Shown here: positions 1 through 64,000 of the stretch, piece by piece
How the letters are laid out: each line of letters begins with the position of its first letter
Position numbering within the stretch: the stretch's first letter is position 1
DNA from: Octopus vulgaris
Lineage: Eukaryota
Length of the DNA: 64,000 bases
NCBI GenBank assembly: GCA_951406725.2
Contig: OX597818.1
Coordinates: forward strand, 121,830,001 to 121,894,000
Reading direction: 5' to 3'
Translations under genes and position numbers: made by a program
Notes under the pieces: generated by a model
The model's database searches: none
Told to the model about the DNA's origin: nothing
Seen by the model: the letters and a program-made list of their open reading frames with translations, nothing else

Positions 1-54
<54 letters not shown>

Positions 55-108
55 CATAATCATCATCATCATCATCATCATCAGCATTATCATCGTCATT
101 ATTATTAT
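1..108. repeat. (TAT)n/(CAT)n microsatellite
   Basis: Trinucleotide runs read directly from the sequence. Confidence 0.95.
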
Positions 109-109
109 C

Positions 110-348
110 AGAGACAATGATTTATAATAAGAGTTGGTAAACTTTTCAACATTTTTAAGTGCTACCTGGTCACTTGCGACTGTTATATCAGTAATGAAAG
201 TTTCGGAGAACTCTTTGACCTCCGATTTAATGTCGGGTCGTCTATGCACGGTCACTGTGTTTGTTTGCACATTAATGCCCCACAGAATTTTAGCAACGTT
301 GTTTTCTGTGGTTGGCTGTCCTATGTTTATTGCATTTTCATATGCGTT
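110..348 (-). mobile_element. Degenerate non-LTR retrotransposon fragment, restriction-like endonuclease (RLE) domain, R4/Dong-like
   Basis: The minus frame reads TENNVAKILWGINVQTNTVTVHRRPDIKSEVKEFSETFITDITVASDQVALKNVEKF. This fits the EN..KILWD..IQTD....RRPDI..D....IID..V..D....K..EK pattern of RLE-encoding LINEs. Confidence 0.7.
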
Positions 349-849
349 TTATCCATGGAGCTTACTGTGACCTTCCAGTTCAGTAACCCCTTAATCTGAA
401 TTTTCATCTCATCAGACGTCATTCTAACTGGATTATGTTTCATTCGCAGACTTGATTACTAGTTTCTCATTCGCTCTCGCTAACCGCTTTGCATTCCTGT
501 TAATGCCACTGGCCGAGACTACTGATCTGACCAAAAATGTGTTGATTCTTCCAGATTAGAACATCCATACTCTCCGGTCTCTCGATTCAAATACGTATAA
601 AACTTCTGCTAGCTCGAATAAAAGAGCTTATTGAGCGATTCTTGCCAAGTTTTCAAAGTGGCACACAATCACTGATCTAAAAATAAAAATATTATTTTTT
701 CTAAATCTCTCAAAGAGAGGCATTCAGTAGCAGTTCTTCAAAGTAAAGGATATTTGCCTTTATAATGTGGATGTTCTGTAAGGGACGATGATACTGTTTT
801 AGCCCCAAGAAACATCGTTTCTAGCAGGCTATACGACACAATATCTGTA

Positions 850-1254
850 CAGGGTGTCCCAAAAGTACCTGACGGGTTTCAAGTTTTAATAACTTCCTTA
901 ACTTTACAAATAAATGCTCTGCTAAAATTGTTACTGAATGTCACGAGGCACATTCTAGTGAAGTTGAGCATCTTATATGGCCATCACAGTCCCCAGATCT
1001 CAATATTATTGAACATTTATGGTACATTTTAGAAAAACAAATGAGTCGATATCCTCCACCATCATCGCTACAAGAACTGGAGACTGTTTTAGCTGAAGAA
1101 TGGACAAAAATTCCTTTGGAAACAATTCAAACTTTGTACGAGTCCATACCTCATAGAAATCATGCTGTAATTACTGCTATAGGCGGTCCTACTCTATATT
1201 AAAATAAATTTGTTTGAAATTTTAAGGTGTTTTCATTATTTTGTCCAACTTCTG
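850..1254 (+). mobile_element. Tc1/mariner remnant with transposase C-terminus (921-1202)
   Basis: 921-1202 translates AKIVTECHEAHSSEVEHLIWPSQSPDLNIIEHLWYILEKQ...LAEEWTKIPLETIQTLYESIPHRNHAVITAIGGPTLY*, containing the Tc1 WP.QSPDLN.IE motif. The ends are TA|CAG...CTG|TA. Confidence 0.9.
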
Positions 1255-1297
1255 TATATATATCTTATAATTATTTACATTATTTACATTTGACGGA

Positions 1298-1306
1298 TAA
1301 TAATAA

Positions 1307-1375
<69 letters not shown>

Positions 1376-1613
1376 ACTACTACTAATAATAATAATAATA
1401 AAATAATCCTTTCTACTAAAGGCACGAGGCCTGAAATTTTGGGAGAGGGGACCAGTCAATTACATCGACCCCAGTGCTCAACTGGTATTTATTTTGTCGA
1501 TCACGAAAGGATGAAAGGCGAAGTCGACCTCGGCGGAATTTGAACTTAAAGCGTAAGGACGGACGAAATACCACCAAGCATTTCGCCCGGCATGCAAACG
1601 ATTCTGCCAGCTT
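1298..1613 (-). mobile_element. tRNA-derived SINE family A (tail type 2) with (TAA)n run
   Basis: Reverse complement of the GAGCTGGCAGAA...GAGTTCAAATTCCGCCGAGGTCGACTTTGCCTTTCATCCTTTCG element that recurs throughout the window. Confidence 0.9.
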
Positions 1614-2508
1614 AGAGTGTGTGTGTATGTGTGTGTGTGTGTGTGTGTGTGCGCGCGAGTGTGTTGTTTCGTTATTGTAGAATGAACAAAAAGTTGTCAA
1701 TCCAAAATTTAATAAACAGAATTTTCAAAGTGAGCCACAATAAATTTCCTGTTCCGATTGAACAGTAAACCGACAAGCTTGTATAGCATGCCATGTGCTA
1801 TCCTGCAATCTTTCAGGCTCGAAATAAACCTGGCTGCTCTCTGATAAAAGCGAGAGAGAACGAGAGATAAAGTGAGAGATGGAAAAAAAAAAGGACTGAA
1901 CGGAGAAAAAGCGAAAAACGAATGAAAAGAAATAAATGAAAAGAAAAAAGAGTTATGTCCCTTCGGCCAGTTTGCATGGGAATTAGCAATGGTTGCGTAG
2001 GTTTATTTAGACGAGGAAAAGTTAAAAGCTATGAAACTGTCTAACGCGGAGAGGTTGGTGTTCTCCAATTCGAGAGTAGAAACGAGATGCTTGTATGCTG
2101 TTGTGAAATACAAGTAAAAGCCGGAGATAGATTGCTATCGGCTTCGACAATGAAAATTCCAGAATGTCGATCAACTCCTTATTCACTGATTTAAGAACAT
2201 TTGCATATTGCATGAACGCTCCACCAGACTGGCTTATTCACATTTTCTCACTGCTCAGTTCGAAATGCAAAGCTTCGATGAACCCTAGAGTATGGTGAAA
2301 CACTTTAACAATATGTCACGCTGTCATATGGAATCGCATGTGAACTTCTTAACCATTCAATCAGGTCTGCACTCATACTCTTAAAAATGCACACAATGCA
2401 CGCTTATACACACACACATACACACACTAAGATGCATACATTCACACATACATACATATACAAGGTGGTCCATAATTGCTTTATTATTTTCACTTATACG
2501 TGCATAAT

Positions 2509-2803
2509 CATCATCATTGTTCGACCATGGTCGAGACAATGGAATTTACCATGCTACGCCAGACTTCACGGTCCATCATGGCATTACGGAGGTCCTGTTG
2601 CTGGATGCCTGTATCCCTGGAGATTACATCAGGATAGGAGAGTGTGCGCCCTCTGGTATTGCGAGTAGATGGATTCCAGAGGAGAAGAGTAGAAATTACC
2701 TCTTTTTCAGCTCTACAACAATGTCCAGCAAACTAGACTCTCTTACCTTTCACAAGAGATGACGCAGGTGGTAGTTTCCCATATATTTGCATTTTGGTTG
2801 GAT
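2509..2803 (-). mobile_element. 5'-truncated RTE-clade LINE 3' end
   Basis: Colinear with 57681-58062. It has a (TGA)n tail and is flanked by the duplication GTGCATAAT (2500-2508 / 2804-2812). Confidence 0.85.
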
Positions 2804-2863
2804 GTGCATAATGGTAAAGTCATATATGGGCCTATCTGCCAGATGCCTGCCAGTCTATCAAAA

Positions 2864-3286
2864 TATTGGTGTCAAATTTTGGGACAAGATCAGTCATTTA
2901 GGAGATGCTCAACTGGTAGTTATTTTATCGACTCCAAAATGATGAAGGGTAAAGTCGACCTCGGCGAAATTTGAAATTATTACGTACAGACAAACGAAAC
3001 GCCGCCAAACATTTTGCCCTGTGTGTTCACGATTCTGCCAGCTCACCACCTTATAGCTATCCCATATATTGGTTTCAAATTTTGGCGCAAGCTCAGCAAT
3101 TTAGAAGGAGGAGATGTAGGTCGATTACATCGACCTCAGGGCTCAACTGGTGCTTATTTTATTGACCCTGAAAGGATGAAAGGCAAAGTCGACCTCTGCG
3201 AAATTTGAACTCAGACCGTGAAGACGGATAAAAGGCAACTAAGCATTTTGTCCGGCGTGCTAACGATTCTGTCAGCTCACCGCCCT
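2864..3286 (-). mobile_element. Two adjacent diverged SINE family A copies (tail type 3)
   Basis: Two successive AAAGTCGACCTC.GCGAAATTTGAA...GATTCTG.CAGCTCACC.CC units. Confidence 0.85.
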
Positions 3287-3309
3287 ATCTACCTATGTAT
3301 TAATGTATA

Positions 3310-3369
<60 letters not shown>

Positions 3370-3371
<2 letters not shown>

Positions 3372-3476
3372 ATTAAGTACCAGTTACGTACTAGGGTCGA
3401 TGTAATCGACTTAATCCCTTTGTCTGTCTTTGTTTGTCCCCTCTATGTTTAGCTCCTTGTGGGCAATAAAGAAATA
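3370..3476 (+). mobile_element. 5'-truncated SINE family A (tail type 1)
   Basis: ATTAAGTACCAGTTACG...TTTGTCCCCTCTATGTTTAGCTCCTTGTGGGCAATAAAGAAATA. Confidence 0.85.
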
Positions 3477-3484
3477 TATATATA

Positions 3485-3894
3485 CTCTTTACTCTTTTAC
3501 TCTTTTACTTGTTTCAGTCATTTGACTGCGGCCATGCTGGAGCACCGCCTTTAGTCGAGCAAATCGACCCCGGGACTTATTCTTTGTAAGCCCAGTACTT
3601 ATTCTATCGGTCTCTTTTGCCGAACCGCTAGGTGACGGGGACGTAAACACACCAGCATCGGTTGTCAAGCAATGCTAGGGGGACAAACACAGACACACAA
3701 ACACACACACACATACATACATATATATACATATATACGACAGGCTTCTTTCAGTTTCCATCTACCAAATCCACTCACAAGGCATTGGTCGGCCCGGGGC
3801 TATAGCAGAAGACACTTGCCCAAGATGCCACGCAATGGGACTGAACCCGGAACCATGTGGTTGGTAAGCAAGCTACTTACCACACAGCCACTCC
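3485..3894 (-). mobile_element. tRNA-derived SINE family B (CORE-like box)
   Basis: Near-identical reverse complement of 26804-27215, with an (AGTAAAAG)n-like tail. Confidence 0.9.
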
Positions 3895-4234
3895 GTGTGT
3901 GTGTGTGTGTGTGTGTGGGTGTGTGCGTGCGTGCATGCGTGTGTGTATAGACATGCGTACTCACTCTCTCATACACATATACACTTACACATACGTGTAT
4001 ATTTCTGAGTTGAGCGTTGGGGGCCTGAAGTAAAAGTAACAAGGAGAGAAAGGAATGATGAAAGAAAGAACGTATTCATATGATCGATGAAACGAGAAAA
4101 ATGAAGCAGGATTTATGTAAATAGAGATATCTGTCTAGGCATTGATCCAGACATTTTTTTTATAGATTGGGTTGTCGTGTTGTTTGTAGAGATTGATATT
4201 GATTCATGGAAAAATAGCGGATGAGATACTTGCT

Positions 4235-4672
<438 letters not shown>

Positions 4673-6636
4673 TTTTAATCTGTCTGTTTATATATTTTAT
4701 CTATGCAGCTCATTAGGTATCTGAGGTGTAACGAAATGCCACTCTGTTCAACATCGCAAACATCTCGTAAATTTTCACTTTGCACTTTTGCATGAACTGA
4801 CGTTGAAGGCATGGCGGTCGCATGGTGCCACTCAGTCAATGTTGTTGACTGTGTTCTAGTTAGAGCTACGGCTTTAAAATCTGCTCAAAGTTACCTCCCT
4901 TCGGTATTTTCCTCTGATAACGGTCAAAGACCTACAAACGCCTCCGAGAATCAAATAGGGGCAACACTGAGCACCCTTTACCTTAAGAGAGAAAGTTTTC
5001 TCCACGGTAACTGCAGTGAATTTGTCGCAAACATATTTTAACTGACCTAAAATTCCCACAAATATTCATTCGTTAGTATATTTTGTAAAATTCAACTACG
5101 AAGCTTTTTCATACTTAATGATATAAGAAATTTACAACAGATCACGTACACATGCAGAGGAAGTATCATTGTTTTGACACGAACCGACGATTTAACTACT
5201 GGTCGTTCGGTTGTGTATTAACTCAGCCAATTGCGTACATTAGTACATCTAAGATGCGAACAAGACTGGAATTATCATGTTATAAACGAACAGCCATTTA
5301 CGATATAAAGTTTTTAGGTAGCATGGAATCTCAATTTATCTTTGACATTGTAAACCTCTTCAAATTAGCCAAGATTAACGACCTGCTAGAAATAAAGACC
5401 AAATCTCCTTCATGGTAATCCTACGGTCTTAACAAAGGAAAGACATTTGGGATAACCTAGTCCTACATAGATAGTGTCTGACAAAAGGAAACAATGCGTT
5501 AGGAACGATTTAGTCGTGGATCCTGTTCAAAGATGACCAATGATTGTACAACCACAACAGTAATGACAAAACAACAATAACAAAAATAATCTTATTAAAT
5601 GTGAATAAATCCCAAATGCATCTTATTACCACAGTCAATGAAATTCTTTTCTATATTCCTGAGTTCCTATAATTTATTCCCAGTATATGACGCTCCCATT
5701 TTCTTTCTGTATATGTGGCAAATTATATCCCATATCGTTAAAACCTAATTTTTCTGTTAATGCTAGTGTCAAGACACTGAATACCCATTTGCTATCAATG
5801 CACTGTTTCTTTCTTCTTTCTTTTTTCCTTTCTCTTTCCTTTATTTATTTCTCTCCCCACTCTCTTTCTCACACAGCACTCACTTTCACTATCTCTTTCT
5901 CATACAACACTTTCAGTTTCACTATCGCTTTCTCATCATGAGAGCCCATCAATTTTTATCCTTATCTCATCATTGTAATCCAATCGAATTTTATTCCTTT
6001 TGATGATGACATTCACGTAAGATGAGGACGACGACGACAACGACGGTAACGATAATGATAATGTTGATAATTATGGTGTCAACATTATTGTTATTGCTTC
6101 TATGAACTAGCGATGACGATGGTGGTAATGATGATGATACCGATGATGTTGATGATGACGACGACGATGACAACGGACAACGATGATGATGAAGATGATG
6201 ATGATGATGATCGCTCTGAAGATGGTAATAAAGCGAAATGCTTTCTTACACCCACCCACTCTTACAGAAAAAGCACCCGTACCTTATAAAAAGAATGGAA
6301 ATAAAATAGTTATTTCGAAACAAGCAAAATACCGATTCTTTTAATAGCATATTTCTTTTGCAAAGATATTTTCAACACTTATTGTTTTTTTGTTCTTGAA
6401 CATCAAAGAAAGCTTTAGCAGACAAAAAAATTTAAATAAAAAGAACAAAATTAAAGAAGCGGAAAAAAAAATGAAAGCATTGATTTATATCGTCTTAATT
6501 CCTATTTCAAGCAGAATACATTTTTGATGAATAACCAAGGATCTAACTAGAGATTCTACCCTTTGGTTAAAATTATCTCTTGTCTAATTGTCTAATCCTC
6601 TTTGCAACATCAACTAAGCTACAATGAATATAATTC

Positions 6637-6680
<44 letters not shown>

Positions 6681-6931
6681 CATACACAGACACACACACA
6701 CATACATACGCGCGCGCGCGCACACACATACTTTCTTGTTTGAGTAATTTAACTGCAGCTATATACATCTAACTATCAAAACATAACATCACATACATAA
6801 TATAGTATGACATACATACATATATCTCTCCATCCATCCACTCCTCTATCCATCCACCCATCCATCCATCCATCCATCCATCCATCCATCCATCCATACA
6901 TACATACATACATAATACATACATACATACA

Positions 6932-6962
<31 letters not shown>

Positions 6963-7659
6963 TTGCGGTTGGATGGTAAATTTCAAAATAAATTTCCTTA
7001 AAAAGGATTTCTAACAAGATAACGAACAATGACTTTTATGGCGGCAGACTTTTAGCTAACTGGTGTGTTAGACCTAATATGTGACTGTTACTTAAGGCGA
7101 TGTGATCTGAAAAGCACAAATGGGCTCTGACAGGAGTTGAACCCAGTATGAACAGAAAATAAGCTAAGTACTGAATGTAAGCCGGGGCTGTCTCATACAT
7201 CTACTGATATTGGGATAGACTCATTCCTGCTATTTCTCGAACACATAAAAGTATTAAAGACTCATAAAAGCATTCCTCTCGAGTGAACTTGAACTTAAAT
7301 CTTACTTAGACCACCAGAACGTAGACCGCCCCAAAATATTTTAAAGCGTGTAATCCGATACTTTGGCGTTGGAAATAGTTTTAAATAGAAAGGGAAGAAA
7401 TGCCAATAAACTACTGAGGTCGAGTGTCCATCATTAACAACACCAAACAAGGTCGAAATCACGTGATATGGTGATCTGGTGATCTCAGTGCTAGAGGTGA
7501 CAGAGATTTGTCTCCCGGCTAGTATGTAAACAAGAATACATTTTAAATCAAAAAGCCATTGTGAGAGCTTCTCACATGGTGACTACCGGAGAATAGTTTG
7601 TTCTAAGATCTTCCATGTTTAAGTAGGGATAGATATTACCTCTCGGTATTAATGGTGCC

Positions 7660-7894
7660 AAAAGGCGGCGAGCTGGCAGAAACGTTAGCACGCCGGGCGA
7701 GATGCTTAGTGGTATTTCGTCTGCCGTTACGTTGTGAGTTCAAATTCCGCCGAGGTCGACTTTGCCTTTCATCCTATCGAGGTCGATAAATTAAGTACCA
7801 GTTACGCACTGGGGTCGATGTAATCGACTTAATACCTATGTCTGTCCTTGTTTGTCCCCTCGGTGTTTAGCCCCTTGTGGGTAATAAAGAAATA
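7660..7894 (+). mobile_element. Full-length young SINE family A (tail type 1) with 15-bp TSD
   Basis: Head GGCGGCGAGCTGGCAGAAACGTTAGC, B-box-like GAGTTCAAATTCC, central GCCTTTCATCCT.TCG.GGTCGATAAATTAAGTACC (resembles the Meta/MESC SINE domain; inference). Perfect TSD GGTATTAATGGTGCC at 7645-7659 and 7895-7909. Confidence 0.95.
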
Positions 7895-10449
7895 GGTATT
7901 AATGGTGCCTCTGTTGCTAATATATATTTTTTAACTGAGAAGTATGTCATCGTTGTTGTGGTTGGTGTTGTTATTTAGCAGCGGTCAGCTTTATTCGAGT
8001 TGACCACTGATTAAAGGTATTCCAGCGATAAATTTCCAGCGTTTTCTTATGTACAGGCAGCCCATGACCAAACAATCTAATTCAAGTTGTTGGCCAGATA
8101 TGTGATTTGAAGGACATTTAATTGCTATTTCTAGCAAATCGAGCGATTACGTACAGTTTCTCTCGCTGGTTCGATTTTTAATTTAGGTGCAAAGCCTAAA
8201 ATTTTAATGACAGAAAGTGTCGGTTATATCGACTCTTGTAATTGGCTGGGCTACTTTGATTTCGAGAATGAAAGGCGAAGTTGATAACAGCAGGGGTTTG
8301 AAATCGGAATATAAAGGTAAAAGAACCTAACTACAGTTTAGTATTTTGTCCATCTCTCAAACGACGTAACCAGAATACTCTCTAGCAGATTTATTGATGA
8401 ACGTAAAGGTGAAGGATAGAAATCGTGATGTTTATACTTTTGCCAAAAGTTATTAGCATATTAAATGAATCAATGAATCCAGAAAAGCCTCTGCTTCACG
8501 AGCCCTTAGGCTCGTGGCAGACTTCTCTAAAAATCGACATCTCGTGCTTATCTTAGACATCAATATATCTCTAACCGACGTGATAACTTCTACTTTAGCA
8601 TATACCGTTCTGATATGAAATACACGAAAAGTAAATAAAACAATTTTTTCGACTTGAAAAAGTAGCTTAATGTGTCTCAAATTATCTTAGCTTATAAAAT
8701 ACTGTACTTTATAATAAACAAGAAAATGTAATGTCGAATTCAAAATAATAAAAAATGAACCAGTACTAAACATTATATAAAAGTTTTCTTGGGGGTGAGT
8801 GTTCCCTCGCAGATCTGTTACACCAGCGTAGGTCAATATCATGGTATAAAACTTATAGGATATTGATATTGCACACACGGACATCTTAGATTGTATCCTA
8901 ATGAAAGCCATCCGTTGCTTGATAAACAGCTATTCATCAACATGCTTATAACACTATGTCTCAGAACTTCTGTTACCACTACGACAACAGTCTCTGTTCT
9001 ACCGAAGTATGATAGTTGTTTACAGTCATCCGCCATGGCTGCTTGACCCAGCCATCTTTCCTTCTATAATCATCTGTTTATATCTGCACTGTCTGACTCC
9101 GCATTAAAACCATTCACTTAGAAATTCTTATTTCACGAATTTCCTTCCAACACACGTCTTAACCGCGCCTGTTCAAATTGAGCATTCGATTTAATCGTTC
9201 TTAGTAATCTAAGGCAGTAAGTAAAAGTTATGAAAACTGCGTCTCTTTTACTTAGCTTATTGAACAATCGTCCCTCATAGCTTTTCCTTTAAATCAGAAC
9301 TCTGTTTCTTATTGGAATTAATTGCTGCTCTGCAACAATTAATTCTACAGAAAGGTCTCTCAGTTCGCAAGAGTACACTGCTACATGAACCACGAGTGAA
9401 TATATTATTCAACTTGGACGGATTTCACCGTTAATGTATCTTCGTTTATAAGTATTACATTAAGCTAAGTCAATAATGGATTATAGACATATTAGGCAAA
9501 GAAGATCTGTCAGTGAGTTTAACTTATACTTGGAAGAGTATGCAATCTATTTATCTATGTATATGTATGTGATATCACAATTAGGATAAAGACCTAATGG
9601 GTGATGAATTGTGGGAATCGTTAATGCGTCGGATAAAATACTTTGCGATATCTCTGATGACGTTTATGCCCCTAGGCCAACTTTGCTGACTTTATCAACT
9701 TTGTCATTCATCCTGACAGAGTTGATCAACTAATCGAGTATCGGGGTTGATGAAATTGGCCATTTCTTCTTCGTCACAAATTCTGTCTTTGCGCTTATGG
9801 CTTTTGATCTTAACTGATTGGAAGTGTTATCATAATCATGTTTTGTCTTGCTACAGCAATTAATCTGCTCAGTACCACAGATTTGATTGTTAGTTGTTTC
9901 ACCATAACCAGTTGAGCATGTCCCTTAATAGCTGACGATATGTGCATTTCTGATAACGAGCAGGAGTAATGGGAGAACATCATAGCCATGTGTTGAGAAG
10001 GATTCTTTGGGGTTTCAATAATTCACATCTGGAAACATGGGTGTTTCGTCCATCACCCTTAAACAAACATTATCCAGGGACATTCGTCTGTCTTTACGTT
10101 CTGAGTACAAATCCGCCGCGGTCAACTTTGCCTTTCATCCTTTCGGGTCAATAAATTAAGTGGCAGTTGCGTACAGGGGTCGATCTAATAAACTAGCCTC
10201 CTCCCTCAAAATGTCGGGCCTTGTGCCAACCTGAAGAAAATCCGACCTGGACCCCACCTGCAAGGTCATGCGCTGTTTATCTTGATATGAGATCACCATG
10301 ACGCGCAGATATAGTTGCGATGCATGTGCTTGGTGTGCCCTCATCAGACGGGTCGTCATGTTGGGTATACTGGGCTTCGTATATTTATACCCCAGTGTCA
10401 CTTTGATGCAAGCATTGCTTTTTCACTCAATAATAATAATAATAAAAAT

Positions 10450-10818
10450 AGGTTTCAAATTTTGGTACAAGGCCAACAATTTCGTGCAATTACATCGACA
10501 CCAGTGTTCAAATGGTAGGAAAGGATGAAAAGCAAAGTCGACCCCCAGCGGAATTTGAACTCAGAACGTAGAGGCGGACGAAATACCTATTTCTTTACTA
10601 CCCACAAGGGGCTAAATACAGAGAGGACAAATAAGGACAGACAAACGTATTAAGTCGAATATATCGACCCCCAGTGTGTAACTGGTACTTATTTAATCGA
10701 CCCCGAAAGGATGAAAGGCAAAGTCGACCTCGGCGGAATTTGAACTCAGAACGTAGCGGCAGACGAAATACCGCTAAGTATTTTATCAGACGCACTAACG
10801 ATACTGTCAGCTTGCTGC

Positions 10819-10881
<63 letters not shown>

Positions 10882-11050
10882 TTCTACTATAGGCACAAGG
10901 CGTGAAATTGGGTGGAGATTGGTTAAGTCGATTACATCGACCCCAGTATCAACTGGTACTTAATTTATCGACTCCGAAAGAATGAAAGCTAAATTTGACT
11001 TCGGCAGAAATTGAACTCAGAACGTAGCGATGGGCGAAATACCGCTAAAA
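10450..11050 (-). mobile_element. Nested cluster of SINE family A copies
   Basis: A tail-1 copy is joined to the internal GGTATTTCG site of a tail-3 copy at ~10580-10600. A (TAA)n run and a further tail-2 copy follow. Confidence 0.9.
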
Positions 11051-11629
11051 GCTCAATAACAAAAAAATTGTTGAGGAATCAAAGCGCGTGACACTCATAC
11101 TCCACCTCGACCAAAGTCATTGTGCTGTAAATGAAGCAAAATAATTTTAATTGGGAAAGGAATTTATAAATTTCAATCTCTATTTTTTTTTTAGCTGCTG
11201 ATTAGTCAAATTGCAGTACTGTGTTCGACTTAACCCGTTAGCTTGGTAGCGGTAGCAAGAAACTATTGTAATCTATTTACATAGTTTTCAGAAGTCCTGT
11301 AATCATCAAATATAGTTAGGAACATTAAGTTAAACAGATGTATCATTAAAATTACCTTAAGCAGCTAGAAATATACAAACCTACTTAATCGAAAACCAAT
11401 CATATATTAGCGTATTAAGTGGCGCGCATGTGTGAACGCGGATAGATCTTCCTGATGTAGTAATATTAATTAATTAACATGGTATTATATTACAAGAATT
11501 TCTATCCAAATTGGCTAATACTCTGACTTGTTTCACTCACAGCCAACTCCCTGGAGGATATTGAGACATTAGTGTTATCGCTGTTGCCGACCTTTTCACA
11601 CAACTCTTAGAATTGCTAACTAGGGTTTC

Positions 11630-12195
11630 TATTGTATGTATGAGCGTGTGTGTGAGTGTGTGTGTGTGTATGTGTGTGTGTGCTGTGTGTGTATGTGTAT
11701 GCACGAGCGTGTGTCTGTATACATTCATGTACATATAGATGAGAACGCGTATATACTTGTTTGTGTAAATAAAGAATATATGTATGCATGTATTATGTGT
11801 GTATGTATGTATGTATATATACATATGCATGCGCAAATGTGTGCGTATAAACATACTTATATATGCATATATACCACATACACACATATATCTATATATA
11901 TTTATATCTATACTCATACACACACATATATAACAACGAGCACGCATTCACACACTCATATACTAATATAAATTTAAATGTATATATTCATTATGTATTA
12001 ATGTATATATATATATATATATACAGGCACACACACATACATATATATATATATAAGTATAAATATATACACATACATACATATATATTCATATATATAT
12101 ATATATATATACATACAGTCACAAGTTTGCCTAAACATATATATATGTATACATAAATATACGTACTCACAGCCGTATACATAAATGTGTGTATA

Positions 12196-12256
<61 letters not shown>

Positions 12257-12400
12257 ATATATATATATATATGTATATATATATGTAATTATATATATGT
12301 GTATATATGTACATATATATATGTACATGATATATATATATATAATTATATACATAATATATGTATATACATATGTATATATGTATACACACATATAGGT
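11630..12400. repeat. Degenerate (TG)n/(TA)n/(CA)n microsatellite field
   Basis: Read directly. Confidence 0.9.
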
Positions 12401-12924
12401 TTAGATGTATATCGTATCTAAATTACTTTTCTTTCCTGCCATTTTCTGATTCTTTGCATGTCTTCTGTCTGAGCCTACGTACATGCATATGCATACATAT
12501 AAATAGAAGATAACGATATGTAGACATCTCAAAAAAGAAAAAAAAATGGGTTAATTAATATATTTCAGTGTGTGTGTGTGTGTGAGTGTGAGCGCATTTG
12601 TATATGTGAGTGGGCGTGTTTGTGTTTGTGTATGTGTATGTGTGCGCCTGTGTGTGCTATCTGCTCATTAGAGAAGACGATCAGTTCAAATGCCAGACGG
12701 CCAACATCTAGCTGATTGAAAGGCTGCGGTTTGATCGATTCTCTTGTATTCTCAATAGAACCATCAAGAACTTTTACATCATCAACATCAATGGCATCGT
12801 CAAAAATGCGTCCCTCACCTACATCACCACCGACAGCACCACCGACAGCACCGACAGCACCAACACCAATACCAACAGTATTTACATCCTATCCACCTTA
12901 TCCCCATCAACCATCTCCTCTGCA

Positions 12925-13090
12925 TTATCATCATCATGATTGTCATTATCAACCAACATCAGCACCAGCGCCACCACGACCAACACGAGCACCAGCACCA
13001 GCATTGCCACCGCCCACCACTCACCACCACCACCACCACCACCACCACCACCACCACCGCCACCGCCATCACCACCACCACGACCACCAC

Positions 13091-13131
<41 letters not shown>

Positions 13132-13232
13132 CTTCTACCTGCAAAACTATCAACATCATAACCATTATCACTACTTCCTCATCGCCATCATCTTCGTCAT
13201 CATCATTTACATTATCATCATCGTTGTCGTCA

Positions 13233-13264
<32 letters not shown>

Positions 13265-13290
13265 ATCATCGTAATCATCATCATCATCAT
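12925..13290. repeat. (CAC)n/(CAT)n/(CGT)n trinucleotide field
   Basis: Read directly. It explains the poly-H/P/T/S ORFs. Confidence 0.9.
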
Positions 13291-13749
13291 AAACGTTAGA
13301 AACAACAGAAAGAACAGACGAAGTAAAAGTAAAAAAAAGAAAAAAAGACAATACAATAATATAAGTTATTCTGAACGATAAAATGATTTCTAAGATAGAC
13401 CAGCACAATTTTTTTTATCAAATTGGTGGAATCGTTAGAGCATCGGATAGAACACCATGTGGTATTCATACTAGATTTCTCCGCTCAGAGTTCAGATCCC
13501 AATGAGGTCAACTTTGCATTTCGTTCTTTCGAAGTGGTTAAATAAAATGGAAGTTATGGGTGACAGATTGGCAAAATTATTAGCGCGTCTGACAGGATGT
13601 ATTGTAGAATATGTTCCAGGTCTTTGTGTAATTAGTTCAAACCCCACTTAGGTGTCGATGGCCTAGTTTAATCACCGGCCACTGAAGGGTCCCTTCAAAC
13701 AGGCATTTGATCAACGGCATGCTAAAGTTTTATCAACAGCAGCTGAGGT

Positions 13750-13935
13750 GGAGGCGCAATGGCCCAGTAGTTAGGGCAGCGGACTCGCGATCGTAAGAAC
13801 GCGGTTTCGATTCCCAGACTGGGCATTGTGAGTGTTTATTGAGCAAAAACACCTAAGCTCCACGAGGCTCCGGCGGGTGGAGAGGAGGTTAAACCCGCTG
13901 TACTCTGTCACCACAACTTTCTCTCACTTTCTTCC
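13750..13935 (+). mobile_element. SINE family C, 5' part (tRNA-like head)
   Basis: GGAGGCGCAATGGCCCAGTAGTTAGGGCAGCGGACTCGCGATCGTAAGAACGCGGTTTCGATTCCCAGAC, homologous to 16011-16388. Confidence 0.85.
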
Positions 13936-14075
13936 TACTTATGCCATAAAGCAGAGGAACCATGGTGTAACCCACTATGGTGTGTTAAACTTTCAGACGC
14001 TAGTCTACATTACGAATCCTCTGTACCCCAGGATGGTTCAGCTCTCCACCCGTTAAAAGCCACCGTTTACATCGT

Positions 14076-14390
14076 AGCTTTCATCCTTTCGGGGTCGATT
14101 AAATAAGTACCAGTTACGCACTGGGGTCGATATAATCGACTTAATCCGTTTGTCTGTCATTGTTTGTCCCCTCTATGTTTAGCCCCTTGTGGGTAGTAAA
14201 GAAATAGGTATTTCGTCTGCCGTTACGTTGTGAGTTCAAATTCCGCCGAGGTCGACTTTGCTTTTCATCCTTTCGGGGTCGATAAATTAAGTACCAGTTA
14301 CGCACTGGGGTCGATGTAATCGACTTAATACCTATGTCTGTCCTCGTTTCTCCCTTCTATGTTTAGCCCCCTGTGGGTAATAAAGAAATA
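14076..14390 (+). mobile_element. Tandem/nested pair of SINE family A tail-1 units
   Basis: Junction AAAGAAATA|GGTATTTCGTCTGCC at ~14198-14221. Confidence 0.9.
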
Positions 14391-15245
14391 GATTTATTGA
14401 GATTTCATCCAGCAATAGATCGGAAACAACTGAATAGAATGGAAGGGTCTATTACATCCAGCATAGGTAAGTAGGCAACGGAATTGTGACATTTCATCCA
14501 ACTATAAATGGAAAACTTCCGAACGAAGTGGAAGAACTTATTACATTCATCCTGGTACCTGACTGGTATCTTGTTTTAATGGGGCTGAAGATGATATAAA
14601 ACAATGTCAAGTTTGTTAGTACTTTATCATTTCTCTCGTTATTAAATCAACAAAAACAACAATTATGTCTCCGCTAAAGTAAGAGGTAAGAAATCCTCCT
14701 TCGATTTCAATGATAAGCACTCAGTTGTTCGATTCAAATGAATTCCTAGTCGTGAAACTAACGTGCAAGTGGCTGAGTATTCCACTGATATGTTTACTTA
14801 AACGTAATTCTCAGGCAGAATCAGAGTGACACGTCATGACAAGGACAAAGCTTTGAGTTACAGGAACAATCCAGAAAGAGAGAGAGATAAACGGAAGGAG
14901 AGACTGATGGAAGAATCGACCCATGTTTTTCGTTTCCTCGACCCCGAAAAGGGTCGATAAATATAGTACGAATCTAAGCAGTTTATTTACCTTTTGTCTC
15001 CCCAGCATTAACACTTACAACCTTATTTCTTACTCTCCTCCTTGTTAAACATTCTGACTAATTCCTCCTAAACGCTTTGACTAATTCTTGTCATCTTTTG
15101 GGATTGTACCCCCACCTCATTTTCTCTTATTAGATATTAACTCAGTCGTATCATTTATTGGAGTCTATTTGCAGACAGATGGAAGACAAAACTTGTCAGA
15201 ATTTATTGTTATAGTCATTGACCCTTATTAACAGCAGTAAAATAT

Positions 15246-15447
15246 TGGTTTCAAATTTTGGCACAGAACCAGCAATTTCGAGTGAAGGGTAAAATCGATT
15301 ATATCGACACCAATGCGCAACTGGTACTTATTTTATTGACTCCGTAAAGATGAAAGGCAAAGTCGACGTCGGCAGCATTTGAATTCAAAACGTAAAGTTG
15401 GAAGGATTTTTTATGGTGCATTAATGATTCCGCCAGATCACCGCCTC
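15246..15447 (-). mobile_element. SINE family A (tail type 3) with 16-bp TSD
   Basis: TSD AACAGCAGTAAAATAT at 15230-15245 and 15448-15463. Confidence 0.9.
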
Positions 15448-16010
15448 AACAGCAGTAAAATATCATTAATAACATATATACTTTCATGCATTGATGTTTA
15501 TATCTAAAAGCAAAAGATGAGAAATGAAGAAAAGAATAAAGAGATGAAAAAGAAGGCAGTTAGGTAGACAGAAGAAGCAAATTAAGGACAAGAAGAAAAA
15601 AACCAAAAGCTACGGAAAGCAACAAGGATGTCTTCGAACCAACGAGGGAATTTCTACATAGAATTCTTGGTCTACTAGAAACAACAGCTAACTCTTCCAT
15701 AAAATATAACCTAACATATATAAAGGAAAAACGAAAGACAGTACATTCGTAAATGTAGTTGCTGCTATAGAAAAAGACAGGTTGTCACGACTGTAATATA
15801 TTTGGTCACATGCCGGGTTGTGTCATGGCTACCCTTGGACCTAACAATATCAAAAGTGTCAAAAAATATTCTCTAGATTTACTTCAATAATTCTTCCATG
15901 AATGCTTTTTGCCTTAGTATGCTTACACGTGTACGGGTATTTATGTATTTCTTATTCTTCAGAAAGTTAACTATGACTGAAAATGTATGGGGAATGGCTT
16001 TCCAAACTAT

Positions 16011-16388
16011 GGTGGAAGCACTCCGTCGGTTACGACGATGAGGGTTCCGGTTGATCCAAATAGCCTGCTCGTGAAATTTACGTGTAAGTGGCTGAGCACT
16101 CCACAGACACGTGCACCCTTAACGTAGTTCTCGGGTATATTCAGCGTGACACAGAGAGTGACAAGGCCGGCCCCTTGAAATACAGGTACAACAGAAACAG
16201 GAAGTAAGGGTGAGAGAAAGTTGTGGTGAAAAAGTACAGCAGGGATCACCACCATCCCCTGCCGGAGCCTCGTGGAGCTTTTTAGGTGTTTTCGCTCAAT
16301 AAACACTCACAACGCCCGGTCTGGGAATCGAAACCGCGATCCTATGACCGTGAGTCCGCTGCCCTAACCACTGGGCCATTGCGCCTCC
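16011..16388 (-). mobile_element. Full-length SINE family C with 15-bp TSD
   Basis: tRNA-like head with an A box (TGGCCCAGTGG) and a B box (GGTTTCGATTCCC). TSD GGCTTTCCAAACTAT at 15996-16010 and 16389-16403. Confidence 0.93.
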
Positions 16389-16643
16389 GGCTTTCCAAAC
16401 TATATATAATGCCACCATTATATCGCAATTAACTGAAGAAAGGAGTCGTACAGAATCTTTTCTTCATTTAATGTTCATTGTTTTTAGTTAATGATACAGT
16501 ATTAATACATATACATATACACATACATTTACGTACATTCATATGTGTGTGTGTGCGCGTGTGCACGTGGTATATATAAGTGTTTATACACACACACATA
16601 TAATGCTAACAATTTTAAAGTTTACTTGTATGTATGTATATAT

Positions 16644-16828
16644 GTATAACCATCTCTTGAATACCGTTGATGATAGTTCGACAAGGGGTGTCAGTAGAGT
16701 AAAAGAGCAACGTCGACAACTAAAACATACGGAATTGACGCACAGCTTTGTTTCTTTTTAATGGCACTTAAAAGATGACAGATAATAAGAGATATTTCTG
16801 CAGTTAGATAGATCGCTAGACTAATGTA
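16644..16828. repeat. ~185-bp direct repeat, copy 1
   Basis: Aligns nearly base for base with 17963-18139. Confidence 0.9.
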
Positions 16829-16846
16829 TGTATGTATGTATGTATG

Positions 16847-16877
<31 letters not shown>

Positions 16878-16949
16878 GTATGGACTTCTGAATTTTCAGC
16901 ATTAAGTTTAAAAATAGCAACGCTATTCTTAATTTAATAGTTATCAACA

Positions 16950-17147
16950 CAAAGGGAGCAATCTGGTACAACCATTAGTACGCATTTCACCAATCCTTAC
17001 GTTCTGAGTTCAAATTTCGACGAGGTCAACTTTGCTTTTATCTTTTTAGAGTCGATAAAATTAGTACCAGTTGAGCACTGGGGTATATGTAACCGACTTA
17101 ACCCCTCCCTCAAAATTGGTGGTTTTGTGTCAAAATGCGAAACCAAT
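16950..17147 (+). mobile_element. Diverged SINE family A (tail type 3)
   Basis: CTTACGTTCTGAGTTCAAATTTCGACGAGGTCAACTTTGC...AAAATGCGAAACCAATA. Confidence 0.8.
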
Positions 17148-17962
17148 ATCTATCACATATATTTTCACTAGCTATTTATAAATATATTTCAAACGACGTC
17201 TCCAAATGTTTTAAACCCACACGCATGTGAGAAATAATACAAATCACTATTGTTTATATGAGAAAACAATGATATTAAAATAAATCTGAGAGTGAAAAAA
17301 GTCTAAGATTCAAACAACAATAGACCCATAGGTCTAAACTGAAAAAGGTAGTTTCACTCACACACCAAATGATCAAACATAGTAGAATTACATTATTTTT
17401 TTGACTAACCCAAACATGAAAGAATTACTTTATATATTGTACTGGCATCCACCCACACACGAGGAAGAAACTCTTTGAGGCTTGTAAACATTTCCCAATA
17501 GGTAATTTACAACAAATGTAGTGGTATTGTGCCACATCGATGAAGATCGATGAAGAGTGAAAGAAAACTTCGACACTTTATTATATACCACGCTATCACG
17601 AAATAAACGAAAAGGAAATAAAACAATTTTTTTGTGTTCCTTAAGGGCTAAAACAATTCTTCCACGATCTAATGTTGTTAATGCATTATTAATAATAATC
17701 GTTTATTACTTTGCCACAAGGCACACACTTTCATGAAAAAAGTGGTTAATTCAATGGAAATCAGTACATCTCTCGTTGTAGATTTATTGACCCAAGTTGA
17801 AAGTCGACTCAGATGGAATTTGATCGGAAAGCGTAAAAGTAAGGTAAACTTGCTAGAAATACCAGTTGAGTTTCCTTCTGTTTATGCTCTACTATCTATT
17901 AAATTCGGTATATCGCATACTGTAGTCCAAGTACAAGTTACAGTATTTGCAAAACAGTAATG

Positions 17963-18139
17963 GTATAACCATCTCTAGAATACCATTGATGATAGTTCGA
18001 TAAGGAGTGTCAGTAGAGTAAAAGAGCAACGTCAACAACTAAAACATACGGAATTGAAGCACAGCTTTGTTTCTTTTTAACGGCACTTAAAAGATGACAG
18101 ATAATAAGAGATATTTTTGCAGTTAGATAGACTAATGTA
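17963..18139. repeat. ~180-bp direct repeat, copy 2
   Basis: Aligns with 16644-16828. Confidence 0.9.
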
Positions 18140-19774
18140 CGTAACAGTGACGACAACGACGATGATCTGAAGCACGTAGTATTTAATTTACTGCTCAAGT
18201 AAAAAAACAAACAAAAACAGAACGTTTGAGTAGATATAAATCGATTATCCACGAGCAGGTATTTGAAAACAATTGAGCTAATGTAGTCTGTTCCCATACG
18301 CATAAGTACTAATTAGATTTTTCTACTTATTTACATTAGATAAGTTAATATTAAACCAGCTTATGGTTTTCATGCGGATTTCATGTTTGACAACTAACTC
18401 TCAATCACTTACTAGCATTCTCCACTTTGTCCAAAATTCCTATGGACCAAGGACTAAAAACAGAAACATATAAAAAAAGTAAGAAACTATTTCGGTCTCT
18501 CTTTGAAGAAGTATTTTGTCTGAAATGTCGCGAAGTCCTATCTCAACGACAAAAGAACGGTAAAAACTTACGAGTTTACTATTAATATTATTTTAACTAT
18601 GATAAATTTTCACGCTTGCACGTATAGTGCACAATATTATGTATCTTAGTAATTCTCTTATCAGAACGGTGAAGTCAAAACCTTGCAGAAGATATATAGT
18701 AAGAGTGAAACATGAGCGGAGTTTTCTCTTGTTCTTGCTGAAATGAATTACAATCATATTTGTCACTGAGCTAATGTCCTTCCATCACTGCTTAATTATT
18801 TTAATTACATTCTTTGTGCTCACCATATTAAATATGTCAACTATAATTTAATTGTTTTTCATGCTGATCACATCTCTGAAAAATTACCGTCAATGACATA
18901 TATTTTCAAACATAATAATTTTCACATCTATTTGTGACAAAATTGTAACTTAACTTAATAATTCTCTCATCAGTACTTTAAAATTCTCCCTCTTTTCTCC
19001 CTACACCGATTAGATATTATTTAATGAATAAATGTTATTCTTATTATCTGGATACTGTATCCGGATGTTACACATAAGAAAGCAAATGTAACAATAAGTA
19101 GTAGCAGAATAGAATGTGTATAATATTAACGAGGAAGAATAAGTTGGTAACTAACTCAACGTGAAAACGAAAATAACAGAAAAAACAAAATGGCGGCGAT
19201 GGTGGTTCGCAGAGCTGTCGTGTTTACGAGACAAATAAGGAAGGTAGATAAAACCAAAAAGAGCAATAAAAAAATTAAGTAAGCAGGTTTCCAAATTTCA
19301 AACATATATAATTGTTATAAAAGAATTATGTTAAGTAAACAAGCTTACTTAAATTAGATATATTAGGAATTGCTGTGCGTGCGCGTGATAATATATGTGT
19401 GTATTCGCATTTGTATGCAGATATGTGAAAGCGGATGTATATATATGAGGATGCACACGAGTATGTATGTACGTATGTATGGTATGTGCATGTTGTTACA
19501 GGAGTGTTGTGTGTGTGTGTGTGTATGTGCGTGCGCGTGCACGTGTGTACCTATAGATACATGCATACATGTGTACATGTATGTAAGTATGCAAGAATGT
19601 ATGCATGAATTTATGCAGTTTTTTATGTCACTATTTTCAGTTTAGTGTTCATTATGTGTGCGCATATATGTATGTACGTATACTTACATACATAATACAT
19701 AATATACATATATATATATATATATATATGCATAGAGATAAACATATATATATATAAATCATCTACACACAAGT

Positions 19775-19861
<87 letters not shown>

Positions 19862-20543
19862 TGTATACACACATACACTCACAAATTTCGAAATATAGTG
19901 ACGCATTAATATTCACATACATACATACGTTCACAAAAACACACACACATATACACACACATAGACACACACGCATTCACAAATATATGTATGGATATAA
20001 TTATATTACGTTATATAAGCACACATATGCACAGCCACACACATGCTTGTGTATGTATGTGCGTATATATACGCATGTGTGAGTGAGTAGCGAGTGTTTG
20101 TAGGTGTGTTCTATAAGTGCTCACGTACCGTTATTGATTATGACTTTTGAAAACAATAGTAATTGTTTGTTATTTCTTCTCCATTTGAACACAATAAAAT
20201 AAAATAAAATAAAATAAAATATGGTAGCAATATGAAATAAAAATAAAGAAACAAATAACATCACCCTATTATTATGGGATTTATTTTCCATTAGCACTAT
20301 GAAGGAATGCGTCTTTGTTTTCTTCCAGAAAACACCCTCTTCATGATGATGATGATGATAATGATGATGATGATGATGATGATTATGATGGTGTTGATGA
20401 TAATGATGATGATGATTATTATAAAGGTAACAACAAAATTACATTACTATTATAACGTTGAAATCATCACCCCCCTACTCCTCTTCCTACTCACTACTAT
20501 CATCATCATCATCATCATTATTATTGTTTTTGTAGTTATGAAC

Positions 20544-20611
<68 letters not shown>

Positions 20612-21015
20612 AGAGTGAATTTATCATTATTATTAATATTATAACAACTGGTATTACTTTTTAAAGTGAAAAAGAAAAGAATCGAATCCCTCCTCGCCCA
20701 TCACCCCAAAATTACTGTTACTACTTCATATTGTTTTTTTTTTTATTTATCTTAACAAACACGTGAATTCCATTTTTCTCAGAGATAACAACAAAATAAT
20801 TATTCCTTGATACACGTTTGAAAGAATTTCTGTACACTGTTTCCCCCTCCACTCTCTTATCCCCACCTAATTATTCTTCTACCAACTACTACTACTACTA
20901 GACCTACTACTTCCCTTTCTTTCCCTCCATCTTTATGTAAACGCCCTCACAAATTGTAAACTATTCTTATAACGGCCCACACCCACGTCTATGACCCTGT
21001 GGCAAATAGAAAAAT

Positions 21016-21069
<54 letters not shown>

Positions 21070-22084
21070 ACACTTTCGGGGCCTTTCCCTTTGATTTTCA
21101 TGCTAGTTCTCTTTATATTAATATCAAAGAATATGTCGGGCATTTCAGTCTTTGAAAAACATACTCATTGTCTTTTCCAACAACATTTACTTCGCTACGT
21201 TATTTAGCTTCCAAGGAATTATTTCAGAGCGGTTTAATCAAATCAGTAAGTAATTTTAATCTATTATTGTTTAACGTGTATTTTAATAATTAATGGGCAA
21301 AATACAACGGAAAGAAAGAAACAAGAAAGTGAAAACAATAAAACGAAAGATTACCAGAACAATACAAAATCAAAATTAAAATTTGATAATCGGATTAAAT
21401 TCTTTGAATTCTTACTCTCAATTTGGTTCTGAATTGTTAGTATGAATTGTTGTTCTTAGTTCTCCCAGAAATAAAAAAAAAACATTACAGAGCCAGAACT
21501 ATATTAAAAGCTTTATACAGTGTTAAAAATGTTGTTTTTAATTTCAGAGGAATATATTACCACCCTATCATCCGACCGAGCGAAGCTTTCACCATCAATC
21601 ATCATTGTTCGAGGATCGATTCTGGACGTGAATCTTAGAGTAACTTGATACAAAGTGGCTTGAATTAATATACATCATGAGAAGCGACCAAAATTGAATG
21701 ATTTTTTCCTTATTCTTTTAAAGATCTGGGCATATCACAGGCGTAAGACAAAGTGGGAGTAAGCAAAACGCTGTATGTTATTGAACCTTAATACGAGGTG
21801 TAATTTTTCCATCAGCGACCCCTGTCTGAAGAATGTTTAAGTTACAGATGATATAGAAATTTGGACCTACAGCCATATATCAAGTTCTTTTTTAATACCG
21901 TGTTTGTTGTATCACTGTGAACCTAGGATGCAGTTACAAATACACTACTGTAATATATAGTATAATACACAGACACAGATACACACACACATACACACAC
22001 ACAATCGCTACTAATAGTCAGTTCTTAATGACAACATTCTAAGTAAGGAGTAAAGGACAAATGCAAATGTTTAAATGTTTAAAC

Positions 22085-22098
22085 TCCTCCTCCTCCTC

Positions 22099-22150
<52 letters not shown>

Positions 22151-22154
22151 TACC

Positions 22155-22251
<97 letters not shown>

Positions 22252-22252
22252 T
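22085..22252. repeat. (CCT)n/(CTA)n/(CCA)n microsatellite
   Basis: Read directly. Confidence 0.95.
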
Positions 22253-22643
22253 ATCGAGGACGACTACGACGACCCAGAAGCCATGAGAGGGAAACCAACT
22301 ACCAGCAACATATAAACTTCGTAAGAAAACCATGTGAACTTCCACAGCTAATATTATGAATAATTAATTTATTTCTATTTTTTAAAAAATTATATTCCAT
22401 TCTCTTGTAGTATGACTAAGTAGTCTTATAAAACCGGTAGCATATTTTGATAAAACGATGGAAACCGGTAGTATATTTTGATAAAAATGTAAATATTTTA
22501 TTTCCTTTGCCCATGATAAAACTTCTAAAAGCAGTTTTTCTTTTTGTTTTACACACACACATGTGCACACCACTAATACGCACACACTCGCGCGCGCACA
22601 TGCACACGCACATATATAAATATATAGAATGAAAATTACTTAC

Positions 22644-22889
22644 GTTTATCATTTTTGTTTTCATTGTTGATTCCTGGTTCCAAATCGTCGCCGGAGCCTG
22701 AATGGATGACGTCTTCAGCTTCGTCGGAATCAAGTTCGACATTTGTTTTGGGTCTAGTCATCGGTACGGTGTCATGAGAGTCACCAATTTCTGACTCTTT
22801 AGTCCCTTCGCCAACTTCGTGTAGTACATGACTGGGCGGGGCATCAAGGTCTATGAAGTCTTCGCTGGCACTTGAACTTCCTTTGTCAT
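22644..22889 (-). CDS. Internal coding exon (246 nt, phase 1-1) of a host gene; acidic SGSG-containing proteoglycan-like ectodomain segment, possibly syndecan
   Basis: Acceptor ctgacttccatttcAG and donor GTAAGT. The frame is open throughout: xDKGSSSASEDFIDLDAPPSHVLHEVGEGTKESEIGDSHDTVPMTRPKTNVELDSDEAEDVIHSGSGDDLEPGINNENKNDK. GC content is higher than in the flanks and the sequence is non-repetitive. The exon call is stronger than the product call. Confidence 0.8.
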
Positions 22890-23289
22890 CTGAAATGGAA
22901 GTCAGAAATTCATGTGTAAAACAGGTGAGTGGTTATATACATATACACAGAAATATTCATGCATACATACACATAATATATTGAAACAAGTAAAACAATA
23001 AAAGAATATGTATATATACATATGAGGCATTATTTGTTTCTTTCGAGCTTATTAATCTTTACATCAACATCCCACATAACTAAGGAAGAGAAGCAATAAA
23101 ATTCTGGCTGGGAAAGTACCCCATAGGACTTCCGGAACGCACAAACCAAGTCTTTATTGTTGAAACTTTAAAATTTATACTTCAGAACAATTATTTCCTA
23201 TTTGATGACACCTACGGTCGTCAAAAATGCGTAATTGCGATGGGAAACGTAACATCACTCCTCATCTCAAAATACTGCTGTATATTTCA

Positions 23290-24270
23290 ATTGACAGCCC
23301 TAGTAAAACAATGAGGCATACAACCTATTGTATAAAATATACATATGCTCTCTAGAAATCCAAAAATGAACAACATTCTGAAAACATAAATTCATCAAAT
23401 GCAAAAGGCAACACAAATCGCTGAAAAAAACTGCTAACAAATGCAAAGTTTTACTCAACCACGAAACCAACGGTTAAAAAATGTGGACGCCTAAACTGTG
23501 GAACATGTCCCAACCTAGTGGAACACGCGGAGTTCCGATTCAAACGAGAAGAGAAGTTCATAATTAAAACCAACTTTCTCTAGTGCTTCCGAGAATCTAA
23601 TTTATGTGATAACTTGCTCAGGTTGTGGATATAACTGTATAGGACAGATAAGTATGACACTGAGACGGATAACTACACTACATAAGGAACAGATCCACCT
23701 CCCGCAATACAGACAGATTCCATTGAGTGAACACAGAAAGAGATGTGCAGGTAATATCCAACGGAACTTCACAGTTTTCCCCATCTACGAGTGCAAAGAA
23801 ACAATTTCTATACAAGAACGTTTTGAATAAAGAAAACCTGTTTATCGAAAAATACAGAACACGTCTAAATATGAACGCATAACTATGATCTCAGTATATA
23901 TTTTAATTCATGATCACATACCTATACATATTTCATATCACTACTTTAGAAAGATGAACAATTACCTCCCCTGTCCCCAATAATAACGATCATTAATTAC
24001 CGCCCCTGAGATTTTTCTACTTGGTGAATCATTCATTCATAAACTTCTCACACATCATGGAGTAAAATCTTCTTAAGAAAATACGAAATTGCAATACTTT
24101 CAATGTATTAGTTAGCGAAAGGGAAACCGGTCGTCAAGCACAATATAAAATATATTTTTTAAAATATTAAAACTATATAGTGTGTGCATTTTCCTTGTTT
24201 TATTATATATATATATTTGCATTACAACTCACCACGTGGGATAATCGAAATTCCCCCTTTTGAGCTACTA
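23290..24270 (+). mobile_element. Penelope-like element 3' fragment (GIY-YIG endonuclease plus pLTR/3' region)
   Basis: Frameshifted KRQHKSLKK.LLTNAKF...VKKCGRLNCGTC...NLIYVITCSGCGYNCIGQ...LHKEQIHLPQYRQIPLSEH. A hammerhead remnant GAAACCGGTCGTC lies at ~24123-24135. Confidence 0.85.
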
Positions 24271-24769
24271 TATATATATGTTAATATAACCACGCTGTCC
24301 CGGTAATCTGATCTAGCTTTCTTTATTTGTGTTAATTTGTGAATATACAATGTGTTCATATGTTACTTTTACGATTTGAAATATTCATAAAAAGTTTTTA
24401 GGATGGTTCAATAGATTTTATTGGAAAACATGGAAACAACTAAAGTTTTATTACAAACATCAGAACATTTCCACGTGAGCTCTACGAGTTGCACACAACC
24501 TGCTGGGTTATCCATATTTTTTCCTGAATTTTTCAAATTGTAAAGGTAGTCTATGGACACCCTGTACAATTGCATTGTATAATGTTGATCATACATATTA
24601 TAAGGAGTGACGTCAAAATGGTTGGATGTAGAAGAATCTAGAAGGTTCTAAAGGTTCAAGGTTTCGAAACGTCCGTAACCGTAAAGAAGTCATGTGGTTA
24701 AATAAATACATATTAACCTCCTGATTTCATGCTTTTTATGTATATATATACATATATGATAGATCGTTA

Positions 24770-25077
<308 letters not shown>

Positions 25078-26730
25078 GTACGTATGTTTCTATGTATATG
25101 TACATTCAATAATCGATTAAAAAATTATTGTTGTGATTTTACAGTCCAAGGTCAGCCCCAAATAAACCGATTCATAGTGAAAATATTTCACCCATGACCA
25201 CTCTATATTTGTAGGTGATTATCTAGGAGCACATTACTTAATGTATATTTTGTTTAAATGATATGAGTGAGATTAAGTCGGTATATCTTGCCGGTTGAGC
25301 GGCCGTATATCAACAGAAAATTTCCATAATTTGTTTTGTGTACAATCGAAACTGTGTATAACTAAATTCATAAAAAATAAAGCTAGGAGTTGACGATCCG
25401 TGTCCTATCGCTTTTGGGATACGAATGTGTGTTTTGTTCGTAGACGAGATTACCTAAGTTTCAATTTGCTCAGTTCAACCACATGTAAAGGGATACTATA
25501 GAGTAAAAACAAACTAGCTCCTCTACGTAGCAGAAGCACTATAACATTAGTTGATGAGAGTTTTTGCCAGATTATAGCATTGTAATCAAAGCTTATACTA
25601 GAGCAAAATAAACTTATTTATTCTAACTTGTCACAGTTTACATGATATGCAGATTGAGTCTTCATTGGTTTCCCTCGAAACTCGCCAAATAACTGAGCAG
25701 TTCGTTTTATTGATATATTTGTTTTAAAATATATGAAGTTAATATATCCTACATTTGTCGTTTGAACTCTGAATACAAAAATATGAAGGTAAGAACTATA
25801 AGGCGTTTAGTTCGATGCTTTAGCTATTTGGTCATCTTTATTGCCATTGAATCAGAACTATTAACATTTTCCATTTTACGTAGGTACGAAAACCATCAGA
25901 TCTATAGCGTTAAAGTGGAAAATGAGAATATATTATTATTTAATGCTTTTCTGAAAGATATTACAGTTCACACCATTAGTGCTATATGGAAAAGAAACGC
26001 AAAAACAATACAGAACAAGAATAAAAAACAACAACATATAAGTGCTTTGCACAACGAAAACGATATATATACATTTCATATGGACAGAAAGTCAGAATAG
26101 AAGTTTGGTGGCTTTCATACTTTCCCAGAACCTTTTCAATGTACACTATAATAAATAGCGATTCATCTCTTGCTATTCATATCCTGACGATGATGCCCAT
26201 AATACTGATCAAAGCCTCATAGTATGTTTTTCATTGGTTGAATTCAAATGACAATATTTTGTTCTTTTGAGTAAAAGGAAAAAAAAGTATGGAGTTTACA
26301 GACAAAATATTCTCACAAGTGGAGATTCAATCATTTAGATTTAAATTAGAATCTAACGAGAAATGCTACATTCAGATTAATTAAAAGCTTATCCTGTCAC
26401 AATCATCAGACATGAAGTTTTAAGAAGAATATCGCCGGGGAACTCCGGGTCATGACAACAATACCTCTTGTCTAGCGGCAGATCAACGATATGAAAAGAT
26501 ACTACCTGCACGATGAAGGAAAAGACGGGAAAGACTATCGGGTCATTTGGCGTTGGATATTTCAAGAAGACTTGAAGTCTGTTTGTAGTCACCCATTGAG
26601 ATGAGTAGTAAAGCACTGTCACCACATGCGCATAGAAGGGATATATACACATACATATACATACAAACATGCATGTACACACGCATATATATATAGATAA
26701 TAACATACACACACACATATTTATATCAGA

Positions 26731-26803
<73 letters not shown>

Positions 26804-26805
<2 letters not shown>

Positions 26806-27215
26806 CGCAGGAGTGGCTGTGTGGTAAGTAGCTTGCTAACCAACCACATGGTTCCGGGTTCAGTCCCACTGCGTGGCATCTTGGGCAAGTGTCTTCTGTT
26901 ATAGCCCCGGGCCGATCAATGCCTTGTGAGTGGATTTGGTAGACGGAAACTGAAAGAAGCCTGTCATATATATGTATATATATGTATGTATGTGTGTGTT
27001 TGTGTGTCCGTGTTTGTCCCCCTAGCATTGCTTGACAACCAATGCTGGTGTGCTTACGTCCCCGTCACTTAGCGGTTCGGCAAAAGAGACCGATAGAATA
27101 AGTACTGGGCTTACAAAGAATAAGTCCCGGGGTCGATTTGCTCGACTAAAGGCGGTGCTCCAGCATGGCCGCAGTCAAATGACTGAAACAAGTAAAAGAG
27201 TAAAAGAGTAAAAGA
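26804..27215 (+). mobile_element. Full-length SINE family B
   Basis: GGCGCAGGAGTGGCTGTGTGGTAAG head, B box GGTTCAGTCCC, CORE-like CTTGGGCAAGTGTCTT, internal microsatellite and tandem AGTAAAAG tail, embedded in (TA)n. Confidence 0.93.
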
Positions 27216-27499
27216 TATATATATATATTTCGAATTTGTGAAAATGTGTATTGAATAATATATCAGTTGAATAAAGTTAAAACTTGGTCTGATTTTCACG
27301 TTTTTTATTATGGCATTAAAAAAAAGTTTTTACAATGTTGAAGTGTGTGAAACCTAAAAAATATATTTTGTAATGTTTATGAAGTTCAGGTAGCGCTTTT
27401 ATACGTTTGTAGTAGTCATTATATTTTAAAATGTACTTAACAGACAGTTAAGTTCATGACAACTGTAGTAAAATGACTGATTTCTTCCTTTTTGTACCT

Positions 27500-28125
27500 C
27501 TTAGAAGGCTCCATCAAGCTGAATTTTTAGAATACGGTTTTGACCAATCCGCATGCAGCTTAAACGACACGGTTTGAATGGCGTACCGATATTACTGGCA
27601 TAGATCCCGTCATCATTTTAACCAATTGCTTGGGGTTTACATGTAATGGGTTTTATGAGTGACCAAATTTAGTTGGTTTCAGTCGTTTTTATTTCAACTG
27701 GTGAGAGTCTTCAGTAATTTGGTTATATTCATATGTTAAAGATATTTTTTTAATCCACATCATTTACTAGTTGTTATATTATTGTTGTTATTTCCGTTCA
27801 GAACAGGCTTGAACATTCTAATTAACCGTTTTTCTTTTATCTTCGTTCCAACCTGACTTATGCCATGTAGCTTGTACAAAGGAAAAATTAGAAACATTTT
27901 CTGATCACATGTTTCTATGTGTTCGCTCAACGGAATTTGGCGAACATTAGTGTTCCGGATTTGTTGACTAGTGAGCGTTCCGATAATGCATTCCCTGTCT
28001 CTCTAATATGTAGTTCCTCGCAATTCGGGCATTTAATGCAGTAGATCAAATTTCTGCTTTTGCAGTTCATATCTGCATTTGCGAAAATACGTCCATTTTT
28101 TTGTTCTAATGGATCTATCAGTATG
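27500..28125 (-). mobile_element. Penelope-like element 3' fragment (GIY-YIG) with degenerate hammerhead
   Basis: The ORF track gives NADMNCKSRNLIYCIKCPNCEELHIRETGNALSER. Downstream on the minus strand is TTAAAATGATGA...CAAACCGTGTCGTTTAA (~27558-27622). Confidence 0.8.
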
Positions 28126-28130
28126 CGTAT

Positions 28131-28203
<73 letters not shown>

Positions 28204-28317
28204 AAGGATAAAATTGTTATTATAAAATAATAACGATATCAGTGAATAGCATGCTTTAAAACCGTAGAGGTAAAAATTAATATACATCTGTTATCATATA
28301 TGAATATATACCACTAG

Positions 28318-28545
28318 AATGAGGAGTACCGGGAAAAGTACCAACAAGCTAGAAACAGAAGTCAAAACGACTCTAAACCACGTAAATCACTCATATGCAA
28401 AGGTGAAAGTGAGGAAGCGAGCATAAGTAGAATATTAGCGTACCTTTTGTGAATAAAATTCACGTGCATATGAGTGATTTAAGTGGTTTAGAGTCGTTTT
28501 GACTTCTATTTCTAGCATGTAGGTACTTTTCCAGTACTATTCATT
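28318..28545. mobile_element. Foldback/MITE-like element with ~80-bp inverted arms
   Basis: 28318-28399 is the reverse complement of 28465-28545 with few mismatches. The flanks are TA-rich. Confidence 0.8.
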
Positions 28546-28638
28546 ATATTTGTATATATTTATATATGATTCTAGACTTATACATATATGTGTGTGTTAA
28601 AATACATACATACATACATATACATACATACATATACA

Positions 28639-28720
<82 letters not shown>

Positions 28721-29094
28721 TACACACACACACACACATATATATATATAAACACACACATTCATAAAATAATGCTGATAACACTGTGACGATGACACCA
28801 CTAAAACTCGAATGCTATCACCCATTTCTAAAATGTCAGCGAATAAATGGATATGATTAGGATAAACTGACATCTATCGGTAAAATATGGTTGTTTGTAC
28901 TAGTTGATATTACATACACAGATGTATGTATGCATACATACATACATGCATACAGATATACGTACACATGCATACATTACGCACATTTATACATATATAC
29001 ACATACATTACATTTAAATACAATATATTTATATACACACCTACGCACACTACAAGCATTCATAAACCATAGATGTCACATGTAAATGTGACCT

Positions 29095-29532
29095 GGTAGC
29101 TTGTACCATATTTTCGCTAATTAACGCTCTAGATCGTTGATTTCGATAAAAAATTAGCAAAACCATTTAAAAAGTGCAACTATTTTTAAGGGATTGTCAT
29201 CAGTTATTTAGTACAATCTAGTCTATTCAATTAGTACTTGTTCTCTCGGGCTAAATTTAAAAGGAGATTACAGAACGTATGTATGTCGGTTTGTTAATGA
29301 ATGAAACTTCTAATGTAAGTCCCTGTCTCAATTTTCATCTGTAATGTGCTACGTTGACAGAAATGGACAAATTTGTAAAAGATTTCTTGGTTTTACTGAT
29401 GTTAGTGAAATACTATTTCGGATTTAGCTAGAAAGAATTTAGATGAATTTGGCTGTTTAAAAAAAGAGAAAAATATGGTTGTTCATACGAGGACGGCTGT
29501 CATGGCTAGTGATCTTAATGGTGATCAGCCAA

Positions 29533-29608
<76 letters not shown>

Positions 29609-30897
29609 GTACAAGAGACTCTACTATGCTTATAAGCTTAATCGTATTTGAAGCCAAGATGTTTCTTACATTCCTGAGTACAATAATTTTTGTTTCCTCT
29701 ATTAAGTAGTATAGCATCATCTTTAGCAGCACCACAAAGTAAACTTCTTTGCTTGATGATTTTGTGGAAAAACGCTTCCCAAATCTTGCTCCAACACAAT
29801 GGAACTATTCATCTCGATTGGTTGCAACTGGTCGAGAGAAATTAGAAGACATAAAACATTCTATTTGATGCTATTCTAAAGAATCCAAAAAGTTCTGATG
29901 ATAAAACGAAAATTGGTATAAAATAATTTTCAGCGGGTTTTAAAACAATTTAATTTTTTTCATTAGAAGAAATCGCTTGCATTTTCCCATCTACTGAACA
30001 TCTTTTTAAGGTATTGCAAGTAAAACCTATGGATATCGTTTTTATGTTGAAAGAACTCCTTACAATGTTCAAGAAATTAGGGAATCTAAATATGATGACA
30101 TTTGGACTAGTGGAAGAAAAGCGTAATCTTTGAGAAAAAGAACGAATCTTTCACATGAAGAAAAAAAACTTTCCTCTGAAATACTGGATTATATCATTGT
30201 CCAAATGAAGGCAGCGAGCTGGAAGAATCATTAGCAAACCGGGCGCAATACTTAGCGGCATTTCGCCCGTCTTCGTGTTCTGTGTTCAAATTCCACCGAG
30301 TTCGACTTTACCTTTCACCCTTTCGGGGTCGATAATATGAGTACCGGTCGATCACTGGAGTCGATGTCATCGACTTAGCCCCCTCCCCCAAAATTTCAGG
30401 CCCTGTACCCAGAGTACAAAGGGTTATTGTCCAAATGAAAGTGATTAAGTCATTAAAAAATCTGAATTCTATGGAAGTACTAGACTTAGAGAGTGCCTCC
30501 CAATTTCTAAATAATAGTTAGTGTTTATGTTTCTGATTTTGCCAGTTTTCAGGTCGGAATTAACTGCTTTGTATTTTTGGAATGTTTTCGCCAATTTGAG
30601 TTTCTTAAATATCTGCTAGAAAACGAAATGCATGAAGGTCTTCCACAATTAATCAATTTGATCTTAACTTTACTAATTTCATCCTCGTTTATTGAGCGTC
30701 TTTTCTTGTACTTAAAAAAGACTGAAAACTTATCTGTGTAGTACCGTACCTGAAGTCACGAAAGGCTATCGAACCTCGCAATACTTTCAATTGAAGAAAA
30801 CCAATACGAAGTAAATAATGGAGAAGCAGGAAGATTTTATTCCTTTGTCACAGAAGTTCGCCCAAAAGCCCGCAGAACAGCGTTTCACTTCAAGTAA
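29095..30897 (+). pseudogene. Decayed hAT-superfamily transposase (ZMYM1-like/Tip100 type)
   Basis: Colinear motifs across frameshifts: HLKSATIFKGLS; NETSNVS..SQFSSVMCYVDRNGQICKRFLGFTDVSE; AVMASDLNGDQPKVRE; YAYKLN; LLDDFVEKRFPNLAPTQWNYSSRLV; and the C-terminal dimerisation region LILTLLISSSFIERLFLVLKK.LKTYLCST...RLSNLAILSIE. Confidence 0.85.
30210..30425 (+). mobile_element. SINE family A (tail type 2) inserted in the hAT fossil, 14-bp TSD
   Basis: TSD ATTGTCCAAATGAA at 30196-30209 and 30426-30439. Confidence 0.93.
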
Positions 30898-31149
30898 ATA
30901 ATTTTACCGAATTTTCATAGACAAGCTTAATACGCATTCAACATGCGAAGCCATTGTGAAATAATGCAACGTGCAGTAATTTTGCATCAAGATATAAGAT
31001 TGGGTGCAACTAACACATTTGATCTTCATATACATATTTCATGTTTATGAGAACTAGCTTGAACAAAAACAAACATACATGCTGTATGCGTTCTACTTAA
31101 GTTATATCGTTTTTAAAATTGCATGATCTGGTTTAATTATCAGCCGTCA

Positions 31150-31365
31150 CCATTGATATATGGCACAAAACTTAACAATTTTGTGGGGACAGCAAGTTGA
31201 TGACTTCGACACCAGTGCTTGACTGGTACTTCATTTTATTGACCCCGAATGGAAGATAGACAAAGTTAACCTCGGAGGCATTTGAACTTAGAGCGTAAAG
31301 AACCGGAATATATACCACTAAGCATTTTGTTCAGCGCGGTAACGATTCTGCAAGCACGCCGCCCC
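31150..31365 (-). mobile_element. Diverged SINE family A
   Basis: Family A motifs in reverse orientation. Confidence 0.8.
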
Positions 31366-31369
31366 ACTA

Positions 31370-31407
<38 letters not shown>

Positions 31408-31408
<1 letters not shown>

Positions 31409-31690
31409 TTATTTTTTTATTAGCCACAAGGCCTCACAAACAATAACATTAAAGGTAATGTAACAACATAAAAGACAAAAACGGGACGATACAATGAGTT
31501 TTCCGCGTGTAAACAAAGTAAATAACAATTAAAATTGAAGGAATTAAAACTCCTAATAGGGTGGGGGGCGCTTTAATGTCCTCGTGGAAAGACCCACAAA
31601 AACCACGGGTGCCTGATCAACAGGGCAAGAGCCCTTCTCCTTTAGTTCCCTTTTTTACACGTTCACGCTTACATTTGGTCCCTTCACACT

Positions 31691-31692
<2 letters not shown>
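31408..31692 (-). mobile_element. LINE-like 3' UTR fragment, related to 36650-36908
   Basis: The minus strand has TTGATCAGGCACCCGTGGTTTTTGTGGGTCTTTCCACG and ends GCCTTGTGGCTAATAAAAAAATAAAT. Both motifs are shared with 36650-36908. Confidence 0.55.
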
Positions 31693-31721
<29 letters not shown>

Positions 31722-31723
<2 letters not shown>

Positions 31724-31932
31724 ACCTTTCTACTAAAAGTACAAGTCCTGAAATTTAGGGGGGACTAGTCGATTTCAGCGACCCCAGTTTCACTGCTATT
31801 TAATTTATCGACCCCGATAGGACGAATAGCAAGGTCGACCTCAGCAGAATTTGAACTCAGGATGTACCGACGGGCGATATACTGCTAAGCATTTCGTCCG
31901 GCGCGCTAACGATTCTGCCAGCTCGCCGCCTT
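31722..31932 (-). mobile_element. SINE family A (tail type 2)
   Basis: Runs from CCTTTCTACTAAAAG to GATTCTGCCAGCTCGCCGCCTT. Confidence 0.88.
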
Positions 31933-32265
31933 GAAAAAAAAACAAAACAAAACCCCCCAAAAAAACGCATTTATATACATAAACTCGTGCAAAGGCTGAA
32001 TATTGATGTAACCAAAGTCCCTGCACTGAATATAGAAAGATGCACACGAACTTTCTGTCTGTCTGTCTCTCTGTCTCTCACGTCATATGATGTATGTATC
32101 TCTTTAGAAGACTAATTTTCTAGAAATATTTTCAGTAAGCATATTCAGCAAGTCACATGCTTTATGCATTTATCCTAACAAATCTCTCTCCCCCTCTTTC
32201 ATTCATTGCTTTCATTGTGTATACACACACACATTATATATATATATATTCATATATATATATAT

Positions 32266-32327
<62 letters not shown>

Positions 32328-32559
32328 GCATTTGTGTATACAAACGTCAAAAGAGAAAAAAGTACTCAATACCTTTATAGGTTATATTCAGTTATATGAA
32401 TAGCTGCACAAATGTTGACAGGTACACGCGCTCATACACATGCATAAACAAATACTTTGCGTATAAAAAAAACGTACACATACGTGTCTCTCCTGCCACC
32501 ACCTCTCTCTGTCTCTCTCTCACACACACACACACACGCAAACATATATACGTAGTTTT

Positions 32560-32946
32560 TTTATGACATTTTCCAAGACAGTTCAATAAGTAATGGATTT
32601 TTAGAGAACGTTAGATCAAGCATATTGAAAGTGATTCTGATAATTCTCAGTATATGGTATAATCAGATTCTATTACGTACAAACTCTTGAAACAGCAATG
32701 ATATCGCAGGAGAAAACAAAATTCAAAAATACAAAATAGATCGAAGCAAAAAAAATAATGGTATTAACAATAAGATTTTTGTATGAAATTTGTTGTAAAA
32801 TTCCCAAGGAATTGAAATTGCATAAGAATATTTCCAATGAGATTTGTCGAATCATGCGAAGCACATCAATTTCTTTCAGCACTTTGGATAAACGAATTGT
32901 CACCAATGATGGTAAATGGATGATTTTTGCAAAAGTGGTGGTGTAA
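32560..32946 (+). pseudogene. Highly decayed mariner-like transposase fragment
   Basis: ORF 32758-32946 ends LDKRIVTNDGKWMIF, resembling the first catalytic motif of mariner transposases (RIVTGDEKW). This is a single motif only. Confidence 0.5.
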
Positions 32947-33379
32947 AGCTTCTGTGCGTGTGCATGTATAAATACACGGATTTATGAATCCAAACATTCA
33001 CATATGCATTCATGTAAGGTACGTACAAATAATGTATGTATGCATAAAAATGTAGGTGTAAGTTTATGTGCGTGTGAGTGTATGTATGGATTTATGAATC
33101 CAAACATTCATATATCCTTTCACGTGAAGAACGTACGAATGATGTATGCATGTATGTATGTTTGTATGTATGTATGCATGCGTGTGTATGTATGCATGCG
33201 TATGTATGTATGCATAAAAGTATGTATGTACGTTAACGTGTTTGTGTGATTATACATAATTTTTATAAGGATATATTTACCCATACATTCATACATAATA
33301 TACATACGATCACGTACAAATACATATACACACAAATACATACGCACACATACACATACGCACACATACACATGTATAC

Positions 33380-33394
33380 ATATCTATCTGTCTG

Positions 33395-33435
<41 letters not shown>

Positions 33436-33455
33436 ATCTATCTATCTATCTATAC

Positions 33456-33529
<74 letters not shown>

Positions 33530-33540
33530 ATATATATATC

Positions 33541-33578
<38 letters not shown>

Positions 33579-33593
33579 ATATATATATATATC

Positions 33594-33684
<91 letters not shown>

Positions 33685-33730
33685 AATCTATCTATCTATC
33701 TATCTATCAATCTATCTATGTATCTATCTG
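33380..33730. repeat. (TCTA)n microsatellite
   Basis: Read directly. Confidence 0.95.
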
Positions 33731-34031
33731 ATCGAAAGGTAAAGATCCATTCTCCGCAAATACGACGTCCTGGTTTCCATCTCGTTCTGTAGCACCTTAT
33801 GCGCAATGTCATTTTTTGACAGCATCATTGCTATATTTCTTCCCACTCTTTGCGTTCTGATTTCAAATGCCACAGTACCCTACTTGGGTGGCAGACTTAA
33901 TTTACTGCCCGGTTTCGCTCCAAACACGGCCCCTGGGCGCCGTTAGTGAACTCCACTCCTTTGCAAACATGCAAACCAAATTTTCGGTGAAAGGATACCA
34001 GGATACCCCCGTGTGTATTTGTGTGTGTATT

Positions 34032-34086
<55 letters not shown>

Positions 34087-34119
34087 TATACATATATATA
34101 ATATAATATGTAGTATATA

Positions 34120-34163
<44 letters not shown>

Positions 34164-34491
34164 TGATATAATATAATATGATATAATGTAATATAATATA
34201 ATATAATATAATATAATATAATATAATATGATATAATGTAATATATAGATGTTTTCAAGAAACAACTTCACCTCTTGCTATCCAAGGTCCCGGATGAAAC
34301 ATTATCAAGGCAAGAGACTGAAAAGAAGGCAGCAGTGTCAAACTCGCTCTTTCATCAAAAGCCAATCACATAAAATTAGCCATTGACAAGGTGATTACCC
34401 TGGTAGTGCCCCAGCGAGACTACAGCCTTTGGGCTGAAACGTATAAAAGAATGGATAAAAGAAAGAATTTATGTAAACACATATATATATT

Positions 34492-34814
34492 GTGACGTAT
34501 ATTTGCCATTTGAATATGGCTAACCCCTAAGGGTGGATGCTACTGTAGTTTGTAGCCCCAGGAAGACACCTCCTCCAGCTGGCTATAGACACACTTTCTG
34601 TGCCCTATCAGTATCTGTGAAGGGAAGTCATCATTCCCGTCTTCAACTTATGATACACACGGACTCGAGGTTCAAGGTATTGACCTTTCATCGGCGTGTG
34701 ACAATCATAGTTGTCGACGAGAAGTCAGTTCCCCTCACAAATACATGAGGCTACAAACTACAGTACCATCCACCCTTAGGGGTTAGCCATATTCAAATGG
34801 CAAATATACGTCAC
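34492..34814. mobile_element. Non-autonomous TIR element (MITE) with ~68-bp TIRs
   Basis: GTGACGTATATTTGCCATTTGAATATGGCTAACCCCTAAGGGTGGATGCTACTGTAGTTTGTAGCC has a near-perfect reverse complement ending at 34814. A diverged partial copy lies at ~781-847. Confidence 0.9.
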
Positions 34815-34938
34815 GATGGGTTGCCGCTACTGTTTATAACTCGCTCTGAGATTTATCATCATATATATATTCTTTTATATATATATATAACAGTATATAT
34901 ATTTATATATAATTACTACTTTATATCTATATATATAT

Positions 34939-35185
34939 ATGGGTATGAGTAAGTATCTCATTTACTTCTTTGCCACATGTATCACTGACGAAGGGAGGGT
35001 TCTTTTTGAACTAACCCTGAAATCGGTCCGATATGGTAATAATGGAATTTTTTTAGTGATTTCTGTCGACCTTTTTTCGAGTAGCGTGCGTACTGGGAAA
35101 AAATTATATGGTAAATGGAGAATATGTCCAATTTTCGGCATATTTGGCATTAGAAATTTTTTTCGTTTGCCCTTATTTATAAGTT

Positions 35186-35190
<5 letters not shown>
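34939..35190 (+). mobile_element. (TA)n-bounded pLTR-like insert with hammerhead core (34980-35033)
   Basis: TATCA-CTGACGA-AGGG..GTTC TTTTT GAAC..CCCT-GAAA-TCGG-TC-CGATA. Homologous to 60455-60790 at both ends. Confidence 0.75.
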
Positions 35191-35258
<68 letters not shown>

Positions 35259-35763
35259 TACAAATGTATATAAACACTGTTATATTGTTCTATTAAAGAC
35301 TATAAGCACACTTCGGTCTATATTTCCCTTTATTTAACCTAAAAGTTTCACTATAACATCTCTGTGGCCTTCTCAGTGGATAAAGATTCTCTAAACAATT
35401 AGGTTTTGTGGTTGAGAGATTTCCAACACGCATCTTATACAAATATCGGTAATGTATGTATGTATGTATGTATGTATGTATGTATGTATGTATGTATGTA
35501 TGTATGTATGTTTGTATGTATGTATATATGTATCTATGTATGTAATGTATGTATGTATGTATGTATGTACATATGTATGTACGTACGTATGTATGTATGT
35601 ATACCTCGCACCACCATATATATATACATACATACACACACACACATATAAACGTTGTCATATCTCTAATTAATTTTTTTTCATTTAGTAATTTGCCTTT
35701 CTCGATGAATAAGATGTATCACGTGAAGTGCAGCTTGTATTTAATCTATCTAACGATCTATCC

Positions 35764-35825
<62 letters not shown>

Positions 35826-35834
35826 ATATATATA

Positions 35835-35865
<31 letters not shown>

Positions 35866-35884
35866 ATCTATCTATATCTATCTA

Positions 35885-35946
<62 letters not shown>

Positions 35947-36458
35947 CCCATCTATCTACATGTACACACACATGCTAATATAAAAGGTGCACTATCTGTA
36001 GACGTCATTCCAGCTCGTTACTCATCCATATCAGATGATATCATTTCTAACACGTAACGACCATTGTAATTATTAAATTGCTCAAGATGAATATCTGTCT
36101 AGATGAATTTTAACATGAATAGATTTCTCTTTCAAGACATATGTTCATATTATCAGTATACATAGTTAGAAAGAAAAATCATTGATGAATGATCTATTAT
36201 TCGTTAAATACTTCACGTAAATGTAATCAGATTTTACAAACGTGTGTCATTTTCGATGATGATATACTGGTGCTATTCGTAGATTTCACTGTGAGCGTCC
36301 TATCAACCAAAACTTTTTTCTTTTGGTTTTCCTCTTGTATACTATAGAATAGCAATTAAGTATATCTATCTTACAAAGAAGGAAAAGAATGAAAATTTCA
36401 CATTTCTTTTATGATATTTCATTGAATGATTGTAAATATATGGGCGTGTACGCGCATC

Positions 36459-36553
<95 letters not shown>

Positions 36554-36554
36554 C

Positions 36555-36596
<42 letters not shown>

Positions 36597-36649
36597 CATC
36601 TATGAACCCGGAAAATTTTAAAACAGAGTTATTTACTTGCAAATAAATG

Positions 36650-36908
36650 TGTTAACATGTGATATTATTGACCGAGGTTACCGTGGTCTTTTCCGTGGGC
36701 CTTTCTTTCCACGGATAAACCTTATCTTTTTCCCCCTTTACACTTTACATCATCACATTTCTATGATACACGATCATTATTCATCGTTTTTTTAACGATC
36801 CCTTTTGATCGAAAACCTACCCCCACTTTTTTTCTCCCCAAAAATAAAAAGCTCTACTTTGTAATTCGTCCCCTCTGTGTTCAGCCCTGCGTGGCTAGTA
36901 AAGAAACA
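36650..36908 (+). mobile_element. LINE-like 3' end sharing its terminus with SINE A tail type 1
   Basis: Ends GTCCCCTCTGTGTTCAGCCCTGCGTGGCTAGTAAAGAAAC, versus the SINE's GTCCCCTCTGTGTTTAGCCCCTTGTGGGTAATAAAGAAAT. The upstream sequence is not SINE. Confidence 0.65.
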
Positions 36909-36988
<80 letters not shown>

Positions 36989-37024
36989 AACAGATCTCTC
37001 GCTTTCTCTTCACACATATACACA

Positions 37025-37183
37025 CATACGACGGGCTTCTTTAGGTTTCCGTCTCCCAAATCCACTCACAAGGCTCTGGTCGGCCAGAGGCTATAGTAGA
37101 AGACACTTGCCCAAGGTGCCACGCAAAGGGATGGAACCCGGAGCCATGTGGTTGGAAAGCAAGCTATTTACCACACAGCCACT

Positions 37184-37186
<3 letters not shown>
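37025..37186 (-). mobile_element. SINE family B, 5' half
   Basis: Homologous to 26804-26965. Confidence 0.88.
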
Positions 37187-37244
<58 letters not shown>

Positions 37245-37319
37245 ATATACTTGTGTGAGTTTGTGTGTGTGTGCGTGCATATATATATGCATATATATAT
37301 CATATATATATATATATTA

Positions 37320-37417
<98 letters not shown>

Positions 37418-37688
37418 CACAATGCCGTTCATCGCATTAATTTAGCTTTCGTATGATGCCACGTTTTTGGCTTGTCAGGTAAGCCCACATTATCCCTGAA
37501 CGGATATCCAGTCCACCTCGCAGGGCTACCCACTTATAAATAAGTGGACCGAAGCAACGTGAAACGAAGTTTATTACTCAAGTACACAATGCAGTGCCAG
37601 CCTACAAAGGGAATCGAGACTATGACCTTGCGACCATGAGTGCAACACCCTATCCATTCGGCCACGCGCCTTCACTATATATATATAA

Positions 37689-38106
37689 GACATTAAGATG
37701 GCTTATTCGCAATTTACAACCAAAAGGCACAAGTATAGTCGTCACTAAGGGGATTAAGCCTGCTAGTGAGCACCAGCATTGCAAGAAATAACAACTCTTA
37801 GCCACGGTGAAGCACTTATCTAATTGCGAATAAGCCAACTTAATAATTTATAATTTTCACAATTTGCCATTTATGGAATCAGCCTGTGATTCCTACGGTA
37901 TTTGCTATGAACTGACAAGCGAGTTAGCTTTGACCCTCGGCAATCGGGTGAGAGTCGCTGATGAGGATTATTCATATCCGAAATCATCGATGATCTGGCT
38001 CTGTCTCGATTGGTATAAGGGGATTGTCTCCCTTATCATTTATTAGATAAGTGCTTCCTCGAGGCTAAGAGTTGTTCTGACTAGCACCCCAAGTCACCTT
38101 AGTGAC
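37689..38106 (+). mobile_element. ~420-nt self-complementary non-coding element containing a hammerhead ribozyme (retrozyme/Penelope pLTR-like)
   Basis: Lies between (TA)n and (CT)n(TA)n. 37741-37824 is the inverted repeat of 38042-38106, there are several internal hairpins, and the hammerhead core is intact. Confidence 0.7.
37951..38002 (+). ncRNA. Type I hammerhead ribozyme, intact consensus core
   Basis: Stem I AGAGTCG/TGGCTCT (7 bp including G-U pairs), CTGATGA (37958-37964), stem II GGAT/ATCC, GAAA (37980-37983), palindromic stem III ATCATCGATGAT and cleavage triplet AUC (predicted cut after 37995). Expression is not shown. Confidence 0.85.
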
Positions 38107-38331
38107 CTCTCTCTCTCTCTCTCTTATATATATATATATATATATATGTAAATGAATACTCGCACCTTTTTCAGACTTGGAACGCGTACCACTTCGGAGG
38201 GTTTAGTAATTATTTAGTACTTATTTTTATGTTTGGCAGTTATTCGGTTTTGCCAAATCGCCAAGTTTTGGCGTGCAAACAAACAAGCCATTTTGTCCAG
38301 CAGTGTGACATTAGAACTGAATATGCAGAAT

Positions 38332-38383
<52 letters not shown>

Positions 38384-38554
38384 CAGAGACAGAGAGAGAG
38401 AGTGAGAGAAAGAGAGAGCAAGAGATAGACATATACATGTGCAAACGCACACATGATAGATAACGCTCAATTTCTGTGCGTTGGCATTGAACCTGAAAGT
38501 ATATGGTATCGGTGAGACGTTCTTAATCACATATCTACGTCAATACATATATAT

Positions 38555-38634
<80 letters not shown>

Positions 38635-40672
38635 TTAATGTTGTTTACTTTTCGATAACTTGAAGTTTTGCTCCGAAGAGGCATTCATCAGATTGTATTT
38701 CAACGAAAAATGTTTGCTAAGTTCTGCGTTGGGTCACAAGTCCTGCTTCCCACTACACCCCACCAGACCTGCCATACCTCACTCCTCCTCACCACACTGA
38801 GCCACATCACGCCACTTGTTACACACTACTTTCTATAATATTGTATTCTCTTCTGTCAAATGGTATAACTACTAAATTCTGTTCGATACCCGCTAGTGAA
38901 AAAAAAATGAAAAAAAAATGGAGAACGAAATCCATCATAGTCGTTTCCAGAATGACTACATCACAAGTCTATTGAGTGTGCTGTTTTCCTTTTACTCCAG
39001 GCAACATCTTTGAAAAAATTTTCGCTTTATTGATACGTTGTCTTCTCTTCGTTATCTCAATGAATCGATAACGAGAACATCAAGAAATATTCCCCCTCAG
39101 GTCTGAAGTTTAATGATGAAAACAAAAAGAAAAATACACAACAAATAGTGAAAATCAAATAAAAGCAGAGAAGAATCTCCGTATTTCACACTGAACTACA
39201 ATATTTTGTAGAAGCAAAATGACCGGGCTAATAGGGTTTTGAGCAAGCAACTCTTGGATAAGTGTTTAAATCAATTTTCTTCATGGAAAAGGTTATGTTG
39301 ATATTTTATTGTGCCTTACGGAAGATTTCTGAGGATCCAAGTTTATATGGTTATGTAAGTATTTCACTGAGCCTCATGCAGGAATTATAAAAGACCAAGT
39401 TTAGCTGATTAGTCAATCTAGATACCAAGTGTTCTGTGAATGATACTTGCGAATTGTATTTTATTTTATTTGGTTATTTAAAGTGATTCTTAAGCAACTT
39501 CTTCAAGAGTTATTATAGATCGTGAACATATTCAATGTTATTAGCATAGTTTGTCATAGATTTATATTTGATGTAATCGCGATTGTTCGGTAATGACCAA
39601 GTTAATATGACATCAACATCTATCTTCGTTGTTCAATGACATTTGTGGTCATCAATGCCACTTTGTGATCACAGAGTAAAACATGGAACTTTCATGACCC
39701 TCAGCTATGACCTTAATATATATAAATAAAATGAGATAGCTGAGAGCTGTTCAAAGAAGGACTTCAATTCAACGCCACAAGCTAACGAAACAATGTTTTA
39801 CAACGGCATGCTCTATCTACTTATGATATCTATTTATGATTTGTTAGCCAAGGACATAGCGGAGTGCTCTCAACAGAATACGAACCGTTGACCTTCCGAT
39901 CAGTAGTCTAATGTCCTGTCAACTTCAGTCAGCTGCGTCGACAATGATTTAGGAAGGTGTAAAAAGGTGAAATAAAATTTCATTCATCAAATGTGAAATG
40001 TAATATGTGGATGTCAGAGGTGAAGTTCTTATGCAAACGGTGTTTACGACACAAGTTTTCATTAGATAGATATAAAGACATCTTTATAGCTACACTTTGT
40101 TGAAACGTATTTTAACGAGAATTTATTGAACTATTCCGACACAACACTGCGTATTTCGTACAAAAGAAATCCAAATTTGAAGTTATGGATCTACAAAACA
40201 CTGACAAGACGAAGAAGAAGATGATGATGAAGAAGAAGGAAATGAAGGGGAAGGAGAAGGAGAGGATATCATTATAAAGGACAAAAGAAGCAAACAAGGT
40301 TAGATCATAGACTTAGCAATGTCATATGATAAAATTATAGTGGATACGTTCGAAATTGAAAATGTTGAGTAAAAATATTAGCCAGAAACAGGAAGAGATT
40401 GTGAAAGACTAAGACAACAAATATTTCTGTGGTGAATGGTGCCACTGACAGAAAACATAAACAGCTACCTAAGAGTTTGAAGGATATGGGAATTGAAACG
40501 CGCATAGTGAACCTGCAGAAAAGTGAAATCCCGTTTCCGCATGAATCCTATGAAAGCATCTTGAGATTTCTGGAGGTTTGTCACCAAAACTCAAGACAAT
40601 GTCAGTGATCACTAATATAGGATGTAATAATAATAATAATAATAAAAAAAAAAATAATAATAATAATAATGG

Positions 40673-40705
<33 letters not shown>

Positions 40706-40737
40706 GAATGATGATGATGATAATAATAATAATAATG

Positions 40738-40789
<52 letters not shown>

Positions 40790-40792
<3 letters not shown>

Positions 40793-41600
40793 TGGTTTCA
40801 AATGTTGGCACATGGCCAGCAATTTCGTAGGGGTATGAGTCGAATACGTTGACCCTAGCTCTCAACTGGTACTTATTTTATCGACCCCAAAAAGATGAAA
40901 GGCAAAGTCGACCTCGGCGAAATTTGAACTCAGAACGTAAGGACGGACGAAATCCCTATTTCTTTACTACCCACAAGGGGCTAAATAAGGACAGACAAAC
41001 GGATTAAGTCGATTATATCGACCCCAGTGCGTAACTGGAACTTAATTCATCGACCCCGGAAGGATGAAATGCAAAGTCGACCTCGGCGGAATTAGAATTC
41101 AGAACGTAACGGCAGACGAAATATCGTTATGCATTTTACCCGGCGTGCTAATAATTCTGCCAGCTTGCGAATAATAATAATAGCAACAACAATAATTCTT
41201 TCTACTATAGGTATAAGGCGTGGAATTTTGGGGGCGTGAGCTAGTCGACTACATCGACACTGGTGCTCAACTGGCACTTATTTTATCGACCCGAAGAGGA
41301 GAGCAAGGTAAAATCAGCCTCGGCAATATTTGAACAGAAAGTAAAGACAGACGAAATGCCGCTAAGCATTTTGATGATGATAATAATCTTTTCTACCATA
41401 GGCACAAGGCCTGAATTTTGCGGGAGGAGACTAGCCGATTATATCGACCCCAGTGTTTCACTGGTACTTAATTTATCGACCCCGAAAGGATGGACGGCAA
41501 AGTCGACCTCGGCGGAATTTGAACTTTGAACGTAGCGACGGGCGAAACACCTCTAAGCATTTCATTCAGCGTGCTAACGATTCTGTCAGTTCACCGCCTT
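40790..41600 (-). mobile_element. Cluster of four SINE family A units, one nested
   Basis: Repeated family A motifs separated by (TAA)n, with a tail-1/internal-site junction at ~40948-40970. Confidence 0.9.
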
Positions 41601-41604
41601 AACA

Positions 41605-41683
<79 letters not shown>

Positions 41684-43718
41684 TGATAATAATAATAATA
41701 ATAATTATAATAATACTAGAAATGGAATAATAAACAGCATCTGTGATAACAGTAGTATTAGTAGCTGTAGTTCAAAGTCGCTAGCTACATAGCAAATTGG
41801 CTGTATGTCTGTTGCTGGTTGTAACTATAAATGCCGGGGAAAGCAATAGAATTCACATGATGTGACTAGTATAGATATGTACGAAAATGATTGCGTGCGT
41901 GTGTGTATGTATGTAAATATGTGTTATATGATAACTAAAACAGAAGTAGAAGGATGTAAGGAAAGTAAGGAAAAAAAAAATTCAAAGATGGAGGCCAGTT
42001 CAAAGCATCAACCAATAATAGTTGTATTGCTTTATTGCAGTTATTTACTTTCCTCCTGAGTAGCAACAGCATAGGTGTAATATCAGTGTTCATTAATAGT
42101 AGTTATGGTCGTGATGATGATCACAGTGTGTGAGTAGTAAACTCTAATCGTAAATGCAGTCGATATATTTGCGGTAACGGCTTGAAATTATCTGCCTTGA
42201 ATCTCTGCCAATGTACGTCCAAAGTGCGTATCAAAGGATTTGACGTGTCAAAATAAAGGCAAATAAGAAAAACCGCTCGGGCCACTACAATGTCGTGTGA
42301 TGTTAGCCAGAATTTACCATTCCGTGAAATCAAATGTTATCTAATACAAATATCATTCAAACTACAAACTCGTCACACTTCTTCATCCTCTCTCCCTCCC
42401 TTGTCATACGTAGGCTGCAACAACTCGACAGGAATAACGCCAGAAACCATATTGTGAACTGAGGAAAAGATAAACACCATATTTTCCAGTGTTTTTCCCT
42501 TCACATTTTAGTGAAAAAGAATTCGGCTACGATTGACAGAAAAAAACTTCTTGTACTAATAATAGCCTAACAAGACCTTTCTCCAAAATGCATTGACAGG
42601 AGTTCATTGTAACAGAAAACTGATAAGACCAAATTGGAAATTTATCACGCGAACACGACAATATTGAAACTGTAGATATAATACAAGTACATTTAAGTAG
42701 ATATAATACAAGTAAGTACATCAAGAGTTTTGTGAAGACTCGAATAGAAAGAACTTGAGAAAATTTGAATATACGACACGTTTCCTTTATTTTGTGGTAC
42801 GAGTCTTGATGAAAATCTTTCATATATTAGAGTAATTTGAATACGTCAGCAACTTTGAAGAAATTTGAACCATTGTTGTTTAGCATCAGTTAAACTTTAA
42901 TGCAATAGGTTTATATACACGACTACATTATTTTATATGACTTTCTTTATTTCAGCCAGTTGTTTGATATTTGAAGGAGACTTAGTTGCTATTTCTGTCA
43001 AGTTGAGCAACAACTTAGAGGCTTTCTCGCTTGAAAAATCTATAAAGGCAGTGGTAGTCGCAGCAAATCCGTTGATTAAAATGGCGGTATACATATCGAA
43101 GAATATACTCTTTATATATACTATCTCCAACGTTATGCTGTCTCCTTAGTATTGGCATTGAGATAAATAAGCATTGCTTAATTCACTTGGTTATTAATGT
43201 ATATATTGAATAAACAAAAATAAACACTAAATGTTTGAGGAACCATATTGTAACTATTGAATATTCTGGATTTAATAAATCTAGTCGCGGTTTATTGAAG
43301 ACAAAATATAATCAACCAGTATGCAACACATCTCCTTCCATCCTTTCTCATCCCACCTTACAAGTATGTATGTATGTATGTATGTATGTATGTATGTATG
43401 TATGTATGTATGTATGTATGTATGTATGTATGTATGTACCTCTGTGTATGTATGTATGTAAGTATGTATGTATGTATGTAAGTATGTATGTATGTATGTA
43501 TGTATGTATGTATGCTTGTTTGTATGTACCGATCTGTTAGTCTATCTCTTTATGTATGTTTATATATATATTTATGTATGAATGGCGGAATAAATTATTA
43601 ATTCGACCAAGAAAGCCTGGGTAGTTGTATTTACAAGATTTGTGATTTTTATTGTAAGATTATCCTTGCTCTCTCAGCTGATCGAGTACTTTTCTGCTTG
43701 TCGAAACATTGAAAAAGA

Positions 43719-43783
<65 letters not shown>

Positions 43784-44105
43784 AAAAAACCTTTAAAATG
43801 CTCCGCCCAGCCATGTTACGAAAGTAAGTAGAGTCTGTTATATGCTTGTTCATGTATGATATAAGCAGGTATACAAGACCTGACCCACCGTATCTTTCCA
43901 TCGACCCTTAGATGATCAAACAGGTCAACAGGTTTGTAATAAAGTAAATGAAATAATTGCCAGGTGTGTTAAAGGTGCAATTAGTTGGAATCTGTTGTCA
44001 TATGTCATCCATCTAGGTAGGTGCTTTCACTGAAATTTCAGAGAAAAGTTTGATACATTGAAATTTATTCGTTTTGGTTTTTCATAATTAAGAATTCCTT
44101 CAAAA

Positions 44106-44184
<79 letters not shown>

Positions 44185-44187
<3 letters not shown>

Positions 44188-45426
44188 AAGACAAAATAAA
44201 GGGAAAAAACTACAGAAGTCTCGTGTTATATGGTTAAAGAATATATTTAAATGGTTATGTTAGAAAAATGTTATAAAATTTTGCGTATAGTAACATTGTT
44301 TTTAGCAAAATAACCGGTTTCGTATTTTCTTTTCAAATTCTCAAATTTCTTTACCTATATTGTGTCATGTCTTCGCTATGTTGTGAAATATGGAGTTTCA
44401 GACAGAAGAAGGTAATCAGGGATTTTTTCAGTATAAGGGAAATAATCAAAAATGTTGGGAATGACTAAGTTTTATTAGTTTAATATGATTTGGTTTACAA
44501 GGAATAGAATGTTACAAGTGGTTAGGTTTTGCTTTATATTTTTTTCAATGAGGAGAGTTACCTTATTTAAAAATATTAGAAATGGTTAAGTTTTGATTAT
44601 ATTTTTCAATGAAGTATGTTTCCTTATTTAATCTAATTTGTGTTGGTGCTCCAATGGCACATTGATAGAATGGAAAGATTACAAATTGTGGTGGCAGTTG
44701 CTTTGCGCATTTCTCAATATGTTCACTATAGGATATTATTCTGTATTCTGGGAATGCAATCTGCTGTCGGTGCAGAGTGCATCTGCGTCTGAGCGATAAT
44801 CCCGTGGACCCTATGTAGTTTTGGTGGCAGCCCGAGCATCTTACAATGTAAATCAGGTTGTAACCACTTGTAACATTCTATTCCTTCTAAACCAAATCAT
44901 ATTAAACAAATAAAAGCTAGTAATTCCCAACATTTTTTATTATCGCCCTTAAACCAAAAAAATCCTTGATTACCTTCACAACATAGCGAAGACTTGACAC
45001 AATATAGGTAATGAAATTTGAGAAATTTGAAAAGAAAATACGAAACCTATTTCTTTATTACCCACAAGGGGATAAACATAGAGGGGACAAACAAGGACAG
45101 ACATAGGTATTATGTCGATTACATCGACCCCAGTGCGTAACTGGTACTTAATTTATCGACCCCGAAAGGATGAAAGGCAAAGTCGACCTCGGCGGTATTT
45201 GAACTCACAACGTAGCGGCAGACGAAGTACCGCAAAGCATTTCGCCCGGTGTGCTAACGCTTCTGCTAGCTCGCCACCTTAAGAAAATTCGAAACCGGTT
45301 ATTTCTCTAAATACAATGCTACTATGCGCAAAATTTTATAACATTTTTCTAACATAACCATTTAAATATATTCTTTAACCATATAACACGAACCTTCTGT
45401 AGTGTTTTCACTCTATTTTGTCTTTT
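44185..45426 (-). mobile_element. 5'-truncated Penelope-like element with inverted pseudo-LTR arms around a GIY-YIG segment
   Basis: 44859->44563 reads NLIYIVRCSGCHQNYIGSTGLSLRRRCTLHRQQIAFPEYRIISYSEHIEKCAKQLPPQFVIFPFYQCAIGAPTQIRLNKETYFIEKY... with no internal stop. 44185-44524 is inverted relative to 44861-45426 once the SINE is removed. Confidence 0.9.
45048..45280 (-). mobile_element. Full-length SINE family A (tail type 1) with 16-bp TSD
   Basis: TSD AAGAAAAT(A/T)CGAAACC at 45032-45047 and 45281-45296. The empty site is preserved in the opposite inverted arm. Confidence 0.95.
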
Positions 45427-45467
45427 ATACATCCAACCACGTGCTTTCACATACCAACTCTCTCACC

Positions 45468-45500
<33 letters not shown>

Positions 45501-45523
45501 GTGTGTGTGTGTCTGTGTTTATG

Positions 45524-45593
<70 letters not shown>

Positions 45594-45834
45594 CATATGT
45601 GTGTGTGTTTGAATGTATGTATATACATATATATGCATGAACACACACACAAATACACCGACACACCCCACATGTATATGCATGTATTGATAATCTTTTT
45701 TGAAGATTTTCAAGTGTATGAAAATAGATAGATAAGAAAAAGACAAAGAAATGGAGAGATATGAAGAAGAAAGGTGGAAAAAGCGATGTAAAAGGAAATA
45801 TTTAATGAAATAAACTTACACATACATCTATAAG

Positions 45835-45876
<42 letters not shown>

Positions 45877-47075
45877 TACAAGGTCGCGCGCACTTATATA
45901 ACAGTTTTACAGCCACATTATGACCCATTCACTCAGATACTGACACCTCGTGGTCATAAACCACTTTGGAAAAGACATAAGTAGTCTACTTCACAATTAT
46001 TTATCGAGTTCTCACTGTGCATACAACAAAACAAAGTAATATACTCTTTTATATATAGTTCTGCCATATGAAGCTATGCATTACACTGACACACGTGCAC
46101 ACACATACGCTGACACACGCGTATGTATATATGCGCATACGCGTGTGTGTGTGTGTGTGTGTTTGTGTGTGTGTATGCGTACGTTCGACCGTACACATAC
46201 ATCCACACGCACAAGCGTATAGATGTATGTGTGGCTATGAAACTTCCGGTTTTCTTCGTCGCTATTCAGAAGCTTTTTCGCCTGATGCGAGCTTTTAGGC
46301 GAAAACAACAAATTTTACTGACTCTTAAAAGGTGCCATAGACCAAGACCCTTTGTGTATCAGTGGCTTGAATCGTACATAATTACGTTCGCCACTGGCCA
46401 CTTTGAGTTATTTCCCTTAACACATTTTAGTTTAAATTATCAAATTACCTTGGCCATTAATGTTTCCTAATCTTTCTTGTATAAGATGTAATCCTTTGGC
46501 TACGGGATATAAGGTCAGAGAATTGCCGTGCTGACGACAGTTATTGGGCTAGAAACGCGTGCCAACAGTTAGCCTCTTATCTCCAGACAATAAGCCTATC
46601 CTTAATTCTTGAGATTATCTTCCATTCCCAAGTGGAGCTGCATTTAATTGCTCTTTATTTGGTAGTTATGACACATACTCCAAAGACGAAGGTTCTCTCG
46701 ATTGTTACATAAATCCACACACACACACACACACACCAAAGAACGGAGTAGGGAAATCATTTTAATACATCATCTACAATCGTTTCATCATTACTCAGTA
46801 TAAGTGAAGAATGAGAATGATCTGCCTATTCGCTCCTTGATATTTGTCATTATAAACACCTTACGGATATTTGTGAATTTTCAGATATTTCGAATGACAA
46901 AAGCTGCCTACTCTTCAAATTTTCTCTTACCCGATATCTGTTGAAGTGCTTCATGTCGTAAACATCAAGGTTATATACCCCAAAATACCATGGCTCACTA
47001 TATATGTACATGTGCGTGTGTATGTGTGTGTACATATTTATATGTATACACATACATGTGCACATATATACACAC

Positions 47076-47106
<31 letters not shown>

Positions 47107-47310
47107 GTTAATACAAACATGAACAAAGAGAAAAGACAACAACGCGAGGACGTGGAACAAGTATAGTGTTATTGGACGCTCAGGAAAGAAAGAAAGAAGG
47201 AGGATTTAACGTTTCGAGCAGAACTCTTCGTCAGAAACATAGAAAAAGGAAAGGTCCAAGGAAGGGAAGACGGAGAAAGAAAATCGCCAAAGATACACAC
47301 GCTGTCACAC
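47107..47310 (-). mobile_element. Short pLTR-like insert with minimal hammerhead (47203-47238)
   Basis: Minus strand GTTT-CTGACGA-A-GAGT TCT GCTC-GAAAC-GTTA-AATC, with palindromic AACGTT in stem III. Bounded by (TA)n and (CA)n. Confidence 0.7.
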
Positions 47311-47993
47311 TCTCACACATACACACACACACACACACACTTGACACATTTTTATATGTACACAAGCACATGTTTACATACGTACAAACACACAAATGCG
47401 TGTGCGATTGTATCTATACCTATTTTCTTCTGGCACTTTTAAATTTGTGCTTAGTTGAATACATTATTTATATAAACTCTTGATTAAAATTGTCGTCATC
47501 AACAATTATTAATTTGTTTCTTCATTAGAAAATTAAAAAGAGTTGTAATTCAAATTAATATCCTAATTTAGGTGGGTATTATGATAACCATTTCAGAATT
47601 TCACATAAAGAAAAAGCATTTCCAAAAATATTACGATGCAGCGAGAGAGCAAAACATTGCGAAATAAATAGATATCGATTTTAAAATGTTTCATGACACA
47701 AAAACGATCAGAAAAACACAAAATTGCTGAAATTTTAAATTGGAAATATAAAATAAAAATAATTGATAAATAAACGAAACTAGTATATATTCTTTGTTGG
47801 TGCCAGAAACAAAATATGAAATACGATTCGCTCGGCCTTAACATTTTAATGTTTCACTGGCAAGGTATACTCCATTATCCCAAATGCCATGCTGTGGTAT
47901 CAAACCCGGGGTATTCGTAATTGCGAAGAAAGGCTGTTAAACATTTGGCCATATTGCTCGCTTATACATACATACACACACATATGCATACAT

Positions 47994-48544
47994 GGTGGCT
48001 GCCCCCTCGTTATCGAGTATGGCCATTGCACGAAGCTTAATCAATGTTCTTATCGTGCAATGCCTGTGCAAGAAGATTTTTTTTAAAGTGAGGAAAGGCT
48101 GTGCACTAAGTCAATCCCACTCACTAAACAGCAGCAGCCATAATCCGAAAAGAAGAACAAGTCAACATCATCGGTAACCACTGAGCCGCAGGTTTTATGT
48201 CGGAGTTATCCCAGTTACCTGAGTTACCTTCTCCTAGAAGGATGCCCTAACAAAGGCTAGGAGTCCTTCACTCCCAATGGTTAAACCGCGCGATCGGGTA
48301 TTCAGTCCGATTATTTCTATATCCCCGCGGATGATACAGCCTTAAGACATTTATTGGATGGCCGTTGACTCTCAAGAGTTCCTCCGCCTTTTGACGGGTT
48401 TTGTTTTTCATCCCGCAGGGTGTACAATAAACACCCTCCTCACCAATCAAGCTTGGTGGGGTTGCCGGTTTAGTCACCGACGACTCGACCATGCAACAGG
48501 TTGTACTGGGTTACATATTACCAGTAGCACTCGAAACTGACCTG
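47994..48544 (-). mobile_element. 551-bp non-coding retroposon with 14-bp TSD, probably an RTE-derived non-autonomous element
   Basis: TSD ACATATGCATACAT at 47980-47993 and 48545-48558. The minus strand has GGCATCCTTCTAGGAGAAGGTAACTC, resembling RTE 5' UTR motifs. No tRNA head is evident. Confidence 0.65.
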
Positions 48545-48655
48545 ACATATGCATACATAGATACATAGATACATAGATACATACATACATATATACCGAC
48601 AGACAGACCCCCGCCCAAACAAGCACATATATAAATATGTTTCTAAATATATACA

Positions 48656-48736
<81 letters not shown>

Positions 48737-48744
48737 CTCTCTCT

Positions 48745-48745
<1 letters not shown>

Positions 48746-48821
<76 letters not shown>

Positions 48822-49322
48822 TGTAGTTGTGTGAGTATCTGTCCCCTTCGATTTAGATTCCTAACTATTCCCACATTTTGCGGTGCAGTTTAACCAAATT
48901 CGGGTATCTTATAGTCGTGATTAATATCGAGCCCGTCTGGCTATTAGCGCACGTCTACGATGAGTCTACGATTTTAAAAATAATTTAACATCATTTTTTA
49001 TTCCATTTTAATGCATAATTTTTCGTGTGTCGATGGCGGCGGAGTTGGCGTCCACGCTCAAACACCTGCACCTGTGTTTGCTTCTCCCCCTTCTTCCCTC
49101 CCTCGTGAAGCTGTGGGGAAGGGAGTGTATGGAAATCAACGTCGTAAAGCGTTGTCAAGGAGACCAGCGTTCGTTTAGAACAACGACTTCATGGCTTGAA
49201 GACACCAAAACAGAAATGGCTAAGAAAGCCCGAATTGGCATCTATAAGGGAAGTAACTCTCTAAAAATGCTTATATAGTTATTTCCCTTACAAACCCGAG
49301 CAACGCCGGGCGATACTGCTAG
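48746..49322 (+). mobile_element. Non-autonomous Helitron-like element
   Basis: 3' hairpin CCCGAGCAACGCCGGG (49295-49310) followed by CTAG|T (49319-49323). The 5' end is obscured by the (TA)n expansion. Confidence 0.75.
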
Positions 49323-49356
<34 letters not shown>

Positions 49357-49714
49357 TGCACGCACACACATACTTGCACATGCACACCTGTATATATTCA
49401 TGTATTCATATGTTCGTGTGTGCTTGTGTGTGTGTGTGTGTGTGTTTATTTTTCGCTTTCTGCACAGTTTTCATCAATTAAATTCCACTCATTGGCATTG
49501 GTCAACCGGAAGCTATAGTAAAAGACACTTGCTAAAAGTGCTACGCTTTGAGACTTAACTGGAAACTAAGAAGCTGCAAAATGAACTTATCCACTACGTA
49601 ACCAGGCCTACAACCGTTAACACTGTTAAAACCAAACATTCCAATATTCAATAACTCGAAGAAGGAAAGTGACGTTCTTAGCAATCATTGCAGATCAAGA
49701 GATAAGGCAGTTTT

Positions 49715-50125
49715 TTTACTTCTACTTTTGCTTGTCTCAGACATTGGACTGCGACCATATTGGGGCTGATAAGTTTTAGTCACACGTATCGACTCCAGTA
49801 CTTATTTTAAAACCTGGTACTAATTTCATCGTTCTCTTTTGCCGAACCGCTTCATTACGGGAACATAAATAAACCAACACATTGTCAGGCGGTGGTAGGG
49901 TCAAGCAGAAAAAACACTCACAAACACGCATCAACACACACTCATACACCCATACACACATATATGGGCTTCTTTCAGTTACCGTCTACCAAATCCACTC
50001 GGAAGTCATTGGTCGGCCAGAGACTACAGTAGAAGACACTTGCCCAAGGTTCTACGAAGGAAGATTAAAACTGGAGCTAAGTGGTTTGAAAGTGAAATTC
50101 TCATCACACAGTCACGCGTGCGCCT
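49715..50125 (-). mobile_element. Diverged SINE family B
   Basis: CTCTTTTGCCGAACCGCT...TCTACCAAATCCACTC...AGTAGAAGACACTTGCCCAAGG. Confidence 0.8.
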
Positions 50126-51189
50126 ATCGACACAACCACGGAAGATTTATCCATAATATCATCAACTGGATTTGATCTTTCACCCCGTAGTCTATATATC
50201 TTATTAACTTCAAGCAACTGAAGCCGCTGTGATTTCGGAAGGTTAAAAAAAAGGCTTAAATAATATTTAATTTGATAAAGGCTGAGCAAAGAATGCATAT
50301 CAGTTAATCTTATTCTCCTTGCGCTTGTAAATTTGTGATCCCATTATAACAGCTGTTAATAGAAGAAACGCACGCTTTTATGCTCTATTTTATAAATCGC
50401 ATCTTGGAGAGAAATGCAACTTCTTAAGAAACGAAACATCATATCTCTGGCACGAAGGAAAAAAAATTTGAACAATTATGAAGGTCATTTGAGAAGTCAA
50501 GAGAAAATAGAATTTCTGTTATTAATGTTAAAACACAGATGTTTCGTTTTTGTACAGAAGGCGAGATTAAAACTGACAAACCACATTATTAAGCGATTTT
50601 TGCCTCCTCTTCTTGCTCTTTCTCTTTCTCACTATCATTCCATCATTATGCAGTTTACTTATATTTTGCAATATATAATCTATGTAATCTTATCTATCTA
50701 TCTATCTATCTATCTATCTGCCTGTCTGTCTGTCTGTCTGTCTTTTTCTCTGTCTCACATCACTCTCTTTCTACAAATATGCACACATGAACACACACAT
50801 GTATATATATATATATATAAGTATGAATGTGTGTGCGTGTGTGTGTTATAGGCTTCTGTACTCTTGCTATGACACCGGGTCATCGCTTACAAAACTGACA
50901 CCTGTAACAGGCTTGTCTGGTGAGAAGGATTGATAAATATCCAGAAGAACAAAATGCAAAACTTGTGAAAAAGACGTAGATAATTAGCGTCGTTCAAGGG
51001 CTTTTGTGCAATAGTTCGTAGGGACATAGAAATACTCACGACACTTTGAGAGTGATGGCTCCCTAGAAGACCTCAGCCATAGCCGCGGGTGGTTTGATGC
51101 GTCACATTGCGTTTATATACGTTGCTTTGTGTACTCCAGTTTGTGCCTACGATATGTTTTGGTGTATGATTCTCATTATTAGACATAGG

Positions 51190-51575
51190 AAAGGCAGCGA
51201 TTTGGCGGAGTCGTTAGCATGCCAGCAAAATGCCTTTCACCCTTTCAGGGTCGATGAAACAAGTACCACTATAGCACTGAAGTCTATGTACTCGACTTAG
51301 CCCCTCCTCCATCCCAATTTTCAAGCCTTGTGCCTATAGTATAAAGGATTGTTAGAAAAAGGAAAGGCGGTGAGCTGGCAGAATCGTTAGCACTCCGGGC
51401 AAAATGCTTGGCGGTATTTCGTCCGTCTTTATGTTCTGAGCTCTAATTTCGCCGAGGTCAACTTTACCTTTCATCTTTTTGGGGGCAACAAGTACCAGTT
51501 GAACACTGGAATCGATGTAATCGACTGACTTTCTCCCTCGAAATTGCTAGCCTTGTGCCAAAATTTGAATCCATT
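51190..51575 (+). mobile_element. Two SINE family A copies (tail types 2 and 3)
   Basis: Heads AAGGCAGCGATTTGGCGGAG and AAGGCGGTGAGCTGGCAGAATCG. Confidence 0.85.
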
Positions 51576-52367
51576 TTTAGACATCGGAGGTACTCACATA
51601 TGGCCTTGACTGCTCTCAACAAGCATTGCGGTTAGGGGTTTAGGGCTAAAGGCCATTAAGTGTGTGCGTGTGTGTGTGGGTTTAGATATCCTGGACCGGA
51701 TGGCATGTTGTGTCCTTGATCAAAGCACTCCATTTAATGATGCATCTGTGCATCCTCTTGAAAAATAGTATTAGTGCCAAGATGAGTGATCGTAGTGGTG
51801 TTGGTGGCTAATCATGTGAGAGACCGAGGTCTCGTCCGGGAGGAATTCGTGAATTTTCAGCCAAGTAGAAACAAATGAAGCTGGAATAAAGCTCCAACCT
51901 AATGGGCCTGCAAGCACGAGTATGTACAAATATATATGGATGGTTCACGATGAGGATCCCATTGCTCGATAAAATGAATTACCTGCTCCTGAAACAGCGT
52001 GTAAGTGGCCGTGGGTTCCGGAAACTCATGCACCCTTAATGTAATTTTCAGGCAGAATCATCATCACAGAGTGTGTGATAGTACAGAAATTTTGATTTAC
52101 CGGTACAATCCACCGAGCGGTTTCCGTATAATTTCCATCTATTCAGTTTCACTCGCAATGTATGAGTTACTCGAAAGTATTGAAAATGCCATTTGCTTAA
52201 GATGACACAGAGTTGGAACGAACACGAAACATCGCAGTTGCGAAGCGACGAACTTTGTAACTATTAAATTGTGTGTGTGTGTGTGTGTGTGTGTCTCTCT
52301 GTGTGTATATATATATATATATATATAAAACCATTGGATTATGCATTCTCTCACTCTCTCTTTCTCT

Positions 52368-52588
52368 CTCTTTTACTCTTTTACTTGTTTCAGTCATTTG
52401 ACTGCGGCCATGCTGGAGCACCGCCTTTAGTCGAGCAAATCGACCCCAGGAATTATTCTTTGTAAGCCTAGTTCTTATTCTATCGAACTCTTTTGCCGAA
52501 CTGCTAAATTACGGGGACGTAAACACACCAGCATCGGTTGTCAAGCGATGTTGGCGCGGCAAACACAGACACACGAAAACACACTCAC

Positions 52589-52619
<31 letters not shown>

Positions 52620-52774
52620 CGACGGGCTTCTTTCAGTTTCCGTCTACCAAATCCACTCACAAGGCTTTGGTCAGCCCGAGGTTATAGTAGAAGACACTTG
52701 CCCAAGGTGCCACGCAGTGGGACTGAACCCGGAACCATGTAGTTGGTAAACAAGCTACTTACTACACAGCCACT
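52368..52774 (-). mobile_element. SINE family B
   Basis: Reverse complement of 26804-27215. Confidence 0.9.
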
Positions 52775-53018
52775 TAAATAAATATATATATAAATATATA
52801 AATATATACATATAAATAAATATGCAAATACATAAATAAGTAGTATGTATATATGTATGTATCTATCTTTTTCATTCTGTATGTACACACACATATACAT
52901 ATGAAATCATATATTCAATAATGAAGCATAACTGAATTGTTATGAATTTTCAGTGTGTGTAGGTTTATTTGTATATATGTATATATTACACACATACATA
53001 CATACATACAAACATATA

Positions 53019-53057
<39 letters not shown>

Positions 53058-53104
53058 TACATATATATATACATATATATACATATATATATATATGTAT
53101 ATGT

Positions 53105-53176
<72 letters not shown>

Positions 53177-54023
53177 GTATATATATATGTATATGTAGGT
53201 ATATGTGTGGGACTATGGCTAGATAGATAAGATAGCGTGATAAATGAAAGTCATATCTTCAAGATCGAGATCGATGAACAAAAATTTGAACTAGCTTTCT
53301 ATTAAATATATTTTTATTTCTGTCAAACACTCATTTATTCAATGAAATATTGGAAGAGGTGGAAATATAAAAAAAAATCGCACCCCTCCACGCCAAATAA
53401 AAATAGAAATAAATAGATATACCCAACACAAAGCAAAACAAAAATGAAAACCAAATATAAACGAATAAGAGGGTATAATAATATACAGAAAAAATATCCA
53501 CTTGTTAACAATCGGAGATTGTTATGACAATCGGTGAAATAGATCACTGCCGCTTCACGTGATTTTGCTGCAAAGAAATTATGGGAATTTTTAGTTGTTT
53601 TGTTATTATTGGTAATCATTTTGTTATTGTTGTGGTACTTATTGTTGTTGATTTGTTGTGTTGCTAGGTATAAAACGCTTTCAACAGTGACACCAAAGTG
53701 GTAAAGAAGTCTTGACTTCTTAACTTTCTGCCATATTGTCGAATTTCGTGTGTAGGCATATAAATTCGGCAAGGTCTTAAGCGAGGTTAATCTGGCCAAC
53801 CATTTATAGAAGCACGGGAAGCACTTTTAAAAATAAATCTCTTTTATTCCTTATTATTTCCTAACACAAAGATCAAATCTGGGCAAACAGTAAGCGTAGC
53901 TGCGCATTTGTCTTTTTGCGTTGCGTGTGTATGTGTACATACTCACACGTCCACGCACACATACACGCACATACTTATATGTATATACATGAAATGCGTA
54001 TGTAGTGTAGAATTCCTTTCAAA

Positions 54024-54058
<35 letters not shown>

Positions 54059-54088
54059 TGTATGTATGTATGTATGTATCTATCTATG

Positions 54089-54151
<63 letters not shown>

Positions 54152-54152
54152 A

Positions 54153-54240
<88 letters not shown>

Positions 54241-54995
54241 GTACTGTTTCGTGAAGGTAAGATCACCAAAAATGTGCTCCATCTGGTGCGAGATAAATAT
54301 TATTTAATACACACAATATATGTGTTTATGTGCTGCTAATAGTTTCATATTTTGAGAAATACCTCACGCATATTCATCAGGCTCAAACCACATATATGGT
54401 ATTTTTGAAGATTTGGTGATATATATTTATATGGTATATATTTGAGAGTACCTTCTTCTTGTCTTTAATTCACATAGTTAAAGGCATCGCACCTGTTGAC
54501 TACCTGTTAACTCCTGTTTATTCTGTGGTTTAAAATCTTAGTTCGATAAATTTAATTAAAATTAAACTACTGTGATATGTCATGCAAGTGTATTTCATAC
54601 TTAAACACTATAAACCACTAGCTTATATTCGAACATTACATATTCTCTTTTTGTTTGCTTCTGGGCGATTCGTATATCACCTTATCGTGGTGTCAACAAC
54701 TATTCTATATTTCTTTCTGAATGAGAAACCCTCTTTTGTTCAACACCAACTGAAGAGCCGAATAGATGCCGAAACATCTCGTAGGATACATGTTTTGCCT
54801 ATGTGAGGTACATAAGACCAATTCCGGCTTTTTTCTGTAATTTCACATGGACTTAAAATCATTGCACCAAATACTTGTTGAGTCATTGTACATCTAAAGT
54901 AGTTCGGCAGAATCTCTTCAAATCCAGAACAGATGCAGCCAATATTAAAGAGATCTAGGTACCCAGAGGTACAACTGCTACTGCTACTGCTGCTG

Positions 54996-55058
<63 letters not shown>

Positions 55059-55554
55059 TACTTTTTGCTGCTGCTACAAGCTATAGACAACTTTAAACGA
55101 AAATAACATGCTTCTCTTTCAGCACTTTGTTCGTTTCATCAAAAAACTGAGTTACAGAAAGAGTAATAACGGTATTGAAATGAAATTAAATGTAAAAATC
55201 TACGGAAAAAAATCTATGAAAAAAAAAGACAACTCTCCCCGCAAACCAACAAGCTATTGAGGAATTGAAGGATGTAAGAAGCAGCAATATATTCTATGAC
55301 ACAATATAAAAATATTATAAAAAGAAAGGAAATTCAGTTGACAACACAAGTGATAACGAAATGATACTGCTTAAAGTAGGAACCATCAGTTGATGGGTTA
55401 ACTGTTAGTTAACCATCTTAGCCTGCAGATATAGACTTTCCCATCATTTATTATAGATTTATACTATATTTTTTTTTCAACGACTGGCGACTTCTGTCTA
55501 ATAGTATCACTAACATGTAACCATAAAATAATGAATAATGATAAAATTAGTTGA

Positions 55555-55585
55555 TGGAGATGGTGGTGGCGATGATGATGAAGAC

Positions 55586-55617
<32 letters not shown>

Positions 55618-56164
55618 GTTTGATGATGACGACGACGACGACGATGATGATGATGATGATGTAATGTCGGTTGCAGAAGCGGAGGCGGTGGTAGTGTCAT
55701 TGATGGGGAAGATAATGATGATGATGATGATGATGTTGAGGATGATGATGAGTTTGATGATGACGACGATGATGATGATGATGATAATGATGATGATGAT
55801 GTAATGTCGGTTGCAGAGGCGGCGGCGGTGGTAGTGTCATTGATGGAGAAGATAATGATGATGATGATGATGATGATGATGATGGTGGTGGTGATGACGA
55901 CAATAGTCATGATGAAGTCGATAACGATGATGGTAATGATGATGATGATGATGATGCCCACTACGACGACAATGATGATGTAGACGTTGATAGTAATTGT
56001 GGTACTGACTGATTGTAGTAACATTAGTGACGATCACAATAACTTCTTATGTAACGATAATAATGATAATTATGATGATGGCCAGACGCTTGTACTGGAA
56101 ACGGTAATGATGGTATGCTGACGACGGACAATAAAGACGAAGATGCCGACGACGACGACGACGG

Positions 56165-56202
<38 letters not shown>

Positions 56203-56285
56203 GTGATGAGGATAATGATGATGACTATGATGACGTCAACGACGACAAGGATGATGATGATGATAATGGTGATAATGATGGTGAT
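55555..56285. repeat. (GAT)n/(GAC)n trinucleotide field with an internal 140-bp-period duplication
   Basis: GTAATGTCGGTTGCAGA.GCGG.GGCGGTGGTAGTGTCATTGATGG occurs at 55661 and 55801. Confidence 0.9.
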
Positions 56286-56483
56286 AGTATTTTGCCGAGG
56301 CCCAGTTTAAGATTAGAAGTGGCTTTATCAAATTATCTACTTTTCTCTGCATGACCACCTTCCACTTCTCAAAGATTTTATGTCTGTCTTTGACGTTTTT
56401 CTCTGTCTCTCTCTTTCTCTTTCTCACTGGTTTTATTTCACTTTTCCCATCATTATTTAAGTTAAATTTCTCCTCTGGCTAAG

Positions 56484-56582
<99 letters not shown>

Positions 56583-56827
56583 TAATAATAATATATGATT
56601 ATTTTACCATTACGGGGAATAGAAGAACATACAAAGCACCCTCTAAAACTAAAAATAAAAATAAACAAAGAAAAAACAAAAAAAGAAGGAAACGAAAAAA
56701 CAAACTCCGCTTTGCCATGAGTGTCTACTATTTAGGAAACAATGATGACGACGACGACGATAACGACCATGAAAATGATGATGACGACGAAGATGCGGTA
56801 GTTATGATGATGGTGATGGTGATGATA

Positions 56828-57030
56828 ATTGTTTCTAATTTTGGCATAAAGCCAGCAATTTTGAGAGTGAGTTATTCTATTACATCCATCCCTCAATACT
56901 TAACTGGTACGTGAAAAGATGAGAGTCAAAGCTGCCACGGCGAAATTTGAACTCAGAGCGCAAAGCCGTGAAGAAATATTGTGAAGCATTTTGTCCGGCG
57001 TGCTAAACGATTTTGCCAGCTCACCGTCTT
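56828..57030 (-). mobile_element. Diverged SINE family A (tail type 3)
   Basis: Family A motifs in reverse orientation. Confidence 0.8.
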
Positions 57031-57040
57031 AATTATTTAT

Positions 57041-57350
57041 GATGCTATGGCTCACTGGTTAGAGTGTCGAGCTTATGATCGTGAGGTTGTGAGTTCAATT
57101 CCAGGACTGGGCTGTGTGTTGTGTTCTTGAGCAAGACAATTTATTTTACGTTTCTCCAGTTAACTCAGCTGTAGAAATGAGTTGCGACATCACTGGTGCC
57201 AAGCTGTATCGGCCTTTGCCTTTCCCTTGGATAACATCACTGGTGTGGAGAGGAGAGGCTGGTATGCATGGGCGACTGCTTGCCCTCCACAAACAAACCT
57301 TGCCCTGACTTGTGCCTGGGAGGGTAACTTTCATTCATGACCGAAGGGGT
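57041..57350 (+). mobile_element. tRNA-derived CORE-type SINE (family D)
   Basis: TGGCTCACTGGTTAGAG...GAGTTCAATTCC head, followed by the CORE-like TGTGTTGTGTTCTTGAGCAAGACA...CTCCAGTTAACTCAGCTG. Confidence 0.8.
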
Positions 57351-57404
57351 TCTCCTCCTCAAAGATAATGATGATTATGACGATGGCTAAGTTGACGGTG
57401 AAAC

Positions 57405-57435
<31 letters not shown>

Positions 57436-57680
57436 GATGGTGATGGTTGTGGTGGTGGTGACGCGGATGATGATAGTGAAGTAATGATGGTTACTAAAGT
57501 AATTTTTGACGTTTTTATACTTATGTATACTTATGTATACTATTTATAGACCATCGGATTGAGTATTCGGCTACATTCCGTCCTATTGATTTCTGAACGC
57601 ATTTCCGAAGCGAACTTAGGTTAGTTCCCCGGTCTGTCATTTCAGCCTTCATCACCAACAACACCAACACCAACGTCAAT

Positions 57681-58062
57681 CATCATCATTCATCATTGTT
57701 CGACCGTGGTCGAGACAATGGAATTTACTATGTTACGCCAGACTTCACGGTCCATCATAGCATTACGGAGGTCCTGTTGCTGGATGCCTGTATCCCTGGA
57801 GATTACATCAGGGTAGGAGAGTGTGCGCCCTCTGGTATTGCGAGTAGATGTCTTCCAGAGGAGAAAAGTATAAATTACTTCTTTTTCAGCTCTACAACAA
57901 TGTCCAGCAAACTGGACTCTCCTACCTTTCACAAGAGATGACACAGGTGGTAATTTCCCATATATTTGCATTTTGGTTGGATGGCGCCTCCACGAGAGAT
58001 TTTGAGCTCTCATAAGGAGGCGAGTGTAGGTTCCATCCAACCGCCTCTCAAGCTTCTTTGAT
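57681..58062 (-). mobile_element. 5'-truncated RTE-clade LINE 3' end with 9-bp TSD
   Basis: Open frame SKKLERRLDGTYTRLLMRAQNLSWRRHPTKMQIYGKLPPVSSLVKGRRVQFAGHCCRAEKE...AMMDREVWRNIV...* (RTE ORF2 C-terminus), a (TGA)n tail and TSD AACGTCAAT at 57672-57680 / 58063-58071. Confidence 0.9.
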
Positions 58063-58205
58063 AACGTCAATACCATCACAACCAGTAACACCACCATCAG
58101 TACAAACACCACTACCACAACCACCGGCGCAAGCGCTACCACCACAAGCACAGCAAGCTCTAACACTAGTAGCACCATCGCCACCACATATATCTAGCAC
58201 TATCA

Positions 58206-58790
58206 AGGCGTCGAGCTGGCAGTAACGTTAGCACGCCGGGCGAAATGCTTAGCGGTATTTCGTCTGCCGTTACGTTCTGAGTTCAAATTCCGCCGAGGTC
58301 GACATTGCCTTTCATCCTTTCGAGGTCGATAAATTAAGTACCAGTTACGCACTGGGGTCGATGTAATCGACTTAATACCTATGTCTGTCCTTGTTTGTCC
58401 CCTCTGTGTTTAGCCCCTTGTGGGTAATAAAGAAATAGGTATTTCGTCTGCCGTTACGTTCTGAGTTCAAATTCCGCCGAGGTCGACATTGCCTTTCATC
58501 CTTTCAGGGTCGATAAATTAAGTACCAGTTACGCACTGGGGTCAATGTCATCGACTTAATACCTTTGTCTATCCTTGTTTGTCCCTTCTGTGTTTAGCCC
58601 CTTGTGGGCAATAAAGAAATAAGAAACGTTAGCACGCCAGGCGAAATGCTTAGCTGTATTCTGAGTTCAAATTCTTTCATCCTTTCGGAGTCGATAAATT
58701 AAGTACAAGCTGACCAGTTGCATACTGGGGTCGATCTAATCGACTGGCCCCCACTCCCCAAAAATTTCGGGCCTTGTGCCTAGAGTAGAA
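58206..58790 (+). mobile_element. Triple nested SINE family A composite inside one TSD
   Basis: Two tail-1 units followed by a tail-2 unit, flanked by ATATATCTAGCACTATCA (58188-58205) and ATATATCTACCACCATCA (58790-58807). Confidence 0.9.
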
Positions 58791-59279
58791 TATATCTACC
58801 ACCATCACCCCCACCACCACTACCACCATCGCCGCCACCACCACTTGAACCGACATACAGTTCGAAAGATTGACAACCACTTTTGTGCACTGATGACAGA
58901 TCACCTACTCTGATGCATATCAAACATGTTTCATAAAATAAATAATAATTACATAAAAGGCAATATTTGGATCTGTAAATAAAGGTTAAGACGTTCTCAC
59001 ACAGTATTTGCAAACCTTGAGTATTTTGATGCATGTTTTTCTTGTATGAGATACTATCTAATTATTTCGCATCTAAGAGTGGAAAACTCTTAATGTGCTT
59101 AACGAACCATTGATAATAAGGAAATTATTAATTATAATGGCATTAACGCTGCGCTTGGAAATAATCAATTTAATCCAAATGTACCTGCTTGATTCTTGAG
59201 TAAAGGTAATGTTCCCAAATTTATGATCACCGAACCTACATCTCCCATAAACACACAAACACACACACACACACACGTG

Positions 59280-59312
<33 letters not shown>

Positions 59313-59340
59313 GCGCATATATATATATATATATATATAT

Positions 59341-59682
59341 TTAGCAATTAAGGACAACTACTTAATAAGAAAACAACAAGAAATTGTCAGGTAGATAGCG
59401 TAAGAACCTATAAGAGAAAAATTTCGAAATAATTATTTCTTATTGAATATATTATTTATATGAGGGCATTATATACGCCAGAAGGCATTATATACATATT
59501 ACTATACCGAATATTTTCAGTAAGACATTTAAAAATATATAGACCTGTATCACAGTGACACTTACGTACTCATCAGCAGGCCTGAAATTTTTTAAATGTC
59601 TTACTTTGAAAATTGCATTCGGTGGATTAGAATAGAGTGACTAATTGTCCTCTAGTTTGGATGTATGGATATATAATGCCCT
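59341..59682 (-). mobile_element. Rod-like (TA)n-bounded insert with a damaged hammerhead at the apex (59541-59583)
   Basis: Nested inverted repeats across 59464-59682. The minus strand reads AGGCCTG-CTGATGA-GTAC GTAA GT(G)-TCACTGTGA-TA-CAGGTCT, with GAAA missing. Confidence 0.6.
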
Positions 59683-59801
59683 ATATATAAATTTATATAT
59701 ATATATATATATATATATAAACACACACGTACAGAGGTATGGAGATGTGTATGTTGTGTGTCTGTATATATATATATATATGCTTATGCATGTATATATG
59801 T

Positions 59802-59836
<35 letters not shown>

Positions 59837-60123
59837 CACACACACATTCTTTTTCGGAATGGAGAATCTCGAAGCAGATAAGGCAATAAATAACAGTGTA
59901 TACGTATTTGGTTAAAAATATATATAAAAATGCAGGTTATAAGAAACTTTGCAAGTCGATGATTTGTATTTCTACCTTGTATTTCAATATTTAGGGGATA
60001 AGCCCCCTTTAGAAATCTTCAGCAAAATGGCTGTGTGAACAGGCTTCTCTGATTTGGACGATGTATATGAAGAGTTGGCATAGTAGTTAATCAGTTGAAT
60101 GCAGTTCGGTTCTGCTGGTAGTA

Positions 60124-60172
<49 letters not shown>

Positions 60173-60350
60173 CTTCTCGATTTACGACCGAGTTCCGTTT
60201 CGATTGATAGGTTGTAAGTCGATCTGGTCGTATGACGGATTTATATTTTTCAATAATATCTTTATTCAAACGCAACTAATGCTTGAAAGTGACTTAATGA
60301 GAAACAGTGACAGGCAGTCGACGACCTACACGTGCTCATATATATATATA

Positions 60351-60856
<506 letters not shown>

Positions 60857-62269
60857 TATATATATATATATATATATATATTACATATGTGCGTTGATAT
60901 ACAGAGAATTCAAATTCGAGTTACTGTTATTTTCATGATGTAAAACACAAGTTTAGATTCAAATATACAGTCCTTCGAATTCAAATATACAACATGGTAA
61001 GACATTTTTTGAAAACAAAAGGAAGAAAAAACCGAGAAAGAGCGCTCGTCTTTGACAAAAACCAAGAAATGATATTGATCTTTGAGAAAACACGTGAAAG
61101 GCCGAGAGGATAGTAAAAGAAAGAAATGGAATGAAAAAAACCCCAAAAGAGTTGTGTCCTTTTAGTCTATTCAAATATGAATTAATATGCTAGATCTGAA
61201 TTAACGCAACGGGGTTGGACAACGACAACAGCAGCAATAGAAGAATTCGAATACGAAATTGTTTATGAAGAGAGAAAACGACGAAGAGTTGACAGGAAAA
61301 TGGAAGAAAGGAATATGTGAAGGTAGTGTTTTCCAGTTAAAAAAAAAAAAAAATTGGAACCTTGAAATTAAACCGAAAATTATTTTGCCAGTTTGTGGCT
61401 CCATTTTAGCCAACCCTGACAAGATCGCTTTTCAAAAAAAATAAAAAAAAGAAAAACAAAAAGAAAAAAACCGCTCAGCCTATCTCAAGAATCCCTCTTC
61501 AAGTATAATCCGGAACTACTTCCCTTCTTTTACATAAAAAAAAGTCACCACCTGAACATCGATATCAAAAACTAAAGGTAACTTTCCCTCGATATTCCTA
61601 ACAGACGTTGTTTACAGTCTAGTCTCAAATAATCACAAAACTATGATAAAACATCTTTTATTCTATTTTTCTTTTCATTTATTTCTTACACATATAATCT
61701 ATTGTCGACTTTTTCTATTTCTTCCCTCTTATCAATTTCCACAATCTTTATATCTTTATATATATCTTGATTTTCTTTTTTCACCTATGTATGAATTTTG
61801 TTGTAAATACTAACCGTGCTTTTCTTTAATTTCCCATTTTCTCCCATCTCCACACAATTCTCTCTCCTTTTTCGCAACAGCTAATATTATATACATACAC
61901 AATTCATCCAGAAACTTTACTGAATTTGCCGCATAAAAACTGTGATCAAGAGAAAGTTGATGCATTAGTTATTTTGTAATCCTGATACTTTTCATCTTTG
62001 CTTATATTTTTTTACAATACACTACTTCTAGCCTTAAGTTTATATACTGTTGGCTACTGGTACACCATTACAACGAGTTTATCCAATAACCATACCTGCA
62101 TGCATAAATACGTACACATACATATGCATGCATACGTATATGCATATATATGTATGCACTTCTAAGTATATATACACACACATATGTATATAAATATTAC
62201 CGCTCTACCTATCACGTGCATGGAGTAATGACAAGAAGCACGATCTGTCCAACTGCACATTGATCATAT

Positions 62270-62355
62270 TCCATATATATATAGGTATATATATATATAT
62301 ATATACATATTATACATATATATATATATTATATACACACATGCATAATACATAC

Positions 62356-62415
<60 letters not shown>

Positions 62416-62537
62416 TGAATATATATATGTATGTATGAACATACATTATATATACTATGTATGTGATATATATATATATATATATATATGATATACATAT
62501 ATACATATATACGTACATGCATACATACATGCATACA

Positions 62538-62570
<33 letters not shown>

Positions 62571-62640
62571 GCATACATACATAAATACATACATACATAC
62601 ATACATACATACATACATACATACATACATACATACATAC
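62270..62640. repeat. (TA)n/(TACA)n microsatellite field
   Basis: Read directly. Confidence 0.95.
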
Positions 62641-62994
62641 AAGCACTCATATTATTACTTTATTTTTATATATATTTTATAACTCTCTGTTTCATGTTTT
62701 TTTTGGTCAACCTACTTCTCTCTCACTAAATGCATAAGTAGACTTACAAGAAACACTTTAGATACAACTTTATTCATTAAATCACTATTTTAACATAATG
62801 GTGTCTCAGCTGCTACCAGGATTAGTAAATCTATGAATCGATGTGGACTTTTACTTATGGACAAATTTGATTTATGGCTATCGCAGCTCTGCCGGAGAAA
62901 TACATTTTTCTATGGAATCAAGATCAGTCGTTAAATTTCTCGATAACAATAGATGAGTATATATATGTAATTTACCTGTCTCTCTGTCTATATG

Positions 62995-63081
<87 letters not shown>

Positions 63082-63399
63082 CTTTTTTTTCTCTCCTTCG
63101 TCTGTCTACCTGTTTCTCTCCCCTATCTCTCTGTCCATCTTTCTTTCGTTCTTTCTTTCTTTCTTTCTTTATCCCCTTTTCTTTCTCTTCACTTCCCTAT
63201 TTATCTATTTATCTGTCTGTCTGTCTGTATGGTATATGTATCTGTCTAGTTAACTACAGTGTATGCATTATGTTCGTATGTATGCATGCATTCATGCATG
63301 CATGTATGTTTGTATGTATGCATATACGTACGTATGTATGATTTATGTATGTATGTATGTATGTATGTATGTATCTATCTATCTATCTATGTATGTATG

Positions 63400-63433
<34 letters not shown>

Positions 63434-63542
63434 ACCGTTTCTATATCTGCACGAAGGTAAAACTGTTGAAGAGAGATAAATGACAGTACCTACAAGCATA
63501 CAAAGCGTCCATTAATTTTATCATTTTATTTCGCTTCCCTAC

Positions 63543-63622
<80 letters not shown>

Positions 63623-64000
63623 CATATATATATATGTACATATGTCTACATACACAAACATACTTACATATAAATACACACACATCTACTGACATTAGTA
63701 TGGAAAGTTTGGGTGACTACCACAAACACATGGACACACACAGAGACACACATTCCCTCACACACAAAAACGCGAAAACTCACACCTCACACCCTCTCCT
63801 TACCTACCTCACATGCATATACACACTTACATACAAAGTGGAAATTTCGAAGAACATAAAAAGAAATGGAAGCTACTTCACATCCTCTATGACTCTACAA
63901 AGACATAAAAACATACGTCTGCACTTAAATGCTATTTATTTGGTTTCGCTGTCATGAATGAATGGACTGAATACGATGAATTTCGAAATAATTATATTTC

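What the first reader, a model, noticed from the sequence alone, without database searches (positions are those of the whole stretch)
59341..59682. Second rod-shaped insert with a hammerhead at the tip of a ~220-nt hairpin
Seen: nested inverted repeats GGGCATTATATA/TATATAATGCCC, ACCGAAT/ATTCGGT, TTTTCAGTAAGACATTTAAAAA/TTTTTAAATGTCTTACTTTGAAAA and AGACCTG/CAGGCCT. On the minus strand they close on CTGATGA-GTACGTAAGT(G)-TCACTGTGA-TA. The layout parallels the 37.9-kb ribozyme (quasi-palindromic stem III), but the primary sequence is unrelated and GAAA is missing. Inference: a dead copy of a second structured ribozyme family whose stem I is extended into a long rod.
Basis: partly seen in the sequence, partly recalled or inferred. 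Interest (0 to 1): 0.7.

Follow-up and report, generated by a model that had tools for sequence, protein, structure and literature searches.

The report
Two-armed insertion of a ribozyme repeat
The long hairpin is two shortened copies of one 481-base, hammerhead-carrying repeat joined head to head in a TA run; family copies end at two fixed points, one per arm, which suggests a Penelope-type enzyme likely copies one small, probably circular RNA from both cut DNA ends.

Summary
The nested inverted repeats are real (z -9.2) but are not a long stem I. The insert is two 5'-truncated, head-to-head arms of one 481-nt non-coding repeat; only the innermost 7 bp are ribozyme stem. The family has an intact type I hammerhead (338 exact copies); the GAAA-less form is unique. 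This copy differs from the family by 27 deletions and 1 substitution, while neighbouring repeats show no deletions, so the 'dead' core may be an assembly error. Of 56 two-armed loci among 77, 51 have one arm ending at site A (~274) and the other at site B (~154), none A+A or B+B. Arms share variants (2 of 450 sites discordant, 18% when shuffled) and reach 15 kb of near-identical units. Two sister families and a young Neptune-type Penelope element show the same rule. Verdict: new non-LTR retrozyme family with a Penelope twin-start footprint; cleavage, circularity and partner untested. The scan noted this rule before on other repeats of this genome.

The parts
59341..59586 (-). Arm A: 5'-truncated retrozyme copy, monomer positions 438-481 then 1-~274; outer (3') end at fixed site A, joined to (TA)n; internal 42-nt deletion and about 16 small deletions
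59587..59694 (+). Arm B: inverted 5'-truncated copy, monomer positions 12-~154; outer (3') end at fixed site B, an internal TA-rich stretch, joined to (TA)n; about 11-12 deletions
59586..59587 (.). Head-to-head junction of the two arms (positions 438 | 12), no microhomology
   Evidence: sequence against monomer
59541..59583 (-). Type I hammerhead remnant: stem I 59583-59577 with 59547-59541, core 59576-59570, stem II, 5-nt deletion that removes most of GAAA near 59559, stem III 59558-59549, predicted cut after A 59548
   Evidence: intact form in family
59341..59455 (-). 'Tail': about 120 nt between sites B and A, present on arm A only
59318..59340 (.). (TA)n target, left side
59695..59719 (.). 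(TA)n target, right side

Best explanation
The insert is two 5'-truncated copies of one 481-nt non-coding hammerhead repeat joined head to head in a (TA)n run, and it was likely made by a Penelope-like reverse transcriptase-endonuclease copying one, probably circular, RNA from both nicked DNA ends. Shown: arm structure, two fixed outer ends with one of each per insertion, shared variants between arms, arms of many near-identical units running through the predicted cut site, (TA)n targets, an intact and covarying hammerhead in the family, and a young intact Neptune-type element with the same footprint in this genome. Inferred: tandem copies are transcribed, the hammerhead cuts monomers which are ligated to circles; the enzyme nicks both strands of (TA)n with a stagger; one 3' end starts cDNA at site A and the other at site B, 120 nt further 5' on the same RNA; each goes round for a variable distance; the two cDNA ends are joined, usually by a few bases of microhomology. 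The 'rod' is the overlap of the arms, and the ribozyme sits at its tip only because of where the two cDNAs stopped. The missing GAAA is private to this copy and is more likely an assembly error (about 0.6) than a real mutation (about 0.4).
For: Arms. End rule: 42 of 46 two-armed loci among 60 are A+B, 4 have an unclassifiable end, 0 A+A or B+B; in 17 further loci picked by the hammerhead motif alone, 9 of 10 two-armed are A+B, 1 has an odd end, 0 A+A or B+B. Same template: mismatch 0.0043 within arms, 0.0049 between arms of a locus, 0.0132 between loci (4 poorly aligned loci left out); 2 of 450 diagnostic-site comparisons discordant in 45 loci against 18% in 2000 shuffles, minimum 11.7%. Repeated copying: 151 intact family motifs span the cut site in 60 loci; 0 of 103 arm 5' ends lie at positions 1-3; one arm is 15,083 nt with 30 full units and 4 minority substitutions; both arms exceed 500 nt in 12 of 42 loci. 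Targets: (TA)n within 25 nt of both ends in 40 of 46 two-armed loci; one locus outside a pure TA run (L086) has a 10-13-bp target duplication. Junction gaps 0 to -9 in 30 of 46. Hammerhead: core columns nearly invariant; stem I pairs 1-5 paired in 184-185 of 188 motifs with changes on both sides between sister families, N17 = A, C or T, never G. Sister families: 15 of 15 and 9 of 12 two-armed loci A+B, read by eye. Neptune-type element: 781-aa RT plus GIY-YIG; 3 of 3 two-armed loci seen have a ~36-nt tail on one end only. Literature: a purified Penelope protein nicks and extends both strands and starts at two internal sites that bound the tail (PMC11167929); inverted 5'-truncated copy, one-ended tail and (TA)n bias are Penelope hallmarks (PMC8557442).
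Against: No cleavage, ligation, circular RNA or expression was shown. The family has G10.1-U11.1 where G-C is highly conserved (PMC4209133) and a 3-nt loop on stem III, so monomer cleavage may be slow. No blastn link between the monomer and any of 50 GIY-YIG loci examined, apart from unrelated sister-retrozyme insertions nearby, so the partner is unidentified; only 150 of 6136 GIY-YIG candidates were scored. In vitro the anole enzyme showed no difference in start site between strands (PMC11167929). 21 of 77 loci have one arm only. Unit-private variants are never shared in register between arms (0 of 42), which fits a monomer circle but gives no positive mark of one molecule. L081 has arms that differ at a diagnostic site, and L074, L082, L085 and L088 have variants in only some units, pointing to conversion or mixed templates. 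Shared variants also follow from two RNAs of one source locus or from later gene conversion. Only 3 of 42 loci have sequence exclusive to each arm.
Confidence: 0.68

Rival explanations
1. Twin start as above, but from two RNA molecules (one per protomer of a dimeric enzyme), usually from one source locus.
For: The anole protein is predicted to be a dimer (PMC11167929). L081 arms differ at a diagnostic site.
Against: Many sequence variants of the family are of similar age (15 diagnostic sites), yet 43 of 45 loci are fully concordant. Two free RNAs would not by themselves force one A and one B start.
Confidence: 0.15
2. The inverted arm is made by fold-back self-priming or template switching onto the first cDNA or an antisense template, as proposed for rotifer Penelope elements.
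For: Explains identical variants in both arms; proposed in PMC3846280. The window copy itself is compatible (arm B lies within arm A).
Against: 10 of 42 loci have arm lengths that a single fold-back cannot give and 3 have 30 or more bases exclusive to each arm; the B arm is often the longer one (median 556 against 420); arm lengths are uncorrelated (rho 0.12); a fixed A end on a folded-back copy is not explained.
Confidence: 0.08
3. Twin start on a linear, uncleaved multimeric read-through RNA, with long arrays grown later by unequal crossover; no circle is needed and the hammerhead is a passenger.
For: Uncleaved RNA was the main substrate in vitro and no reads ended at the cut site (PMC11167929); only 1 of 9 Xenopus retrozyme dimers cleaved (bioRxiv 2026.07.22.740005); G10.1-U11.1; the same minority variant recurs in 3 distant units of the 15-kb arm.
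Against: No arm of the two-armed loci was seen to run into a source flank or source junction (by eye); units are nearly identical within a locus, including across the inversion; the core is conserved while stems covary across three families; the hammerhead strand folds well as a circle (z -5.1).
Confidence: 0.2
4. One reading: a ribozyme family whose stem I has evolved into a 220-nt rod.
For: The single copy does fold as a rod with the core at its tip.
Against: The arms are duplicates of one monomer stretch; the turning point differs at nearly every locus; the monomer's stem I is 7 bp.
Confidence: 0.01

Closest known systems
Metazoan non-LTR retrozymes (Cervera and de la Pena 2020, PMC7229834: abstract, passages, sections 14 and 17 read; Li, Clavereau and Pollet 2026, bioRxiv 10.64898/2026.07.22.740005: parts 1-3 of 5 read, through the Discussion)
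   Same: Non-coding, low-GC tandem repeat with a type I hammerhead in each unit, dispersed short arrays, co-existing with Penelope-like elements.
   Different: Neither text as read describes head-to-head arms, two fixed 3' ends or a (TA)n target ('inverted' and 'target site' 0 hits in PMC7229834); molluscs are represented by mussel only; unit 481 nt is above the 170-400 nt of the first paper but inside the 51-972 nt of the second. Expression and circles were shown there, not here.
EN+ Penelope-like insertions with inverted copy and tail (Craig et al. 2021, PMC8557442, passages; Arkhipova et al. 2013, PMC3846280, passages)
   Same: Inverted 5'-truncated copy at the 5' end, tail on one end only, (TA)n bias, target duplication of about 10 bp when visible.
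   Different: No protein; tail about 120 nt instead of 30-40; tail described there as 'often' or 'optional', here a strict one-of-each rule; arms are multimers of one unit.
Poseidon of Anolis carolinensis in vitro (Frangieh et al. 2024, PMC11167929, parts 1-2 of 4 read)
   Same: Two internal start sites downstream of a hammerhead bound the tail; both target strands are primed; AT-rich target.
   Different: No strand-to-site coupling was seen in vitro; template was a linear coding RNA; start sites are closer together.
LINE-1 twin priming (recalled, no call)
   Same: Two primings give head-to-head arms joined by microhomology.
   Different: There the first start is the poly(A) end, the second varies, and arms do not overlap or repeat; here both starts are fixed and arms overlap and can each exceed one unit.

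Membership tests
Type I hammerhead ribozyme (family monomer) | Core CUGANGA, GAAA and NUH with H not G | tested here: met
Type I hammerhead ribozyme (family monomer) | Stems I, II, III can form, stem I open, with covariation | tested here: met
   constrained fold -18.9 against -21.9 kcal/mol free; pair counts over 188 motifs of three related families, which count copies, not events
Type I hammerhead ribozyme (family monomer) | G10.1-C11.1 pair | tested here: not met
   G-U wobble in this family; G-C in 28 motifs of sister families. Highly conserved rather than obligatory
Type I hammerhead ribozyme (family monomer) | Self-cleavage | not testable with these tools
   no pile-up of arm 5' ends at the cut site, 0 of 103
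Type I hammerhead ribozyme (window copy) | GAAA strand present | tested here: not met
   5-nt deletion, unique in the assembly, possibly an assembly error
Non-LTR retrozyme | Tandem units, each with a type I hammerhead | tested here: met
   period 481, arrays of up to about 31 units
Non-LTR retrozyme | No protein coding, low GC, structured monomer | tested here: met
   no ORF of 120 aa over the insert apart from one that starts at 59641 and runs on through the TA/CA microsatellite flank; 481-nt unit; circular fold z -5.1 on the hammerhead strand
Non-LTR retrozyme | Expressed as linear and circular monomers | tested here: inconclusive
   no listed holder is on record as RNA; contigs cannot tell circle from tandem
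Penelope-mobilised element | Inverted 5'-truncated copy, tail at one end, (TA)n target or short duplication | tested here: met
Penelope-mobilised element | Sequence shared with the pLTR of an autonomous element | tested here: inconclusive
   no blastn link in 50 GIY-YIG loci; only a short by-eye likeness at site A; most candidates not examined
Autonomous Penelope-like element | RT plus GIY-YIG ORF | tested here: not met
   none in the insert and units are only 481 nt

The most novel reading that the evidence does not exclude
These insertions are genomic fossils of a twin-start rolling-circle mechanism: one Penelope-type enzyme complex binds a single ribozyme-made RNA circle, primes from both strands of a staggered nick at two fixed sites about 120 nt apart, one site per strand, and each active site rolls independently for up to about 31 rounds (15 kb). 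This would explain at once the Penelope tail, the head-to-head inversions and the birth of retrozyme satellites.
Probability: 0.45. Interest if true: 0.75.

Novelty: new member of a known kind. Interest (0 to 1): 0.5.

Why it matters
The single copy is ordinary. The family matters because how Penelope-like elements make tandem and inverted insertions is stated to be open (PMC8557442, PMC11167929) and the mobiliser of animal retrozymes is a hypothesis (PMC7229834; 2026 preprint). A strict one-A-one-B rule, same-template arms and 15-kb arms give countable predictions and a 481-nt template for an existing in vitro assay. Practical lesson: long hairpins with a hammerhead in TA-rich animal genomes are usually insertion footprints, and their sequence may be mis-assembled.

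Tried and rejected
Rfam: no hammerhead hit at gathering level in the window; the E-value list was filled by microsatellite matches and 90 of 240 rows were not shown. Expression: no RNA holder listed; contigs of 4 runs guessed to be RNA cover the monomer and join across the cut site, but this cannot show transcription, strand or circularity, so it is not used as evidence. One contig (X11, depth 3.5) has 7 A-to-G changes in 121 nt, a possible editing trace but below the tool's error threshold. No contig of X15, X16, X18 or X2 showed the window's deleted forms; a hole proves nothing. Cleavage fossil: 0 of 103 arm 5' ends at positions 1-3; a mild excess at 1-20 (9 against 4.3, p 0.03, uncorrected); the excess at 411-460 is confined to loci picked with the window query and is treated as selection bias. 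In-register test for a multimeric template: 0 of 42 shared. Partner search: no link. A first reading of two Neptune 3' ends 58 nt apart was wrong, it was the TA run; the real tail is about 36 nt. Tail fold: weak (z -1.3 to -1.9) and not clearly shared between families. Earlier scan notes by sequence: nothing. Literature searches for the rule or an octopus retrozyme found no paper stating it; supplements were not read (Frangieh Figs S1-S2, Cervera Fig S9, Li tables, the last closed) and could bear on novelty; older subscription papers on Penelope structure are not in the library.

Full report
1. Observation. The four inverted-repeat pairs and the GAAA-less core are at the stated place. 59455-59690 folds as a long hairpin on either strand (z -9.15 and -8.14; 0 of 200 shuffles). 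The insert lies between two (TA)n runs in non-coding DNA of a 2.8-Gb animal genome (G000); that it is a cephalopod is a recalled impression, not tested. Rfam gave no hit at gathering level.

2. What it is. A search of the own genome gave 210 matches from 39 of 761 candidates scored, in short tandem arrays. Query positions 237-340 hit the same units as positions 1-246 but on the other strand. The unit is 481 nt (L017:1545-2025; position 1 = base after the predicted cut). The window insert is arm A (59586 to 59341, minus; positions 438-481 then 1-~274) and arm B (59587 to ~59694, plus; positions 12-~154). The three outer repeat pairs are positions ~12-154 present in both arms. Only 59577-59583 with 59541-59547 is ribozyme stem I. 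In the circular monomer the hammerhead strand folds at -125.8 kcal/mol (z -5.1, 60 shuffles; other strand z -2.5) and stem I is 7 bp.

3. The ribozyme. The intact 34-nt core occurs 338 times exactly (control 0). Core columns are nearly invariant in 158-167 aligned units. Two sister families (495 and 453 nt) keep the core and stem III and change stems I and II; over 188 motifs, stem I pairs 1-5 are paired in 184-185, with changes on both sides, and N17 is A 177, C 10, T 1 (these count copies, and there are only three or four independent lineages). This family has G-U at 10.1-11.1, where G-C is highly conserved (PMC4209133, passages), and a near-palindromic stem III that could allow dimeric folding. 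Cleavage is untested.

4. Is this copy dead? The deleted core is found once, here. Against the majority of fetched relatives the two arms carry 27 deletion events, 1 substitution and 4 inserted bases, while two neighbouring repeats and the 37.9-kb element carry 10, 2 and 20 substitutions and no deletions (a global alignment gave 29 deletions and 7 substitutions). It is the most deletion-rich of 61 loci; the next two (L067, L044) are also two-armed, but many perfect palindromes are clean. So the copy is young. Inverted duplicates are known to cause missed base calls in nanopore reads (PMC7229812, abstract); the platform of this assembly is unknown to me. I put assembly error at about 0.6 and real deletion at about 0.4.

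5. Architecture of the family. I fetched 60 of the 63 loci that I compiled. 46 are two-armed, all head to head; 42 have one outer end at A and one at B, 4 have an odd end, none is A+A or B+B; 14 are one-armed (7 A, 6 B, 1 odd) (the window itself is not counted). favours loci with an A arm, which cannot exclude A+A. A second set of 17 loci chosen only by the hammerhead motif among the first 100 listed (one of them the locus not fetched before) gave 10 two-armed: 9 A+B, 1 odd, plus 7 one-armed. Total 51 of 56, and 51 of 51 classifiable. Ends are sharp: A after position 273 or 276, B near 154 at an internal TA-rich stretch. Both ends touch (TA)n in 40 of 46; junction gaps are 0 to -9 in 30 of 46. 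L086 shows a 10-13-bp target duplication. Sister families, read by eye: 15 of 15 two-armed loci A+B (four share one junction and probably one event) and 9 of 12 (three complex).

6. One template, many rounds. Mismatch is 0.0043 within arms, 0.0049 between arms and 0.0132 between loci (window, L067, L044, L060 left out). At 15 diagnostic sites 2 of 450 comparisons differ (L074, L081), against 18% on shuffling. Arms cross the predicted cut site again and again (151 intact motifs) and none of 103 starts at it. One arm is 15,083 nt, 30 full units, 4 minority substitutions, opposite a 517-nt B arm. Arm lengths are uncorrelated, and 10 of 42 loci are out of reach of a single fold-back. Gene conversion and a shared source locus remain alternatives for the shared variants.

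7. The likely enzyme. The genome holds a young family with a 781-aa ORF: RT, a C-X4-C-X2-C linker and GIY-YIG, copies about 98% identical, ending in (TA)n. The linker marks Neptune or Nematis elements (PMC8557442). Its three two-armed loci seen (L148, L181, L182) carry a ~36-nt tail on one end only. No blastn link to the 481-nt unit was found in 50 GIY-YIG loci, so it is a candidate, not the shown partner.

8. Mechanism. Shown: points 2, 3, 5, 6, 7. From the literature: a purified Penelope protein nicks and extends both strands, starts at two internal RNA sites that bound the tail, is predicted to be a dimer, and does not need ribozyme cleavage in vitro (PMC11167929, parts 1-2 of 4); retrozyme RNAs of coral, mussel and axolotl are circles and were proposed as templates for tandem cDNA (PMC7229834, abstract, sections 14, 17). 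Inferred: transcription, cleavage and ligation of this family; staggered nicks; one strand primed at A and the other at B on one circle; independent rolling; joining of the two cDNA ends. Confidence 0.68 for the whole; above 0.95 for the two-armed retrozyme identity.

9. Novelty. A new family of a known kind. The inverted copy and one-ended tail are known for Penelope elements (PMC8557442, PMC3846280, passages) and a Penelope origin of animal retrozymes is argued in a 2026 preprint (parts 1-3 of 5). The strict pairing rule, same-template arms, 120-nt tail and very long arms were not found in six searches; supplements were not read. I stated this reading before seeing earlier notes. The scan has noted the same rule on 565- and 492-nt repeats of this genome (e1-9558670, e1-9827922, e1-8824779; unchecked notes, not independent support; the 492-nt repeat may be my 495-nt sister family, not tested). 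e1-9972483 reports mismatched arms in a 478-nt repeat; it led me to PMC3846280 and to the concordance test, and I cannot tell whether it is this family.

10. Verdict. Observation confirmed; interpretation partly supported; interest 0.5.

Noticed in passing
window 37680-38120: The 37.9-kb ribozyme element is also two-armed: query 1-145 hits the same relatives on the opposite strand to 143-403. A separate, older family with an intact core at 37958; no blastn likeness to the 481-nt unit.
   Followed up: partly
L161:2488-5810 and L162:1118-2554: Young Neptune-type Penelope family with an overlapping upstream 479-aa ORF without a convincing Pfam match and a hammerhead-like motif with U3 and A8 in place of C3 and G8 near its 3' end. 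Its L161-type copies have G-U at 10.1-11.1 where related copies have G-C, as in the youngest retrozyme family.
   Followed up: partly
L250+L251 (G000:C1:64639650-64655250): A 15-kb arm of about 31 near-identical units opposite a 517-nt arm: a satellite apparently born in one insertion.
   Followed up: yes
L041:3703-3823, run X11: One contig at depth 3.5 with 7 A-to-G changes on the hammerhead strand, some in core positions invariant in the genome; possible A-to-I hyper-editing of arm-to-arm double-stranded RNA, too weak to count.
   Followed up: no
L004:2694-2806: A perfect palindrome of about 110 bp with a different hammerhead-like core directly beside the array; probably a two-armed insertion of another Penelope-type family.
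   Followed up: no
L031:2280-3460: The flanks outside both TA runs are inverted copies of each other, so this insertion sits in the middle of an older palindrome.
   Followed up: no
L051:1128-2106, L123:2835-3164, L158:6706-7062, L100: Older sister retrozyme families with the same stem III, longer stem II and tails of about 105-115 nt.
   Followed up: partly
L151:626-1834: A 594-bp tandem repeat sharing a 21-nt stretch with site B of the monomer.
   Followed up: no
window 57693-58193, minus: A 166-aa stop-free frame whose second half looks like the end of a LINE reverse transcriptase (resemblance recalled, not tested).
   Followed up: no
L067, L044: Two more copies with many deletions and few substitutions, both two-armed; the same possible assembly fault as the window copy.
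   Followed up: partly
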